A stretch of 64,000 nucleotides of DNA from Anaerolineales bacterium (lineage in GTDB: Bacteria > Chloroflexota > Anaerolineae > Anaerolineales > RBG-16-64-43): assembly GCA_050012135.1 (NCBI GenBank), contig JBEKHT010000004.1:13249-77248 (forward strand), in the 5' to 3' direction. The notes under the pieces are model-generated. The model saw only the letters and a program-made list of their open reading frames with translations, had not been told where the DNA came from and searched no databases. The position numbers and the translations under genes were made by a program. This document shows positions 1-64,000 of the stretch, piece by piece (the first letter of the stretch is position 1; each line of letters opens with the position of its first letter).

Positions 1-1218
1 CCTCTCATCCAGTTGGACGAGATCCCGATAGGCTTGGGCGGCGCGATCCATTGCCTCTCGGAAGCGGCCGAGGACTCCCGCTTGCTCGAACCAGACCGGA
101 GTGACATAGCCCAGGTCGCTGGTGAGCGGCGCGGGAGTCTGGGTCATCATTCGATGACGTTTGACTTCGAAGTAGGCACCCTGATCGAGAACGGCCTCGA
201 ACAGATAGGAGAGATGCTCCAGCTCGCGAGCCGGGACATCCCGCGGGCTCATGGAGCCGAGTAGTGCTGAAGCCAGCTCGCCTCGCTTGGCCGGAGGCAG
301 GGCGGCAATGTCCGCCAATGCCTGCCGGTAGGGGATTCCCGAGGAACGAACCCAGGCGGCCGCCAGAACGCGGTCTTCCGCCTCCGGATCGTATTGAATG
401 AGCCGAACCGAGCCGGACAAGGGAAGAGCCTCAGACGGTGCGCGGTTCAGGGGGCGCGCCTCGATCTTCGCGGCCAACCGCTGAAGATAAGGGGAGGCCT
501 CGGAGTACTTGAGCAGGGTGGGTGTCTCCTGCTGGGCGGCTTCCCGAATCTCCATGCCGATTTCGCGGACCTCGACCAGGGGATGCGACAGCATCTTGCG
601 CAGAGCGTGTTCGAGGGCCCGTGCGTTAATGGTTACCCCGACATTGGCCAAGCAAGCCGCGGGCAGCAAATAGCGGCACACATCGGCGTAGCGCGAACGA
701 ATCCGCCCATCCCATTTCGCCTCGCTTTCATCTTCTTGGCGTGGAAACCGTTCGTGGGCCAGGGCGGCCGTGGCTTGCAGGGAAGCCTGGTATGTTTCCA
801 GGAGGAAGTCGCAGGCGGCCCGATACTCTCCCTCGAGGCGCGACCCTTTGAATTCGGTTGGCAAGTGATAAGCGCCCGGGGACCACTTCTGATACCGCGT
901 GCTTTTCTCCGTGTATGAAGCCAGCCGGTTGGACTCAAGGGACTCAATCGCCAGTCGCGAAATGTTCTCCAGAGCGATGTGGAGGACGGCATGCTCTGCG
1001 ACGGAGGCATGTCCGAAACCAACCACCCAGCGCTCGTGGAATCTCGTGCTATCCTGCTCGCTGAGTGCCGCAGCGATGTCGGAGAAGGACTGGGGGGAGC
1101 GCGATGTTTTTGCAAATGCGACCGCGATCGTTTCCGGGCTGAGACGGCGCGGGCTCAGGAGGTAGATGCGTCGCAGCGGGTTAATCTCGTCCTCCTTTCC
1201 TGCGGGGAGGGCACCCAC
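1..1218 (-). CDS. thyX: ThyX-family (FAD-dependent thymidylate synthase-like) protein, two-domain form, C-terminus cut by window edge
   Basis: Absent from the ORF track because it runs off the left edge. My translation of the minus-strand frame ending at nt 1 is stop-free from 1218. It reads ...IYLLSPRRLSPETIAVAFAKTSRSP...GFGHASVAEHAVLHIALENISRLAIESLESNRLASYTEKSTRY... and later ...YFEVKRHRMMTQT..., so a ThyX-like core appears twice. The start is uncertain: GTG at 1218 has no SD, while ATT at 1185 sits behind GGAAAGGAGG. Confidence 0.55.
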   Translation of the reverse strand, partial: MGALPAGKEDEINPLRRIYLLSPRRLSPETIAVAFAKTSRSPQSFSDIAAALSEQDSTRFHERWVVGFGHASVAEHAVLHIALENISRLAIESLESNRLASYTEKSTRYQKWSPGAYHLPTEFKGSRLEGEYRAACDFLLETYQASLQATAALAHERFPRQEDESEAKWDGRIRSRYADVCRYLLPAACLANVGVTINARALEHALRKMLSHPLVEVREIGMEIREAAQQETPTLLKYSEASPYLQRLAAKIEARPLNRAPSEALPLSGSVRLIQYDPEAEDRVLAAAWVRSSGIPYRQALADIAALPPAKRGELASALLGSMSPRDVPARELEHLSYLFEAVLDQGAYFEVKRHRMMTQTPAPLTSDLGYVTPVWFEQAGVLGRFREAMDRAAQAYRDLVQLDER

Positions 1219-1226
1219 AGGTGGGC

Positions 1227-2174
1227 TCAGTTGGGGTCAGGGTTCGCAGAAGACGACTCGCGCAGGCGGGCCCGGGCGATCTCGACGTCCCTTTCGATCT
1301 GGTCCAGCAACTCCTTAGGCCCGGGGAACTTCTGCTCGTCCCGAACACGGGCAATGAAGTCGAGGCGCAGCTCCTGGCCGTACAGATCCGACCGGAAGTT
1401 GAGCAGGTGGGCCTCGATCGTCAGTTTGGGAGTCTCTTCAAAGGTGGGGCGGATTCCGATGTTGGTCACGCCGGGCTTCCTCTGGCCTTCCACCCACACC
1501 CAGGTGGCGTATACCCCCCGGGCTGGAATGGCCCGTTCTTCCCACACCTCCAGGTTGGCAGTCGGGATTCCCAGCGTGACCCCGCGGTGGGCTCCTGGCG
1601 TGACCTTACCCGTCAGACGATAGGCTCGGCCCAGGCATGCCGCAGCCGAAGCCACGTCTCCTTGCGAGAGATACCGGCGGATGCGCGTCGATGAGATCAC
1701 CTCCGCGCCAAATTCCAGTGGCTCGACCGTGTGCACTTGAAACCCGGCCTGGGCCCCGTATTGCCTCAAGAACTCGAGGTTCCCCTCTCGGTTGTGGCCG
1801 AGGGCAAAATCCGGTCCGGCCCAGAGGGAGCGCAATCCGAGATGGCGGACGAGACGATCTAGGAATTCAGCGGCCCGAACCCTGGACAACTCGAGGGTGA
1901 AGGGCTCAAGGATGACGCCATCGACCCCCAGGTCCCTGAGCAACCCGGCTCTTTCCTCGGGTGCGGTAAGGTAGCCGGGCGAGGAGCGCCGTCCCAGCAC
2001 GACCGAGGGATGGGGGTGGAAGGTGAGGACGACAGCCGGGTCTCCGTTCTCGTGAGCCTCGGCAACCATTGCCTTCAAAAGGCGTTGGTGCCCTCGATGA
2101 ACGCCGTCAAATGAACCGACCGCGAGATGGGCCCCGCGGACTTGGACTTCTTCAATGCTGTGGTAAGGCTGCAT
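1227..2174 (-). CDS. ribF: bifunctional riboflavin kinase / FMN adenylyltransferase
   Basis: 315-aa ORF. The N-terminus GSFDGVHRGHQRLL and the C-terminal riboflavin kinase part (GIPTANL...GVYATWV...TNIG.RPTF...EAHLL.F..DLYG) are typical RibF. It sits downstream of truB as in many bacteria. Confidence 0.9.
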   Translation of the reverse strand: MQPYHSIEEVQVRGAHLAVGSFDGVHRGHQRLLKAMVAEAHENGDPAVVLTFHPHPSVVLGRRSSPGYLTAPEERAGLLRDLGVDGVILEPFTLELSRVRAAEFLDRLVRHLGLRSLWAGPDFALGHNREGNLEFLRQYGAQAGFQVHTVEPLEFGAEVISSTRIRRYLSQGDVASAAACLGRAYRLTGKVTPGAHRGVTLGIPTANLEVWEERAIPARGVYATWVWVEGQRKPGVTNIGIRPTFEETPKLTIEAHLLNFRSDLYGQELRLDFIARVRDEQKFPGPKELLDQIERDVEIARARLRESSSANPDPN

Positions 2175-2180
2175 CCCGTC

Positions 2181-3062
2181 TCAGAGGTCCATGAACACTT
2201 TTCTTGGCTGCCAAGCCTGGGACCGGGGGTCTCCCTCCAGGATCGCAACCAGTTCCCCGCCCGGGCCGACGCCCATCGCCCGGCCGGCGGCCTCGGTTCC
2301 CCCAGGGACCGAGATGCCCCGGCGGAGCGCGTCCACGAGTTCGGCGGAAAGGTCAACCCGTGTCCATCCCTCCAGAACCGCAGTGGCCGGAAGGGTCACC
2401 TCCTGCCAGGCGCCATCGGCAAATCGGCTTTGCAATTCGCTCAAGGGGATCGCCTGCTCGACCCGGAAGGGGCCGAGTCTCAGCCGGCGAAGGGCAATGA
2501 GATGGGCGTGGGATTGAAGCCTCTCACCGAGGTCTCGCGCCAGGGCGCGCAGGTAGGTTCCCCGCGAACATCGCACTTGGATCGCTGCTTCCGGGCTGGA
2601 CCATTCGCGCAGGTCGATGCTATAGATTTGGACCTTGCGCGGTTCGAGTTCCACCGTTTCGCCTTTTCGCGCCAGGTCATAAGCCCTTCGCCCTTCGACC
2701 TTGACCGCCGAGTAGGCAGGAGGCACCTGCAGTGTCTCTCCCCGAAAGGCGGCGAGGGCCTCGAGCAGTTGCTCCTCAGAAAAGCGGACGGGGCTTGTGC
2801 CCGTGATTTGTCCCGTAGCGTCGAGGGTCGTCGTGCTTTGGCCGAACCGAACCACGGCCTGGTATTCCTTGTCGGCTTCGAGCAAGTATTCCGCCAGACG
2901 CGTGGCCCCGCCCAGGAGCACCACAAGCACTCCCGAAGCGGAGGGGTCCAAGGTCCCCGTGTGGCCGGTCTTGCGAATGCCTGTTCCGCGGCGCACGACA
3001 TTGACCACATCGTGCGAGGTCGGGCCGATTGGTTTGTCAACCACCAGTAGGGCCGGGTGCAC
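2181..3062 (-). CDS. truB: tRNA pseudouridine(55) synthase
   Basis: LLVVDKPIGPTSHDVV...GHTGTLDPSASGVLVVLLG is the TruB signature. I trimmed the ORF-track start (3254) to GTG 3062, which lies behind GGAGGA; the longer form would overlap nrnA. Confidence 0.9.
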   Translation of the reverse strand: MHPALLVVDKPIGPTSHDVVNVVRRGTGIRKTGHTGTLDPSASGVLVVLLGGATRLAEYLLEADKEYQAVVRFGQSTTTLDATGQITGTSPVRFSEEQLLEALAAFRGETLQVPPAYSAVKVEGRRAYDLARKGETVELEPRKVQIYSIDLREWSSPEAAIQVRCSRGTYLRALARDLGERLQSHAHLIALRRLRLGPFRVEQAIPLSELQSRFADGAWQEVTLPATAVLEGWTRVDLSAELVDALRRGISVPGGTEAAGRAMGVGPGGELVAILEGDPRSQAWQPRKVFMDL

Positions 3063-3213
3063 CAATTCGATCCTCCCGGGCGCCGGGATGAACCCCCCTT
3101 GAAGACCTCCCGCCTCTGGTTCCCAAGGGAAAGATGGCGGTCGGATCGATGCTACCGGAATCGGTGGCGTTCTGGGGAGGGTGCCGACCTGGCCTGCGCC
3201 AGCCCGTCGGCCG

Positions 3214-4176
3214 TCATAGTTTATCAGACAACCACTTGTGGGTCGCCTCCACAACGGTGTGGGCGACCTGCTCCAACGAGCCGGGCACTGTGGCCCCGGC
3301 GGCGGCCGGGTGGCCTCCGCCGCCGTAGCGTTTCGCGATCGGGGTGATGTCGAGTCCGTTGTGAGCCCGCCAGCTCACTTTCACCGTCCCGCCCTCCTGT
3401 TCGACGAAGATCATCGCCAGGTCGGCTCCTTCCACACTGCTCAGGATGTTGATCAGGTCGGCATCGTCTCGACCGGGGTACCCGGCCAGCCTTCGGTCGG
3501 CGAGGCTGAGCCAAGTCCAGACCATCCGGTCCTCCCGCTCGATTCGCGAGAGTCCTGGGCCCCAGTACCGGGCCGCGGAGAAGCTGCGCCGGTTCATGCT
3601 CCATTCGACGATTTCCGAAAGATTCGCGCCGGCTCGCATCAGCTTCTGGGCGATCAGCATGCTCTTGGGATTGACGTTGGCGGTGCGGAACCCGAGCGTA
3701 TCGGTCACGAGCCCAGTGAGCAAACCCGTTGAGGCATTGAGGTTCAGGCTCAGGCGCAGCGGTTTCACGAGGTCGTATACGACTTCCGCCGTCGCGACAG
3801 CCTCCTGCTCGATCAAGTTTGCCTCTGCGAAAAGGCTGTTGGTCGTGTGATGATCGATATTGACGGTCGGAGCCGAAGGCAGAGGCGCAGAGAATTCTCC
3901 TACCCGGTCGGCGTCGGAGCAGTCGAGGTAGACAATGAGGTCGACTTCGGCGGGGATCTGCGAACTGACTTCCTTGTAGCCGGGCAGGAAATGGAAGGTC
4001 GCCGGGACGCCGTCCTTACTGAGCAGGTGGAGGGTCTTCCCCTTGCCGCGCAGCATCCAGGCCAGCCCGAGAAGCGAGCCCAGCCCGTCCCCGTCGGGTC
4101 TTTCGTGGGTGGCCAGCAAGATGTGCTGAGAGCGACGGAGGAATTCGCGCGCCTTCTTGGCACTGAGCTCATCCAT
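3214..4176 (-). CDS. nrnA: DHH/DHHA1 family phosphoesterase (NrnA-like oligoribonuclease / pAp phosphatase)
   Basis: Motifs HERPDGDGLGS, DHH (NIDHHTTN) and GGGGHPAAAG are present. The start was moved to the internal ATG (MDELSAKKAREFL), which overlaps the rbfA stop by 8 nt. Confidence 0.8.
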   Translation of the reverse strand: MDELSAKKAREFLRRSQHILLATHERPDGDGLGSLLGLAWMLRGKGKTLHLLSKDGVPATFHFLPGYKEVSSQIPAEVDLIVYLDCSDADRVGEFSAPLPSAPTVNIDHHTTNSLFAEANLIEQEAVATAEVVYDLVKPLRLSLNLNASTGLLTGLVTDTLGFRTANVNPKSMLIAQKLMRAGANLSEIVEWSMNRRSFSAARYWGPGLSRIEREDRMVWTWLSLADRRLAGYPGRDDADLINILSSVEGADLAMIFVEQEGGTVKVSWRAHNGLDITPIAKRYGGGGHPAAAGATVPGSLEQVAHTVVEATHKWLSDKL

Positions 4177-4555
4177 TCTTGCGATCGTCCTTCTCCCCAC
4201 GGTCCGGGTTGGGTTCGATCGAGTCCAGAAGAGTCTGGAGATGCTCGGCGCGCTCCGGGATATCGTCCCACAGGAACCGCAGTTGTGGGAACGTGCGGAT
4301 CGGGATCCGGCCCGCAAGCTCATGGCGCAGGAACCCGCGGGCGCCCACCAGGGCTTTCAAGACTTCGGCGCGGCGCGCGAGGTCTGCGTCGAGCACGGAG
4401 ACATAGATATTGGCGTATGCAAACTCCCGGTCGACACGAACCTCGGTTACCGACACGAGGCTCAATCGGGGGTCGCTGGTCTCTCGCAAGAGCAGCTCCG
4501 CCAGGACCTCGCGAATTCGATCGGCCAGGCGTTGGGCCCGTGTCAGGCTGGGCAT
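4169..4555 (-). CDS. rbfA: ribosome-binding factor A
   Basis: 128 aa. RAQRLADRIREVLAELLLRE.SDPRL..VSVTEVRVD.EFAYANIYVSV is typical RbfA. It lies directly downstream of infB. Confidence 0.9.
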   Translation of the reverse strand: MPSLTRAQRLADRIREVLAELLLRETSDPRLSLVSVTEVRVDREFAYANIYVSVLDADLARRAEVLKALVGARGFLRHELAGRIPIRTFPQLRFLWDDIPERAEHLQTLLDSIEPNPDRGEKDDRKNG

Positions 4556-4559
4556 CGCC

Positions 4560-6341
4560 TCACACCGTCTCCTTCACGTAGAATTCCAGAATGTCACCGA
4601 CCTGGAATTCCTCAAACCCCTTGATTGCAACCCCGCACTCAAAACCCTGCCGAACTTCGCGGACGTCGTCCTTCTCGTGCTTGAGAGAGGCGACCTCCCC
4701 CTCGAACAGCGCGTTGGTTCCTCGCCAAACACGCACAAAGGCGGAGCGTCGCAGCTCGCCCTCGCGAACCGAGCACCCTGCGATCTTGCCGATGTGCGAA
4801 ATCGCGAACACCGCTCGGACCTCGGCTCGGCCGATGGATACCTGCCGGGTTTCTGGGCCCAGGAGACCTTTGAGAGCCTTTTCGACATCCTCGGTGAGCC
4901 GATAGATGACCTCGTATTGACGAATGTCCACCCGCTCTGTCTCAGCCGCCCGTTGCGCGGCATGATCCACGTTGACATTGAAGCCAATGACGATCGCCTT
5001 GGAGGCCGAGGCCAACATCACGTCGTTTTCGGTAATGTTACCCGTCTCGGCATAGAGCAGGTTGACCTTCAGATCCTGGGTGCCCAGCTCCTTAAGGGAG
5101 TTGATAATCGGCTCGAGCGAACCCTGCACATCGGCCTTCAGAATCAAGGTCAGTTCGTGCACTTCGCCAGCCTGGAACTTGGCAAAGATTTGCTCCAAGC
5201 TGATCGGTTTCTGAGCTTGGGCTCGTGTTTCTTGGGCCTCGGTTCTGCGACCGGAAACAATCGATCGAGCTTCCCGTTCGGTGGCCACGGCTTCGAAGAG
5301 CTCACCTGCTTCGGGAAGGTCGCTCAGGCCCAGGACGGAAACTGGGGTCGAAGGGGCCGCCTCGCTGAGCGGCGCTCCCCGGAAATCGAACATCGCCCGG
5401 ATCTTGCCGGAGACCCGCCCGGCCACCAGAACATCGCCCACGTGCAGGGTGCCATTCTGGACCAGCAGAGTGGCCTCCGGGCCTTTGGCTTTGTCCAGTT
5501 GGGCCTCGATCACGGAACCGACGACGCGCCCTCTCGGATTGGCCTGGATCTTGGTGGATTCGGCGGTCAGGACAATGGCTTCCAGCAGGTCATCAATTCC
5601 CTGGTTCTTCTTTGCGGAAACCGGAACGACCATGGTCTCCCCGCCCCAATCGTCGGGGGTCAATCCCAGGTCGGCGAGTTGCTGTTTGACGCGTTCGGGG
5701 TTGGCGTTGGGCTTGTCGATCTTGTTCAGGGCGACCACGATAGGGACGCCAGCCGCCTTGGCGTGAGCGTAAGCCTCGCGCGTTTGGGGCATTACCCCGT
5801 CATCGGCCGCGACCACCAGAATCACGATATCGGTTACCTGCGTCCCGCGGGCACGCATGGCGGTAAAAGCGGCGTGGCCAGGGGTGTCCAGGAAGGTAAT
5901 CGGGCGCCCCTTGTGCAGGATTTGATAGGCGCCAATGTGCTGGGTGATTCCACCGGCCTCGCCTTCGGCGACGTTTGTCTTGCGAACAGCGTCCAGGAGC
6001 GATGTCTTGCCGTGGTCTACATGACCCAGAATGGTTACGACGGGTGGCCGGGAGGAAAGCTGGGAAGGATCTTCGTGTTCCACCGCCAGCCGCCAAGCGG
6101 GAGTTTGCTCCGGGCTGGGAGCCGCCTCTTCTTCCTTTTGCTCAGGCCGCGCTTCGTAGCCCATTTCCTGGGTGATCACGGCCGCCGTGTCGAAATCGAT
6201 CTGCTGATTGATATTGGCCATTACCCCATTGGCCATCAGTTGCTTGATGACATCAATCGGGCTGACGTTGATCAGTTCGGCCAGATGGCGAACGGTCAGG
6301 GAGCTTGGCAGCTCCACCACCTTGTGTCCATTCTCGCCCAT
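4560..6341 (-). CDS. infB: translation initiation factor IF-2
   Basis: 593 aa. The GTPase motifs are [24 protein letters not shown] and NKIDK, followed by C-terminal IF-2 domains. Confidence 0.95.
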
Positions 6342-6448
6342 TCCACACCTCCCACTAAGGACTCTGGTACTTGGCCGTCGACCCGGGGCGAGGCGGACAG
6401 ATACCTGTCGTGCCGTGCGCCTAGATCATCTCGGCCTCGGCGGGCAGT

Positions 6449-6817
6449 TCACTGGGAATGCCCCTCCGGCTTGCGGGACCCGGCCAATCGGCCAGGGGGT
6501 GGCGGAGCGGCCGGGTTTGATCTGGAGCCGGCTCCCGCAGGCAATCGGTCCATCCAAGTCGCCAGCACGGCTCGGTCGGCTTCCGTCAACTCCGTCCGCA
6601 GCGCCTGCGCGAGGGGGCCTCGCATAGCCTGCTCCCAGCACGTGCGCCGATCGTGCAGGTAGGCCCCGCGACCTTCGGCCTTGCCGGTCGGGTCAACGCG
6701 GATGCCCTCGGGTGTGCGCACCACGCGGATCAACTGGCGCTTGGCCAGCACCTCACGGCACCCCACACAGGTCCGCTGGGGGACAGGGCGAACTCGCGGC
6801 CCACCCTTCTTGCTCAT
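6449..6817 (-). CDS. ylxR: YlxR/DUF448 family RNA-binding protein
   Basis: Contains the RTCVGCREVLAKRQLIRVV...GRGAYLH motif. It occupies the canonical slot between nusA and infB. Confidence 0.8.
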   Translation of the reverse strand: MSKKGGPRVRPVPQRTCVGCREVLAKRQLIRVVRTPEGIRVDPTGKAEGRGAYLHDRRTCWEQAMRGPLAQALRTELTEADRAVLATWMDRLPAGAGSRSNPAAPPPPGRLAGSRKPEGHSQ

Positions 6818-6839
6818 CGCTCGCCGTGCGGCCTGGACC

Positions 6840-8714
6840 CTAGGGTTCTTCGAGAGTCTCGGTTTCTTCCCATTCCCGCCCCCGGCCGGGCTTATGTTTC
6901 TTTCGGGCCACCGTCACGCCCAGGACGGGATCGTATTCCACCATAACGGCTTTCTTCTTTTTCTTTAGCTTCTTCTTGGCGGCAGTTCCTTCCTCGGTCT
7001 CTTCCTCCTCTTCCTCGACTTCAACGCCTACGGCGGCAGGGGCTCCTTCGGCGACGAGCTCTGGAACCTTTTCCTCGCCTTGTCCAGGGACGGCCTCCGC
7101 TGGGGAGGGAGCCTCGGCCACGGATTGGATCTCCGCGGTCAGCTCTGGCGCGACGACCGCCGCGGCCTGCGCTTTCGCCTCGGCTTCCCGGGCGAGAGCC
7201 GCCGCTTCCTCTGCGCGCTTGGCGAGGATCGCCGCTTGCACGACCTCCTTCAACTCCTCCAAGTTTCGGGCCCCCATCTCCGGCAGGGCCAGGATTGCAT
7301 CCGGGTCGAGGGTTAATTGTTCGAACAGCTGGCCCAAGGAGGCGTAGCCCGCCTGGGCCAGAGGTCGGGCCAATGCCTCAGGAACCATCGTTTCGGGCAG
7401 AGTTACCTGATACGCCGACTGAGGGATGTTCTTGCGCACCTCCGCCAATCGCTTAGCTTGGGCCTTTCGCCGGCTGTCTCGGATTTGGGACAGGCTGGTT
7501 TCGACCGTCCGCACCAGTAGGTCCATGGCTTGGTAGTCTTCGGGGGGCAACGGGTGTCCTTCGGCCTTCTTGCCGAGGGCCTCTTGAACCCGCTGGATCA
7601 AAGCGGGATCTTTCTGGGCGAATTCCGCAAAGGCCGGGTCGCTTGTGACTTTTTGGACGGCGTCTGCGGTAGCCTCGGGAACGCTCTTGATGTCAATCCG
7701 CCAGCCGGTGAGCTTTGCGGCTAGGCGAGCATTCACGCCTTCGCGCCCAATGGCTAAGCTGAGCTGATCCTCGGGGACAACCACGAGGGCCGTCTTGCCG
7801 CGAGTGGGATCCTCGTCCAGATAAACCCCTGACACTCGGGCAGGACTGAGAGCCTTGGCGATAAATGCGGCCGGATCGGGGTTCCATTCGATCACGTCGA
7901 TCTTCTCGCCGTTGAGCTCCTTGACAATCGCCTGGATCCGCCCGCCACGCATGCCCACACAGGCGCCCACCGGGTCGAGATTGGGCTGGACGGCCGCCAC
8001 CGCGACCTTGGAGCGCATCCCGGGTTCGCGGGAAATGCCCTTGATCTCAACCATCCCCTGATAGATCTCTGGCACCTCCGACTCAAGCAACCTGCGCAAC
8101 ATGTTCCGGTCGGCTCGGGAGAGCAGAATCTGCGGTCCGCGCGAGGTCTTGCTCACATCCATCAGATAGGCCCGGATTCGATCTCGTTGGCGATAGCGCT
8201 CGGTGGGAAGCTGCTCCCGCTTGGGCAGAACCGCCTCTGCCCGGCCCAGGCTGACGGTGATCGCCTGGGCCCCGAGAGCCTGAATGGTGCCGTGCACAAT
8301 CTCCCCTTTGCGGGCGGACCATTCCTCGTACAGCTTGTCCCGCTCTGCGTCCCGCAATCGCTGGTGGACGATTTGCTTGGCCGTCTGGGTCGCAATGCGA
8401 CCGAAGTCCTCGGGAGTGCTGTCCACCATGACCAGAGCTCCCAGCTCCGCATTGGGATCCACGGCACGAGCGTTCTCCAAGGAAACCTCCGTGCGCCCGT
8501 CCTGGACCTCGTCGACCACTTCCTTTTCGGCGAGGAGTTGGATCGTGCCCTTGACCAGGTCAATGTTGGCGGTCACGGCTTGGGCATTCGAGCCGTTGAC
8601 CGCTCGGCGGTAGGCGTTGACCAGCGCAGTCTCCAGGACCTGCAACACGACCTCCCGTGGCAATCCGTAATGCTCGAGCACCTCGTTGAAGGCCAGCAAG
8701 AACTCGCTTTTCAT
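6840..8714 (-). CDS. nusA: transcription termination/antitermination factor NusA with a long charged C-terminal tail
   Basis: N-terminal domain, S1, KH1/KH2 ([26 protein letters not shown]) and HhH-type C-terminal repeats are all present. The start was set at the second ATG (MKSEFLLAF...) by analogy with NusA N-termini; the ORF-track start at 8732 is also possible. Confidence 0.93.
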
Positions 8715-8760
8715 GCTTTTGACTTTCTCCATCCGGGCGTGAGTCGCCCTGTCTATTACG

Positions 8761-8790
8761 CAGAAAAGTGGGGGTTACCCACTTTTCTTA
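8761..8790 (-). promoter_or_regulatory. terminator-like hairpin in the nusA leader (candidate attenuator)
   Basis: On the minus strand the sequence is AAAAGUGGG-UAACC-CCCACUUUU followed by CUG. It lies between the candidate promoter and the nusA start. The stem is 9 bp, of which 5 are GC-core pairs. Confidence 0.35.
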
Positions 8791-8824
8791 ACGAATGCGA
8801 TCGCCCACTTTCTACCAGAAATGC

Positions 8825-8853
8825 ATTGTAGCATAATCCTTGGCCTCCTTCAA
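8825..8853 (-). promoter_or_regulatory. candidate sigma70-type promoter of the nusA operon
   Basis: The minus strand reads TTGAAG, a 17-nt spacer, then TGcTACAAT (an extended -10). Confidence 0.4.
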
Positions 8854-8906
8854 GGGCCTGTTTGCGTTCGGGTGCGTCAGGGAATGGCCCAGGGGCAAGG
8901 AAGGAG

Positions 8907-8957
8907 GTAGGCTCACCCGGAGCGGGTTGCCCGAACCCACAAGCAGGGTGAGCCTAC
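8907..8957. other. perfect 12-bp-stem hairpin with nested 5-bp helix, function unknown
   Basis: GTAGGCTCACCC (8907-8918) pairs perfectly with GGGTGAGCCTAC (8946-8957). An inner GGGTT/AACCC helix lies inside the loop. It sits in the 528-nt gap between nusA and scpA. Confidence 0.6.
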
Positions 8958-9260
8958 GTCGCGACCGTAGAAATCACGGGCAGGATCGGTATACGCCTCG
9001 TCAAGATCCCGGCGTGATGAGAAGCATGACAACGGTCATGCCGTCCTGCGAGGTGATCATCACGGACAAGCCCTGGCCCTGTTTCTGCCAGGTTTGCATC
9101 AGGCCACCGCCGATGGGCCTCTCGATTGGACCGTCAGCACGTGTGGGTTGGCGCCCACGGGGAACCTCGGGCGACCCGCAGATCATCCCCCCGGGGCGTC
9201 CGGACCCTGCTCGAAGGTATAATCGAAACGGCGGCTGAGTTGAGGGCGGGATAACAACAC

Positions 9261-10025
9261 ATGAATCTGCTCGGTCAGGCGTACACGGTTCAGCTCCCAG
9301 TCTTTGAAGGACCCCTCGATCTTCTCCTGCATTTGATCGAACGATCAGAGCTGGATATCACCAAGGTGGCCCTGGCCCAGGTGACGGACCAGTTTCTCAG
9401 CTATCTGCACTCGATGCACGAGAAGCGACTGGATGAAGTGGCTGGTTTCCTGGCGATCGCCGCCAAGCTAGTCCAGATCAAGAGCGAGGCACTTCTGCCC
9501 CGGCCCCCGGAAAGGGAACCCGGGGAGGAGGATCCCGGCGAAGCGCTGGCTCAGCAGCTGCGCCTCTACCGAGAATTCAAGAGGGCCGCCGGATTCCTTC
9601 GGGATCGGCAAGAGTCCGGCCTGCGAACTTATATCCGCCTGGCACCGCCCCCCCGACTTCCGCCTCGGCTGGACCTGAGCGGGCTGACCCTGGAGGATCT
9701 TTTCCGGTCGGCTTGGTCGGCCCTCAGTCGAAAAGAGGAGGCCCAGCCGCTGAGCATGATTGTCAGCCCGCCCCAGGTTACCATTCGCGAACAGATTCGC
9801 CATATTGCCCAGTCGATCCGGCGGGATGGAAGGGCTTTCTTTCATCACTTAGTGGGTGGCTTCCGCACGCGCATGGAGGTGGTGGTGGCCTTCCTGGCCA
9901 TGCTCGAACTGGTCAAACGCCGGCAAGTGATCCTGAGGCAGTCGGACCTGTTTGGGGAAATCGAGGTCCTGCCCACAGAAACCTGGGACGACAACGCGGA
10001 CTTTGAACTCGAGTTCGGCGAATAA
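9261..10025 (+). CDS. scpA: segregation and condensation protein A
   Basis: The N-terminus LPVFEGPLDLLLHLIERSELDITKVALAQVTDQFL is the ScpA signature. Confidence 0.9.
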   Translation: MNLLGQAYTVQLPVFEGPLDLLLHLIERSELDITKVALAQVTDQFLSYLHSMHEKRLDEVAGFLAIAAKLVQIKSEALLPRPPEREPGEEDPGEALAQQLRLYREFKRAAGFLRDRQESGLRTYIRLAPPPRLPPRLDLSGLTLEDLFRSAWSALSRKEEAQPLSMIVSPPQVTIREQIRHIAQSIRRDGRAFFHHLVGGFRTRMEVVVAFLAMLELVKRRQVILRQSDLFGEIEVLPTETWDDNADFELEFGE

Positions 10026-10048
10026 GGTCACCTCACCTCGGCACCCCG

Positions 10049-11809
10049 ATGGCCATCCATCTCCTTCCTCCGGAAGTCGCCTCTCAAATCGCCGCCGGAG
10101 AAGTCGTGGAACGACCCGCCTCCGTCGTCAAGGAATTGGTTGAGAACGCGCTGGATGCGGGCGCTCGCAACATCACGGTTCAGGTGGAGGGAGCCGGAAC
10201 GCGGCTGATCCGGGTTACCGACGACGGCAGCGGCATCCCCTCAGCAGAGATCCCCCTGACGGTGGAACGACACGCGACGAGCAAACTCAGCACGGCCGCG
10301 GACCTCCAGCGGATCGCCACCCTCGGGTTTAGGGGCGAGGCCCTCGCCTCCATCGCGGCCGTATCCCGACTGAAGCTGATAAGTCGTCCTGCCTCGGAGG
10401 AGCGGGGCGCCTCGATCTCCGTGGATGGGGGCCAGGCCACCCCCCCGAAACTGACGGGGGCCCCCCCTGGAACGAGCGTGACGGTGGAGGACCTGTTCTT
10501 CTCCGTCCCCGCTCGCCGGAAGTTCCTGAAGAGCGAGCAGACGGAGAGACGGCAAATCGACTTGCTCGTCTGCCGATACGCCCTCGCCTTCAGTCAGGTT
10601 CGCTTTCGATTGGCCCAAGAAGGGCGCGAGGTTCTGCGGACCAGTGGAAGCGGTGACCGGCGTGAGGCCCTGGCCGCCGTTTTTGGGGCGGACGTCGCCC
10701 GGAGCATGCTCGCCCTGCAGCCCCTCTCTGCCACAAGCCTGGTTTCGGTCGAGGGATTTGTCAGCCCTCCCAGCCGGTCGCACTCGAATCGAAGGGACAT
10801 CCTGCTGTTTGTCAATCGGCGTTGGATTCAGGACGGAGCCCTCACAACCGCGGTCGTGCAGGCCTACCACACCCTGCTCATGGTGGGGCGCTACCCGCTT
10901 GCGGCGCTCTTTCTCTCCCTGCCTCCCGAGGAGGTCGATGTCAATGTCCACCCGGCCAAGAAGGAGGTTCGCTTCCGCAATCCGAATGCGGTTTTCGCGG
11001 CCGTCCAAAAAACCATCCGTCAGAATCTGATTCAGTTTGCTCCGGTCGCGGGAACGGCAGAGCCGGGAGCGGGGGCCGCCTGGGGCCGGGGAGAACACGG
11101 CGACCGGCCCGTGTCGCCCGATTGGCACTTTCTGGAACCGGGACCGTTTCGGCCGAGTCTGACGGAGAACGGCAAAACGGCTCCTGCCTGGGCACCCGCC
11201 TGGCCGAGGCAGGATCCCTCGGCGCCGGCCTCGGTTCCCCCGCTTCGCGTGCTGGGTCAGGTAGGCGCAACCTACATCGTTGCCGAAGGACCGGATGGGC
11301 TCTACCTGATCGACCAGCACGCCGCGCACGAACGTGTCCTGTACGAGGGAATGATGCGCAATTTGGGGGCCGAGGGCTTCGCCCAGTCGCTGCTGCAGCC
11401 GGTGCTGATAGAACTTCCGGCGCCAAGCGCACAATTGATCCGGGATGAATTGATCAGTCTCCAACGGATTGGTTTTGACATCGAGGCCTTCGGAGAAAAG
11501 GCCTTTCGCATCCGGGCCATTCCCCCAGCCCTTCAGCGCCTCGGGGCGGAGGAAGCGATTCAGGCAGTGCTGGAGGACTTGGAGGGGGAGGAACCCCCTC
11601 TGGCCCAAGGCCGGGAGGCCCGCCTGATCGCTCGCGTCTGCAAAAGGGCGGCAGTCAAGGGCGGACAAGCCCTGCCGGTCGACGAGCAGGAGGCCTTGCT
11701 GAAGAAACTTGAGGAATGCGAATCGCCTCGGACGTGCCCTCACGGACGGCCGACGATGATTCGCCTGTCAGTCGACCTGCTCGAACGGCAGTTCGGCAGA
11801 AGGGGTTGA
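10049..11809 (+). CDS. mutL: DNA mismatch repair protein MutL
   Basis: LPPEVASQIAAGEVVERPASVVKELVENALDAGA and DDGSGI are GHKL motifs. The C-terminal dimerisation/endonuclease region contains YLIDQHAAHERV. Confidence 0.95.
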   Translation: MAIHLLPPEVASQIAAGEVVERPASVVKELVENALDAGARNITVQVEGAGTRLIRVTDDGSGIPSAEIPLTVERHATSKLSTAADLQRIATLGFRGEALASIAAVSRLKLISRPASEERGASISVDGGQATPPKLTGAPPGTSVTVEDLFFSVPARRKFLKSEQTERRQIDLLVCRYALAFSQVRFRLAQEGREVLRTSGSGDRREALAAVFGADVARSMLALQPLSATSLVSVEGFVSPPSRSHSNRRDILLFVNRRWIQDGALTTAVVQAYHTLLMVGRYPLAALFLSLPPEEVDVNVHPAKKEVRFRNPNAVFAAVQKTIRQNLIQFAPVAGTAEPGAGAAWGRGEHGDRPVSPDWHFLEPGPFRPSLTENGKTAPAWAPAWPRQDPSAPASVPPLRVLGQVGATYIVAEGPDGLYLIDQHAAHERVLYEGMMRNLGAEGFAQSLLQPVLIELPAPSAQLIRDELISLQRIGFDIEAFGEKAFRIRAIPPALQRLGAEEAIQAVLEDLEGEEPPLAQGREARLIARVCKRAAVKGGQALPVDEQEALLKKLEECESPRTCPHGRPTMIRLSVDLLERQFGRRG

Positions 11810-11982
11810 TCCGGCCCGGCGGCCCACCGCCGTGGGGATCCGCCCAGGGGAACACGGAAGGGCAAAGCTTGCGGGAGCAGGCCGCCCACGCCCGCGAAAG
11901 CCTTGCGGCTGGAATCCCAAGTCGCACAGAACGTGTTGAGCCCGGCACTATGACGGCCGGCGGCTAGGCTGCGCAAGACGGG

Positions 11983-12465
11983 TTAGTCGTGGGGTCTTTC
12001 CGCAGGGTGGCTGACGAGGCTGCGCTCCGCGTTGATCTTGCTGATCCCATTGCGAACCTGGTTCAGCAGGGTGGTCATCTCGGTCTCGATCTTTGAAAGC
12101 GATTCCAGGACATAGTCGTCGGCGTCACGCCGCAGAACGTCGGCCTCGGACCGCGCTTGGCCAAGGATCTGCTCCGCTCGAGCCTGCGCGGCGACTGTGA
12201 CCGCGTCTCGCTGCACTTGAGCTTCGACCCTTTCTCGCGCCAGCTCCACCGTTCTCTGGGCCTCCTCTTGAGCCTGGGCCAGAAGCCGATCCCGCTGGGC
12301 GAGAACTTGCTGGGCTTTCTTCACCTCCTCGGGAATCGTGACCCGCAGCTGATCCACCAGCTCGAGAAAGTGGTCCTCGTTGACGATGGATTCATTTGTC
12401 AGAGGGATGTGTCGGCTGTGATTGAACAGCTCCTCCAGCCGATCGATGAGGTGAAGGATGTCCAT
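11983..12465 (-). CDS. hypothetical coiled-coil protein
   Basis: 160 aa with coding-like codon usage. MDILHLIDRLEELF... is followed by a long Q/E/A/R-rich helical segment. I cannot name a family with confidence. Confidence 0.6.
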   Translation of the reverse strand: MDILHLIDRLEELFNHSRHIPLTNESIVNEDHFLELVDQLRVTIPEEVKKAQQVLAQRDRLLAQAQEEAQRTVELARERVEAQVQRDAVTVAAQARAEQILGQARSEADVLRRDADDYVLESLSKIETEMTTLLNQVRNGISKINAERSLVSHPAERPHD

Positions 12466-12656
12466 GCAAGCCTCCGGAGCTGCAGGTGCCTCCGCGCCCG
12501 AGCGACTGTGCCCGTGAGGCGGCGAGTCGCCCGACGCCGCCCAGGTGAGGGGGATATCCTCTTGAGCGGTTGCCCTCGAAGATACAATGGAACCTGCGGG
12601 ACGTCAATCCGGCAGACGAAAGCCCCGGCCTGAAATCGCCCCGGCCCAACCTGGGT

Positions 12657-13184
12657 CTAGTCCCTGAGAGACTCCATTGGAAACACCTGCTGGCTATCCT
12701 CACCCAGCTCCTTGAAGCGCCGCAGCAGGGCTTCTCGGACGTGGGGTGGGACCATGCTGCTCACATCCCCGCCCAGGGAGGCAATCTCCCGGACCGTGGA
12801 CGACGAGAGGAAGGTGTGCTCCTCGCTCGTGATCAGGGCGACCACTTCAATCCCGGGTTTGAGGCGGTGGTTGGCCAGGGCCATCCGGAATTCGTGCTCG
12901 AAGTCCGAGAACACCCGCAGGCCACGAACGATCACCTGGGCTTCGACCTCCTGGCAGAATTGGACGGTCAGCGAGCTGTAGCCCATGACCCGGAAATGCC
13001 GGTCCCCCTCAAAACACTTGCGCACCAGGTTCAAGCGCTCCTCCGGAGCAAACAGCAGGCTCTTCAATGGCCGATCGTAGACGGCGATCACCACCTCTTC
13101 GAACAGCCGCGAGGCGCGCTGGGCGATATCAATGTGTCCGTAGTGCACGGGATCAAAGGTGCCAGGGAAGACAGCGCGAACCAT
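12657..13184 (-). CDS. coaD: phosphopantetheine adenylyltransferase
   Basis: AVFPGTFDPVHYGHIDIAQRA and SSSTVREI are CoaD motifs. Confidence 0.9.
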   Translation of the reverse strand: MVRAVFPGTFDPVHYGHIDIAQRASRLFEEVVIAVYDRPLKSLLFAPEERLNLVRKCFEGDRHFRVMGYSSLTVQFCQEVEAQVIVRGLRVFSDFEHEFRMALANHRLKPGIEVVALITSEEHTFLSSSTVREIASLGGDVSSMVPPHVREALLRRFKELGEDSQQVFPMESLRD

Positions 13185-15694
13185 CAGGATATGTCTCCTT
13201 GTCCGGGTTTCCAGAGCCCGGCGAGGCGTTCGGCCATCAAACGGTGCTCCGGCCGCCTCAGCTCGGGATCCTCCCGGAAGACTCGTTGTGCCGCGGATCG
13301 AGCCAACTCAACTAGGTGCAGATCCGTCAACTTGGCCATGCGTAGATCCGCGAACCCGGATTGCCTGGTGCCGAGGAACTCACCGGGCCCGCGTTGGTCC
13401 AGGTCGCGCTCGGCGAGAGCGAACCCGTCGGAGGTTTCTTCCATTGCCTTGAGGCGCTCATTTTCGGCCGCATCCTCCGATTCGGCCACCAAGAGACAAT
13501 AGGCCGGATCTGGCCCGCGTCCCACCCGTCCGCGAAATTGATGGAGTTGCGCAAGCCCAAACCGGTTGGCTCCTTCCACCATGATCACGGAGGCATTAGG
13601 GACGTCCACGCCCAGTTCCACCACCGAAGTGCTCACGAGCACGTCCAGCTCATGCTGTCGAAACTTTTCCATCACGGTCTCTTTGTCTTCCGCTTTCATC
13701 TTTCCATGAAGGAGCCCCAGGTGCCAGCGCGGGAACACATCCTTCTGCAGGCGTCCGTGTTCTTCTACGGCGGCCGTTGCCTCCACGGATTCCGATTCCT
13801 CCACCAAGGGGCAAATGACGAAGGCCTGGCGTCCCTGCTCGAGCTGCCTGGCGATGAACCCGTAGGCGCGTTCCCGTTCGCCTGACAGCATCACGCGCGT
13901 CGTCACCGGCTGCCGTCCAGGCGGCTTCTCGTCCAGAAGGGAGAGGTCCAGGTCCCCATAGATGGTCAGCGCCAGGGTTCGAGGGATCGGGGTTGCCGTC
14001 ATCACCAGCAAGTGGGGCGTGGCCCCTTTGGATCGCAACGCAGACCGTTGTCCCACCCCAAAGCGATGCTGCTCGTCCACAACCGCCAAGGCCAGGTTCG
14101 CGAATTTCACCCCCGGCTCAAGCAGCGCATGGGTCCCGATCAGGACGCGGAGGCTCCCCGACCCGAGCGCCTCGCGGATGCGCACCTTTTCCCCCTCGGG
14201 AGTGGACCCGAGCAGCAGTTGAACCTCCTGGGGCGAATACGGCCGGGGCCGAGGCGGCTCCGATTCGATCTCGCTTGAACAGAGAAGGGAGAGAAAGGTC
14301 TGGTAGTGCTGCTCGGCCAAGATGCTGGTGGGAGCCAGTACCGCCACTTGGCCGCCCCCTGAAGCGACCAGGTGGGCCGCCGCCACGGCGATCACGGTCT
14401 TTCCGGATCCGACATCGCCCTGCAGCAGGCGATTCATGGGTCGGCCCGAACTCAAGTCCTGCTGGATTTCCTGCAGGGTGCGTTCCTGGGCGCGGGTCAG
14501 TGGGTAACCCAGCGATCCCTTCCAGGCATCGAATCCTTCGGGTGGAGGGAACCGTGCCGAGCTGGCCGATTCCCAGTCACGTTTCTGTTGCAGGACTCCC
14601 AGCTGGAGATAAAAGAGCTCGTCGAAGGCCAGTCTCGCTTGAGCCGAGCGCAAGGCGTCCCAGTTCGAGGGGAAGTGGGCTTGCTGGACCGCCTCGCTCA
14701 GCGGCATCCATTCCCCCTCCCGCCGAACGGGCTCGGGCAAGGGGTCCGGCAGCCGATTGGCCCAGAAACGGACCGTGCTCTGCATCACGTTGCGGAACCA
14801 CTTCTGGTGGATGCCGGAGGTCAAACCGTAGACCGGAACGATGCCCCGGGTATGCACCTGCTGGCGGTCGAGGGGCTCCCACTCCGGGGAGGTCATGGTC
14901 AATCGGCCCAGGTACTGGTCAACCCGACCGGAGAGGGCCAACATGTCCCCGGGCTTCAGGCGCTGGGCCAACCAGGGCTGGTTGAACCAAGTCACACGCA
15001 GCGATCCACTCCCATCGCTCACGACGGCCTCGACCAGGCTGCCCTGACCCGCATGGATCTTGCGCGATTCGATTTTCTCAAGAAGGCCGATGACGGTAAC
15101 CACCTCGCCGTACCAAAGACGCTGGATCGGCTTGAGACTGGAGTAGTCATCGAACCTGCGTGGGAAGTCCCAAAGCAGATCTCCCAAGGTGCGCAGGCCA
15201 ATGCGCTCCAGCTTCCTGGCTGTCGCCGGACCGATCCCTTGAATGACGGTCAGCGGAGACTGGAGCGCCTTCAGGTCGGCCTCCGCCGTCGGGCGGGATT
15301 GAGAATCGGGAGGGGCAGGAAGCGCCGCGTCCGCGCGATCCGGTCTGGGGACGGATTGGCCAGAGGTATCGGAAGATTCCTCTCCTTTGGAAACAGGAGG
15401 CGTCGAGGAGGGTCTTTGCGATACGGGTGGAATGGCGGTCAGGCCCAGCCGGTGGCGGATCCCGCCCAGCACTTCGGCCCGGGACTCGGGGGTGAGGCGA
15501 TCATAATCTTGGAGGCGGCTGATGACGAGTTGAATCAGTTCCTGAGGCAGGCCGCTTTCTGTGGCCTCTTTCGTCCAGGTGTCGAGGATCTTGTCCAATC
15601 CGCCCAGGACGGCGCGATTGTCGAAACTGCGTTCGGCCTCGAGCTTCAGGAACTTGTCAATCTTGTCCAGAGCAGGATTCATCGTGGAGGTCAT
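13184..15694 (-). CDS. recG: ATP-dependent DNA helicase RecG
   Basis: Wedge/OB domain plus SF2 helicase motifs (LLQGDVGSGKT, DEQHRFG, MTATPIPRTL, QLHQFRGRVGRG). The start was trimmed to ATG 15694 (MTSTMNPALDK); the longer ORF would overlap the upstream degV. Confidence 0.9.
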   Translation of the reverse strand: MTSTMNPALDKIDKFLKLEAERSFDNRAVLGGLDKILDTWTKEATESGLPQELIQLVISRLQDYDRLTPESRAEVLGGIRHRLGLTAIPPVSQRPSSTPPVSKGEESSDTSGQSVPRPDRADAALPAPPDSQSRPTAEADLKALQSPLTVIQGIGPATARKLERIGLRTLGDLLWDFPRRFDDYSSLKPIQRLWYGEVVTVIGLLEKIESRKIHAGQGSLVEAVVSDGSGSLRVTWFNQPWLAQRLKPGDMLALSGRVDQYLGRLTMTSPEWEPLDRQQVHTRGIVPVYGLTSGIHQKWFRNVMQSTVRFWANRLPDPLPEPVRREGEWMPLSEAVQQAHFPSNWDALRSAQARLAFDELFYLQLGVLQQKRDWESASSARFPPPEGFDAWKGSLGYPLTRAQERTLQEIQQDLSSGRPMNRLLQGDVGSGKTVIAVAAAHLVASGGGQVAVLAPTSILAEQHYQTFLSLLCSSEIESEPPRPRPYSPQEVQLLLGSTPEGEKVRIREALGSGSLRVLIGTHALLEPGVKFANLALAVVDEQHRFGVGQRSALRSKGATPHLLVMTATPIPRTLALTIYGDLDLSLLDEKPPGRQPVTTRVMLSGERERAYGFIARQLEQGRQAFVICPLVEESESVEATAAVEEHGRLQKDVFPRWHLGLLHGKMKAEDKETVMEKFRQHELDVLVSTSVVELGVDVPNASVIMVEGANRFGLAQLHQFRGRVGRGPDPAYCLLVAESEDAAENERLKAMEETSDGFALAERDLDQRGPGEFLGTRQSGFADLRMAKLTDLHLVELARSAAQRVFREDPELRRPEHRLMAERLAGLWKPGQGDIS

Positions 15695-15729
15695 CCCCGG
15701 TCTGGGCGGCAGCGTCGCGCCCTCTGGGC

Positions 15730-16614
15730 TCAATCCGGCGAGGACAAGGCGGCCAGCCCCAGGGCGCCCGGACCCGCATGCACACCAATCAGCGGCGTGG
15801 CTTCGACTACCCAGGGGGGCTGGGCGCCTCCGGCCGGCCAAAGTCCGGGAAGAGCCCGCAATTGAGCCAGGAGTTCATGAGCTTCGGATTCTGCCTTCAC
15901 GTGCAGCACGGCCAGTTGCTCGAGGGGCCCCCAGGAGGCGGCCTGAGTCATTAACCCCGAGATGGCCTTGGAGCGCGTACGAAACTGGCCCATACGCTCC
16001 ACGGCGCCTCCCACCAATGTCACCAGAAGCCGGATTTGCAGAATGGTGCCGAGTTCCGCCTGAAGCCAGGATATCCTCCCGCTCCGGCGCAAGTTCTCCA
16101 GCTGATCAATCAGGGCAATGAAGCGGACACGTTCCTTCAGATCGCGAAGAAGTCCCAGCAACTGGCTCCCGGAAGCGCCCTTTAGAGCCGCCTCCGCAAC
16201 GGCCATGACCTGAAAACCCAAAGCCAGCGAGACCTGACCGCTGTCGATCACATGGACGCGATCTTGAAAGCGCTCCGCGGCCACCCGCGCCGCATTGCAG
16301 ATCCCGCTCAGCTGGGAGCTGATATGAATGGAGAGGACCTCAGCCGCACCCTTCCTGAGCAGCTTGGCATAGGCCGCTTCGAAAGTCCCGCTGGACGGCG
16401 CCGCTGTGGTCGGAAGGGGGGAGATCGTGGCCAGTCTCCCATACATTTCCGAGCGGATAAGATCGATCCCATCTCGAAGCCCGCGTCCTCCAATCACCAG
16501 GATGGCCGGGACCACTTCCACGCCAAGACGGTCGGCCTCTGCCTTGGGGATGTCGCAGGTGCTGTCCGTCACCACGCCAACCGTCATCGCCATTCCCTTC
16601 GATTCAGGAGGCAA
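15730..16614 (-). CDS. DegV family fatty-acid-binding protein
   Basis: The VGVVTDSTCDIP N-terminus and overall DegV layout match the family. The true start may be a few codons inside the ORF. Confidence 0.85.
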   Translation of the reverse strand: MPPESKGMAMTVGVVTDSTCDIPKAEADRLGVEVVPAILVIGGRGLRDGIDLIRSEMYGRLATISPLPTTAAPSSGTFEAAYAKLLRKGAAEVLSIHISSQLSGICNAARVAAERFQDRVHVIDSGQVSLALGFQVMAVAEAALKGASGSQLLGLLRDLKERVRFIALIDQLENLRRSGRISWLQAELGTILQIRLLVTLVGGAVERMGQFRTRSKAISGLMTQAASWGPLEQLAVLHVKAESEAHELLAQLRALPGLWPAGGAQPPWVVEATPLIGVHAGPGALGLAALSSPD

Positions 16615-16617
16615 TTC

Positions 16618-17490
16618 CTAGAATCCGCTCTGCTGCCGCGCGGGAGAGTCGAAGGCAATCACTCCGATAGCCCGTGGGCCAAGCAGGGCCGCCACCGAGG
16701 CCCCCAGCTCGGCCACCTGGGCAGGGCAGGTTGGGAAGAGGTCATGAATCCGTTCGATCAGCTGCTGCCCATCCTGTTGGGCCTCCTCCAGTCCACACAG
16801 GATCACGAGGTTGCGCAGGTTGGAAAACTCACTCACAAACTCAACCAGCTTCTCGATCGCCTGCTCGCGCGTGCGTGCCTTCTCGAGCGGGACGAAGCTT
16901 CCGTCCTCCAAGGAAAGAAACGGCTTGACGCCCAGCATCTCTCCCAAGAGGACTTGGGCCCGACTCAGATGCCCGGTTCGGTGCAGGTAGGCCAAGTCCT
17001 CGACCAGGAACACCGCGTACAGGCGGGGGACCAGGTAGCGAACCTGTCTGACGATGTCTTCGAGCGTGGCGCCTTGCTCTGCCAATCGTACGGCTTCCTC
17101 GATGAGCACCCCCAGGCCCGCGGAAGTGGTCTGGGAGTCGATAACCGCAATGTTGGCTCGCCCCAGCAACTCCTCACTCGCCGCGCGCGCGTTTCGCAAA
17201 GTGCGGCTCAGCTTGCCCGACACGTGAATGCAGACAATGTCCTTGGTGCAGTGGGTCAGACCCTCCAGGACGGCGGCAAATGCCTCGACGCTGGGGGAGG
17301 CCAAGACCGGAAGAGTTCCTTGCTGACGGCTCAAATCGTAGAGAGCTTGCGAGTTGATTTCCGACCCGTCGAGGTAGGATCTTGTCCCCAGATGAATCGT
17401 GAGCGGCATCACCGCCACGTTGTGTTTGGAGAAGAATTCGGGATCAGGGAGCCAAGCCGAACTATCCGTCACGATACGTGCTCTGGGCAT
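16618..17490 (-). CDS. DegV family fatty-acid-binding protein (second paralog)
   Basis: ARIVTDSSAWLP...MPLTIHLG matches DegV. The start was trimmed to the internal ATG (MPRARIVTD). Confidence 0.85.
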   Translation of the reverse strand: MPRARIVTDSSAWLPDPEFFSKHNVAVMPLTIHLGTRSYLDGSEINSQALYDLSRQQGTLPVLASPSVEAFAAVLEGLTHCTKDIVCIHVSGKLSRTLRNARAASEELLGRANIAVIDSQTTSAGLGVLIEEAVRLAEQGATLEDIVRQVRYLVPRLYAVFLVEDLAYLHRTGHLSRAQVLLGEMLGVKPFLSLEDGSFVPLEKARTREQAIEKLVEFVSEFSNLRNLVILCGLEEAQQDGQQLIERIHDLFPTCPAQVAELGASVAALLGPRAIGVIAFDSPARQQSGF

Positions 17491-17538
17491 GTTCACAGTC
17501 ACACCTCTATCCATTCGTCCAAGTGGACCCCGCACCGC

Positions 17539-19230
17539 CTATTCGAGGGAGAGAATAAAGGGATAATGGGGTTGGCCTCCCTCGATCAGTTCGATCTCCT
17601 GGGCAGGGAACTTCTTGCGGATCTGCTCCTCGATTTTCTTCGCCTCCGCTGCGGTCAGCTCGCCTCCCCAGTACAGAGCGATCAATTCACAAGTTTGGGC
17701 CCGCCCGTGTACGAGAAGCCGCTCGAGCGTCTCTTGGAGAGTCTCCCCGCTGACCGCCAGGTCGCCGTTGAGCAGGCCGATCATCTGCCCTTTCTCTATG
17801 TGCAGGCCGTTCAGATCCACATCCCGCGTGGCTACGGTGACCTCCCCGGTTTGAACGCTGCAGAGGGCTTGGGTCATTGCTCTTGCGACCATCTCCATGC
17901 TCCCCTCGGCGGAGAAGGCCAGCATCGCAGCGATGCCTTCGGGCACCGTCCGCGAGGGCACGATCATCACCCGCTTGACCGTCAAGTCCTTGGCTTGCTG
18001 GGCGGCCATCTGCACATTCTCGTTGTTCGGGAGAATGATGATTTGATCGGTCGGAAGATTCTCGAACGCGCCCAGGATCTCCTGCGTGCTGGGATTCATC
18101 GTCTGCCCGCCAGGCACGATGGCCGCGGCCCCGAGCGAGGCAAAGACACGAGCGAGGCCTTTTCCGGGCGCCACGACCACTGACGCGAGCTGGCCCGGCA
18201 AGACGGATGCCAAACGGTAAGCCTTCGCGGACTGCTCTTCGGTCGATTGGAGCGCCTGTTCCTGCAGATTCTCGATGGAAACCTTGGAGACACTTCCCAG
18301 TTTCATGATGTAGTCTACAGGACGATATCGCTTTTCGGTAGGCACGTGGATGTGCATCCGATAAATGTCCTCGCCTTGCCCCAACTGGATGGAGGTCCCC
18401 ATCTGCTGAAGTTCGTCGTAGAAGGCGACAATATCCAGTGGGCGGTCCGGGCGGAAGTCCACCACCACCTCGTAATCCTGGCCGGGCTCGACCCGTTCCT
18501 CGGCTTCGCGGATCTGGATGGCCGAAAGAGGCTGAACGGTAGCCGCCGGCTGATCCAGCGACTCGCCGCGAATGGCCCGCAGCATCCCCTCGAGAATGAA
18601 AAACAGGCCCTTGCCTCCGGAGTCCACAACACCTGCCTCGCGCAGGACGTGCAGCAATTCGGGAGTCCGCTGGACCGATTGGTCGGCCGCCCCGACCACC
18701 TCCTCGAGGATCTGAAGAGGAGTGGCGGCCTTGGAATGCGCCTCATTGGCCGCCTTGGCAACGTCGCTGGCGACGGTCAGAATGGTCCCCTCCACGGGCC
18801 GGACAACCCCTTGGTAGGCCGTATCCCTGGCGGTCGCCAGGGCCAAAGCAATGTCGGAGGAATTCATCCTCGGGCGCACATCCAGGCTGCGCGAAAAACC
18901 GCGCCAAAGCTGGGACAAAATCACGCCCGAATTCCCGCGGGCCCCCATCAGCGCCCCTTGAGCCAATGCGTGGGCCACCTTGCCTACATTTCGTTCATCC
19001 AGACTTATGATCTCCCGACAGGCGGCCTGCATGGTCAGCACCATGTTCGTGCCCGTGTCTCCGTCCGGCACGGGGAACACGTTCAGGGCGTTGACCGTTT
19101 GCTGGTTTGCGCTCAGCCAGGAAAGTCCTGCGTTGGCAAGGAACTTGAGCAGGATGCCGTCTACCTGCCTCAGATCGAGTCGGGAACGAGCCAAGGGGGG
19201 GTCCTGTCGCTCAACCGGGTCGATGCCCAT
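17539..19230 (-). CDS. yloV: DAK2 domain fusion protein YloV
   Basis: N-terminal DAK2 domain (NVFPVPDGDTGTNMVLTM) plus a YloV-type C-terminal domain. It follows asp23 as in Firmicutes yloU-yloV. Confidence 0.9.
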   Translation of the reverse strand: MGIDPVERQDPPLARSRLDLRQVDGILLKFLANAGLSWLSANQQTVNALNVFPVPDGDTGTNMVLTMQAACREIISLDERNVGKVAHALAQGALMGARGNSGVILSQLWRGFSRSLDVRPRMNSSDIALALATARDTAYQGVVRPVEGTILTVASDVAKAANEAHSKAATPLQILEEVVGAADQSVQRTPELLHVLREAGVVDSGGKGLFFILEGMLRAIRGESLDQPAATVQPLSAIQIREAEERVEPGQDYEVVVDFRPDRPLDIVAFYDELQQMGTSIQLGQGEDIYRMHIHVPTEKRYRPVDYIMKLGSVSKVSIENLQEQALQSTEEQSAKAYRLASVLPGQLASVVVAPGKGLARVFASLGAAAIVPGGQTMNPSTQEILGAFENLPTDQIIILPNNENVQMAAQQAKDLTVKRVMIVPSRTVPEGIAAMLAFSAEGSMEMVARAMTQALCSVQTGEVTVATRDVDLNGLHIEKGQMIGLLNGDLAVSGETLQETLERLLVHGRAQTCELIALYWGGELTAAEAKKIEEQIRKKFPAQEIELIEGGQPHYPFILSLE

Positions 19231-19633
19231 GGGGAAAGCCTGCTGGGTCCCGAGAGGTTTCAGCCCATGAATCTGGGTTGCTCACTCGCAGGTCTTGAAC
19301 ATGGATATTCACCTCCCGAACGGGGAGCCCCAAGGTGCGCTCAATCTGGTAGTGAACGGAGTCGGCCATGCTGCGGGCCACGGCGGCGATGCGCGTGCCG
19401 TACTCCAGAATGACGTACAGATCAATGGAGATCTCGTCTCCGCCATAGCGTATCTCCACACCCTGGCGAGGATCCCGGGCAGGAGGGTGCATGAAGCTTT
19501 CAAAGCAGCCTCGCGCGGCCATCCCCACCACACCATAGGATTGCAGAGCGGCCTGGCTGGCCAGCGTCGCGATGGCCCGTCGGGAGACACGGATGTTGCC
19601 GAGTGGAGCGTTTTCGCCCGTCGTCATGCCCAC
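19211..19633 (-). CDS. Asp23/Gls24 family envelope stress protein
   Basis: IRVSRRAIATLASQAALQSYGVVGM is the Asp23 family N-terminus. Confidence 0.85.
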   Translation of the reverse strand: MGMTTGENAPLGNIRVSRRAIATLASQAALQSYGVVGMAARGCFESFMHPPARDPRQGVEIRYGGDEISIDLYVILEYGTRIAAVARSMADSVHYQIERTLGLPVREVNIHVQDLRVSNPDSWAETSRDPAGFPHGHRPG

Positions 19634-19662
19634 CTCAGCCCAATCCCTGGTTGATGAGGATC

Positions 19663-19691
19663 TTGCTCCAATCCGCCCGCTGTGGTAAGAT
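19663..19691 (+). promoter_or_regulatory. candidate promoter of rpmB
   Basis: TTGCTC, a 17-nt spacer, then TGgTAAGAT (an extended -10), about 45 nt upstream of rpmB. Confidence 0.35.
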
Positions 19692-19735
19692 CGCCGAGAT
19701 CAGGCCAAATAAGACAGAAATGGAAGGTTATGGCT

Positions 19736-19918
19736 ATGGCCAAGTGTGAGAACTGCGGGAAGACTCTGACGTTCGGCCACAATCGGAGCTTCTCGAACCG
19801 CGCAACCCGCCGGGCTTTTCGGCCGAACTTACAAAAGGTAGCGATTTGGCAAGGAAAGCGTAAGCTGCAGAAAACCCTTTGCGCGAGATGCCTGCGCACG
19901 TTGGTCAAGACGGCCTGA
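19736..19918 (+). CDS. rpmB: 50S ribosomal protein L28
   Basis: [35 protein letters not shown] is the L28 signature. The start was set at the ATG with the best spacing from GGAAGG. Confidence 0.9.
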
Positions 19919-19938
19919 AAGAAGGGGGCTTCTGCTGT

Positions 19939-19967
19939 GTCGGTGGTTGCGAAACCACCGACTTTTT
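19939..19967 (+). terminator. rho-independent terminator of rpmB
   Basis: GTCGGTGGTT-GCGA-AACCACCGAC followed by TTTTT. Confidence 0.7.
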
Positions 19968-20127
19968 CTTGTCGGCTTGGCATTCTCCTCGCAACCTCAA
20001 CACTCGCGTAATCATACCTGCCCGCGAAGAAAAAGACAATAGCAGGCCAACTCATGCCTGGAGAAACTGAGTCTGGGGGCTGGCGGGAGAGGTTCAAGAG
20101 GCCCCAGAACTGCGAGCCAGACCCCGC

Positions 20128-21639
20128 ATGAGCCGAGTGACGCCTGGGCGAGCAAGATTGGTTCTTGTGCTCTTGGCAGGAGCTGGAGCTATCCTGGCCT
20201 GCTCGCGCGCGGGCGTGGCTTTGCCCGCCGGGACCCTCCCCACGACGACCAGCGGCCTGGGCACCGCTGGGCCAACGCCCTTTCTGCCTCTGCCTCGCTC
20301 CCGCGGGACTCCTACGCCCGACGCCACCCGGCCTTACACAGAGCCGACCAAGGCCCCCAGCGTCTACACCGTCCAGCCGGGAGACACCCTCGGCTCCATT
20401 GCGCAGAAGTTCGGGGTGAGCCTGGAAGGTCTGGAGGCTCTCAACCCTCTGCCGGATCCCAGCCAGCTCGCTGTCGGGGAGCAAATTCAAATCCCGGTGC
20501 CCGAATCGGAAACCCCGGGCCCAAGCTTCAAGATCATTCCTGATTCGGAGGAAGTGTACGGACCCTCGACCCTTGGATTTGACGTGCCTGCATTCGTTCA
20601 ATCCAAGGGGGGCTACCTGGCCTCCTATCGGGAGGTTGTGGATGGCCGCGATCAGTCCGGAGCGGAGATCGTCCTTCTGGTGGCCCAAGAGTATTCGGTC
20701 AACCCGCGCTTGCTGCTCTCGATCCTCGAGTACCAGAGCCGGTGGGTGACCGGCGCTGATCCAGGGGCCTTCCGGCGGGACTACCCGATTGTTTACCTGC
20801 AGGGCCGAAGTGGCCTCTATCTTCAGCTCACCTGGGCTGCCAACGAGCTTAATCGCGGCTATTACATCTGGCGGGCGGGCGGCACGGACTACTGGGATCT
20901 CGCCGATGGCCAAGTCGTTCGGGTCGGCCCCGGAATCAATGCGGGAACGGCGGCGGTCCAGCATTTCTTCGGTCTCATTTCCTCCAGGGCGGACTGGGAA
21001 GCCGCCATATCGCCCACCGGCCTATTCGCCACCTATGAGGATCTCTTTGGCTACCCCTTCGATTGGGCCCTTGACCCTCTGGTCCCAGCCAATTTGCAGC
21101 AGCCCGTCCTTCACCTGCCGTTTCAACGGGGTGTAACATGGTACTTCACGGGGGGACCCCACGCGGCTTGGGACGAGGGGTCGGCCTGGGGGGCGTTGGA
21201 CTTCGCACCTTCGGACAACGCCCTGGGATGCACCCCCTCCGCCTCCTGGGAGGTGGCCGCGGCTCCTGGAGTGATTGTTCGAAGTGGCGGGGGCGAGGTG
21301 ATCCTCGACCTGGATGGCGACGGTTACGAGCAGACCGGGTGGGTCCTGCTCTACATGCACGTTGCCACGCAAGACCGGATCGCCGCCGGAACCCGAGTCA
21401 AGACGGGTGATTTGATCGGGCATCCCTCTTGCGAGGGTGGAGTCTCGACCGGGACGCATCTGCATTTCGCCCGGAAGTTCAACGGCGAGTGGATCTCGGC
21501 CGACGGCCCCATCCCTTTCAACCTGGACGGGTGGGTTTCGAGTGGGACAGGTCAGGAGTACGACGGCGACTTTTCTCGGGCCGGCACAACCCTGGAAGCA
21601 TGCGAGTGCCGAGGCCAGGACAATGCCATTACTCCCTAG
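20128..21639 (+). CDS. LysM domain + M23 family metallopeptidase lipoprotein (paralog 1)
   Basis: Lipobox ILAC. LysM domain (YTVQPGDTLGSIAQKFGVSLEGL). C-terminal PHAAWDEGSAWGALDFAP...GHPSCEGGVSTGTHLHFARK gives the H...D and HxH zinc motifs. Confidence 0.85.
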   Translation: MSRVTPGRARLVLVLLAGAGAILACSRAGVALPAGTLPTTTSGLGTAGPTPFLPLPRSRGTPTPDATRPYTEPTKAPSVYTVQPGDTLGSIAQKFGVSLEGLEALNPLPDPSQLAVGEQIQIPVPESETPGPSFKIIPDSEEVYGPSTLGFDVPAFVQSKGGYLASYREVVDGRDQSGAEIVLLVAQEYSVNPRLLLSILEYQSRWVTGADPGAFRRDYPIVYLQGRSGLYLQLTWAANELNRGYYIWRAGGTDYWDLADGQVVRVGPGINAGTAAVQHFFGLISSRADWEAAISPTGLFATYEDLFGYPFDWALDPLVPANLQQPVLHLPFQRGVTWYFTGGPHAAWDEGSAWGALDFAPSDNALGCTPSASWEVAAAPGVIVRSGGGEVILDLDGDGYEQTGWVLLYMHVATQDRIAAGTRVKTGDLIGHPSCEGGVSTGTHLHFARKFNGEWISADGPIPFNLDGWVSSGTGQEYDGDFSRAGTTLEACECRGQDNAITP

Positions 21640-21648
21640 GAGGAGCTC

Positions 21649-23244
21649 TTGCACTTGAAGTCCAGATCCCCGAGACGTCCTCAGGGACGAGCGCGCCTCG
21701 GTCTGGCGGCGCTCACCGTGGTTGCGGCGGCATTGGCTTGCTCTCGCGAAGGAGTCGTCTTGCCCGGGGCAGGAACCCCGCTCCCCACCGTTTTGCTGGA
21801 TCTAGCCGCGCCCACTGCGACCACTCCTTTGTCGCTCCCCAGTGCGACCGCCACGTGGGCTGATTCAACCCAGACTCCCATGCCGGTCTGGACGCTGCCC
21901 CCCCTCGCCAGCCCGACTTTCCCCGCCACCGCGACCGTCCTGGCGACGTCGAGCCGATCTCTGCTCTACGTCGCGCAAGCGGGGGACACACTCCGGACTG
22001 TAGCGATACGCTTTGGGGTCGCGCCACAGGATATTCAGGCCTACGCCGGGGGCCTTCCCGGTCAGGGTCTTCTCAATCCGGGACAGCAGCTGATCATCCC
22101 ATCGCGCCTGGGGACCACCACCCCTGTGGAGCAGCTCGTCCCAGACAGCGAAATGGTTTACTCGCCAGCCGCCGCCGCCTTCGATCCGTCGGCCTTCTCC
22201 CGGCGCATGGGTGGATACCTGGCCAATTACCAGGACACCAGCGCCGACCTCGGGAGCGGACCGTCGATCCTGAAGGATCTTGCCCTGGACAACTCGATCA
22301 ATCCCAAGATCCTGCTGACCCTGATGGAGCAGGGGAGTGGCTGGGTGACCCAACCCTCGCCCTCCCCAGCCCTGCGGGAATACCCGATGGGCATCCTCGA
22401 TCCAAACCTGAAGGGGCTGGTCTCCCAACTCGTGGAAGCCACCAACCGCCTAAGCATCGGCTACTATGGCTGGAGGGATGCCAGCCTGCTTGAACTCAAG
22501 TTTGGGGATGGGACTTCCTTGCGATTGGCGCCCAACTTGAATGCAGGCTCCGTGGCGCTCCTGTATTACTTTTCGCTGGAGGCGGCTGACCAGGCCAGCT
22601 GGCAGCGTGATCTGCAGCAATTCCTGGCCACCCACAAGAAGTTCTTCGGGGACCCTTTCGCGAACGTAGATCGGTTCGAACCGCTCTACTACCCAGACTT
22701 GAAGCAACCGACCCTGGAGTTGCCCTTTCTCCCCGGACAGCGGTGGGCCCTGACGGGAGGTCCACATGGTGCCTGGGAACATGAGGGTGCCCAGGCGGCG
22801 CTTGATTTCGCCCCACCCGCGGTCGCTCCTGGCTGCACCCCATCAACGCTGTGGGCGACGGCCGTTGCCCCTGGGCTCGTAGTGAGAAGCGGGGGTGGGG
22901 TCGTGGTCCTGGATCTCGACGGAGACGGCCAGGAGGAGACGGGCTGGGATATTCTTTATCTTCACATCGCGAGCCAGGGCCGGGTGCCGGTCGGCACGCG
23001 GGTGGAGACCGGCGATATCCTGGGTCATCCTTCTTGCGAAGGAGGAATTGCAACAGGTACCCACGTCCACATCGCGCGCAAGTTTAACGGCGAGTGGATT
23101 GAGGCCGCCGGTCCGCTCCCTTTTGATCTCAGCGGCTGGGTGGCTCAGGGCGGGAACGACCCCTATGAGGGGTCCCTGCAGCGGGGGAATGACAGGGCGG
23201 TGGCATGTGCTTGCGCCTCTTTCCAGACTCTGGTCTGGCGGTGA
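21649..23244 (+). CDS. LysM domain + M23 family metallopeptidase lipoprotein (paralog 2)
   Basis: Same architecture as paralog 1: lipobox ALAC, LysM (YVAQAGDTLRTVAIRFGV), PHGAWEHEGAQAALDFAP...STGTHVHIARK. It starts 9 nt after paralog 1 ends. Confidence 0.85.
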   Translation: MHLKSRSPRRPQGRARLGLAALTVVAAALACSREGVVLPGAGTPLPTVLLDLAAPTATTPLSLPSATATWADSTQTPMPVWTLPPLASPTFPATATVLATSSRSLLYVAQAGDTLRTVAIRFGVAPQDIQAYAGGLPGQGLLNPGQQLIIPSRLGTTTPVEQLVPDSEMVYSPAAAAFDPSAFSRRMGGYLANYQDTSADLGSGPSILKDLALDNSINPKILLTLMEQGSGWVTQPSPSPALREYPMGILDPNLKGLVSQLVEATNRLSIGYYGWRDASLLELKFGDGTSLRLAPNLNAGSVALLYYFSLEAADQASWQRDLQQFLATHKKFFGDPFANVDRFEPLYYPDLKQPTLELPFLPGQRWALTGGPHGAWEHEGAQAALDFAPPAVAPGCTPSTLWATAVAPGLVVRSGGGVVVLDLDGDGQEETGWDILYLHIASQGRVPVGTRVETGDILGHPSCEGGIATGTHVHIARKFNGEWIEAAGPLPFDLSGWVAQGGNDPYEGSLQRGNDRAVACACASFQTLVWR

Positions 23245-23262
23245 GAGCCTATTCGGCGTGAC

Positions 23263-24741
23263 ATGAATGCTAGGCATGGGAATCTCATCATCGCCCTAAC
23301 CCTGCTGGGTCTTGCCGCCTGCCTGCCCCAACCCTTGCTGGAACAGCCCGCCCCCACCCAGCCAGCCGTGTCGGTTCCCGCGAATCCGAGCAGCAACCAG
23401 CCCACACCACTGCCCCAACGCCTGCCCATCGTGCCCGGGCAGATCATGGACTATCCAGCCCAGTCCGGTGACACACTCCCGGCAGTGGCCGCGCATTTTA
23501 ACACCACGGTGGATGCGGTTCGGGCGGCGAATTCGTGGTTGCCTCGGGATGTCACGACCCTCGCCCCGGGAAAGGACCTACGAGTCCCGGCGTACTTCGC
23601 TCCCTTCACCGGAACCTCCTTCAAGATCCTTCCGGATAGCGAGGTAGTCAACAGCCCGGGCTTGGCGGGATTCAACCTCCAGGCGGTGGTGGAAGAAAAG
23701 GCCGGCTACCTTTCTCGCTACCAGGCTTATGCCTTCGATTCGACCCGGCCGGGGTGGGACATCGTTCAGGTTGTTGCTCAGACCTACTCCCTCAGCCCGC
23801 GACTCTTGCTCGCCCTGCTGCAGTTCCGATCAGGGTGGCTGACCAATCCCTCTCCGACCCAAGGAGAAATCGACTACCCTCTCGGTTTTCACGATCCGGT
23901 TTGGAAGGGACTAGCCCAGCAACTGACCTGGGCGGCCGAGCAGCTGAACAATGGCTATTACGGTTGGCGGATTGGCAGTTTGACACAGATTCAGCTTGCG
24001 GACGGTCGAGTGACGCGCCCCGACCTGTACCAAAACGCCGGAACGGTGGCCGTGCAGTTCTTGCTGGCCCAGTATTTCGGCCAGGATCAATTTGATCAAG
24101 CGGTTGGGCCTCAAGGGTTTGTCCAAACCTACCGGTCTCTTTTCGGCGATCCTTTCTCCAAGGCCGTTACCTTGATGGCTGGGAGCCTCCGCCAACCGAC
24201 CCTCTCGCTGCCTTTTGAGCCCGGTCACTTTTGGGCCTTCACCGGCGCACCGCATCCCGCCTGGGGCGACTCCCTGCCTTGGGGTGCGCTGGACTTTGCG
24301 CCGCCCTCAACGATCAAGGGCTGTGCGGACAGCGAGGAATGGGTTGTGGCCCCGGCCGGCGGGATCGTGGCCCGAAGTGAGCCCGCCACGGTAATCCTCG
24401 ACCTGGATGGGGACGGGGACGAGCGAACGGGCTGGGTTGTCCTCTTCTACCACATCGCCGACCAGGATCGCGTCCCGCAGGGGACCGTCCTCAAGGAGGG
24501 GGACCGCATCGGTCATCCTTCCTGCGAGGGAGGGCGAGCCACGGGCGACAACGTGCATATGGCGCGCCGATACAACGGGGAATGGATTCCTGCCTCCGGT
24601 CCCCTGGCGTTTGACCTGAGCGATTGGGTGGCAGCCAGCGGGGGCACTCCCTATCTCGGTACCCTGACCAGAGGCCTGGTCACCATGTCGGCCTGCAGTT
24701 GCACCGTCTTCTCCAACGAACTCGCCTTGCCCGGCCCTTGA
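23263..24741 (+). CDS. LysM domain + M23-like lipoprotein (paralog 3, HxH motif degenerate)
   Basis: Same architecture: lipobox LAAC, LysM (YPAQSGDTLPAVAAHF), PHPAWGDSLPWGALDFAP. The HxH position reads ATGDNVHMARR, so the first His is Asn. Confidence 0.85.
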   Translation: MNARHGNLIIALTLLGLAACLPQPLLEQPAPTQPAVSVPANPSSNQPTPLPQRLPIVPGQIMDYPAQSGDTLPAVAAHFNTTVDAVRAANSWLPRDVTTLAPGKDLRVPAYFAPFTGTSFKILPDSEVVNSPGLAGFNLQAVVEEKAGYLSRYQAYAFDSTRPGWDIVQVVAQTYSLSPRLLLALLQFRSGWLTNPSPTQGEIDYPLGFHDPVWKGLAQQLTWAAEQLNNGYYGWRIGSLTQIQLADGRVTRPDLYQNAGTVAVQFLLAQYFGQDQFDQAVGPQGFVQTYRSLFGDPFSKAVTLMAGSLRQPTLSLPFEPGHFWAFTGAPHPAWGDSLPWGALDFAPPSTIKGCADSEEWVVAPAGGIVARSEPATVILDLDGDGDERTGWVVLFYHIADQDRVPQGTVLKEGDRIGHPSCEGGRATGDNVHMARRYNGEWIPASGPLAFDLSDWVAASGGTPYLGTLTRGLVTMSACSCTVFSNELALPGP

Positions 24742-25049
24742 CAACCGGCGCTGCAACCATCGGGCCCACGGCGATCGAGGGCGTGGACGGATCGGGTTCC
24801 GGTCCGGCCTGACGACTGCTTGCCTCTCGGTCCCGGGAGGCGTTGTCCAAGGATCGGACCCGAGTCCTGGGAGGATCCGGACCCTCCATCCTGGCCGGAA
24901 TCCGGAGACAGGGCGTAGCGGGCGGGCTGAGTATGCCCCTCTTGCAGTTCGACCTGCTCGCCGCCTAGTCCCGTTGCACGGGATCATGTGGATGCCTCCG
25001 GTCAGGCCTGGAAACATGGGTCAGGGGATTCCTGGCCTGGATCTCTGCC

Positions 25050-25078
25050 TTGACTGGTTTTGAGCCAACAATTAGACT
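25050..25078 (+). promoter_or_regulatory. candidate promoter of rnpB
   Basis: TTGACT, a 17-nt spacer, then TAGACT, ending about 10 nt before the P1 helix of the RNase P RNA. Confidence 0.45.
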
Positions 25079-25089
25079 CAGCTCGGGGT

Positions 25090-25569
25090 CCCAAGTTGGC
25101 CGGGCGATCGCGTCGTGCCGGAGTCGAGTGCTGAGCGCTTGCCCCGGTGCGCCGAGGAAAGTCCGCGCTCCAGAGAGCTAGACGCCGGGCAATGCCCGGG
25201 GCGGGGCGACCTGCCGGAAGAGGGCCACAGAGAAGAAGATTGCCGCGGAGCTCTCGGGCCACGCGGCGAGGGTGAAAGGGTGGTGTAAGAGACCACCGGC
25301 GTCGGCAGCAATGTCGACGGCCAGGCAACCCCCGTCTGGAGCAAGGCCAAACAGAGGCGAATCCCAGTGGGGTAGCACCCAATGGGTGCGGGCTGGCTCG
25401 GCCCGCCCAGCCTCGGGTAGGCTGCTTGAGCCGCACGGCAACGTGTCGGTCGAGATAGATGATCGCCGCCGGCCTGTGAGAAGGACGAAGCCGCAAGGCG
25501 TAAACTGCTTTGGAGGGTCAACCCCTTCCAGAAGGCCGGCACAGAACGCGGCTTACAGGTCAACTTGGG
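25090..25569 (+). ncRNA. rnpB: RNase P RNA, bacterial type A
   Basis: Contains GAGGAAAGTCCGCGCTCC (P4 5' strand), GGGTGAAAGGGTGGTGTAAGAGACCACC and CACAGAACGCGGCTTACAGG (P4 3' strand). P1 is formed by CCCAAGTTG (25090-) and CAACTTGGG (-25569). The ends are approximate. Confidence 0.85.
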
Positions 25570-25679
25570 CCCCCCACTTGAGGACTGCCGCAAACCCCCT
25601 CGGAACCCCGCTCGCCACACTCCAACACCCGCAACGGGCCTAGTTTCCTGACGCATGCCTTAAAACTTTGCGTTGCCAC

Positions 25680-25745
25680 TTGTCCCAGTGGGGGAAAACG
25701 CATATACTGTGGGCGCAAGTGGGAGAAAGTGGAAGGCGGTGGGCT
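25680..25745 (+). promoter_or_regulatory. candidate Pmra promoter with MraZ-box-like GTGG[G/A] direct-repeat array
   Basis: TTGTCC, a 17-nt spacer, then TATACT (25680-25708). GTGGGC, GTGGGA, GTGGAA and GTGGGC start at 25709, 25719, 25729 and 25739, an exact 10-bp phasing. A fifth GTGGGG lies at 25688 inside the spacer. mraZ starts at 25796. Confidence 0.55.
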
Positions 25746-25795
25746 GGGCGCCGGGAAAACCCCGGCGTCCCCGCTTAAGGAGAAGAGGCGAACAT

Positions 25796-26242
25796 ATGTT
25801 CTTGGGAGAGTTTGAGCATGCTCTGGACGACAAGGGTAGGCTCACGATCCCGGCCAAACTCCGGGCGGGGTTTGCGGCTGGAGCCGTGGTAACGCGGGGA
25901 TTCGAGCCTTGCCTCGTCGTCTATCCGCTCGAGACCTTCCGCCTCTTGGAGCAGAAGGCCCATGGGCTGACCCCCACGGACCCTTCCCACAGAGCGATCT
26001 TCCGACTGCTCTTCGGCGGCGCAGCCGATGTGGCCCTTGACTCCGTCGGTCGCGTCCTGATTCCCCCCTACCTGCGAACCTATGCGGCTCTTGCAACCCA
26101 GGTGGTCGTGGTCGGAGCGGGGCAGTACATCGAAGTCTGGGATGCGGGCAAGTGGAGTGAACAGCTGGCCACGCTCAATGATGCCGAGTCCAACTCGCGA
26201 CGCTTTGTCTCATTGGATCTGGCGACCGGTGGGATCCCGTGA
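25796..26242 (+). CDS. mraZ: division/cell wall cluster transcriptional regulator MraZ
   Basis: MFLGEFEHALDDKGRLTIPAKLR plus a second SpoVT/AbrB-like repeat (DSVGRVLIPPYLR). The start was trimmed to the ATG behind AAGGAGAAGAGG. Confidence 0.92.
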   Translation: MFLGEFEHALDDKGRLTIPAKLRAGFAAGAVVTRGFEPCLVVYPLETFRLLEQKAHGLTPTDPSHRAIFRLLFGGAADVALDSVGRVLIPPYLRTYAALATQVVVVGAGQYIEVWDAGKWSEQLATLNDAESNSRRFVSLDLATGGIP

Positions 26243-27294
26243 GTGAAGATGCCCTCCGCCCGAAAGCCGGAGGGCAACCCGAGAGGGAAGGGGGCAGCCC
26301 CCTCAGGGCGCACGACCCAGTACTTTACCAAGAGGTACTCGATTGGCTGGACCCTCGAGAGGGAGGGCGCTACATCGACGCGACCATCGGCGGCGGGGGC
26401 CATGCCTGGGGAATCCTCGAGCGATCGTCCCCGAGCGGATTGCTCCTGGGAATCGATCGAGACCCGCAGGCGCTGGAGTTCGCGCGCCAGCATTTGGTCC
26501 GGTTTTCCAGTCGGATCATCTTGCGCCACGAGAACTTTCGTTTTCTGGAGAGGCTGGTGGAAGAACTGAAGTGGGGGCAGGTGGACGGAGTCTTGCTGGA
26601 TCTGGGCCTTTCCTCTCTGCAGCTGGGCGAGGCACTTCGCGGCTTCTCTTTTCGGGAGGATGGACCGCTGGACATGCGGTTTGATCCGGGGGGCAAAACG
26701 ACCGCCGGGGAGTTGGTCAACACTCTCTCGGAGGAGGAGCTCGCAAGGCTCCTTTTCGTGTATGGCGAGGAGAAACTGAGTCGCACCATCGCCCGCGCGA
26801 TAGTGCGTGCCCGACCGCTCCGTTCGACTGTTGAGTTGGCTGAGGTGATTGAACGTTGCGTCATCCGCAAGCTGGCAGGTCGAAGAGGGCATTGGAGGAT
26901 CCATCCCGCAACGCGGACATTCCAGGCCCTGCGTATCGCGGTGAATGAGGAACTGCAGGCTCTCGAGGAGGCGCTTCCCCAGGCGGGGAATGTGCTGCGG
27001 CCGGGCGGCCGGCTGGCGGTAATCTCCTTCCATTCCCTGGAGGACCGGATCGTGAAGCAATTCTTGCGGCGGAACTCGAGGCGCTTCGACCGCAGGGGCG
27101 GCCCGATAGCTCCTCCGGCGGGCGAAGAGCCCGGGTTCCAATTCGAACCCACCCACAAGCCGATTCGTCCCGGGGAGGCCGAACTGCGCGCCAACCCGCG
27201 GTCCCGGAGTGCCAGACTGCGCGTGGCCCAGAAGGTCGAGGGAGGCTGGACATCCGCGAGGGAACGACTGGGACCAGCCGGCACCCGCCCATGA
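26239..27294 (+). CDS. rsmH: 16S rRNA (cytosine1402-N4)-methyltransferase
   Basis: HDPVLYQEVLDWL...YIDATIGGGGHA...GVLLDLGLSSLQL...SFHSLEDRIVK are RsmH motifs. Confidence 0.9.
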   Translation: MSEDALRPKAGGQPEREGGSPLRAHDPVLYQEVLDWLDPREGGRYIDATIGGGGHAWGILERSSPSGLLLGIDRDPQALEFARQHLVRFSSRIILRHENFRFLERLVEELKWGQVDGVLLDLGLSSLQLGEALRGFSFREDGPLDMRFDPGGKTTAGELVNTLSEEELARLLFVYGEEKLSRTIARAIVRARPLRSTVELAEVIERCVIRKLAGRRGHWRIHPATRTFQALRIAVNEELQALEEALPQAGNVLRPGGRLAVISFHSLEDRIVKQFLRRNSRRFDRRGGPIAPPAGEEPGFQFEPTHKPIRPGEAELRANPRSRSARLRVAQKVEGGWTSARERLGPAGTRP

Positions 27295-27785
27295 TGACCA
27301 CGCCGAATTCCACTCCCGGAAGGCCGCAAGCGAGTCGGGCCAGAGCCTACCGTCAGGCCCCTTGGCGGGTCCAGACGCGACTGCTGGCCATGGGATTGGC
27401 CGTAGTGCTCACTCTGGCAGCGACCCTGAGCCTGTTCATCTTCACAGGTGCCCAGGCGGCGGAGGCGGGGCTCAGTGTGCAATCGCTTCTGACCGAGCGT
27501 GACGACTTGCTCCGCCGGATCGACAGTCAGCAAGCCGAGTTGGCGGGACTGCAATCGGAGAGTTGGATGAGCGCGCGGGCGAAGGAACTGGGCTTCAGCC
27601 CAGTTCCGCCTCAGGGAATGGGTTTTGTGGAAGTCCCGCCCGCTCCCGAGGCCACCCCGGCCTACTTCGGCCCAACCGGGACGCTCTATGTTGAGCCTGG
27701 GCTCGCCCTTTCGCCGGCCTATCGCCAGACTCTGCTCGACTGGCTGATCGATCATCTGCGACAGGCCGGGAGCACTCAGCCTTGA
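27291..27785 (+). CDS. FtsL-like single-pass membrane coiled-coil protein
   Basis: Sits in the ftsL slot between rsmH and ftsI. One TM (LLAMGLAVVLTLAATLSLFIF) is followed by a coiled-coil-like stretch. Sequence similarity alone cannot be judged by eye. Confidence 0.55.
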   Translation: MMTTPNSTPGRPQASRARAYRQAPWRVQTRLLAMGLAVVLTLAATLSLFIFTGAQAAEAGLSVQSLLTERDDLLRRIDSQQAELAGLQSESWMSARAKELGFSPVPPQGMGFVEVPPAPEATPAYFGPTGTLYVEPGLALSPAYRQTLLDWLIDHLRQAGSTQP

Positions 27786-29743
27786 ACCCGTCGCTGGCGC
27801 CGCGTGTGCGTATCGCGATGTACCTGCTTCTGATTCCACTGGCGGCCATCCTGGTCCAGCTCACGCGCTTTCAGATTCTTCCCACCCCGGATCGATCGGC
27901 GCTGTTTTCCGTGCCCTTCCCGCTGGTGCGCCATGTCGAGACGCCGCGCGGTCTCATCTACGACCGCAACGGAAATCTTCTGGCGGGCAACGTGACCCAC
28001 TATCGCATCTACCTCGACAACTGCCAGCAGTATCTCTGGGCGGAAGACCTCTTGCCGGCGGACAACCACGGGCAGGCGAGCATCTCGATCGCGCGAGTGC
28101 TGGGAGAACTGGTCCAGGTGACCGGAGCCCAGATCAACATCCCCCCCGTGGTTCAATCCCTGCAGGAGCTGGACCGCAGTCTGAGCAAGGGATCGGCGAA
28201 CGGGGAGCACCTGAGCACCTGTACCTTGTCGAGCGATGCGGTCGGGGCGGGCGACTCCCGGGTTGCCGTTCCGCTTTGGCTGGACGAATCCCAGGAGGGC
28301 AAACTCGAGATTGCGCAAGGCCAGACCGCGGATGCCAATGGTCATTTCCACAATGATTCCTTGCTCTCGGACCTGCGCTCCGAAGCCTGGTACACCCGCT
28401 ACTACCCGGAGGGGTCCTTGGGCTCTGAGGTCATTGGCTACAGCCGCCAATCCGGCGACCAAGCGGGGAATCCAGCGCAGGGAGTGCTGCGCTACTATCT
28501 CGAGACGGGGGACTGGGGGGTCGAGAACTACTACAACGACATCCTTCAGGGAACCCGTGAGGATGTGACCTGGACGGTCGTCCCCATCGATATTAGCAAC
28601 AACATTGATCGCGCCCAGCCTCCAGCCAACCTGATTCTTACGATCGACCGGGAAATCCAGGCCGAATCCGAGGCGGTCTTGCGCGAGGGCATCGAGCGCA
28701 GCCATGCCTCGCGAGGCTCGATCCTGGTTCTGCGGCCGCAAACGGGGGAGATCTTGGCGATGGCAGACTATCCCGCCGCGGACCTGAACGACCCGGGCGG
28801 CTTTGAGACCATCTTCCATGCGAAGGGGAGGTTGCCAGATGATCCCCAGGGGCAGGTGCCCTCGCTCAACTCAGAGGCCCCCTACGAGCCGGGATCCACA
28901 TTCAAGGTCCTGACCATGGCCTCGGCGCTCGATTCTGGGAAGGTGCAGCCGGGAACGACCTTCGTCGATCAAGGCTCTCTAGAGGTGGGCGGGCTGGTCA
29001 TTCACAATTGGACCCCCCAGGCCTTTGGCCTGCAGGACATGACGGGCTGTCTGGCCAACTCGATCAACACCTGTCTGGCCTGGGTGGCAACCCAGAAGAT
29101 GGGGCCAGCCGACTTCTACAGCTACATGGATCGTTTTTGGATTGGCCGAACGATTGGCGTGGATCTGCCCGAATTGGCTGGAGACCTGCGCCGGCCCGGA
29201 GATACCGATTGGACCGACGCCACCCTGGCCACCAACGCGTTTGGCCAAGGGGTCTCCGTGACTCCCTTGCATCTAGCAGCCGCCATCGCGGCGGTCGCCA
29301 ATCATGGGGTCATGATGATCCCCCATGTCGTCAAGTCGATCGTGCGACCCGACGGATCGGTTGAGGAGATCGACCCGGTCCGATTGGGGCAGCCGATTTC
29401 GGCGGCGACGGCCGACACACTGAACAAGATGCTCGCCCAATCCCTGCAGACCGAGGACTCCAAGGCCCTCGTGCCAGGCTACCAGGTCGCGGGAAAAACC
29501 GGGACAGCCGACATCCCTCCCTACGTCGGGACGAAGACAATCGCCTCCTTTGTGGGTTGGGGGCCTGCGGACGATCCGCAGGTACTCATTCTCATCCGAA
29601 TTGACGAGCCCACCTCGGCAGGTGACATGCAATACGGATCGATCACGGCCGCTCCCCTGTTTGCCGAGCTAGCCCCGCGGGTGTTTGCCGTTTTGGGCAT
29701 CCCGCCGGACGCGGTCCGCCACAAGCTGGTTGCGACGCAATGA
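27782..29743 (+). CDS. ftsI: penicillin-binding protein (class B transpeptidase, FtsI-like)
   Basis: SxxK (STFK), SxN (SIN) and KTG (KTGTA) motifs follow an N-terminal TM and dimerisation domain. Confidence 0.9.
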   Translation: MNPSLAPRVRIAMYLLLIPLAAILVQLTRFQILPTPDRSALFSVPFPLVRHVETPRGLIYDRNGNLLAGNVTHYRIYLDNCQQYLWAEDLLPADNHGQASISIARVLGELVQVTGAQINIPPVVQSLQELDRSLSKGSANGEHLSTCTLSSDAVGAGDSRVAVPLWLDESQEGKLEIAQGQTADANGHFHNDSLLSDLRSEAWYTRYYPEGSLGSEVIGYSRQSGDQAGNPAQGVLRYYLETGDWGVENYYNDILQGTREDVTWTVVPIDISNNIDRAQPPANLILTIDREIQAESEAVLREGIERSHASRGSILVLRPQTGEILAMADYPAADLNDPGGFETIFHAKGRLPDDPQGQVPSLNSEAPYEPGSTFKVLTMASALDSGKVQPGTTFVDQGSLEVGGLVIHNWTPQAFGLQDMTGCLANSINTCLAWVATQKMGPADFYSYMDRFWIGRTIGVDLPELAGDLRRPGDTDWTDATLATNAFGQGVSVTPLHLAAAIAAVANHGVMMIPHVVKSIVRPDGSVEEIDPVRLGQPISAATADTLNKMLAQSLQTEDSKALVPGYQVAGKTGTADIPPYVGTKTIASFVGWGPADDPQVLILIRIDEPTSAGDMQYGSITAAPLFAELAPRVFAVLGIPPDAVRHKLVATQ

Positions 29744-29767
29744 GGAGCCGGGGCTCGAAGAACAGAC

Positions 29768-31216
29768 ATGTTGGACCTGTCGGTGGTTCTTGAAGCATTG
29801 AGGGCTCCGGCCCCCGAGTTCCCGGCCCTGGGGACTCTCGGCCAGCGGGTCCTGACGGATGCCGTGATTGACTCCCGCATGGCGATTCCGGGGTGTTTGT
29901 TCATCGCCCTGCCTGGGGAAAAATCCGATGGTCACCTGTTTGTCGCTGATGCTTTCGAGCGGGGGGCGGCGGTCGCCCTGGTGCAAGAGGAGATACCCGG
30001 GTTTCGCACGCTGGATTTGAGGGCGGGGGCGGAGGCGGTTGGCCTTCCGGCGGGGATGGAGGCGAAAGCGCCCCTTCATCTTTGCTTGCGGGTGGGCAAC
30101 ACCCTGGAGGCCATGCACAAGATTGCCCGCCGGTGGCGCGCGCGATTGTCTGAGCTGAGGGTCGTGGGAATCACAGGCAGTGTCGGCAAGTCCACCACCA
30201 AGGAACTCGTGGCCAATGTGCTCTCCACGCGCTATGCGACTCTGGCCAGTGAGAGCAGTTTCAACAATGAGATCGGTCTTCCGCTCACCCTGCTCCGGGC
30301 GACGAGCTCGCATCGGTTTGCCGTGTTGGAAATGGGGTTCTACGTCCCCGGCGACATTCGCCTGCTGTGTGAAATCTCCCGTCCCGAGATTGCGATCGTG
30401 ACGATGATCAGCCCCGTCCACCTGGAGCGCGCGGGCAGCCTGGAAGCGATTGTGCGGGGCAAGGCAGAACTCTTGGAGGCTCTGCCCGAAAGTGGAACGG
30501 CGATCCTGAACTGTGACGACGAACGGGTGCGCGGGATGGCGTCCTGGAGCCGAGCCAAGGTCCTCTTTTACGGGCTCAGTCCGGAGGCCGAGCTGAGAGC
30601 GAGCCATGTCACCTCGTTGGGTTTGGAGGGAATCCGCTTCCAAGTGGACTTCCGGGGAGAGACCCTGCACCTGCATGTTCCCCTGCTGGGACAGCACTCG
30701 GTCCACACGGCACTCCGGGCGGTTGCGGTGGGTTTGGTCGTGGGTCTGACGTGGCAAGAGATCCTGGAGGGATTGGGGGCTCCCGCAATGCAATTGCGGC
30801 TCGTCACGGTAGAAGGTCCGAACGGTTCACTGATCGTAGACGACACCTACAACGCCTCACCCGATTCGACGATCGCGGCGTTGAACCTGTTGGCAGAGCT
30901 CGGTCGACAGCCGATCGCCGTGCTGGGTGACATGCTGGAGCTCGGAGGATTTGAGGAACAGGGGCACCGCATGGTTGGGGCCCGGGCAGCCGAAGTGGTT
31001 GGCGAACTGGTCACGATCGGAGAAAGGGCCCGGTGGATTGCGGAAGAAGCCCACCTTCAGGGTCTTTCCTCCGCGCACATCTCGAGTTTCGCGACCGCGG
31101 AAGACGCCCTCCCGTACTTGCAAAGGCGAATCGGGGCCGGCGATGTGGTTCTGGTCAAAGGTTCGCACGCGCTGCGCCTGGATCGCATTGTCAGCTCGCT
31201 GGAGAGTGACGTGTGA
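29768..31216 (+). CDS. murF: UDP-N-acetylmuramoyl-tripeptide--D-alanyl-D-alanine ligase
   Basis: FIALPGEKSDGHLFV and ITGSVGKSTTKE are Mur ligase motifs with a MurF-type N-terminus. Confidence 0.9.
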   Translation: MLDLSVVLEALRAPAPEFPALGTLGQRVLTDAVIDSRMAIPGCLFIALPGEKSDGHLFVADAFERGAAVALVQEEIPGFRTLDLRAGAEAVGLPAGMEAKAPLHLCLRVGNTLEAMHKIARRWRARLSELRVVGITGSVGKSTTKELVANVLSTRYATLASESSFNNEIGLPLTLLRATSSHRFAVLEMGFYVPGDIRLLCEISRPEIAIVTMISPVHLERAGSLEAIVRGKAELLEALPESGTAILNCDDERVRGMASWSRAKVLFYGLSPEAELRASHVTSLGLEGIRFQVDFRGETLHLHVPLLGQHSVHTALRAVAVGLVVGLTWQEILEGLGAPAMQLRLVTVEGPNGSLIVDDTYNASPDSTIAALNLLAELGRQPIAVLGDMLELGGFEEQGHRMVGARAAEVVGELVTIGERARWIAEEAHLQGLSSAHISSFATAEDALPYLQRRIGAGDVVLVKGSHALRLDRIVSSLESDV

Positions 31217-32196
31217 ACGTTGGGATGCCGATGGCCTTGAGTCTGGGAGGCGTCACCTTCGCCCTCGCCGTGATCTGGGGAGGGCCGTTGCTCGAAGCGC
31301 TGCGCAGGCTTGGAATTGGCAAGCAGATTCGGATGGAGGGCCCGCGCAGCCACCAGTCCAAGCTGGGAACCCCCACCATGGGTGGCCTCTTGGTGATCAT
31401 CCCGGTGGTGATCATCACTCTCATACTGAACACCGTCTCGATCGTGGGTCGTTCCCTCTTGGGCCGGTCGATTCTCCTGCCTCTGGGAGTCCTGCTGGCC
31501 TTCTCGGTGCTGGGGGCCGTCGATGACTGGCTGGGGCTGCGCCGACGACCGCTTCGGGCCCGGGAGAAATTCGCAGCCGAATGCGTCGTGGCTTTGATCG
31601 CAGCGATTGGCCTCAAGTACGTGCTCAATGTGCCAGGCGCCTTCTTGCCGGGCGTTCCGGGCTACTTTGATCTCGGCATTTGGTATCTCCCCGTGGCGGT
31701 CCTGGTCATCGTCTCCTCGACGAATGCCGTCAACATCACCGACGGTTTGGATGGCTTGGCCGGATTGGTCGGAGCGACCGCATTCGTCGCCTATGCAGTC
31801 ATCGCGGGCCTGCAAGGACAGGTGTTCTTGGTGCGCTTCTGTTTCACGGTGGTGGGGGCCCTCTTTGCCTTCCTTTGGTACAACGCCTACCCCGCCCAAA
31901 TGTTCATGGGGGACACCGGTTCGCTGGCCATCGGCGCCCTGCTCGGGGTCGTCGCGCTCATGACGGCCCAATGGCCTCTCCTGCCCCTCATCGCCATCAT
32001 CCCGGCCAGTGAGACCCTCAGTGTGATCCTTCAGATTGCCTTTTTTCGGTGGACCAAGGGGCGACGCCTGTTCAGAATGGCGCCCCTCCATCACCACTTT
32101 GAGCTCCTGGGTTGGAGCGAGACCCAAATTGTGCAGCGTTTCTGGCTCATAGGACTGCTCGCCGCAATGGTCGGCGTGGCACTCGCCGTGGCCTGA
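31213..32196 (+). CDS. mraY: phospho-N-acetylmuramoyl-pentapeptide transferase
   Basis: KLGTPTMGGLL, NAVNITDGLDGLA and MGDTGSLAIGA are MraY motifs in a multi-TM protein. Confidence 0.95.
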   Translation: MNVGMPMALSLGGVTFALAVIWGGPLLEALRRLGIGKQIRMEGPRSHQSKLGTPTMGGLLVIIPVVIITLILNTVSIVGRSLLGRSILLPLGVLLAFSVLGAVDDWLGLRRRPLRAREKFAAECVVALIAAIGLKYVLNVPGAFLPGVPGYFDLGIWYLPVAVLVIVSSTNAVNITDGLDGLAGLVGATAFVAYAVIAGLQGQVFLVRFCFTVVGALFAFLWYNAYPAQMFMGDTGSLAIGALLGVVALMTAQWPLLPLIAIIPASETLSVILQIAFFRWTKGRRLFRMAPLHHHFELLGWSETQIVQRFWLIGLLAAMVGVALAVA

Positions 32197-32254
32197 GCAG
32201 AGAGCCCGGCGGGGTGAGGAACACTCGAAGTCAAGATCGGGGAGGAGGATTGCG

Positions 32255-32581
32255 ATGGAACTCGGAATGCTCTGGTTCGATGGGGACACACAGCGCCCGC
32301 TGCAGGAGCGGCTGGAGGGTGCCGCTCGCTACTATTCCCAGAAGTATGGTCGCAGGGCGAATACCTGCTACGCCCATCCGAACACGATCGACTCGGTAGG
32401 CAATGGATCGGGCCGGAAGGGCGGGAAGCGCGAGGAGCTGGTTGCGGGCATGGTTGTGCGTCCCTCTCGCACGGTCTTGCCGAACCACTTCTGGCTCGGC
32501 GTCGAGGAGCCGATCGGGCCGATCCCGTTGCCCGCCTCTCTGGGCGCCCGGGAAAGACAACGCCAGGTAGTTCACAGCTGA
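32255..32581 (+). CDS. hypothetical protein embedded between mraY and murD
   Basis: 108-aa ORF behind GGAGGAGGA with a 5-nt spacer. Third-position GC bias matches the neighbouring genes. I recognise no motif. Confidence 0.6.
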   Translation: MELGMLWFDGDTQRPLQERLEGAARYYSQKYGRRANTCYAHPNTIDSVGNGSGRKGGKREELVAGMVVRPSRTVLPNHFWLGVEEPIGPIPLPASLGARERQRQVVHS

Positions 32582-32629
32582 TTCCTGTCCTGCAAGCCGG
32601 GACTCTCGAGGCGGCTATCGGATCGAGAG

Positions 32630-34036
32630 ATGGAATACTCGCGCATGAGGGTCGTGATCTTGGGGTTGGCACGGCAGGGGACAGCGCTCTCCCGCTACTT
32701 GGCGGCTCGGGGGGCGCATGTGGTCGCCAGTGACCTCAAGTCGGCGGAGGCCTTGGGGGATCGACTCGAGGCCTTGCGGGGACTCGACCTTGAATTTGTC
32801 CTGGGCGGACATCCCTTGCAGCTATTGGACGGAGCCGACTTGCTCTTCCTATCCGGGGGCGTTCCGGGGGATCTGCCCATCGTTCTAGAGGCCCGCCGGA
32901 GAGGGATCCCCATCTCCAATGATTCTCAGGTGTTCCTCGAAGCCTGTCCCGCTCGAACGATTGGCATCACCGGCTCGGCGGGCAAAACCACTACCACAGC
33001 GCTGGTGGCGGAGATTGGCAGAGCCAGCCCCGCTTTTGCGAAGCCCGGAGCAGTGTGGATGGGGGGAAACATCGGCAACCCGCTGATCGCGGAGCTCGAG
33101 CGGATCCAGCCCGGGGACCTGGTGGTCATGGAGCTCTCCAGCTTCCAATTGGAGTGGATGACGCGCAGCCCGAACATTGCGGCCATCTTGAACTTGACCC
33201 CCAACCACCTGGACCGGCACGGCACGATGGCCGCCTACCGGGAAGCCAAGGCCAGGATCCTGCAGGCTCAGGGACGCAAGGATTGGGCTGTTTTCGGCTG
33301 GGACAGCCCGGAAGCTCGAGGTCTTCTGGAAAGGGCTCAAGGAAGGATCGCCTTTTTCGGCCTCGACCCACTCGCGGCCAGGGAATGGATCGACGGCTCC
33401 TTTCTGGACGAAGGCTGGATCGTCCTTCGCCGGGCCCGCCAAGACGTACGGGTCCTGAAGTCGCAGGAGATACGGCTGCGAGGTCGCCACAACCTGGCGA
33501 ACGTGGTGGCGGCCTGCATCCTGGCGAGTCTGGCCGGGATTGCCGCGCAGGAAATGGGGGATGCCATCCGCCGCTTCCCGGGAGTTCCCCACCGCCTGGA
33601 GTTTGTCGGTCGGATCCGGGGCGTCGACTGGTACAACGACTCGATTGCCACGGCACCAGAGCGCGCCATTGCCGCGATCGAATCCTTCCCCGAGCCCTTG
33701 GTCCTCCTGGCCGGAGGCAGGGACAAGAAGCTCCCTTGGGAGGAGTGGGCGCGACGGGTGCGAACGCGAGTGGATCATCTCATCCTTTTTGGCGAGGCCG
33801 CGGCGCTGATCGAGTCCGCTCTGGCCTCCATCCCCAATACCGGTCGCCCGATGACGGTTTCGCGTTGTGCCGGCTTGGAAGAGGCCGTGAGGGCGGCGGC
33901 GAAGGTCGCCCGGCCCGGATCCGTGGTTCTCCTGGCGCCTGGGGGGACCAGCTTTGATGAGTTTCGTGACTTCGAAGAACGAGGCGAGCGCTTTCGAGAT
34001 TGGGTGAAGCAGCTTCGGCAGGAGGTCGGCGAGTGA
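32630..34036 (+). CDS. murD: UDP-N-acetylmuramoylalanine--D-glutamate ligase
   Basis: VVILGLARQGTALSRYLAARGAHV is a Rossmann-like N-terminus, and ITGSAGKTTT is the Mur ligase P-loop. Confidence 0.9.
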   Translation: MEYSRMRVVILGLARQGTALSRYLAARGAHVVASDLKSAEALGDRLEALRGLDLEFVLGGHPLQLLDGADLLFLSGGVPGDLPIVLEARRRGIPISNDSQVFLEACPARTIGITGSAGKTTTTALVAEIGRASPAFAKPGAVWMGGNIGNPLIAELERIQPGDLVVMELSSFQLEWMTRSPNIAAILNLTPNHLDRHGTMAAYREAKARILQAQGRKDWAVFGWDSPEARGLLERAQGRIAFFGLDPLAAREWIDGSFLDEGWIVLRRARQDVRVLKSQEIRLRGRHNLANVVAACILASLAGIAAQEMGDAIRRFPGVPHRLEFVGRIRGVDWYNDSIATAPERAIAAIESFPEPLVLLAGGRDKKLPWEEWARRVRTRVDHLILFGEAAALIESALASIPNTGRPMTVSRCAGLEEAVRAAAKVARPGSVVLLAPGGTSFDEFRDFEERGERFRDWVKQLRQEVGE

Positions 34037-35253
34037 TTAAGACGGGTCTCGGCACGCGCATGCGCGGGTCCGACATTGGGTTTGACCCGGTGTATCTCCT
34101 GCTGGTGCTCACGCTCCTGGTCTTTGGATTGATTACCGTCGCCTCCAGCAGCTGGGGGGCGTCCTATGAGCTCTCTCCCAATCACTCCGTCTGGTACCTC
34201 TTCTTGCGACAGCTCGCCTGGGCGGCTGTCGGTTTACTGCTTCTGTTTGTTACCTTTCGACTCGACTACCACCGCTGGCAGCCTTGGGCTCTGCCGGTCG
34301 GGTTGATTACGATCGTGCTGCTGGTTGTCGTGGTGATCCTCAATTGGAATGGCCCCATTCGCCGGGGTCTTTTCGCGGAGTCGGTGCAGGCATCCGAAGT
34401 GGCCAAGTTTGCCACGGTGATCTACCTGGGAGTCTGGTTGGTCTCCAAAGCCAAGGTCCTCGACAGCCTGTCCCTGGGCATGATTCCTTACGCGGTGCTG
34501 ATCGGGCTGTTTGCGGGCTTGATCCTGCTGGAGCCGGACTTGAGCGCGGCAGCCACAATTGTCCTGATCGGAATGGCGATGTTCTTTTTCGGTGGGGGGA
34601 GCTACCGCAACGTGACTGCAGCCACCGTCACCATGGTTGCGGGGGGCGTCTTGGTGGCCATGCTCCTCCGTCCGGCCCGTATCGAGCAGTATCTGGCGGG
34701 CTGGAAGGACATTCGCGAGTCCAACCTGCAACTTCTTGAGGCGTTGTCGGCCATCTCGAGCGGGGGCCTGGTGGGAGTCGGGGCGGGGGCCAGCAAATTC
34801 AAGTATTTCTCCCTGCCCGCCGCACACACAGACAGCGTCTTTGCCGTGATCTCAGAGGAACTGGGTTTCCTGGGTGCTCTGGTTGTGCTGGCTCTTTTTG
34901 CCGTGCTGGTGTGGCGAGGATATCGGATCGCCCTGCGCGCGCCCGACTCCCTGGGCTTGATCTTCGCCGCGGGATTCACCACTTGGATTGCCGCGGAGGC
35001 CCTGATCAATGTCTTGACGATTCTCGCTTTGCTGCCTTTTGCAGGAAACCCGCTGCCCTTCTTCAGCTATGGCGGGTCCAATCTGGTCATGACCCTGGCG
35101 GCCACAGGGATCGTGCTGAACGTCTCGCGCACCAGCCATGCTCAGCGCAAGGAAGAGATGACCAATGCGGGGGCTGATCAGCGCTGGCGGTACGGGCGGG
35201 GGGATCTTCCCCGCGCTCGCCGTAGTCCAGGCTCTTCTCCGAAGCGACCCTGA
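34033..35253 (+). CDS. ftsW: SEDS family peptidoglycan glycosyltransferase FtsW
   Basis: Ten-TM SEDS pattern (PAAHTDSVFAVISEELGFLG, FSYGGSNLV). A GTG start overlapping the murD stop (GTGA) was chosen. The 3' end overlaps murG by 89 nt. Confidence 0.88.
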   Translation: MIKTGLGTRMRGSDIGFDPVYLLLVLTLLVFGLITVASSSWGASYELSPNHSVWYLFLRQLAWAAVGLLLLFVTFRLDYHRWQPWALPVGLITIVLLVVVVILNWNGPIRRGLFAESVQASEVAKFATVIYLGVWLVSKAKVLDSLSLGMIPYAVLIGLFAGLILLEPDLSAAATIVLIGMAMFFFGGGSYRNVTAATVTMVAGGVLVAMLLRPARIEQYLAGWKDIRESNLQLLEALSAISSGGLVGVGAGASKFKYFSLPAAHTDSVFAVISEELGFLGALVVLALFAVLVWRGYRIALRAPDSLGLIFAAGFTTWIAAEALINVLTILALLPFAGNPLPFFSYGGSNLVMTLAATGIVLNVSRTSHAQRKEEMTNAGADQRWRYGRGDLPRARRSPGSSPKRP

Positions 35254-36277
35254 GGCGCAGATTCTCTGGGTCGGCGGAGAAGGGGGCATGGAAGGGGACA
35301 TCGTGCCTCGCTACCACATCGCCTACCAATCGATACCGGCGGCTGGGCTGCATGGCGTCGGCCTGAGCCGAATCCTGCCCAATAGCCTGACCTTGGGGCG
35401 CGGATTCCTCCGGTCCGTCAAGACGGTGCGGGCCTTTCGTCCCGATGCCCTCCTGGTGACGGGTGGGTACGTGGCGGTCCCCACAGCATTGGCGAGCTGG
35501 GCCAACCGGGTGCCCATCCTTGCATACCTTCCGGATCTCCGACCTGCCTTGGCCCTTCGGTTTGTGGCTCGGCTGGCCAGAAGGGTGGCCCTGTCGGCAG
35601 CGGAAAGCCGGGCCTGGTTCCCGCGCAGCACAGACACTGTGATCACCGGGTATCCCCTGCGCCAGGAGTTGATGGCTGCAAACCGGGAAGAGGCGCGGCG
35701 CCATTTTCGGATTGACGCACAGGCGTTTGTGCTTCTGGTCTTGGGGGGCAGCCGCGGGGCCAGAGCGATCAACCGCGCGGTGGAGGCCGGCTTGGCGGAT
35801 CTGCTCGGGCAGATGGAAGTCATTCACCTCACCGGGAGTTCAGATTGGGAAGAAGTGCGCCAGGTGGTGAGCAACCTGCCGCCCGCTCTCCGAGAAAAGC
35901 ATCACGCCTTCCCATTCCTATATGAGGAGATGGGAATGGCCCTGGCCGCCAGCGACCTGGCGGTGTCCCGGGCCGGGGCCTCGGTTCTGGGAGAGTATCC
36001 GCATTTCCAGCTGCCTTCGATTCTGGTGCCCTATCCGCATGCGGGACAGTACCAGGCGGGAAATGCGGATTACTTGGTCCGCATGGGCGCCGCCGTCAAG
36101 CTGGCCGATTCGGAGCTGGCCACGAAACTGAAGGCGACCATTCTGGAGCTTGAAGAGGATCGGGACCGTCTGGATCCGATGCGCAGGGCACTGGGCAGGA
36201 TCCGCGTCGAGGACGGCTCTTCCCGTCTTGCGCTGGAATTCCTTCAGTTGGCGAGGGAAGCGGGTCAGCCGGGATGA
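35165..36277 (+). CDS. murG: undecaprenyldiphospho-muramoylpentapeptide beta-N-acetylglucosaminyltransferase
   Basis: The N-terminus GGTGGGIFPALAV and the GT28 C-terminal domain match MurG. Confidence 0.9.
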   Translation: MRGLISAGGTGGGIFPALAVVQALLRSDPEAQILWVGGEGGMEGDIVPRYHIAYQSIPAAGLHGVGLSRILPNSLTLGRGFLRSVKTVRAFRPDALLVTGGYVAVPTALASWANRVPILAYLPDLRPALALRFVARLARRVALSAAESRAWFPRSTDTVITGYPLRQELMAANREEARRHFRIDAQAFVLLVLGGSRGARAINRAVEAGLADLLGQMEVIHLTGSSDWEEVRQVVSNLPPALREKHHAFPFLYEEMGMALAASDLAVSRAGASVLGEYPHFQLPSILVPYPHAGQYQAGNADYLVRMGAAVKLADSELATKLKATILELEEDRDRLDPMRRALGRIRVEDGSSRLALEFLQLAREAGQPG

Positions 36278-36795
36278 CGATCGCCCTGGTGTTTTGGTTG
36301 CTGGTTTTCGTCTTCGCCCTGATCGGCTCCATGCGAGGCTGGGCGAAGGAATTGCTTGTAAGTTTCAGCATGGTGATTGCGCTGTTCATCAACCTGCTCC
36401 TGAACAAGTACGGCCAGGGGATCCTCTCCTCTCTGAAGGGAGATGCCCTTTTTTGGTTGAGGGCGGCACTGGTGGGGCTGATGGCCTATTTTGGATACGT
36501 GACTCCAAAGATGCCCTGGGTGCCGGAAAACCGGTTTCTGAGGGAACACCTGCAGGATGGGCTTCTGGGCTTGGTCATCGGCGGCGTCAATGGGGCTCTG
36601 ATCTTTGGGAGCATTTGGTATTTCCTGCACCTGGCGGGCTATCCATTCCCCGGGCTCGAGTTTGCCCGCCAGACCGCCCAGGACCCGCAGATCGTGACCA
36701 TGATGCACTTCATGCCGCCGGTCTTGCTCGGAGAAACTTGGCTCCTGGTGATCGTTGCGGTCATTTCCGTTTTTGTGATCGTCGTGTTTGTGTGA
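36274..36795 (+). CDS. CvpA-like small integral membrane protein
   Basis: 173 aa with 4-5 TMs. The N-terminus (LLVFVFALIGSMRGWAKELLVSFS) resembles the CvpA family. It is translationally coupled to murG and murC on both sides. Confidence 0.6.
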   Translation: MTIALVFWLLVFVFALIGSMRGWAKELLVSFSMVIALFINLLLNKYGQGILSSLKGDALFWLRAALVGLMAYFGYVTPKMPWVPENRFLREHLQDGLLGLVIGGVNGALIFGSIWYFLHLAGYPFPGLEFARQTAQDPQIVTMMHFMPPVLLGETWLLVIVAVISVFVIVVFV

Positions 36796-38239
36796 GGCCA
36801 TGCATTATCACTTGGTTGGAATCGGGGGTTCGGGTCTATCTGCCATTGCCCAGGTCTTGCTGGAGCGCGGCCATCAGGTCAGCGGCTCGGATCAGGTGGC
36901 ATCTCCGTCGCTCCATCGGCTCAAGGAGCTGGGGGCCGCCGTGTCTTTGGGACACTCCGCCGATCACCTGAAGGGAGCCCAAGCGGTCTTGGTTTCTTCG
37001 GCAATTCGGCCGGAGAACCCCGAGGTTGAGGCGGCCCTGCGCGCGGGTCTCCCGGTCTACAAGCGATCGGAGTTCCTGGGAGACTTGACGAGGGGCTTCC
37101 AGACCATTGCGATCTCGGGCACTCACGGCAAGACGACGACCACGGGGCTGATTGCCTATCTGCTGGCCGCGGCCGGACTGGATCCATCCTTTGTCGTGGG
37201 AGGCGCGCTGCAGGATTTCGGAGGCGCCAGCGGCCACGCCGGCCGGGGCCGTTACTTCGTCATTGAGGCCGACGAGTACGATCGCACCTTCTTGGGCTTG
37301 GATCCGGAGATTGGGGTGGTCACCAATGTGGAACACGACCATCCCGACTGCTACCCGAGCCTTACGGAGGTCTTGGCCGCCTTTCATGAGTTCTTGGCGC
37401 GCATTCCGGAAAAGGGATGGGTGGTTCCCTGTGCCGATGCGCCCGGTGCGGTGCGCGCTGCAGCCGGCGTCTCGGCTCATCTCCGCACCTATGGGATTGA
37501 CGCTTCGGGCGCGGACTGGGTGGCCCTTCGCTGGCAACCGCAGGTTGGAGGAGGGAGCCAGTTCCTGGTTGAGCGGAAAGATGCCGGAAGCCGGACCCGG
37601 GTTCTCGGACAGGTCGCCACGCGGCTGCCCGGCCTGCACAACGTGCGCAATTGCCTGGCCGCCCTGTGCGTGTCGGATCTGTGCGAGATCTCTTTTGACA
37701 CCGCCTCGGCCGCGGTCGCAAGGTTCCAGGGAGCCAGACGTCGTTTCGAGGTCCTGGGGGAGACGCAAGGAGTGCTTGTTGTGGACGACTACGCGCACCA
37801 CCCCAGTGAAATCCGCGCGACGCTGGCCGCCGCCCGTCAGCATTATCCCGGGAGGCGGGTCTGGGCCGTTTGGGAGCCTCACACCTTTTCGCGCACCCGT
37901 GCCCTGGAACAGGAATTCGCCGAGTCCTTCGAAAACGCCGACCAGGTGATCGTGCTGCCGATCTTTCGTTCGCGCGAACCGGAGGACCCCGGCTACTCCG
38001 CCCAGGGGATCGCCTCTCGGATTGGCGAGAGGGCGGCCTACTTGGACGGAGTCGAAAGCGCAACCGAGTGGATCACATCCCGTGCCCGCCCCGGGGACCT
38101 GGTGATCACCCTCAGTGCAGGCGAAGGAAACCGGGTCGGTACCCTCTTGATGAATCGTTTGTCGCCTGCAGAAGGCAAACCCTCCCCCGAGTCCGGGAAC
38201 CCGGGAAGGCCGGCCCACCACAGGGGGAGCGTCCCATGA
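36788..38239 (+). CDS. murC: UDP-N-acetylmuramate--L-alanine ligase
   Basis: YHLVGIGGSGLSAIAQVLLERGHQVSGSD and ISGTHGKTTTT are MurC motifs. Confidence 0.92.
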   Translation: MCEAMHYHLVGIGGSGLSAIAQVLLERGHQVSGSDQVASPSLHRLKELGAAVSLGHSADHLKGAQAVLVSSAIRPENPEVEAALRAGLPVYKRSEFLGDLTRGFQTIAISGTHGKTTTTGLIAYLLAAAGLDPSFVVGGALQDFGGASGHAGRGRYFVIEADEYDRTFLGLDPEIGVVTNVEHDHPDCYPSLTEVLAAFHEFLARIPEKGWVVPCADAPGAVRAAAGVSAHLRTYGIDASGADWVALRWQPQVGGGSQFLVERKDAGSRTRVLGQVATRLPGLHNVRNCLAALCVSDLCEISFDTASAAVARFQGARRRFEVLGETQGVLVVDDYAHHPSEIRATLAAARQHYPGRRVWAVWEPHTFSRTRALEQEFAESFENADQVIVLPIFRSREPEDPGYSAQGIASRIGERAAYLDGVESATEWITSRARPGDLVITLSAGEGNRVGTLLMNRLSPAEGKPSPESGNPGRPAHHRGSVP

Positions 38240-39228
38240 CGGTTGCCTCTGCCCCCGAACTGCGGGAGACCTTCGGTCCGCGACTGCGCCTGGATGTGCC
38301 CCTGGCAAGATACACCTCCTGCCGCATCGGGGGAAGTGCGGATGGTCTTGTCGAGGTGAGATCGTCACTGGAGCTTGCCGACGCGGTTCGCAAGCTCTGG
38401 GCCCTGGAGAAGCCCTACCTCATTCTGGGGGCAGGATCGAATGTTCTGGTCTCCGACCGAGGCTGTCGGGCGATCGTTCTGATTAACCGTGCCAAGAAGG
38501 TCGAGTTCGGGGCGGCCGGTGCCGTTCCCCCGTTGGTGCGGTCCGAGTCCGGGGCGGCCATCGGGCTCGTGGCTCGCCAGTGTGTCCAGCGGGGATGGTC
38601 GGGATTGGAGTGGGCGGTGGCTGTGCCCGGGACGGTGGGTGGCGCAATTGTCGGAAATGCCGGGGCATCGGGGGGTGACATCGCGGGATCCTTGTATTTG
38701 GCCGAAATCTTGCAACATCCGGGCTGGGGAAAAGTGAGCAAAGGAGATGGTGGGCCCCCGGACTCCTCCATCGCGCGCTTTTCCCCGGTCGAGCTTGGAT
38801 TTGCGTACCGCTCGAGCCGGCTGAAGCGGGAATGTGGCTGGGGTGTCGTGCTCTGGGCTGAGTTTCGGATGCAGCCAGGAGAGCGCGCAGAGATCCGTCG
38901 ACGGGCTGAGGATTCCGTGGCGCAGCGGAAGAGAACGCAGCCGCCCGGGGCCAGCCTGGGATCGATGTTCAAGAACCCCCCCGGAGGTTTTGCCGGCAGG
39001 CTGATCGAAGAGGCCGGGCTAAAGGGAAAGCGGCTGGGAGGCGTGGAGATCTCCCGAATCCATGCGAATTTCTTTGTGAACCTAGGAGGGGCGAAGGCCG
39101 AGGATGTCCTCCGCCTGATGGAGGAAACCCAAGCCGAGGTCCAGAGAAGGTCCGGAATCGAATTGGAGCCGGAGATCGAGTTTGTCGGCGCTTGGGAACC
39201 CATTCCTTTCAGGGGCCTCCATGGCTAA
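38236..39228 (+). CDS. murB: UDP-N-acetylenolpyruvoylglucosamine reductase
   Basis: LARYTSCRIGGSADGLV...LGAGSNVLV is the FAD-binding MurB N-terminus. The start was trimmed to the ATG in ATGA overlap with the murC stop. Confidence 0.9.
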   Translation: MTVASAPELRETFGPRLRLDVPLARYTSCRIGGSADGLVEVRSSLELADAVRKLWALEKPYLILGAGSNVLVSDRGCRAIVLINRAKKVEFGAAGAVPPLVRSESGAAIGLVARQCVQRGWSGLEWAVAVPGTVGGAIVGNAGASGGDIAGSLYLAEILQHPGWGKVSKGDGGPPDSSIARFSPVELGFAYRSSRLKRECGWGVVLWAEFRMQPGERAEIRRRAEDSVAQRKRTQPPGASLGSMFKNPPGGFAGRLIEEAGLKGKRLGGVEISRIHANFFVNLGGAKAEDVLRLMEETQAEVQRRSGIELEPEIEFVGAWEPIPFRGLHG

Positions 39229-40339
39229 GCTGCGAGTCGCGGTGATCTGCGGCGGGAGATCCGGGGAACATGAAGTCTCGCTGATGTCGGCCCGCTCGAT
39301 CCTTTCCCAGCTGGACCGGACCAAGTATGAAGTGGTCGAAGTCGGCATCACCAAGGAAGGGCAATGGATCGCCGGGTCGGGAATTGTGGGACTCCTCGAA
39401 AAGAAATCCAAGGCCAAACGCGCGACGCTCCTGGCGGAGCCGGGTCCCGCTCGCATCTGGGCCTTCGAGGAAACCCCGGAATCTGGGACGCTGCGACTCG
39501 ATCTGTGGCAGCAAGTCGATGTGGTCTTTCCGGTGTTGCACGGAACGTTCGGTGAGGATGGGACCTTGCAGGGACTCTTGGAGATGGCCGAGGTCCCGTA
39601 TGTGGGGGCGGGGGTCTTAGCCTCTTCCGTCGCGATGGACAAAGGCCTTTTCAAGGACCTGATGCGTGCCCACGCCATCCCACAGCCCGAATATGCCCTC
39701 TGCCTGCGAAGCGAGGTCGAGGCGAACATGAGCGAAGTGATAAGACGCGCGGAGGGGCTGGCTTCCTATCCACTCTTCACCAAGCCAGCCAATCTGGGCT
39801 CCTCCGTGGGAATCACGAAGTGCTCGAGCCGTTCGGACTTGGTGGAAGGCCTGCGGGAGGCGGCCCGCTATGATCGGCGGATCGTGATTGAGCGCGGGGT
39901 GGACGCGAGGGAAATCGAGGCCAGCGTTCTCGGAAACGATGAACTGAGAGCCTCCTTGCCTGGGGAGGTCATCCCCAGCCGGGAGTTCTACTCCTACGAG
40001 GCCAAGTACGTGGACGGGACCTCTCGGCTCCTCATTCCCGCCTCGCTCTCCGAGGAAAAGATTCGAGAGATTCAGGACCTGGCTGTCCAGGCCTGCAAGG
40101 CGATTGATTGTGCCGGCATGGCGCGAGTCGACTTCCTCCTGGAGCGGAAGGGTGAACGCGTCCTGGTAAACGAGGTCAACACCATTCCGGGGTTCACACA
40201 GATCAGCATGTACCCGAAGCTGTGGGAGGCAAGCGGCCTCCCCTATCCAAAGCTCCTGGACAAGTTGATCGAGCTGGCGCTGCAGAGGCAGATCGACAAA
40301 TCCAAGAATGAGCGCTCCTACGAGGTTTCGAGGGGATAG
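39221..40339 (+). CDS. ddl: D-alanine--D-alanine ligase
   Basis: KLRVAVICGGRSGEHEVS and HGTFGEDGTLQGLLE are Ddl motifs with an ATP-grasp C-terminus. The start was trimmed to MAKLRV. Confidence 0.92.
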   Translation: MAKLRVAVICGGRSGEHEVSLMSARSILSQLDRTKYEVVEVGITKEGQWIAGSGIVGLLEKKSKAKRATLLAEPGPARIWAFEETPESGTLRLDLWQQVDVVFPVLHGTFGEDGTLQGLLEMAEVPYVGAGVLASSVAMDKGLFKDLMRAHAIPQPEYALCLRSEVEANMSEVIRRAEGLASYPLFTKPANLGSSVGITKCSSRSDLVEGLREAARYDRRIVIERGVDAREIEASVLGNDELRASLPGEVIPSREFYSYEAKYVDGTSRLLIPASLSEEKIREIQDLAVQACKAIDCAGMARVDFLLERKGERVLVNEVNTIPGFTQISMYPKLWEASGLPYPKLLDKLIELALQRQIDKSKNERSYEVSRG

Positions 40340-40360
40340 GGGGCGGAGCAAGGGAAGGGC

Positions 40361-41275
40361 ATGGGCTTACTCGGATCCAGGCATTTGAATCTGAGCCGTG
40401 CGGACCAGGTCCGACGGCACAGGGCCGCCAAGGCGAGACCGCTCGTCTTGCCCAGCTCAGTTCCCCTGCCGCGCCGGGTGTGGGAACCCAAACGCCGCAA
40501 GGCGGCGCCGCGCGCTAGGCGACGCTATGACATTACCGTCGGACAGCCCAACATCGAGGTCCTGATCCCCTCGATCCCGATCAGTTTCAGCGCGCGCTCG
40601 CTGGCCGTGCTTCTCGTGATGGGATTGGGCGCGTTGTTGCTCTTCCTTTTGACGGCCTCCTCCTTCCAGGCGGGGATTCCGCAGGTTCGCGGCAATACCT
40701 TCGTGCCGTCGGAAGCGATCGCTTCCGCCTCGATGCTGCAGGGGCGGAACGTGTTTTTGCTTTCACCCTCCAAGGTGGCGGCTCAACTGGTGCTCAGCCA
40801 ACCCGGGTTGAAGAATGCGGCGATTTCGGTGCTTTGGCCGAACCGAGTTCAGGTAACGGTTCAGGAACGAGCCCCGATTCTCGACTGGATGCAGGGCGGG
40901 CAAGAGTACTGGGTGGACGCGGAAGGCGTTTTCTTCCCAGTGGCCAAGCCTCTGAGCGGTTTGGTTCGGGTTCAGGTGCCGGAGAACGGCCCCGAGATTC
41001 CGATGGGCGCGAAACCTGCCGTCTCCCCGGAGGTGGTTCAGGGTGCACTTCAATTGATGGTTGCCCTGCCGCAAGCAGGACATGTCGTCTACGATCAGCA
41101 GAGAGGCCTGGGCATCACCGATCCCCGTGGTTGGCCCGTTTATTTCGGCGACGCAACCGATCTGGTGGCCAAGGCCGACCTGTATCAGCGGGTGGTGAGC
41201 GACCTCCTTTCCAAGGGAATTCGGCCCAAGCTGGTGAGCGTGGAGAATCCCGGCCAGCCTTACTACCAGCCTTAG
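40361..41275 (+). CDS. ftsQ: cell division protein FtsQ (POTRA domain)
   Basis: Basic N-terminal tail, one TM, then a POTRA-like segment (VRGNTFVPSEAIASASMLQGRNVFLL). It sits between ddl and ftsA. Confidence 0.8.
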   Translation: MGLLGSRHLNLSRADQVRRHRAAKARPLVLPSSVPLPRRVWEPKRRKAAPRARRRYDITVGQPNIEVLIPSIPISFSARSLAVLLVMGLGALLLFLLTASSFQAGIPQVRGNTFVPSEAIASASMLQGRNVFLLSPSKVAAQLVLSQPGLKNAAISVLWPNRVQVTVQERAPILDWMQGGQEYWVDAEGVFFPVAKPLSGLVRVQVPENGPEIPMGAKPAVSPEVVQGALQLMVALPQAGHVVYDQQRGLGITDPRGWPVYFGDATDLVAKADLYQRVVSDLLSKGIRPKLVSVENPGQPYYQP

Positions 41276-41300
41276 GGTCGCGGTGGGCACAGGGTAAAGC

Positions 41301-42545
41301 ATGACAGCAAACCTCTACACAGGCATCGATGTCGGAACTACGAAGATCTGCACCCTGATTGCCCAGGAAGTCGGGGAGGGCATTCCGCAAATCATCGGGG
41401 TCGGGATCGAGCCGTCCCGTGGCCTTCGCAAAGGGGTGGTGGTCAATGTGGAGGAAGCCGCGCGGGCCATCGCCGCCTCGGTAGAAAAGGCCCAGCGCAC
41501 GGCGGGGTATGAGATCGCCTCCGCCGTCGTCAGCCTGGCCGGAGCGCAGGTTTCCTCAATTAACAGTCGCGGGGTCGTGGGGGTGGCGGGAGACGTGATC
41601 ATGAGCGAAGACGTGGAAAGAGCCAACGAAGCCGCACGGGCTATCGCCGTGCCTTACGACCGCCAGGTTGTCCATGTTCTTCCGCGAGGCTACGTGGTAG
41701 ATGGGCAGGAGGGGATCCGCAGCCCGGTGGGCATGCACGGCTTCCGTCTCGAGGTCGAGACTCACATCATCACGGCGGCCACGACGGCATTGCAGAACCT
41801 GGCACAGTGTGTGCAGGCCTGCGGCGTCGAGGTGGAGGGATTTGTCCTGAACCCGCTCGCTTCGGCGGAGGCCGTCCTGCGCGACACAGAGCGGGATATG
41901 GGCGTGGGGGTCTGCGACATCGGCGGGGGGACCACCGACCTGGCCCTGTTCCACGAGGGCACGGTCAGCCACACCGCCGTATTGCCGGTCGGTGGGAACC
42001 ACGTGACCGCGGACATCGCGCACGGATTGCGCATGCCCAATGAAGTCGCGGAAACGATCAAGCTGACCCACGGGCACAGTGTTCCGAGCGAAATCCAGGC
42101 TGGCGAGAGTTTCCTCGTCCGGCCGTTCGGAGAAGAGGCGCCGGTTGAGGTCCAGCGTGCGGATTTGGTGGCCATCATCCAGGCCCGCATGGAAGAGATC
42201 TTTTCGCTGGTGCTCCAAGAAATCGAGAGAGTAGGAGCGTTGAACTTCTTGCCCGCCGGGATTGTCCTGACCGGGGGAGGCAGTCGCCTTGCGGGCGTCC
42301 GGCGGTTGGCCAGCGAAGTCCTCAGCCTCCCGGTGCGGGTGGCCGGGCCCTCTGAACTTCGCGGCTTGGTGGACCAGCTCAATAGCCCGGCCTTCTCCAC
42401 CAGTGTTGGGCTTCTACTTTGGCTGCAAAACGAGACCCGCACCGAGGTTAGCCCTCAGCCGCAAGCCAGGCGTCGTTCGCATCGCGCGGGACCCTCGCTC
42501 GACTGGGGCAAAGTGCGCGAGTTCCTGAGGCGTCTTGCGCCCTGA
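41301..42545 (+). CDS. ftsA: cell division protein FtsA
   Basis: GIDVGTTKICTLIA, CDIGGGTTDLALF and VLTGGGS are actin-like ATPase motifs. Confidence 0.93.
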   Translation: MTANLYTGIDVGTTKICTLIAQEVGEGIPQIIGVGIEPSRGLRKGVVVNVEEAARAIAASVEKAQRTAGYEIASAVVSLAGAQVSSINSRGVVGVAGDVIMSEDVERANEAARAIAVPYDRQVVHVLPRGYVVDGQEGIRSPVGMHGFRLEVETHIITAATTALQNLAQCVQACGVEVEGFVLNPLASAEAVLRDTERDMGVGVCDIGGGTTDLALFHEGTVSHTAVLPVGGNHVTADIAHGLRMPNEVAETIKLTHGHSVPSEIQAGESFLVRPFGEEAPVEVQRADLVAIIQARMEEIFSLVLQEIERVGALNFLPAGIVLTGGGSRLAGVRRLASEVLSLPVRVAGPSELRGLVDQLNSPAFSTSVGLLLWLQNETRTEVSPQPQARRRSHRAGPSLDWGKVREFLRRLAP

Positions 42546-42629
42546 GCCAGGACTAACGACCGGAGAGGATGGTCACCGATGGATCACCAGCGTCGTCCCA
42601 ACTGTCCAAAACCGACAAGAGGAGGAGCC

Positions 42630-43772
42630 GTGAATTCTGTTCAGCAGGTCGAAACCTTCGCACGAATCAAAGTGGTGGGGGTGGGGGGCGGCGGCCAGAA
42701 CGCCGTCAATCGGATGCTGGCCGAAGGGCTGTCGGGAATCGAGTTCATCTCCGTCAACACGGATGCCCAGGCCCTTCTGCTCGCCAACGCCCCCACTCGG
42801 GTGAGGATCGGTGAGAAGAGCACGCGCGGTCTGGGCGCGGGGGGTAATCCCGAGGTGGGCCGCAAAGCGGCCGAGGAGTCCGCCGAAGAACTTTACGAGG
42901 TGATCAAGGGGGCGGACATGGTGTTCATCACCGGGGGCATGGGAGGCGGCACCGGGACGGGCGCTGCTCCCATCGTCGCTCAGATCGCCAAAGAGGTTGG
43001 GGCCCTCACCATCGGCGTGGTCACCCGTCCGTTCACCTTTGAAGGAACCCGGCGAGCCCAGACAGCGGAAAGCGGGATTGGCAAGCTCAAGGAACATGTC
43101 GACACCCTGATTGTGATCCCCAATGACCGCCTGCTCCAGCTCGTCGAGAAGAAGGCCAGTTTGCAAGACTCCTTCCGCTTGGCCGATGATGTGCTCCGCC
43201 AGGGGATCCAGGGGATTTCCGAGCTAATCACCGTCCCGGGCCTGATTAACCTCGATTTCGCCGATGTCCGAGCCATCATGTCCGAGGGCGGAGCCGCCCT
43301 GATGGCGGTGGGCCGTGCCTCGGGCGACGATCGGGCGCGCAAGGCGGCCGAGCAAGCCATCTCCAGCCAGCTGCTGGACATCACCATCGATGGCGCGCGG
43401 GGGATTCTCTTCAATGTCACCGGAGGATCGGACCTGAGCCTGTTCGAGGTGAATGAGGCCGCCGCGATCATCAAGGAAACGGCCCATCCGGATGTCAACT
43501 TGATCTTCGGGGCCGTGATCGACCCGGACCTGGCAGACGAGGTGCGGATCACGGTGATTGCCACTGGCTTTGAGCGAAGCGCGATGCCACGCCGACTGGA
43601 GCGGGCAGCCCCGCGTTCGGCGGTCGCCCGAATGGGACAAGCATCCAACCTGGCCAGGATTGAGGGGAAAGAGGTGCGCATGGCTCCCGTTCCCGAGCCG
43701 GTCCTGCGGCCTCAGGCGGTTTCGGTGGAGGACTTGGACGTCCCGGCCTTCCTGCGACGGGGCAGGTCCTAG
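42630..43772 (+). CDS. ftsZ: cell division GTPase FtsZ
   Basis: [17 protein letters not shown] and the tubulin signature [13 protein letters not shown] are present. The start was set at GTG 42630 behind GAGGAGGAG. Confidence 0.95.
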
Positions 43773-43957
43773 GCGAGGGGAATCCAGCTCCTTGCCAGGG
43801 AATCGGCGGCGAAGCGAATGGGTCCTGCGCTCCGTGATGCGGTTAGAAAGGTGAAGGAAGAGCATCGGCTCAGGCTGACCTCTCCTCCTCTGGGCCCTGA
43901 GTCCCTGCCTTCCGTTCACAGACGACTCTGAGCCTCCTCTCGCTCAGGGGTGTCGCG

Positions 43958-44001
43958 GCCGTCCTCTCCAGCGCGCACGGATTTGCGCTGGAGAGGACGG
44001 C
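43958..44001 (+). terminator. 17-bp perfect hairpin downstream of ftsZ (probable dcw operon terminator)
   Basis: GCCGTCCTCTCCAGCGC, a 10-nt loop, then GCGCTGGAGAGGACGGC followed by TTT. Confidence 0.45.
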
Positions 44002-44121
44002 TTTAAGGGAGGGAGCGGAAGCCGCCAAGAGGCTCTGGCCAGGAACCCTTGCCCCTCCCGGGAGGCGAGCAGCAGGGGGAGGCGGCAGGGAAGCGGTTAC
44101 AATGAGCCCGGAGAATCTCAG

Positions 44122-45519
44122 TTGATTGAGCAACTTCGGCAGTGGATCGCGGCCAACCAAGCTCTGATCTACTTTGTCTATGGCCAAGTCTTTTTTGTCC
44201 TGGGCCTGGGAATCGCTTTGCAGTCGCGCAGGCACTCACGCCTGCAACTTGCCAAGTCCCTCCCCTGGCTCGCGACCTTTGGCATCAGCCACGGAATGAA
44301 TGAGTGGGGCAGCTTATTCATCCCGATCCAGAGCCCTTTTCTTACGCCGGCCGCGGTGGTGGGGTTGCAGGCGTTCCAGCTGGTGCTGATCGTGGTCTCC
44401 TTCTTCGCCCTATTCCAATTTGGAATTGACTTGTTGCGCCCCTTTCCGCAGGGGCGAGGCTGGCTGGCCGGGGTGCCCATGGGTTTTCTGGTCCTGTGGG
44501 CGGCTCTGTCCTTTGGGCTCGGGTCCCGTTTTGCGCACGACCCCAGCGGCTGGCATGCGGTGGGGGAGGCTCTCTCGCGGTACTTGCTCGGTTTTCCGGG
44601 AGCGATGTTGGCCGCGTTCGGGCTGCGGCGTCAGGCGAACCTGCGGATTCAACCCCTGCAGTTGCCTCGTATTTATCGCACCTTGCAGATTGCGGGATGG
44701 GCGCTGGTTGCCTACGGTTTTTTTGGGGGCCTGGTCGCCTCCCCCGCTCCGTTCTTCCCGGCCAGTGTATTGAACTCGACGCTTTTCTCTCAGGTGCTGG
44801 TTGCGCCGCCCCCCGTGTTCCGCTCTTTGGCTGGCCTGATCCTGACCGTGGCCATGATCCGGGCTCTCGAGGTTTTCCAAGTGGAAACCGATCGCCTGAT
44901 CGAACGCATGGAACAGGGAGAGGTTGCAGCGGTCGAGCGGGAGAGGATCGGTCGCGACCTTCACGATGGTGCCCTTCAGCGTGTGTATGCCGCCGGGCTC
45001 CTGGCGCAATCCCTGCGGCGGACGGCCCAAGGTGAGCTCGCGACGAGGCTGGACGACCTGGTTTCCACGCTCAGCCAAACCATCGCGGAATTGAGGGGGT
45101 TTCTGGGCGAAGTGCGCCCGGTCGAGCGCACCGGCGATCTGGTCGGCTCGCTGGAAGTGATCATCGCCGAGGCCCGACGCGCCTCGGGTGCCGAGGTGCG
45201 CTGGAAGTATCGGGGCAAGCCACGGCTCACTCCAGATCGAATTGCCCACTTGATTGCATTTGGGAAGGAAGCACTCTCCAACGCGGCACGACACGCGCAT
45301 GCCACCTTGATCGAAGTGGATCTGGAGGTCAGCCAGGGCGAACTTCGTCTCAGCGTTCAGGATGATGGCGGTGGGTTGCCGGGTACTTTGAGGGAGGGCT
45401 TTGGGCTTCGGAACATGCGCGACCGGGCTCGGCTCTTGGGAGGGGACTTGGCGATCCGCCCCGGCCAAACCAAGGGAACGGTGGTGACGCTCGAGATCCC
45501 TCTGGAGCCAGAGGCGTGA
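44122..45519 (+). CDS. sensor histidine kinase (HisKA_3/NarL-partner type) with multi-TM N-terminal domain
   Basis: About 6-7 TMs, then the H-box ERERIGRDLHDGALQRV and an HATPase C-terminus (DDGGGLP, GFGLRNMRDRA). Confidence 0.85.
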   Translation: MIEQLRQWIAANQALIYFVYGQVFFVLGLGIALQSRRHSRLQLAKSLPWLATFGISHGMNEWGSLFIPIQSPFLTPAAVVGLQAFQLVLIVVSFFALFQFGIDLLRPFPQGRGWLAGVPMGFLVLWAALSFGLGSRFAHDPSGWHAVGEALSRYLLGFPGAMLAAFGLRRQANLRIQPLQLPRIYRTLQIAGWALVAYGFFGGLVASPAPFFPASVLNSTLFSQVLVAPPPVFRSLAGLILTVAMIRALEVFQVETDRLIERMEQGEVAAVERERIGRDLHDGALQRVYAAGLLAQSLRRTAQGELATRLDDLVSTLSQTIAELRGFLGEVRPVERTGDLVGSLEVIIAEARRASGAEVRWKYRGKPRLTPDRIAHLIAFGKEALSNAARHAHATLIEVDLEVSQGELRLSVQDDGGGLPGTLREGFGLRNMRDRARLLGGDLAIRPGQTKGTVVTLEIPLEPEA

Positions 45520-46178
45520 GCGCTATTCGGCTGGTCATAGTGGATGACCACCAGGTCGTGCGCATGGGGCTGAAGGCTCTTCTGGCAGCCGAAGCGGACT
45601 TCCAGATCGTGGCCGAGGCGGGGAATGCCAGAGAGGCATTGCTCGAAGTTGAGCGCAACCGCCCCGATGTGGCCATCCTGGACGTGCGCCTGCCCGGACC
45701 CAGTGGTCTCGAGGTCTGCCGGCAGATTCGTGAACGCTACCCCTTGACCCGCGTGGTCATGCTCACTTCGTATGCGAATGAAGCATTCATCTTCGAAGCG
45801 CTGCGGGCGGGGGCCTCAGGGTATATCCTCAAGCAGGTGGGCGGGGATGAGTTGGTTCGGGCGATCCGGGCGGCTGCCCGAGGCGAAATGGCCATGGACC
45901 CGCAGGTGACCGTCCGCATGGCGGAGCGCCTCAAGGAATTGGAGAAGCTCGAGGAAGGAAACGCCTTCCGCAACCTGAGCGAGCGGGAGGTGCAAGTGCT
46001 CGCGCAGGTGGCCAAGGGCAAGAGCAACCGCCAGATCGGGACCGAGTTGGGCCTCAGCGGGGTTACCGTCCGCAACTACGTGAGCACGATGTTGGAGAAG
46101 CTTGACCTGCGCAACCGCGTGGAGCTGGCCACCTTCGCCATTCAGAATCGGATTTTCGAAAGACACAGTTCGGATTAG
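45516..46178 (+). CDS. response regulator, NarL/LuxR family
   Basis: The receiver domain (IRLVIVDDHQVVR...DVAILDVRLPG) is followed by a LuxR HTH (LSEREVQVLAQVAKGKSNRQIGTELGLSGVTVRNYV). Confidence 0.9.
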   Translation: MSAIRLVIVDDHQVVRMGLKALLAAEADFQIVAEAGNAREALLEVERNRPDVAILDVRLPGPSGLEVCRQIRERYPLTRVVMLTSYANEAFIFEALRAGASGYILKQVGGDELVRAIRAAARGEMAMDPQVTVRMAERLKELEKLEEGNAFRNLSEREVQVLAQVAKGKSNRQIGTELGLSGVTVRNYVSTMLEKLDLRNRVELATFAIQNRIFERHSSD

Positions 46179-46194
46179 TCCTCAGGGAAAACGA

Positions 46195-46230
46195 GGGAGG
46201 GCAGCTGCCTGAAGGGGCGGCTGCCCTCCC
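46195..46230. terminator. 15-bp hairpin between convergent genes (bidirectional terminator candidate)
   Basis: GGGAGGGCAGCTGCC-TGAAGG-GGCGGCTGCCCTCCC with one T-G wobble. It lies between the response regulator and DoxX-like copy 1. Confidence 0.5.
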
Positions 46231-46270
46231 TGATTCTCTGATTCTCTAGGATTCTCTTTGACCGGACGGA

Positions 46271-46882
46271 TCAGTTGCCGTGAGCTGCAGCGGGCTGGGC
46301 CTTATTGGTGGTCCGTGCCCGTTCCTTGGCGGTTCCCGTCGGCCACCAGGGGGTCCCGATCAACCGGATGATGAAGTAGTCCGCGCCGAGGTATCCGGAC
46401 ACCTTCCACGCGATGAGGAGGAGGAAACCCAGTACCAGAAGGAGAGCATTGGTGCTGGCGGTCCCAGCCATGATGTAGTTCCAGTTCATGAACGCGCCGA
46501 AGAAGCCAGCGAGTCCCGTGAAAACTCCCAGGATCAACGCGACGCCAACCAGGACTTCCCCCACCGACACCACTTTGGCAAACCAGGTGTACGACTGGGT
46601 GCTAATCAGCATCTGAATGAAGGTGCGGTACCAGGCGAAGGCGATGGGAGCCTTGCCGCTAGCGGGGACTGCAACCGCACCCGTGAAGAAGCCCTTCAGA
46701 GCAGCGCCGGTTTGCATCCAGGCTGGATTGCCGATCTTTTCAATTCCTGCGCTTAGCCACTGGTACCCCACCCAAATGCGGACCGGAAGCCAAAGCCAAG
46801 CCGCCCGGGTGTCATTGAAAAGCCAGGAAATCAGGGGCGGATCCTGGATAAGTTCACCCTTGCGTGAGATTGCCGTTGCCAT
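46271..46882 (-). CDS. DoxX-like integral membrane protein (copy 1)
   Basis: 203 aa with 4 TMs. The pattern LWLPVRIWVGYQWLSAGIEK...FGAFMNWNYIMAG resembles the DoxX/DoxD family. The start was trimmed to the ATG behind GAGGGAGGAAAAG. Confidence 0.7.
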   Translation of the reverse strand: MATAISRKGELIQDPPLISWLFNDTRAAWLWLPVRIWVGYQWLSAGIEKIGNPAWMQTGAALKGFFTGAVAVPASGKAPIAFAWYRTFIQMLISTQSYTWFAKVVSVGEVLVGVALILGVFTGLAGFFGAFMNWNYIMAGTASTNALLLVLGFLLLIAWKVSGYLGADYFIIRLIGTPWWPTGTAKERARTTNKAQPAAAHGN

Positions 46883-47104
46883 CTTTTCCTCCCTCTTGAC
46901 AAACCCTCGTAGATTTCTTTGACCCAATTTCACCGTTAGATTACTACCTGAGCACTCGAAAGGGCAGGGGCCTTCAACCCACTCTGGTTAGGTGCGGTTG
47001 TACCTTGTTGGGCGGGAGAAGGCCAGGGAGGAGAAGAAAAGGCAGTAGTTTGCAGGATTGCAGCAGAAAACTTCGCATAGAGGCGATGCGGTCATGGCCC
47101 TGAG

Positions 47105-47446
47105 TAGAAGAATGTCGAACAGTTCATCCCCCCGAATCCGGTTGAGCGTGCGGAAGTCCGGCCAGCTGTTCCCGCTCAGCCACATTGAAGTTCACGGTCT
47201 CCCGCACGCCTTGGCTATCTGGCGCGACGAGTGCACCCGCTGCTTGTACCCGTACACCAGCACTTTCAGCATCATCATCGGGTGGTAGCTGCTCTTCGCG
47301 CCCTCCTTGTGGCCCCGTGGCAACAGCCGCATATCCACCCGCTCAATTGCTGCTTCCACCACTCGCACCACGCGCTTCTTCGGAATCAGCTCGGCCAAGT
47401 CCGTCGGCATCTGCAGCTGCCCTTGGACGCATGGCTTGAACACCAC
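47105..47446 (-). pseudogene. N-terminal fragment of an IS1182/IS5-type transposase (frameshifted, truncated)
   Basis: ...SYHPMMMLKVLVYGYKQRVHSSRQIAKACGRP, then in another frame NFMWLSGNSWPDFRTLNRIRGDELFDIL. This is the typical DUF772-type transposase N-terminus, and no DDE domain follows. Confidence 0.6.
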
Positions 47447-47584
47447 CGCTTCGCTTGGTCTTGCATTCTTGATGCCCCCATTCTACAACCCCCCTTCCCC
47501 CCTGCTTGACTCTTCCCCGACTCCAATGCAACGGGGCTGCCCCTTTTGGGACAGCCCCTCGTCGATTCTCTTGGGCCGGACGGC

Positions 47585-48196
47585 TCAGTCGCCGCGAGCT
47601 GCAGCGGGCTGGGCCTTAGTGGGGATCCGTACCCGTTCCTTGGTGGTTCCCGTTGTCCACCAGGGGGTCCCGATCAACCGGATGATGAAGTAGTCCGCGC
47701 CCAGGTATCCGGACACCTTCCACGCGACGAGGAGGAGGAGGCCCAGCACCAGAAGGAGACCATTGATGCTAGCGCTCCCAGCCATGATGTAGTTCCAGTT
47801 CATGAACGCGCCGAAGAAGCCAGCGAGTCCCGTGAAAACTCCCAGGATCAATGCGACGCCAACCAGGACTTCCCCCACCGACACCACTTTGGCAAACCAG
47901 GTGTACGACTGGGTGTTGATCAGCATCTGAATGAAGGTGCGGTACCAGGCGAAGGCGATGGGAGCCTTGCCGCTAGCAGGGACTGCGACCGCACTCATGA
48001 AGAAGCTCTTCAGGGAAGAGCCGGTCTGCATCCAGGCTGGATTGCGGACCTTATTAATGCCTGCGCTCAGCCACTGGTACCCCACCCAAATGCGGACCGG
48101 AAGCCAGAGCCAAGCCGCCCGGGTGTCATTGAAAAGCCAGGAAATCAGAGGTGGATCCTGAATAAGTTCACCCTTGCGTGAGATTGCCGTTGCCAT
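47585..48196 (-). CDS. DoxX-like integral membrane protein (copy 2)
   Basis: Near-identical paralog of 46271-46882, with the same first 46 residues. The 5' leader and RBS are also conserved. Confidence 0.7.
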   Translation of the reverse strand: MATAISRKGELIQDPPLISWLFNDTRAAWLWLPVRIWVGYQWLSAGINKVRNPAWMQTGSSLKSFFMSAVAVPASGKAPIAFAWYRTFIQMLINTQSYTWFAKVVSVGEVLVGVALILGVFTGLAGFFGAFMNWNYIMAGSASINGLLLVLGLLLLVAWKVSGYLGADYFIIRLIGTPWWTTGTTKERVRIPTKAQPAAARGD

Positions 48197-48602
48197 CTTT
48201 TCCTCCCTCTTGACAAACCCTCGTGGATTTCTTTGACCCAATTTCACCCATAGTTTACGAGCTGAATGCGGGGAAGGGCAGGGGCGTTCAACCCACCCTG
48301 GCCAGGTGCGGTTGTACCTTGTTGGAGCTAAGGAGCCAGAGGAAGGGAAGAAAAGGCAGCTATTCGGAGGGTTGCGATGGGTCCATTTCGCATAGACACG
48401 ATGAGATGATCGACCTGAGCCGATGAATCTCAAACATTCCACAGTCTATGCGAAATGAGGACGGGAACCCATTCCTGCTCGGCCCGAAACAGTCATTGCG
48501 GGGCGGGCAAAAACCGCCCGATGGGGTCACTGGCCTCGGCCCGCGTGGGTTGTTTTTCGCTCAGAGGGAAATGAGGGGTTATGGGTTGGGAGGATCGCTC
48601 GT

Positions 48603-49574
48603 TCAGCGGGCAACGAGTTGGGACCCGTACGCCCAAAGGGCAGGGATTCCACCCGTGTGCCAAAACAAGACCCTCTGGCCAGGTTCCACCTCGCCCAGTC
48701 GAATCATCTGAAGCAAGCCTCCCGCGGCCCGACCCGTGTAGACCGGATCGAGGAGGATCCCTTCGGTGCGCGCGAAAAGACGGATGGCCTCCAGTTCAGG
48801 CTCTCCCATCACCCCGTACCCTTTTCCTGTGAATCGATCATCCGCAATGATATCGGGCGGTGCAAACGTGAGAGGCAGGTCCAAAGTCGTAGCCGTTTCA
48901 TTGGCCAAGTCCGCCACCCGCCTGGCCAGAGCCGCCTTGGGCTGATCCACGCTCACCCCTTGGATCAACCCCTGAAACCCGAATGCGCGTGCTCCCACGG
49001 CCATGCCGGCCTGGGTTCCGCCGGACGAGGAAGCCAACACGATAAGCTCCACCGGGACCTTTTGCTCGAGGAACTCCCGCATGGCCGCGACGTAGGCGCT
49101 GGCACCGAGGGGATTGGATCCCCCATAGGGAATGAGGTAAGGTCTGTGGTGGGAGGCGAATTCGCTTTCGAACGCTCGCTGCAAGGCCAGATCTCGCGGC
49201 TCGTCGCCAGCCCAGACGATATGAGCACCCAGGAGTTCATCCAACAGCAGATTCCCGCTGTCTGTCGCACGCGCCTCCCCGGGCAACACCAGGATGCACC
49301 GCAGGCCGGCCCGGGCGGCTGCGGCGGCAGTCTGGCGACAGTGATTCGAGTGAGGGGCACCGGTCGTCAGCAGGGTGTCCGCGTTTGCGGACAGTGCGTC
49401 CGCCAAAAGGAATTCGAGTTTGCGGGTCTTGTTGCCACCCAGGGCCAGGCCCGTTTGGTCATCTCGCTTGATCAGAATCGTCGTCCCCAATTCTCTGGAG
49501 AGGCGCGGCAATTCCTCAACGGGGGTGGGCAATTGGGCCAGGTGCAGGCGAGGCAGAGCGTCGAGTTTCATCAT
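48603..49574 (-). CDS. PLP-dependent D-cysteine desulfhydrase / ACC deaminase family protein
   Basis: LAQLPTPVEELPRLS...IKRDDQTGLALGGNKTRKLEFLLADAL...TTGAPHSNHCRQTA contains the PLP-lysine motif GGNKTRKLE. The start was trimmed to ATGATG behind GGAG. Confidence 0.8.
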   Translation of the reverse strand: MMKLDALPRLHLAQLPTPVEELPRLSRELGTTILIKRDDQTGLALGGNKTRKLEFLLADALSANADTLLTTGAPHSNHCRQTAAAAARAGLRCILVLPGEARATDSGNLLLDELLGAHIVWAGDEPRDLALQRAFESEFASHHRPYLIPYGGSNPLGASAYVAAMREFLEQKVPVELIVLASSSGGTQAGMAVGARAFGFQGLIQGVSVDQPKAALARRVADLANETATTLDLPLTFAPPDIIADDRFTGKGYGVMGEPELEAIRLFARTEGILLDPVYTGRAAGGLLQMIRLGEVEPGQRVLFWHTGGIPALWAYGSQLVAR

Positions 49575-49638
49575 CGGATCTCCACGAGACAGCCGGATGG
49601 AACGCCAGAGGGGCGGGGCAGATGCCGGAGGGACGTCG

Positions 49639-50754
49639 TCATTCAACCGCCCCACGCACCCGTCGGCGCGCGCCCATGCGCATCGCCCCGAGGATTCTCG
49701 GGACCAGAACGTGATAGGCGCGGTAGAGATAAGGCCGTGCCGTGGTGTCCCAGGCTCCCAGGTGACGCACCAGGGTACCGCCAAAGCCCTGCTTAAAGCT
49801 GTACACTCCCCAAAGCCTGTCCTCCGGGGTGAATTCATCCGGGGCTCCCCAGAAGTCGTACGTATGGCATCCCTGAGACTTGGCCCAGCGAATTGCCTCC
49901 CACTGAAGAAGGTGATTGGGCATTCTGTCGCGGTGCGTGTCTTTGGACATCCCGTACACATACCAAGCCCTGGAGGCGAAGCAGAATAGGATCAGGGCGG
50001 CAACGGGTTCGCCTTCGGCCTCGGCCACCCAAGCGTGGCCGAGGCCCGCCTGCAGGAAGAGCCCCCACGCCGTGCGGTAGTACTCGCTGTCCCGGATCAC
50101 AAAGCCGTCCCTGGCCGAGGTCTCCGCATACATCTGGTAGAGCATGGGATGCTCCTCGGCAGAGGCGCTGCGGATGCGGACGCCCTTCTTTTGGGCCAGC
50201 CTCACGTTGTAGCGCGTCTTTTGCTTCATGGCGGAAAGTAGCTCGGCTTCGGTGCGGCGCAGGTCGAGTTCGAATGTGTTGCGAAACTGGACCTGCTCGG
50301 CTGAGTACTGCCAGCCCCGGGCTTTCAGCACACCTTGAAGGACCCCTGCAAAGGGGTCTTCCGCCGCCTCTGGGCTCCCGGGAAGGCCCGATCCCTCAAC
50401 CACGTCGGGGTCAATTTTCACCTGGATGGCGTGGCTTTCGCGTGCCAGGGCCTCCAGTTCGGCCAGGACGATGGACCGCAGGGCCTCGTCTTGCCACGCA
50501 AGCAACGGTCCCTTGGGCACATAGACAACCCTGGCACGGACGGGTCCGGCCTGCGCCTCCCGTTCCAGAACCTGTGCAGCCGCCCGAGGGGCATGCGCGC
50601 CCTCGAGCTCTTCCCACAGAATCCGGCGTGGCTTCCAGCCATGGGCATTCTTGAATTCGCCCCACCGCCAGGACTGGAGGAAATGTGCCCCAGGCAGGCT
50701 GGCGATGGCCTGGTCCCAGGCTTCCGGGTCAAGTACATCTCGCGGGCCAATCAT
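49639..50754 (-). CDS. FemAB family peptidoglycan interpeptide-bridge aminoacyltransferase
   Basis: HFLQSWRWGEFK, KTRYNVRLAQKKGV and WGVYSFKQGFGG are FemX-like motifs. Confidence 0.85.
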   Translation of the reverse strand: MIGPRDVLDPEAWDQAIASLPGAHFLQSWRWGEFKNAHGWKPRRILWEELEGAHAPRAAAQVLEREAQAGPVRARVVYVPKGPLLAWQDEALRSIVLAELEALARESHAIQVKIDPDVVEGSGLPGSPEAAEDPFAGVLQGVLKARGWQYSAEQVQFRNTFELDLRRTEAELLSAMKQKTRYNVRLAQKKGVRIRSASAEEHPMLYQMYAETSARDGFVIRDSEYYRTAWGLFLQAGLGHAWVAEAEGEPVAALILFCFASRAWYVYGMSKDTHRDRMPNHLLQWEAIRWAKSQGCHTYDFWGAPDEFTPEDRLWGVYSFKQGFGGTLVRHLGAWDTTARPYLYRAYHVLVPRILGAMRMGARRRVRGAVE

Positions 50755-51749
50755 GTCAGCGGCTCTTGGCGCCGGGTCATGACTCCCGCGTACAAGGCGT
50801 ACAAAGGCCAGAAGTACACCCGATCCCAGGCTCCCACGGTTCGGTGGAGAGTGCCTCCAAACCCACGCTTGAACCGATACACTCCCCAGAGGTCGCGTTC
50901 CGTCTCAAGGAACCTCCGTTCCAAGTCTGCCTCCTCAAAGTCCGGGACTCCCCAGAAGTCATACTGATGGCATCCCTGAGCCTTGGCCCACCTCATCGCC
51001 TGCCATTGGAGCAGGTAGGCCGGCATCTTCTCGCGGTGCTGATCGGAGGAAGCTCCATAGAGATACCAGGCGCGTGCGCCCTGACGAAAAGCCATGAGTC
51101 CGCCCACGAGCTGCCGCTCGACATACGCGAAGAACAGCTCAGCCCGGCCGCTTGGGGCGAAGAGTTCCAAGGCCCGGCGGTAGTACGGTTCCGCGTGGGC
51201 GGCAAACCCGTCCCTTTGGGCGGTGACCCTCATTAGATTCCAAAAAGATCGCACGTCCTGCGAGCGCTCGACCAGAACGCCATGGCGCTGAGCAAGATGG
51301 ATGTTGTATCGGGTCTTCGGCTTCATTCGGCCCAGGATCTCCTCTTCTGAGCCGCGCAAGCTGACCATGATCGAGCGAGGTGGTTGCACCGTGTGGGGAC
51401 TGCGCCGGAACCCGAGCGCTCTCAAACCAGCCTGCAGGCGGGGGTCATCTGCCAGGTCCGGCTCGATCTTGAGCGCGAACGCGTGCCGCCGCCTGCAAAG
51501 CGCGTCGAGCTCGGGCAGCAGACGCTCCAAGCCTGCCAGGGGTGGGGGAACCGGTCCCAGGGGAAGGTAAGCGAGGCTAAGGCCGAAGGGGAGAGGCCGG
51601 AAAAGAACCTGGGCGCCATGGTCATCGCGAAGCGCCCAATCGGTTTTCCAGCCAAATGAAGATTTCAGTTGCCCCCATTCCGGAGTTTGAAGGAGATGAG
51701 CCTCCGGATGGTGGGTGATGAAGCGATCCCAGGCGGCCAAATCGGGCAC
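50751..51749 (-). CDS. FemAB family peptidoglycan interpeptide-bridge aminoacyltransferase (paralog)
   Basis: HLLQTPEWGQLK, KTRYNIHLAQRHGV and WGVYRFKRGFGG. There is a 4-nt overlap with the downstream paralog. Confidence 0.85.
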   Translation of the reverse strand: MPDLAAWDRFITHHPEAHLLQTPEWGQLKSSFGWKTDWALRDDHGAQVLFRPLPFGLSLAYLPLGPVPPPLAGLERLLPELDALCRRRHAFALKIEPDLADDPRLQAGLRALGFRRSPHTVQPPRSIMVSLRGSEEEILGRMKPKTRYNIHLAQRHGVLVERSQDVRSFWNLMRVTAQRDGFAAHAEPYYRRALELFAPSGRAELFFAYVERQLVGGLMAFRQGARAWYLYGASSDQHREKMPAYLLQWQAMRWAKAQGCHQYDFWGVPDFEEADLERRFLETERDLWGVYRFKRGFGGTLHRTVGAWDRVYFWPLYALYAGVMTRRQEPLT

Positions 51750-51774
51750 GCCGGGATTATACAGCCAGTCCCCT

Positions 51775-52662
51775 CTAGTGAACTTGACTGAAGTTCACGA
51801 GCAGCAGGTTGTGGGCGCAGTCCGCATATGTCGTCAGGCTGACCTGAGCGGAGATCGGCAGCCCCGAGGCATCGCGCACCTGGACCCAAAGGGTCCCCTG
51901 CGAGGCGACAGGCGTGGTGCCCAAGACGAATTCATAACCACCGGATCCGTAGGAAGTCGCACTTCCCGTGATTGCATCCGTGTTGAAGGTTTTCGAGCCC
52001 CATTTCCCCTGAAGGTGAATCACCAATCCGGCAATCGGTGCCCCGTTGTTGGGCCCAAACACCTGCCCTGCCACCCCAGCCCATGAGCACCCACGGGGGT
52101 CTGAAGCCTGGGTTGCCAGCACACCGCTCGTGGAGAGCGCGAGCGGGTAGGGGGTCGCCGTGGGCGTGAAAGCGATGGTGGAAGTTGCCGTGGGCAGCCC
52201 AGTGGACGTGGCCGTTGGAGGGATAGTGGCCGTGGCCGCCGGAGGGACCGTGGCCGTGCTGGTCGGAAGGATTGTGGGGGTCGCGCTCACCGCCACCACC
52301 GGTGTCTGCGTGGGAGGCAAGGTCCCAGGCGGGAGAGTTGCGGTGCTTGTCAGGGTGGCCTTCGCTGCGGAAGTCGGGGTCGGGGTCCATGTCGGAGGGA
52401 GCACCAGCATGGAGGTGGCCGTGACACTCGGCAATGCCGCCGTTGGGGGCAGCGTCGCGGGCGGGAAAGGGTTGAAGGGGAGATTCGGGTTGACGAAGAG
52501 GAGGCCGTACAAGGCAATCATCCCCACGGTGAATAGCACGATCAGCCCGCTGAGAATATAGAGCGCCACACCTCCACAACTTGGACCGGAACCAGTCGGG
52601 GTGCTTGCGTTGTCGTCGGTCATGCTCGTTTCACCTTTCTGCCCTCTATGCGAGAGTGCCAA
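51775..52662 (-). CDS. single-pass membrane protein with Pro/Thr-rich linker and C-terminal globular domain
   Basis: One TM (VALYILSGLIVLFTVGMIALYGLLF), about 130 aa of PT-rich low complexity, then about 110 aa that look beta-rich. No motif recognised. Confidence 0.6.
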   Translation of the reverse strand: MALSHRGQKGETSMTDDNASTPTGSGPSCGGVALYILSGLIVLFTVGMIALYGLLFVNPNLPFNPFPPATLPPTAALPSVTATSMLVLPPTWTPTPTSAAKATLTSTATLPPGTLPPTQTPVVAVSATPTILPTSTATVPPAATATIPPTATSTGLPTATSTIAFTPTATPYPLALSTSGVLATQASDPRGCSWAGVAGQVFGPNNGAPIAGLVIHLQGKWGSKTFNTDAITGSATSYGSGGYEFVLGTTPVASQGTLWVQVRDASGLPISAQVSLTTYADCAHNLLLVNFSQVH

Positions 52663-52701
52663 GGGATGGCCCCCATCGTCCCTTCGCCGCTGGAGCCGGC
52701 C

Positions 52702-53664
52702 TCATGGTGCGGCCGGGATAACCAAGTTTGCGGCCGAAACCTGCTGGCTCAGCCAGGCTTGCAGCGCCGCGGATCTTAACGTTTGGAGGGCGCCCGGCGA
52801 GAGAGGCTGGGAAGACGAATGTTCCAGTGTCTGCACGATGGCGTATCCCATTTTGGTCTGAATCACGGAACTGATCTGATTCGCGTTCATCGAGAAGGCG
52901 GCCGCTTCCACCTCGGGAAGCGCCAGATAACCGCGCGGAAACCAGCCCAAGTCACCCCCGCTGGCTCTCGTGCTCACATCAATCGAATAGGCATAGGCGA
53001 GAGAAGCAAAATCGGCCCCCCCCTGCAACCGACTAAGCAACTGCCCGGCTTGGGATGAGTCCGCAACCAGAATGTAGCGAGCATGGACCTGCTCGGCTGT
53101 TGCTGGAACCTGCCCGACCACCTTGTCCGTCATTTCCTGAACCAGGATCTGCCTCTGCAATTCCGCGGTGAATTCCTCGCGGGTGTAGCCCGCCTGCGCC
53201 AGCCAGGCATCGAAGCCGCCTGGTCCTCCACGCCCTTCAATGGCCGATTGCAGCGCCTGGGTGAGCTGCCCGGGAGTTATGGTCAGGCCTGCCTTTTGCG
53301 CCGCCTGGGCCGTTACCCGCTCCTGGATCAACGATTGCAGCACAGTTTTTCTATAGTCCCCAAGGGTTGCAAGATCGGTGCCCGATTGTCTCTGGGCCTG
53401 CTCGAAGCGACTGACCTCGCGCTGGAACTCGGCCAGGGTGATCGGTTCGCCGTTCACGAGAGCAGCCAGCGGCTCGGGGCTGGCCGTCGGTGAAAGGGTA
53501 GGAGTTGACGTGGGTGGAGTGGGGACCGGAAAAGGATGCGGCCAGGCCAGCGAGCATCCCGCCAGGAGACAGACGACTGCCACCCCGGCCACTCCGCTGC
53601 GCAAGAGGGAGATGAGGGGAATCCGTCCCGAACCGGCCGAAGGTCGTGCCTGGGTTGAGTGCAA
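52702..53664 (-). CDS. peptidyl-prolyl isomerase lipoprotein (SurA/PrsA-like, parvulin domain)
   Basis: Lipobox LLAGC and a PpiC-type rotamase segment (VHARYILV...GGADFASLAYAYSID..T.ASGGDLGWFPRG). Confidence 0.8.
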   Translation of the reverse strand: MHSTQARPSAGSGRIPLISLLRSGVAGVAVVCLLAGCSLAWPHPFPVPTPPTSTPTLSPTASPEPLAALVNGEPITLAEFQREVSRFEQAQRQSGTDLATLGDYRKTVLQSLIQERVTAQAAQKAGLTITPGQLTQALQSAIEGRGGPGGFDAWLAQAGYTREEFTAELQRQILVQEMTDKVVGQVPATAEQVHARYILVADSSQAGQLLSRLQGGADFASLAYAYSIDVSTRASGGDLGWFPRGYLALPEVEAAAFSMNANQISSVIQTKMGYAIVQTLEHSSSQPLSPGALQTLRSAALQAWLSQQVSAANLVIPAAP

Positions 53665-53734
53665 GTCGCAGGAACCTCGCCGCGCGATTATACTGTAGCT
53701 CGATTCGCTCGCTCAGGGCCAGCGGAGGCGGGCA

Positions 53735-55459
53735 ATGCCAGGCACAGACCTCTTCCAGCAGGCGCTGGAGGCTGCCCGATCGGGCAGGGCGCCCCTTGCC
53801 AGGGAGCTACTTGCCAGGTTGATTCGGGGGGATCCGAAGAATCCAGAGTACTGGATATGGATGAGCTCCGTCGCAGCCGATCGCAAGGAGAAGGTGTTCT
53901 GTCTTGAGCAGGCACTTTCGCTCGACCCAGAAAACGAACTCATCAAGCGCGGGCTGGTCATCCTGGGTTCAAGAAGTCCTGATCTCGCAACCCAGCCCCA
54001 GGGACCCTCAAAGATCGTTGCTCGAGCACCGATTCCCTTGTCGGCGCAGAGAAAGAATCCTGAGAGGCGGTGGGCCCAGGGACGGAGCCGGGTCAATCTG
54101 GGGATCGGGGCAATCAGCTTGGTTTTGGTGATCGCCTTGATCCTCATCCTGGGATCGGTTGCCCTGGGGTGGGCTCAGCGAGTGTCGATGGGCCCTCCGA
54201 CTGCAACCAGGCTCCCGACCGTCTCTCTCACTCCCTCCCCAGCTTTTTCGCCGACGGCACGGATCGAGACGACGCCCTCGGCAAGCACTCCCCTGGCAGA
54301 ATCCCTGGGCGTCTCCACTACTCCCACTTCACTCTACCCGGCCACACCCCATCCGATTCTTGGAGCCTATTCCCTGGCGATGCAAGCCTACCAAGATGGG
54401 GAGTGGGACAAGGCGGAAAGCTATTTCCAGCAGGCGCTGGAGGTTGATCCCAGTTCGCCTGACATTCACTATTGGATGGGAGAGGCCTATCGCCGCTCGC
54501 AGCGCCCCACGGAAGCCCTGTCGGAGTTCGCGACCGCGGTCAATCTCGGCCCCGGGTTCGCCCCATCCTACTTGGGGGTAGCGTATCTTGACTTGGCGGC
54601 TAGCAAGCCCAATGATGCTCTTGACCAGGCTGACCGGGCGATCGAGCTTGACCCCAACTTCGTGGAGGCCTATCTCTTGCGGGCAGACCTGTTGGGGCGA
54701 AAGGGCAATTCTCAGGGGGCCTTCGAAAACCTTCAAAGCGCCGTCCAGGTGGCTCCCCAAAACGCTCTGGCCCTGGCGCTTCTGAGTGGGATGGAAGTGA
54801 CGCAAGGAAACCTCGACGCGGCCTGGAGGGATGCCACGCGCTCTCAGGCACTCGACCCGACCGAGCTGGAAAGTTATCTGGCTTTGGGAAGAGCATATCT
54901 TGCCATGGGTCTTCCCAAAGAGGCCATGTCGCAACTCCAGGTCTACACGGTCTACAAGAGCGATGATGCTGCGGGTTGGACGGATCTCGGGGACGTCTAT
55001 CTGGCTTCAAAAGAATTCGGCTCTGCGGACGATGCCTTTGCGGCCGCCCTGCGTTTGGACAGCCATATTGCCGATGCCTGGATCGGGAGGAGCGAGGCCC
55101 TGGGGATGGAGGGAAGATTCGGCGAAGGAACCGCCGTGGCGGCTCAGGCCGCCGCGCTGTTTCCCAATTCCACCGCCGTTCTGGCTCAATACGGGCGGGC
55201 ACTGATTTCAGCGGGGGATGGGGAAGAGGCGGTTTCGGTCCTGACCCGTGCCATGGGGCAGGGACTGGGGCCCGAGGAATTAGGCACATTGCTGTCGTTG
55301 CGCGCCGAGGCCTACAAGCTTCTTGGGGAGGCTCGGTTGGCCCAAGGTGATTGGAATGAGCTTGTCGGCCTCAACGGTGCGCCAGAATCTCTTCGCCTCG
55401 ATGCCTATGATGAGCTGAGGGCGTTGAGGGCGGGGAGTCCTTCTCCAACCGCGCCGTGA
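53735..55459 (+). CDS. TPR repeat protein with one central TM
   Basis: Multiple TPR-like repeats (AYQDGEWDKAESYFQQALEVDP, NFVEAYLLRADLL, etc.) and one TM (GIGAISLVLVIALILILGSVAL). Confidence 0.8.
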   Translation: MPGTDLFQQALEAARSGRAPLARELLARLIRGDPKNPEYWIWMSSVAADRKEKVFCLEQALSLDPENELIKRGLVILGSRSPDLATQPQGPSKIVARAPIPLSAQRKNPERRWAQGRSRVNLGIGAISLVLVIALILILGSVALGWAQRVSMGPPTATRLPTVSLTPSPAFSPTARIETTPSASTPLAESLGVSTTPTSLYPATPHPILGAYSLAMQAYQDGEWDKAESYFQQALEVDPSSPDIHYWMGEAYRRSQRPTEALSEFATAVNLGPGFAPSYLGVAYLDLAASKPNDALDQADRAIELDPNFVEAYLLRADLLGRKGNSQGAFENLQSAVQVAPQNALALALLSGMEVTQGNLDAAWRDATRSQALDPTELESYLALGRAYLAMGLPKEAMSQLQVYTVYKSDDAAGWTDLGDVYLASKEFGSADDAFAAALRLDSHIADAWIGRSEALGMEGRFGEGTAVAAQAAALFPNSTAVLAQYGRALISAGDGEEAVSVLTRAMGQGLGPEELGTLLSLRAEAYKLLGEARLAQGDWNELVGLNGAPESLRLDAYDELRALRAGSPSPTAP

Positions 55460-55536
55460 GAATCTGGAATCCCTCCGCTGCCTTCCCGTATGGTACAATA
55501 TCGTGGCGCTCGGCGAGGGAGACCCACCTGCGCTTT

Positions 55537-55626
<90 letters not shown>

Positions 55627-55630
55627 TTCT

Positions 55631-55723
55631 GGGGAGGTGCCGGAGTCGGTCGATCGGGGGCGCCTGCTAAGCGCTTGTAGGGCCTTAAAAGCTCTACCCA
55701 GGGTTCGAATCCCTGCCTCCCCG
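55631..55723 (+). tRNA. tRNA-Ser (anticodon GCT)
   Basis: Folded manually: acceptor GGGGAGG/CCTCCCC, anticodon loop CTGCTAA, long variable arm, T-loop TTCGAAT. Confidence 0.9.
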
Positions 55724-55797
55724 CTATCTGCTCGACCTTGGAGCTGGACGCTCCTGGGCCAAGGGAAGGGTCGCAGTTCGGAACGTCAAGTGAACAT

Positions 55798-55873
55798 GCC
55801 CTCGTAGCTCAGTTTGGATTAGAGCACTTGCTTGCGGAGCAAGGGGTCGCGCGTTCGAGTCGCGCCGGGGGCG
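55798..55873 (+). tRNA. tRNA-Arg (anticodon GCG by manual fold)
   Basis: Acceptor GCCCTCG/CGGGGGC, D-arm GCTCAGTTTGGATTAGAGC, anticodon stem CTTGC/GCAAG with loop TTGCGGA, T-arm GCGCGTTCGAGTCGCGC. Confidence 0.85.
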
Positions 55874-55876
55874 CCT
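55828..55876 (+). repeat. attL copy of the 49-bp direct repeat (3' part of tRNA-Arg)
   Basis: TTGCTTGCGGAGCAAGGGGTCGCGCGTTCGAGTCGCGCCGGGGGCGCCT is identical to 61669-61717. Confidence 0.9.
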
Positions 55877-55979
55877 AAACCTGGAAGTCAGTGACCAAAT
55901 CGGCCTGATTTTCCAGGCGAAAACACTCTCATGGAGGAGCCTCGCAACCGCTGAAGTATCTGCGGAAGGAGGTTCTTTC

Positions 55980-56885
55980 GTGTCCCAAAGACAATTGCTT
56001 GGGCAGGTTGGAATTGGCCTGCAGCTTTCCCCGTTGGACACCGCGTACCAGGATTTCCTCCTCTCTCGGCAGGCCATGCCTTGCACGGACGCGACCATGC
56101 AGCACTACCGCTATACGGCTGGCGTGTTCGTCACCTGGCTCCAGCTCCAAGGCGTGACAGATCCGAAAGGGGTCACGGCTGGCCACGTCCGCCAGTGGCA
56201 GGCCGAAAATGCAGGCCGCCTGAAAGACACCTCGCAGCATGCCAGGGCGAGGGGCGTTCGCACCTTCCTGCGTTTCCTCCACACGGAAGAGACTGTTCCC
56301 ACCCTCGTGAAAGTGCAAATGCCCAGGCTCGAAAAGAGGCGACTTCCCTGCCTCGAAGCGGATGAGGTCCATCGGATCCTGAAGGACTGTGACGCCAGGA
56401 AGAGGGCGATCGTCATGCTCCTGGCCAGCTCGGGAGTCCGGGCCGCTGAGCTCTGTAATCTCACTTGGGGAGACCTGGACATGCAGACCGGCCTGCTTTT
56501 CGTGCATCGCGGGAAGGGCCGCAAAGATCGCACCACGGTGGTCAGCCCGAAGGCAAGGCGAGCGCTACTCCGCTACCGCAGTACTCTCAAGTCGGCGCCG
56601 ACCGCCGAGTCGCCGTTGATCCAGGGCAGGGGAGGGAGGCGACTCGCGCCCTGTTGGCTGTCCCACATGGTTCATCAGTTGGGCAAGCGGAAGGGACTCT
56701 ACGTCACCCCGCATGCGCTCAGGCGAACGTTCGCCATTCAAACCCTACGTGGAGGAATGAACGTGCTCGCGCTGCAGCGCTTGCTAGGTCACGCGGACCT
56801 TAGCATGACGCAACACTCTTGCCAGCTGCTCGACGAGGACTTGATCCGGGCGCACGAAAAGGCCGATCTCGACTCGTGGCTCTAA
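55980..56885 (+). CDS. tyrosine recombinase family integrase (catalytic Tyr position is Ser)
   Basis: SSGVRAAEL (Arg I), HALRRTF (His-x-x-Arg) and LLGHADLSMTQHSCQL align gap-free to XerD LLGHSDLSTTQIYTHV. The GTG start lies behind GGAAGGAGG. Confidence 0.85.
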   Translation: MSQRQLLGQVGIGLQLSPLDTAYQDFLLSRQAMPCTDATMQHYRYTAGVFVTWLQLQGVTDPKGVTAGHVRQWQAENAGRLKDTSQHARARGVRTFLRFLHTEETVPTLVKVQMPRLEKRRLPCLEADEVHRILKDCDARKRAIVMLLASSGVRAAELCNLTWGDLDMQTGLLFVHRGKGRKDRTTVVSPKARRALLRYRSTLKSAPTAESPLIQGRGGRRLAPCWLSHMVHQLGKRKGLYVTPHALRRTFAIQTLRGGMNVLALQRLLGHADLSMTQHSCQLLDEDLIRAHEKADLDSWL

Positions 56886-57436
56886 CAGGAGGGCCGAAAG
56901 GCTCCCGACGCCAACCCGGCACATACCACGCGGACTAGGGCCGCGATTCCCCACATGGCCATGAGCGAAATAGTTATCCGTCGGGCGAGTCGGGGGTCAT
57001 GACCACTCCTTCGCTTGGGCAGTCGGCCCAATTCGGTCCGCACAGCTTGGAGCATGGGCTGGCCGTCTTCGTTTTCGACTAGCTCTAGATCGAAGCGTTC
57101 GGGAGGGCTTGAAATCCATCTGACAGCGAGGATCCCACATGCCATCTGTTCGTTGGCAGCTTCCTCACGCAGGCACAGTTGCCAGAAGACAAAGCGGATC
57201 GCCTTCACCTCTGTGAAGACGATGAGAGCGAGAAACACCATCAAGTCGAAGCAAGGAAAAGTGGCGTAGCGGGGGAGCTTGGCGAGGGAGCGGGCAGTAG
57301 CCCCCGTCAGAAAGAGCGCGGTAGCCCCCCAGGCCATTAGCTCCTTGTGGTTGTGGTAGCTCCCCCAAAGCGCCATCTGAGTCCGAATGTATTCGGTTGC
57401 CAAATCGAGTCTGATTGAGGGTCGGTTTTCGGCCAT
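56882..57436 (-). CDS. hypothetical membrane protein (island cargo)
   Basis: The ORF was trimmed to the ATG behind GGAGGAGGA. It has about 3 predicted TMs (WGATALFLTGATA; DLMVFLALIVFTEV; ITISLMAMWGIAALVRVVCAGLA). No motif recognised. Confidence 0.55.
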   Translation of the reverse strand: MAENRPSIRLDLATEYIRTQMALWGSYHNHKELMAWGATALFLTGATARSLAKLPRYATFPCFDLMVFLALIVFTEVKAIRFVFWQLCLREEAANEQMACGILAVRWISSPPERFDLELVENEDGQPMLQAVRTELGRLPKRRSGHDPRLARRITISLMAMWGIAALVRVVCAGLASGAFRPSC

Positions 57437-57518
57437 TGGTCCTCCTCCAGGCGCACGGGCTCGACTCTTGGCCATAGGGGTGGCCTTAGGCAGCACGGCG
57501 ACGCGAGGAACGGGGGGG

Positions 57519-58133
57519 CTATTCTGATGGGGGCTTGAATCCAATCGGCCTCGACGTGTTAGCTTCCTTGTGGAGAACCGCCTTCCTTGTCGGCTTGTCT
57601 AGCCAGTATCTCTCCACGGTGTAGAACCAATCGAGCAATGCCCGTGCGGTCTTGACCCCTTCCTCCTTGTTTACGGTGTTGCCTCGTGTTATGTCATGTT
57701 GCTTCCCCTGTCCAAACCATCGTGCGCCATAGGCATATGAGCTGTTGGGGGCCTCCCTAGCGAAGACCTCAACGAATGGAGTGCTTTCGTCGTCAGCGCT
57801 CTCATAGAAAAAGACTTTCACTGAGAGAGACGACTCATCATGGATGGTGGGGTCCACTTGGGACGGCAAGTCATAGTAGGTTTCATCAGTTGAGAGCACG
57901 AAAAGGTCGAAGCCGTTCAATGTCAGCGTCGCCTGGAGCATTCCTTGGGCATCGGCGGTTTTCTTGTAGCGCTTGACGCTCCTCAGGCCAGCTGCCTCGG
58001 CCTCCTGAGTAAACAGCTCCAACGTTTCAAGCAGACCTTGGCGAAACGGGATTAATCTGTCTAGCAGTTGCCTCCTCCTCGACCCGAGTTTGTCCTCTTT
58101 GGCCTTCAATTCTGATATGTTGGCGCCTGGCAT
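57519..58133 (-). CDS. hypothetical protein (island cargo)
   Basis: 205 aa behind AGGAGG in visibly AT-richer DNA. The composition looks like a soluble protein. No motif recognised. Confidence 0.6.
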   Translation of the reverse strand: MPGANISELKAKEDKLGSRRRQLLDRLIPFRQGLLETLELFTQEAEAAGLRSVKRYKKTADAQGMLQATLTLNGFDLFVLSTDETYYDLPSQVDPTIHDESSLSVKVFFYESADDESTPFVEVFAREAPNSSYAYGARWFGQGKQHDITRGNTVNKEEGVKTARALLDWFYTVERYWLDKPTRKAVLHKEANTSRPIGFKPPSE

Positions 58134-58223
58134 ATGCATCCTCCTATTGTGCCGAGATAAGCCCAAATTCCCCACCACGATTGTAGGCGCAGCCGTGACA
58201 GGCCGCAACCGTTCGCGGGGGAT

Positions 58224-58439
58224 CTACAGGCTGTTGCCCCAGCCATGAGCTAAGGCGGAGCGCACCTCGCGGCGAAGGTCAGATCTCTTGACGGGGAACT
58301 GAAGGCCGGTGTCGCAGCCGTCGGGGTCGATCTGGGAGAAGAGGTAGAAGGCCGGGTCGCCACACGTGAAGACTCGGAACCGGCCCCATGTAGACTTCAC
58401 CACGGCGACATACTGCATGACCTGATACCGGCGATCCAT
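58224..58439 (-). CDS. hypothetical small protein (island cargo, possibly 5'-truncated by the IS insertion)
   Basis: 71-aa ORF. After conceptual removal of the IS, the frame continues upstream to ATG 59910 or 59934. Confidence 0.45.
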   Translation of the reverse strand: MDRRYQVMQYVAVVKSTWGRFRVFTCGDPAFYLFSQIDPDGCDTGLQFPVKRSDLRREVRSALAHGWGNSL

Positions 58440-58490
58440 TTCTGCGCACGTCGCAGCCCTGGCGGGCGTTCGCCAGTGATATCGTTCCTG

Positions 58491-59867
58491 TAGCAGGCTG
58501 CGGAAGAATCTGGAACGAACAAGCGAATGACCTTCATGGCAGTTCTTGAATCCACCCTCAGTTGGTCAACCGCCCAAGTCAGGGCTCCCGAAAAACCCTT
58601 TTGGGGAGCTCATGTGCCTCGGATCTTCAGCCTTGCGAGCGCCTGGCGATTAGGCCCTCGCGGCTTCGAGATTCCTGATCCGCAGCAGGTCGAATGCTGT
58701 CAGACAGAAGATGAATATCCAACCCACGCGCGGCGCACCCCGGTGACGCGTCTTCCTCAAGGCTCCCACTGTCTTCATCCAGCCAAAGACCTTCTCAATC
58801 AGCTTTCGCTTCCATTGACTGAGCTCGTATCCCTTGTGCCGAGTGGTGCGGCCGTCAATCGCACTGCGGCGATGGCTCTCGTTTTGGGCCACATGAGGTG
58901 TGACCCCCATCTCTCGCAACGTCGTCACGAAGCCCCGCGTGTCGAAGCTCTTGTCCCCTCCCACCGTCAGCCGCCCCGGTGCCTTCTTTTGGCCGCCCGC
59001 ACCATCTCTTCTGCCGCATCTCGCTCCGCCGTGCCCGTCGCCTGCGTCAGCCGGGCATCCACCACCAGCCCATTGCGGTTTTCCATCAGGACGTGCCCCA
59101 GGTAGCACAGCTTGGCTTCTTTCCCCGGGCCCTTGCGATACAGCTTGGCCTGCGGATCCGTCGTGGATTGGTGGGTCGCATTCGTCCGCCTCTCGCCGTG
59201 GAAGTCCTCTTGCGAACTGGCCCCGGAATCATCCGGCCCCTTGCTCGACGCCTTGTGCCGCCTCCGGTAGCTTTTGTTTCCCGCCCAGGCTTCGATCAGC
59301 GTGCCATCCACGGTGAAATGCTCGTCGCTGGTAAGCCCCTTTTCGCTTGCCAGGGCAAGCACTTCCTTGAAGAAGGCTTGGGCAATCTTGCCCTCCAGCA
59401 ACCGCCGGCGGTTCTTGTTGAACACGGTGGGGTCCCAGATCGGGTCGTCCATGCTCAGCCCCACGAACCAGCGGAAAAGCATGTTGTAGTCGAGCTGCTC
59501 CATCAGCATCCGCTCGCTGCGGATGGTGTAAAGCACCTGAAGCAAGAGGGCCCTCAGCAACCGCTCCGGAGGGATCGACGGTCGTCCCACCTTGGAGTAC
59601 AGCTTATCGAAGCGGGGCGACAAGCGCTCGAGGACCTCGTCCACCATCTTCCGGATGGACCGCAGGGGATGATCGGCCGGAATCCTCTGCTCCTGAGACA
59701 CATACGACCACATCCCGGTGTCATCACTGTCATTTCCGCGCATGGCCCTCGACCTCCGTCATCGCTTGATCACTACGCAGTGGCCGCGCAGCAGGCTACA
59801 ACACCCGGTCGAGGGTTAGAGATTCGTTTTCAATGGCTTCAGTCAGACGTTTTTCCGCAACCTGCTA
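58491..59867 (-). mobile_element. IS5-family insertion sequence (about 1.38 kb)
   Basis: Imperfect terminal inverted repeats: TAGCAGGCTGCGGAAGAAT (58491-) against the reverse complement of 59849-59867, TAGCAGGTTGCGGAAAAAC. It encloses a DDE transposase. A possible TA target duplication flanks it. Confidence 0.8.
58650..59743 (-). pseudogene. IS5-family DDE transposase split by a +1 frameshift
   Basis: ORF 58967-59743 has the DUF772-like N-terminus and the first Asp (FTVDGTLIEA). ORF 58650-59108 has GGDKSFDT...IEKVFGWMK. The frames switch near GCGGCCAAAAGAAGG at about 58985. Confidence 0.75.
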
Positions 59868-60363
59868 GACGAATCAGCGCCGGAGTGCGCTCGTCAATCC
59901 AGTTCTCCATCTGCCGATCCCAAGCCCAACCCATTCAGCACCCCGGAGCAAAAACCGTCTGCCACTTGCGCAGGCGGTCGGGCGGTGCTAATCTGACCTT
60001 GCCGCGCACTCGCCTGCGTTGGCCTCCGCCCGGTCGCTCAAACGACGCGGGCGGTTTCGTACATTCCAATGATAGCACTCAAGTCAATGCCAAGACTGGC
60101 GGCCGTTCGCCATTTTTTTGATCCGCTGCGCGGTTGACCTCGCCTCCGATCCGCTGTAAGGTGACATTGCCGTGGGGAACCTTGACCTGGCCCCCCTAAG
60201 CAAAGGCCGCTCGCAAGGGCGACCTTTTGAATCCTTCAGTTTCCGCCATCTTGGCTGAAACTCCCACGACGTCGCCCCGCTCATCACCTCTCGCTTCAGC
60301 TTCGGATCCGACAGAACACGACGGGCTCGGACCTCGCCCTGTCCAGGTAGCACGCTGACGCGG

Positions 60364-61410
60364 CTACAATTCCTTCGACTGAGCCCGAGCAATCACCTCC
60401 CGCACTTGCTTTCGGGTGTTAATTGGGAATATCTGGACTTCGGGATGACTTCCTGCAAACACGCGGAAGACCTCGTCGCCGAAAGCCAGACCAATTGTCT
60501 TGATGCCACGGAAGTCGAGGACAATTTCCTTGAACCTCTCGAATCGAACAAGCAGACGTTTCGCTTGGGATCGGGAGACCAAGTTTTCCTCACCGACGCG
60601 GGCAAGCGTAACGGGGACGACGGTTCGAGTGAAACCGAACTCACCATCTTGCGTTGTGAACTGATCAAAGACCTTTCGAGTTGTCCGCTGGGATCGTGTC
60701 GAGATCGACATCCGAATGTAGGTGCCCTCAGTGATCTTGCCATTGGCTTCTAAGAGCCAATCCTCGAGCTTGCCGACAGGTCGTGTATGGCTAAAGAAGA
60801 GGCTTCCCGACATCATCACGAAATCGTCGAACATTCTCGAGGTGAAGAACACGCCTTCGCCGGTGTGATGGTTGGGATCGGTAGTCACCTTGCCTTTTGC
60901 GAGTTCAAGAATGCTGTCGCGGGGGTCGGGCAGGTTTAGAGCCCGCTGGATCTTGTTGAAGATGCCCACCCCATTGTCCGAGACCACGAGTCGCACAGAT
61001 GCCAGCGTGTAGGTAAGGCCTACCGAGGCGGAAATCGCCTCTGAGTGGTCAACCACATTCTGGAGCATCTCAGTGAGCCCGTACTCGCAGATGTGGACCA
61101 CGTTTTCGGGGAGGTTGGCCAGCAGGGGGCGGACGTCGTCGCGCCAGACGATGTCTTCCTGCAGTCCGGGCCATACGGTATATGGAAAAATCTTGTCGAC
61201 GATGGGCAGGAGCCTGTATGCCCTGTCCCGCGTCCTACCCTCCACGCCCACTTGTCCATCTTGGATGAGCTGGTGCATGTGACGAAGAACAGCGGGTCTG
61301 CTTATGTCGAATTGACTTGCCGTGAATGAGACGACGTCCTTGGGGTGGTCAGCCACATTGGCGACCAGAAAGGCTCTTATCTTCTCACTGCCGGCGCGTT
61401 GAGATGGCAT
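60364..61410 (-). CDS. wHTH - GHKL ATPase (SpoIIAB/RsbW-like) - STAS-like (DUF4325-type) fusion protein
   Basis: HTH-like FDISRPAVLRHMHQLIQDGQV. N-box EMLQNVVDHS, G1 VVSDNGVGI, G2 HHTGEGVFF. The C-terminus reads SRSQAKRLLVRFERFKEIVLDFRGIKTIGLAFGDEVFRVF. Confidence 0.75.
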   Translation of the reverse strand: MPSQRAGSEKIRAFLVANVADHPKDVVSFTASQFDISRPAVLRHMHQLIQDGQVGVEGRTRDRAYRLLPIVDKIFPYTVWPGLQEDIVWRDDVRPLLANLPENVVHICEYGLTEMLQNVVDHSEAISASVGLTYTLASVRLVVSDNGVGIFNKIQRALNLPDPRDSILELAKGKVTTDPNHHTGEGVFFTSRMFDDFVMMSGSLFFSHTRPVGKLEDWLLEANGKITEGTYIRMSISTRSQRTTRKVFDQFTTQDGEFGFTRTVVPVTLARVGEENLVSRSQAKRLLVRFERFKEIVLDFRGIKTIGLAFGDEVFRVFAGSHPEVQIFPINTRKQVREVIARAQSKEL

Positions 61411-61449
61411 AGTGCGGACCCCTCCGTATTCTAAACAATTCTAGGTCCT

Positions 61450-61478
61450 ATTGTAAACATTATCGATCAGATTGTCAA
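61450..61478 (-). promoter_or_regulatory. near-consensus sigma70 promoter upstream of the GHKL-STAS gene
   Basis: The minus strand reads TTGACA, a 17-nt spacer, then TACAAT, about 40 nt before the ATG, with RBS GGAGGGG. Confidence 0.55.
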
Positions 61479-61668
61479 CATACCATTCCATGACCCCGCT
61501 CTTGATCGTCGCCTCGGCAATGAGTCGAACGCTCGCCAGTGATATCGCCACTCGACTAACCAGCGGAAACGTGGTAAAAGAATTGCCGCCCGACTTTGAG
61601 AGACGGGCATTGATCAGGGAAGGTGAGTTTTACAGGAGCTGAGGTTCCTCACCCCGAAAACCGTTGGG

Positions 61669-61717
61669 TTGCTTGCGGAGCAAGGGGTCGCGCGTTCGAG
61701 TCGCGCCGGGGGCGCCT
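61669..61717 (+). repeat. attR copy of the 49-bp direct repeat (orphan 3' part of tRNA-Arg)
   Basis: Identical to 55828-55876. The preceding sequence does not encode a tRNA 5' half. Confidence 0.9.
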
Positions 61718-61726
61718 TTGGCATGA

Positions 61727-61751
61727 GGCCGCGGATTCGCGGCCTTTTTTT
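61727..61751 (+). terminator. rho-independent terminator (original tRNA-Arg terminator)
   Basis: GGCCGCG-GATT-CGCGGCC followed by TTTTTTT. Confidence 0.75.
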
Positions 61752-61876
61752 GTTGCCTGCCGTACGCAAGACGAAAAGGGCGCGATGCGCATGCCGTTTG
61801 GCGTGAGAGGCCATTTTCCACGCCTGTGCCTTGCCGCTTGTCTGGGAGGGATTCTTGGGTGCTAGCCGCTGCTCTT

Positions 61877-62320
61877 TCAACTGGGGTTGTTCTTCTTTCG
61901 GGGGTAGTAGGCGAGGAGACCAACCAGGATGATTACCACGCCCAGAACGAGTCCGGAGGATTGCAGATAGCCAAAATGCATCGGCTGGGGGAATCGTTCG
62001 CTCCCCAGGCCAATCAGGTCAACGTTGCTGGAGAATGCCGCGAGGAAGTAGCCCGTCGCCATCAAGCGGGCGCCCACATCTTGGAATAGGCTCGGCGCGT
62101 GATCCTCCCGCCGCATGAGCCTGGCAACGGCGTAGGAGGAGAGTGTGATCACCGCCAGCGCGGTAAGGAAAACCAAGATCTTGAAGTAACCGAAGCCCGG
62201 CCGGTGTGGCAGGCCGAGCAACCCAGGCTGCATCCCGAAAAGAAACAAGAGAAGCCCGATCGCGTCCACGACAAGCAACCGGTTGACCCACAGGGTCTGG
62301 GGGGATGAGTCAGTCCTCAA
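61877..62320 (-). CDS. hypothetical integral membrane protein
   Basis: 147 aa with about 4 TMs. No motif recognised. Confidence 0.55.
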   Translation of the reverse strand: MRTDSSPQTLWVNRLLVVDAIGLLLFLFGMQPGLLGLPHRPGFGYFKILVFLTALAVITLSSYAVARLMRREDHAPSLFQDVGARLMATGYFLAAFSSNVDLIGLGSERFPQPMHFGYLQSSGLVLGVVIILVGLLAYYPRKKNNPS

Positions 62321-62476
62321 GTCAGCCTCCGAACCGCTTCATGTCCGGGCCGCCGGATCCTAGTCCCTGGCTGCAGGGCAGGGGTTGAGACCGACGGACG
62401 CTTGCCTTGGCTGCTACCGGCCTGGACAAGGACCTCTATTCTAAGACAAAGTGCTCTGGCGAGGGGGCTCCCCGAG

Positions 62477-63540
62477 TTCTAATTCTAAGTGCAACGCTAT
62501 GAGGACAATAGCGTTGTATGAAGACCTGCGATCGGCTGCCCAGGGGCGAGCGCATGTTGCCCTTCCAAGGGATCCGCGAACATGATTCTCAAGCCAAGGT
62601 GGCTCGCCAGCTGGGACAGTGGCACCGGAAACGCGGTTTTCCCGACAGGTGGCCTTCCCGATGCACCTGGGCCGCTACCCGACCTGGCGCCTCCGCTTGC
62701 CATCTCCGATTCCGTCTGGCCCATGGCACCTTGCGCCGAACCGTCCTCCTCCTCCAGGGGTGCGGTTGGTCGCCAGAACTAGCTCCTGCCTGCGGCAGCG
62801 GCCGCGCGCAAATCGCGGGTCGCCTGCGGGCGGAATAGGGAAAAGGCGCGATCAACCACGAGAGCCTCTACGGCTTGATCTGCGACTTGCCCCTCGGCCG
62901 TGGGGAGAAAGCTCTGGTTGTGCCTGCGCTGGAGCAAGGAGAAGCGTAGCCACCGCCAGGGCCATCCTGTCCAGGTCAGGCCCATTTCCAACCGTGTCTT
63001 CATCGATTTTCGACTCCGAAGGGCCGATGATCGAACGGAACCGGGACACGGCGAGGCCGATTCACTGCTCTGTGCGCGCGAATAGGCCGTCAGCGTCTTG
63101 ATGGACCGCCAGAGCCGCTTCACCCATGTGACCAAACTCACCGTGCGCACGGCTCAAGAGAGCTGCGTCCCCAACCGGCAACTGGCGGAAAGACCGCAGT
63201 ATAGCCTGACAGCCGGCATTGGCAGCGAGCAAGCTGAGCACGAGCAGATCTCCCAGATCCTGCCCATCGGGTTCTTCCTCTGCTGCCCATGCCATTCCTG
63301 GGAGAAGGGCAGCGTCGAGCCAGTCCCCTGGACTGGCTGCAGGGCACGCTGGCCGAAAGGGCAGGAAATATGAACAGCCTGGTGCGTCGCTACCTTCCTC
63401 GGCCCACTGACATCCACCGCCTCGGTGGAGAGGATCTCGAGGCCATTACGGGTGAACCCAAGGCCGACCTCGCAAGTGGCTCGACTTCCTCACCCCGGCC
63501 GAGGCACTATCGGATCACACCGTTGCACCAGGAAATAGAA
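62477..63540 (+). pseudogene. degraded IS30-family element (transposase broken by several frameshifts)
   Basis: Fragments in different frames fit the IS30 DDE region by eye: ...EPGHGEADSLL..., ...DRQSRFTHVTKL...SLTAGIGSEQAEHEQIS...CHSWEKGSVE..., ...NMNSLVRRYLPRPTDIHRLGGEDLEAI... Candidate terminal IRs are TTCTAATTCTAAGTGCAACG (62477-62496) against the reverse complement of 63521-63540. Confidence 0.5.
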
Positions 63541-63674
63541 TCTGGGCCGTCCCATACCTGCCAGGAAGCTAGGTATAATCGAGGGACGTCTCCGGAACGG
63601 CAGGCAGATCCTCTCGCAGGTAAATGTTATTGGTCGGCCTGCGTTTGTCTTGTCCCGGACCCTCAGGAGGATCG

Positions 63675-63908
63675 ATGGCTCAACCCACGATCAACTATGC
63701 TCCCGAGACCTGCGCATGGTGTGGGGGGACGGGGCGATTTGGTGAGGGCAACTTCAAGTGCCCGACCTGCGATGGCAGAGGAAGCGTGCTCGTGGCGCAA
63801 CCGCCACGCAAGTGCGCCTGGTGCGAAGGCACCGGTCAGGTCGGCGAGTATAGGGATCGCTGCCCGACCTGCAATGGCTCGGGATGGGTGCACGTGATGA
63901 AAACCTAG
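63675..63908 (+). CDS. stand-alone DnaJ-type zinc-finger protein (4x CxxCxGxG)
   Basis: 77 aa behind AGGAGG. The four motifs are CAWCGGTG, CPTCDGRG, CAWCEGTG and CPTCNGSG. Confidence 0.65.
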   Translation: MAQPTINYAPETCAWCGGTGRFGEGNFKCPTCDGRGSVLVAQPPRKCAWCEGTGQVGEYRDRCPTCNGSGWVHVMKT

Positions 63909-64000
63909 ACAACTTGGCCTTGCCGGTCCCAGGTGGATGGGGTGAAACCGTGTTGCGCTTGGTCTGAACCGGGAAGCGAGGCACTCTGTCAATTCCCGCG

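What the first reader, a model, noticed from the sequence alone, without database searches (positions are those of the whole stretch)
60364..61478. Island cargo: single-polypeptide wHTH + SpoIIAB-like GHKL ATPase + STAS-like domain behind a consensus promoter
The 348-aa protein combines three parts. The first is an N-terminal HTH-like segment. The second is a Bergerat-fold ATPase/kinase core (N-box EMLQNVVDHS, G1 DNGVGI, G2 GEGVFF) of the anti-sigma-kinase type. The third is a C-terminal region I recognise as the STAS-like DUF4325 type (LDFRGIKTIGLAFGDEVF). In classical partner switching the kinase and its STAS substrate are separate proteins. Here both are fused to a DNA-binding domain, so sensing, switching and output could sit in one chain. 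The gene lies in AT-rich acquired DNA. It is preceded by TTGACA-17-TACAAT, the closest match to consensus among the promoter-like sites I examined in this window. I know of no experimentally defined function for this architecture. It is a plausible stand-alone regulator or defence/abortive-infection component of the island.
Basis: partly seen in the sequence, partly recalled or inferred. Interest (0 to 1): 0.7.

Follow-up and report, generated by a model that had tools for sequence, protein, structure and literature searches.

The report
Mobile one-gene switch with built-in operator
This island gene belongs to a very large, uncharacterised, horizontally spreading family that fuses a DNA-binding domain, an anti-sigma-type ATP-binding domain and a STAS-like domain, and what looked like a perfect promoter is a conserved array of three repeats that the protein most likely binds to control itself.

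Summary
A 348-aa ORF (60364-61410, minus strand) encodes a winged HTH, a SpoIIAB-like GHKL ATP-binding domain and a C-terminal DUF4325/STAS-like domain. It lies in a 5.8-kb integrase island flanked by a perfect 49-nt repeat of the tRNA-Arg 3' end.

The architecture is not rare. A profile search finds 4,204 clusters (50% identity), almost all 340-360 aa, across many phyla. No functional study turned up.

Three new points:
- **Operator.** The "consensus promoter" TTGACA-17-TACAAT is built from two of three direct repeats, TGTT(G/T)A(C/G)AAT, spaced 21 and 22 nt. The same array precedes homologs in many phyla. A blind metagenome scan for the repeat pattern gave 75 hits, and 70 sit directly upstream of a family gene. 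Divergent homologs carry different repeats at the same spacing. This points to a self-operator bound by the wHTH.
- **No canonical phospho-site.** The STAS phospho-serine position is alanine in this family, so classical kinase-to-substrate switching there is unlikely.
- **Mobility.** The gene has no conserved partner and is AT-richer than its flanks in 56 of 62 loci. Split GHKL + DUF4325 gene pairs occur in temperate phages.

A defence or addiction role is plausible but unproven.

The parts
60364..61410 (-). CDS, 348 aa: wHTH + SpoIIAB-like GHKL + STAS-like (DUF4325) protein
   Evidence: ORF list. Full-length homologs number more than 5,355. The profile search finds 4,204 clusters. The AF2 model has pLDDT 80 and pTM 0.72.
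61171..61410 (-). N-terminal winged helix-turn-helix, about aa 1-80. The likely recognition helix is aa 38-50 (SRPAVLRHMHQL).
   Evidence: The model shows H2-18, H26-34, H38-50 and a hairpin E54-57/E64-67. Local Foldseek hits to Z-alpha and ArsR-type wHTH domains have probability 1.0. The ArsR HMM gives only E 0.1. The motif ISRQAxxRH is conserved.
60691..61158 (-). GHKL (Bergerat-fold) ATP-binding domain of SpoIIAB/RsbW type, about aa 85-240
   Evidence: Best PDB fold hits are SpoIIAB 1til_E, 1l0o_A and 1th8_A. In the 68-sequence alignment these residues are invariant: E114 and N118 (N box), D145, G147 and G149 (G1), K172-G173-K174, T176-T177, and G184-E185-G186 (lid/G2). Pfam HATPase_c_2 gives E 8.7e-5, below its cutoff.
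60376..60639 (-). C-terminal STAS-like domain (DUF4325), about aa 258-345. It carries an invariant S279-R280-S281-Q282-A283 motif. The canonical STAS phospho-serine position is G307-L308-A309.
   Evidence: Pfam PF14213, E 8.7e-11. The domain model has pLDDT 82. Its top Foldseek hits are STAS domains, with TMq about 0.6 and E 0.016-0.4. Alignment with phage DUF4325 proteins.
61419..61425 (-). Shine-Dalgarno-like GGAGGGG, 8 nt before the ATG
   Evidence: Read from the sequence.
61471..61480 (-). Repeat R1, TGTTGACAAT. It supplies the -35 hexamer TTGACA (61473-61478).
   Evidence: The family-wide array is shown.
61450..61459 (-). Repeat R2, TGTTTACAAT, 21 nt after R1. It supplies the -10 hexamer TACAAT (61450-61455) and a second -35-like TTTACA.
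61428..61437 (-). Repeat R3, TGTTTAGAAT, 22 nt after R2. It supplies a second -10-like TAGAAT. In the 99%-identical locus L001 it reads TGTTTACAAT.
55828..55876 (+). attL: 49-nt repeat, the 3' part of tRNA-Arg(GCG) (gene at 55798-55875)
61669..61717 (+). attR: identical 49-nt copy of the tRNA-Arg 3' end. A terminator-like hairpin follows at 61725-61746.
55980..56885 (+). Island tyrosine integrase (301 aa)
   Evidence: Pfam Phage_integrase, E 2.4e-31.
58631..60218 (-). IS element with a DUF772 + DDE transposase, inserted 146 bp downstream of the target gene's stop codon. The transposase is split into two overlapping ORFs (58967-59743 and 58650-59108).
   Evidence: Terminal inverted repeat I3. 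Pfam DUF772 and DDE_Tnp.
56882..58208 (-). Two near-orphan island ORFs (229 aa at 57519-58208, 220 aa at 56882-57544) on the same strand as the target gene, beyond the IS
   Evidence: No Pfam, PHROG or PADLOC-type hits. Only two homologs each. One homolog lies in another integrase/restriction island.

Best explanation
The gene is one copy of a widespread, horizontally mobile one-gene cassette. The cassette consists of a control region plus a three-domain protein.

**Shown.**
- The protein has an N-terminal winged HTH.
- It has a SpoIIAB/RsbW-type GHKL domain with all ATP/Mg-binding residues conserved.
- It has a C-terminal STAS-like DUF4325 domain.
- The control region is three direct repeats, TGTT(G/T)ACAAT, 21-22 bp apart (two helical turns).
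- R1 provides the -35 hexamer and R2 the -10 hexamer. R2 and R3 form a second, overlapping promoter-like pair.
- The array travels with the gene across phyla.

**Inferred.**
- The wHTH binds the repeats as a head-to-tail oligomer and covers its own promoter, giving autorepression. The strong portable promoter is therefore kept throttled.
- The GHKL domain binds ATP and engages the STAS-like domain, either in the same chain or in the neighbouring protomer on the DNA.
- The nucleotide state, or an unknown ligand or partner that displaces the STAS-like domain, then changes oligomerisation and DNA binding.
- The position of the SpoIIAA phospho-serine is alanine, so the switch probably works by binding and not by phosphorylation at that site.
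- The downstream biological output is not determined. Candidates are a second target of the GHKL domain, or a few further operator sites elsewhere in the genome.
For: **Domains.**

**Catalytic residues.** The 68-sequence alignment and the 75-sequence alignment show them conserved.

**Repeat array in the window.** Three hits against 0.12 expected, all upstream of the gene.

**Repeat array in relatives.**
- 36 of 70 genome loci have at least two exact TT[GT]ACAA heptamers within 130 nt upstream, against 0.024 expected.
- 44 of 64 spacings are 21-22 nt.
- The heptamers sit at fixed positions, about -65, -44 and -22 from the start codon.
- A triple-repeat score of at least 15/18 is reached in 41 of 72 target upstream regions, against 4 of 664 control upstream regions.

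**Blind metagenome scan.** Searching for the repeat pattern alone gave 75 stretches. In 69 a family gene starts just downstream on the same strand, usually 7-28 nt away. One more copy is cut off by a contig end.

**Co-variation.** Divergent homologs carry different 9-mers at the same spacing: GTTGACAGA, AATTGATAA, TTTACAAAG, CGAATAACT. Their helix-3 sequences also differ.

**Self-contained cassette.**
- No conserved neighbour in 74 genome loci. The 114 immediate neighbours span 152 Pfam families.
- The four loci with called genes (including the window's own) look monocistronic.

**Mobility.**
- The gene's GC is more than 3 points below its flanks in 56 of 62 loci. The mean difference is -9.5 points and it is never above +3.
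- In the window the gene sits in a tRNA-Arg integrase island.

**GHKL-DUF4325 link.** Separate adjacent genes for the two domains occur in Streptococcus phage JX01 and Bacteroides phage BF1-TP2. A homologous ATPase followed by an overlapping 98-aa gene (aligned with DUF4325 proteins, not scanned against Pfam) occurs in Burkholderia phage vB_E188.
Against: - No binding, ATPase or expression data exist. Autorepression is inferred from geometry and co-occurrence only.
- R1/R2 and R2/R3 would also work as plain tandem promoters. One metagenome array drives a tRNA gene (L132).
- The co-variation between helix 3 and the repeat sequence was judged by eye, not tested statistically.
- I could not inspect inter-domain contacts in the model, because no coordinates or PAE were available.
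- The window copy deviates from near-invariant family residues: N117Q, Q308L and A311G. Its third repeat is degenerate (TAGAAT). This copy could therefore be partly decayed.
- In nine Anaerolineae/Chloroflexia loci the gene sits in one conserved housekeeping neighbourhood. That fits a stably kept regulator as well as a mobile cassette.
Confidence: 0.6

Rival explanations
1. Single-gene conflict module, either anti-phage/abortive infection or toxin-antitoxin-like addiction. The GHKL domain is a kinase or sequestering effector acting on a host or phage protein. The fused STAS-like domain holds it in check as a built-in antagonist. The wHTH only provides antitoxin-style autoregulation. This concerns the biological role and is compatible with the autoregulated-switch mechanism.
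For: - The gene is island cargo next to an integrase and an IS.
- It is compositionally foreign nearly everywhere.
- Its distribution across phyla is patchy, at 45-55% identity.
- Split GHKL + DUF4325 pairs lie in accessory regions of temperate phages: between lysin and integrase in JX01, and beside the integrase and a BrnTA pair in vB_E188. In Francisella phage KIRK a 293-aa hypothetical protein and a DUF4325 gene lie between cI and the integrase (PMC7924643).
- A VapC-like PIN group is reported as transcriptionally coupled to DUF4325 genes (PMC5499597).
- Some homologs sit beside restriction-modification or other defence genes: an MmeI-like gene in L076, and type I M/S-like, AbiEi and DRT hits among neighbours.
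- Tight autoregulation of a strong promoter is typical of such modules.
Against: - No PADLOC family matches the protein.
- No copy is found on 72,556 plasmids or 50,697 phage records at E 1e-5, and none of the repeat arrays is found in viral contigs.
- Most of the neighbours examined are housekeeping genes, and no integrase or defence family appears among the 25 most frequent Pfam families of the immediate neighbours.
- The E. coli three-gene candidate VPUS, which contains a STAS-like-annotated protein, was predicted, cloned and scored 'defensive = FALSE'.
- The phage pairs have a different build, with an N-terminal STAS-like segment and no wHTH, so transferring function from them is loose.
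Confidence: 0.3
2. An ordinary ATP-responsive transcription factor whose main job is to regulate other genes elsewhere in the genome. The self-operator is just feedback.
For: - The wHTH is conserved.
- Three of 73 non-repetitive metagenome arrays precede other genes: a tRNA, a 96-aa ORF and an FmdB-like zinc-ribbon gene.
- Nine Anaerolineae/Chloroflexia loci share the same syntenic position.
Against: - 70 of 73 arrays are at the family gene itself.
- No second array exists in the 64-kb window. In about 1 Mb of flanking DNA from related loci, the only other convincing consensus repeat pairs lie at the 3' end of the gene itself in two loci (L061, L064).
- A stably kept regulator with a host regulon would not be expected to be AT-skewed against its host in 56 of 62 loci.
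Confidence: 0.2
3. The repeats are only a portable pair of overlapping sigma-70 consensus promoters that work in any host. No protein binds them specifically.
For: - R1+R2 match 11/12 and R2+R3 match 10/12 of the promoter consensus.
- The repeat unit contains both TTGACA-like and TACAAT-like hexamers.
- One such array precedes a tRNA gene.
Against: - Divergent homologs keep three or more repeats at 21-22 nt spacing even when the unit does not resemble promoter hexamers, for example CGAATAACT, ATGTTCCAA and AATTGATAA.
- Conservation extends beyond the hexamers to TGTT...AAT.
- The array is almost exclusive to this gene family in a collection of 241 million metagenome records.
Confidence: 0.12
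4. Classical partner switching. The kinase domain phosphorylates the fused STAS-like domain on the canonical serine and thereby releases a sigma factor or frees the HTH.
For: - The fold is SpoIIAB-like and a TTK-like lid motif is present.
- The partner domain has a STAS-like fold.
- Stand-alone phage DUF4325 proteins keep Ser at the equivalent position.
Against: - The equivalent position is G-Q/L-A-F, with Ala309 in at least 90% of the family.
- No sigma factor gene recurs among the neighbours.
- Other serines are invariant (S279, S281), but they lie at the N-cap of helix alpha1, not at the SpoIIAA site.
Confidence: 0.1

Closest known systems
SpoIIAB / RsbW anti-sigma factor serine kinases with SpoIIAA / RsbV STAS antagonists (partner-switching modules)
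   Same: - The central domain's best structural matches are SpoIIAB chains, with TM 0.72-0.75 normalised to the target.
- It has the N box E-x-x-x-N-x-x-x-H, the G1 motif D-x-G-x-G, a lid motif K-G-K-x-T-T-D-P and then G-E-G. My reading from memory is that the lid resembles SpoIIAB's F-T-T-K-P...G-M-G.
- The partner domain has a STAS-like fold.
   Different: - Kinase-like and STAS-like parts are fused in one chain, with a wHTH added.
- The phospho-acceptor serine is replaced by alanine.
- No sigma factor or PP2C phosphatase gene is associated.
- The STAS-like domain is shorter than a full STAS domain: one strand, then alpha1-beta3-alpha2-beta4-alpha3.
Pfam PF14213 (DUF4325, 'STAS-like domain of unknown function')
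   Same: The C-terminus is a bona fide member, at 41.8 bits against a cutoff of 23. Sources name homologs 'DUF4325 domain-containing protein', 'anti-sigma regulatory factor (Ser/Thr protein kinase)' or 'ArsR family transcriptional regulator'.
   Different: The Pfam entry has no function attached. Only three papers in the searched library mention it, all in passing. Stand-alone DUF4325 proteins of about 100-120 aa keep Ser at the SpoIIAA-like position. The fused family does not.
Two-gene GHKL ATPase + DUF4325 pairs of temperate phages (Streptococcus JX01 and relatives, Burkholderia vB_E188, Bacteroides BF1-TP2, probably Francisella KIRK)
   Same: The same two domains are linked genetically. A HATPase_c_2-type protein is followed, often with overlapping stop and start, by a DUF4325 protein. 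phrog_3364 matches the GHKL part of the window protein at E 2.7e-7.
   Different: - The phage ATPases lack the wHTH. At least two of them instead begin with what looks like another STAS-like segment (LTVDMRNIEFAEPSGV, IYLDFEPLQFIDTTGV), read from the sequences and not tested.
- I saw no repeat array upstream of them.
- Sequence identity to the window protein is only 22-31% over parts of the protein.
Autoregulated DNA-binding ATPases and iteron-type operators (for example type Ia ParA with its N-terminal HTH, or plasmid Rep proteins binding iterons spaced about 22 bp apart): an analogy from general knowledge
   Same: Direct repeats two helical turns apart overlap the gene's own promoter. A winged-helix domain is joined to a nucleotide-binding domain, so nucleotide state could gate operator binding.
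   Different: - The ATPase fold is different: GHKL, not Walker-type.
- There is no partner partition or replication gene.
- No copies are found on plasmids.
- There are only three repeats, and they are confined to the promoter.

Membership tests
GHKL / Bergerat-fold ATP-binding superfamily | N box (E...N), G1 box (DxGxG) and G2 box (GxG) are present and conserved | tested here: met
   E114, N118, D145, G147, G149, G184 and G186 are invariant in the 68-sequence alignment and at least 97% conserved in 75 genome-derived sequences.
GHKL / Bergerat-fold ATP-binding superfamily | Significant match to a curated HATPase profile | tested here: inconclusive
   HATPase_c_2 scores 23.0 bits against a cutoff of 27.4, and HATPase_c scores 19.2 against 26.4. 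Many close homologs carry precomputed PF13581 or PF02518 hits.
GHKL / Bergerat-fold ATP-binding superfamily | Bergerat alpha/beta sandwich fold | tested here: met
   The AF2 model's top PDB hits are SpoIIAB, followed by the DesK catalytic domain, UsfX, HtpG and MutL.
SpoIIAB/RsbW-type anti-sigma serine kinase partner-switching module | STAS partner with a phosphorylatable Ser/Thr at the N-terminus of helix alpha2 | tested here: not met
   The position is G307-L308-A309 in the window protein and G-Q-A in the family, with A309 in at least 90%. Phage stand-alone DUF4325 proteins have Ser there.
SpoIIAB/RsbW-type anti-sigma serine kinase partner-switching module | Genetic association with a sigma factor and/or a PP2C phosphatase | tested here: not met
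   Neither appears among the 25 most frequent Pfam families of 114 immediate neighbours. One sigma/anti-sigma pair lies about 4 kb away in a single locus, which is not recurrent.
SpoIIAB/RsbW-type anti-sigma serine kinase partner-switching module | Protein kinase activity and sigma factor binding | not testable with these tools
   Needs in vitro ATPase and phosphotransfer assays and pull-downs.
DUF4325 / STAS-like (PF14213) | Match above Pfam's gathering score | tested here: met
   41.8 bits against 23, covering aa 282-336 and profile positions 1-63 of 64.
STAS fold | Structural similarity to solved STAS domains | tested here: met
   The top hits of the domain model are STAS domains: stressosome RsbR/S (probability 1.0, TMq 0.60), RsbS, SLC26 STAS domains, TM1081 and SpoIIAA (TMq 0.58). 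E-values are weak, at 0.016-0.4.
Winged helix-turn-helix DNA-binding domain | Three helices plus a beta-hairpin wing, and similarity to known wHTH domains | tested here: met
   Secondary structure of the model, with pLDDT above 90. Local hits to Z-alpha (TMt 0.76) and to viral ArsR-type HTH proteins. The sequence HMM gives only E 0.1.
Winged helix-turn-helix DNA-binding domain | Sequence-specific binding to the upstream repeats | not testable with these tools
   Inferred from co-occurrence and co-variation. Needs EMSA or footprinting.
tRNA-targeted integrative island | Integrase next to a tRNA gene, a direct repeat of the tRNA 3' end at the far border, and deviating base composition | tested here: met
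   The terminator-like hairpin now follows attR.
Known anti-phage defence systems (PADLOC-DB 2.0) | Match to any defence protein model | tested here: not met
   Zero families at E up to 1.
Toxin-antitoxin / abortive-infection module | Toxicity of the effector when its antagonist is removed, and phage- or stress-triggered activation | not testable with these tools
   Only indirect hints are available: the autoregulatory layout, mobility, phage accessory-region pairs and PIN-DUF4325 coupling.

The most novel reading that the evidence does not exclude
The cassette is a previously unrecognised class of single-chain partner-switch immunity or addiction module.

- An anti-sigma-type GHKL effector is held inactive by its own non-phosphorylatable STAS-like domain.
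- The protein polymerises head-to-tail on three promoter-embedded repeats to throttle its own very strong, host-independent promoter.
- A trigger such as a phage protein or an ATP/ADP shift releases it, so that it acts on a host or phage target, possibly a sigma factor or RNA polymerase.

The repeat unit mimics both -35 and -10 hexamers. The wHTH might therefore also compete with sigma-70 at consensus promoters.
Probability: 0.25. Interest if true: 0.85.

Novelty: new variant of a known kind. Interest (0 to 1): 0.62.

Why it matters
Partner switching between an anti-sigma kinase and a STAS antagonist is a textbook bacterial signalling device, always described as separate proteins.

Here the same two folds are fused to a DNA-binding domain in a family of thousands of genes. 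The family spans Chloroflexota, Planctomycetota, Nitrospirota, Omnitrophota, Patescibacteria, Spirochaetota, Bacillota and Proteobacteria. I found no functional study of it.

The cassette carries its own near-consensus promoter made of the protein's presumed binding sites. Together with the consistent AT skew against the host, this suggests a self-sufficient mobile unit that can be expressed and controlled in almost any bacterium.

That makes it directly testable: one gene, one 55-bp operator, and clear point mutants. It is potentially useful as a compact, host-independent, ATP-responsive autoregulatory part. If it turns out to be a defence or addiction module, it would add a new effector logic to that field.

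Tried and rejected
1. **Conserved partner gene.** I clustered all ORFs within 10 kb in 74 genome loci. No cluster apart from the family itself is present in more than 15 loci. The recurrent clusters are ABC transporters, PAS/LuxR proteins, or an Anaerolineae synteny block: pdxT, a PTPase-like gene, a SpoIIIAA-like AAA/R3H gene, tmk and htrA.
2. **A partner gene destroyed by the IS downstream.** tblastn of the recurrent neighbour clusters against the window found nothing.
3. **Known defence families.** PADLOC gave no hit for the protein. The 'mad8/mad2/mad3' hits among neighbours are probably generic. The MADS preprint calls mad2 the methyltransferase. I read mad3 as the specificity subunit, and I assume the mad8 hits are the SpoIIIAA-like AAA genes. 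Neither assumption was checked.
4. **Large neighbours I guessed were restriction enzymes.** They turned out to be PPDK, ValRS, PolA, CorA and MraW.
5. **Plasmid and phage records.** tblastn gave no match at 1e-5. Only by relaxing to E 10 did a weak phage ATPase hit lead to the split pairs.
6. **Sequence search of the PDB.** Only marginal DesK hits.
7. **BFVD fold search.** No full-length viral analogue.
8. **Literature.** Searches for DUF4325, PF14213, IPR025474, and STAS-like plus GHKL found no functional study.
9. **Repeat array in IMG/VR viral contigs.** Zero hits.
10. **Repeat pairs inside coding sequence.** Those in L008, L012 and L050 come from the conserved I-C-Q-Y-G-F-T-E-x-x-N-N codons. 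I dismissed them as a by-product of protein conservation.
11. **Island ORFs of 229 and 220 aa.** Each has only two homologs, so they are near-orphans and uninformative.
Full report
**1. Observation check**

The ORF at 60364-61410 on the minus strand is real and encodes 348 aa. It starts at an ATG preceded at 8 nt by GGAGGGG.

Pfam places a DUF4325 'STAS-like' domain at aa 282-336 (E 8.7e-11, above the curated cutoff). It places a sub-threshold HATPase_c_2 match at aa 98-198 (E 8.7e-5, 23 bits against 27.4). NCBIfam gives only weak histidine-kinase and ArsR-HTH hits.

The promoter-like site TTGACA-17-TACAAT lies at 61478-61450 on the minus strand and matches 11 of 12 positions. It is the best such site in the whole window. 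The only other site reaching 10/12 overlaps it.

**2. Structure**

An AlphaFold2 model built on 68 homologs has mean pLDDT 80 and pTM 0.72. It shows three parts:
- a helix-helix-helix-hairpin winged HTH (aa 1-80);
- an alpha/beta sandwich (aa 85-240);
- a small alpha/beta domain (aa 258-345).

Foldseek against the PDB puts SpoIIAB first (1til_E, 1l0o_A, 1th8_A; probability 1.0; TM 0.72-0.75 on the target). The DesK catalytic domain and the mycobacterial anti-sigma-F factor UsfX follow.

The C-terminal domain modelled alone has pLDDT 82. Its top hits are STAS domains: stressosome, RsbS, SLC26 transporters, TM1081 and SpoIIAA. TM is about 0.6 on the query, but E-values are only 0.016-0.4.

**3. 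Conservation and the phospho-site**

These residues are invariant in a 68-sequence alignment and nearly so in 75 sequences taken from genomes of many phyla:
- E114 and N118 (with H122 and S123);
- D145, G147, G149;
- K172-G173-K174, T176-T177;
- G184-E185-G186.

The ATP site therefore looks intact.

In the STAS-like domain the loop before helix alpha2 reads G307-L308-A309-F310. This is where SpoIIAA carries its phosphorylated serine, a placement I made from memory of the SpoIIAA sequence. Ala309 is present in at least 90% of the family.

Three stand-alone phage DUF4325 proteins have Ser at that position: SSSF, PSSF and SRSF. Classical phosphorylation of the fused STAS-like domain at the canonical site is therefore unlikely.

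An invariant S279-R280-S281-Q282-A283 motif caps helix alpha1. Its role is unknown.

**4. How common is it**

The word-indexed search found more than 5,355 relatives. The top 120 are all full length and 49-99% identical. Sources name them 'DUF4325 domain-containing protein', 'anti-sigma regulatory factor (Ser/Thr protein kinase)' or 'ArsR family transcriptional regulator'.

A profile search of 1.84 billion cluster representatives gave 4,204 hits at E up to 1e-3 and 1,243 at E up to 1e-30. Nearly all are 340-360 aa and match end to end.

Genome hits come from Anaerolineae and other Chloroflexota, Planctomycetota (Singulisphaera), Nitrospirota, Omnitrophota, Patescibacteria, Spirochaetota (Treponema vincentii), Bacillota, Binatia and Proteobacteria.

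The fused architecture is therefore a standard, very successful design, not an oddity of this island. The literature library holds three papers that mention DUF4325, all in passing. None mentions PF14213 or IPR025474.

**5. The island**

A perfect 49-nt direct repeat lies at 55828-55876, which is the 3' part of tRNA-Arg(GCG), and again at 61669-61717. It brackets 5.8 kb containing:
- a tyrosine integrase;
- two near-orphan ORFs;
- an IS with a split DUF772/DDE transposase, bounded by inverted repeats at 58631 and 60218;
- the target gene.

A terminator-like hairpin sits directly after attR. That is as expected if the island inserted into the end of the tRNA gene.

The island is 58.6% GC and the gene 55.4%, against 62.7% for the rest of the window. 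The same island occurs at 99.1% identity, over the 13.6 kb that overlap the window, in a 1-Mb metagenome contig.

The one homolog of the 229-aa ORF that lies outside this island sits in a different island with an integrase, an MmeI-like enzyme, DUF4238 and IS21.

**6. The main new finding: the promoter is a repeat array**

Printing the 110 nt upstream of each homolog showed the same layout again and again. It reads GTTGACAAT, about 12 nt, GTTTACAAT, about 13 nt, GTTTACAAT, then the ribosome-binding site.

In the window the three units are:
- R1, TGTTGACAAT (61480-61471);
- R2, TGTTTACAAT (61459-61450);
- R3, TGTTTAGAAT (61437-61428).

Their spacing is 21 and 22 nt. These are the only three matches to TGTTKASAAT in 64 kb, against 0.12 expected. 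R1 supplies the -35 hexamer and R2 the -10 hexamer. R2 and R3 form a second overlapping promoter-like pair.

Across 70 genome loci:
- 36 have at least two exact TT[GT]ACAA heptamers within 130 nt upstream on the gene's strand, against 0.024 expected;
- 44 of 64 spacings are 21-22 nt;
- positions cluster at about -65, -44 and -22.

A motif-free triple-repeat score of at least 15/18 is reached by 41 of 72 target upstream regions. Only 4 of 664 upstream regions of other genes in the same loci reach it.

Divergent homologs have their own repeated 9-mers at the same spacing: GTTGACAGA, AATTGATAA, TTTACAAAG, CGAATAACT and CTTTATAAT. Their putative recognition helices also differ.

**7. Blind test of the association**

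I scanned the metagenome collection for the DNA pattern alone and found 75 stretches.
- In 69 a family gene starts on the same strand just after the array, usually 7-28 nt away. One more is cut off by the contig end.
- Two are 11-nt tandem-repeat arrays.
- Three precede other genes: a tRNA, a 96-aa ORF and an FmdB-like zinc-ribbon gene.

No such array exists in IMG/VR contigs. No second array exists in the window. Within the related loci, the only other convincing pairs of consensus repeats lie at the 3' end of the gene itself, in L061 and L064.

The array and the gene are therefore one unit. Three same-face direct repeats covering -35, -10 and the start region most simply read as an operator for the protein's own wHTH, giving autorepression. 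That step is inference.

**8. Genomic context of the family**

No neighbour is conserved. The 114 immediately flanking ORFs hit 152 different Pfam families. The gene usually has its own intergenic regions on both sides.

Nine Anaerolineae/Chloroflexia loci share a housekeeping neighbourhood: pdxT, a PTPase-like gene, the target, a SpoIIIAA-like AAA/R3H gene, then tmk. Three loci lie between a NifS-like gene and a phosphoglucomutase.

Some loci abut restriction or other defence genes. Most of the neighbours I examined are ordinary genes.

The gene's GC content is more than 3 points below that of its flanks in 56 of 62 loci. The mean difference is -9.5 points, the extreme is -24, and it is never above +3. 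This includes the syntenic Anaerolineae loci. This points to repeated horizontal acquisition of an AT-rich cassette, or to strong constraint on its composition.

**9. Split versions in phages**

PHROGs gave one hit, phrog_3364, on the GHKL part. A relaxed tblastn led to Streptococcus phage JX01.

- **JX01.** A 233-aa HATPase_c_2 protein is followed by a 99-aa DUF4325 protein (Pfam E 8.9e-11), between the lysin and the integrase. Six further full-length copies occur in other streptococcal phage records, plus a partial one in B30.
- **Burkholderia phage vB_E188.** A 32%-identical ATPase is followed by an overlapping 98-aa gene next to the integrase and a BrnTA pair.
- **Bacteroides phage BF1-TP2.** An 'ATP-binding protein' overlaps a 'DUF4325 domain-containing protein'.
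- **Francisella phage KIRK.** A 293-aa hypothetical protein and a DUF4325 gene lie between cI and the integrase (PMC7924643).

The two domains are thus functionally linked, in the gene fusion/fission sense, and they occur in phage accessory regions. The phage ATPases lack the wHTH. At least two begin with what looks like another STAS-like segment, read from the sequences and not tested.

**10. Defence role?**

The hints are the mobility, the island location, the phage pairs and the PIN coupling.

Several results count against it:
- No PADLOC model matches.
- No plasmid or phage carries the fused gene.
- In the DefensePredictor study, an E. coli three-gene candidate was predicted and cloned, and is listed as defensive = FALSE. 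[quoted passage not shown] I could not check how VPUS relates to the present family.

I therefore rate the defence/addiction reading at about 0.3.

**11. Verdict**

The finding is real, and the domain reading is right. What is there is a member of a very large uncharacterised family. It is best described as a mobile, self-operated, single-chain variant of the anti-sigma/STAS partner-switching theme.

The most useful new result is the conserved three-repeat operator/promoter. It turns the 'consensus promoter' into a specific, testable protein-DNA interaction.

The window copy has a few substitutions at near-invariant positions (N117Q, Q308L, A311G) and a degenerate third repeat. A close homolog may therefore be the better experimental subject.

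Noticed in passing
window 25092-25571 (+): Bacterial RNase P RNA, class A (Rfam RF00010, 206 bits). It is unrelated to the finding.
   Followed up: no
window 55537-55875 (+): A cluster of tRNA-Ser(TGA), tRNA-Ser(GCT) and tRNA-Arg(GCG). The last one is the island's integration site.
   Followed up: yes
window 61725-61746 (+): A strong terminator-like hairpin (9 pairs followed by a T run) lies immediately after attR. It is probably the tRNA-Arg gene's original terminator, displaced by 5.8 kb when the island inserted.
   Followed up: partly
window 58631-60218: An IS with a DUF772 + DDE transposase, split into two overlapping frames (58967-59743 and 58650-59108). This is either a frameshifted pseudogene or a programmed frameshift. 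It separates the target gene from three same-strand island ORFs that may once have been co-transcribed with it.
   Followed up: partly
L157 1861-9737: The only homolog of the 229-aa island ORF found outside this island (83% identity) lies in a different island of the same sample. That island has an integrase, an MmeI-like restriction-modification enzyme, DUF4238 and IS21, so it looks like a defence island.
   Followed up: partly
L061 about 10920-10955; L064 about 3238-3273: In two distant homologs a pair of GGTTGACAAT repeats, 22-23 nt apart, also sits right at the 3' end of the gene. The repeats therefore flank the gene on both sides. The meaning is unknown; looping or a second promoter for the next gene are possibilities.
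   Followed up: no
L132 519-571 and downstream: A canonical triple array (GGTTGACAAT / GGTTTACAAT / GGTTTACAAT) lies directly in front of a tRNA-like sequence, not a family gene. L141 (a 96-aa ORF) and L145 (an FmdB-like zinc-ribbon ORF) are the other two exceptions. They may be extra targets of such a protein, or remnants of a lost cassette.
   Followed up: partly
L110 about 1050-1190; L143 about 400-560: Long 11-nt tandem arrays of GTGTTGACAAT-like units in metagenome contigs. The unit is the same as the operator repeat but at one-turn spacing. Nature unknown.
   Followed up: no
L079 3063-4251; L080 2953-4160; L081 2575-3818: Temperate phages carry a two-gene pair: a GHKL ATPase followed by a DUF4325 protein. 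The JX01 and vB_E188 ATPases seem to begin with a further STAS-like segment containing a Ser/Thr-Gly motif (EPSG, DTTG). These could be genuine phosphorylation-type partner switches in phage accessory regions.
   Followed up: partly
L003, L007, L008, L009, L012, L014, L015, L016, L025: In nine Anaerolineae/Chloroflexia genomes the gene sits at one conserved position, near a SpoIIIAA-like AAA/R3H gene on one side and, in most of them, a PTPase-like gene on the other. Where flanks were long enough to measure, it is 6-19 GC points below them. This is either an insertion hot spot or an old acquisition that has not ameliorated.
   Followed up: partly
window 61428-61437 versus L001: The 99.1%-identical copy of the island has TGTTTACAAT at repeat R3 and GGGGGGG at the ribosome-binding site. 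The window has TGTTTAGAAT and GGAGGGG. That is two substitutions within 30 nt of control region.
   Followed up: no
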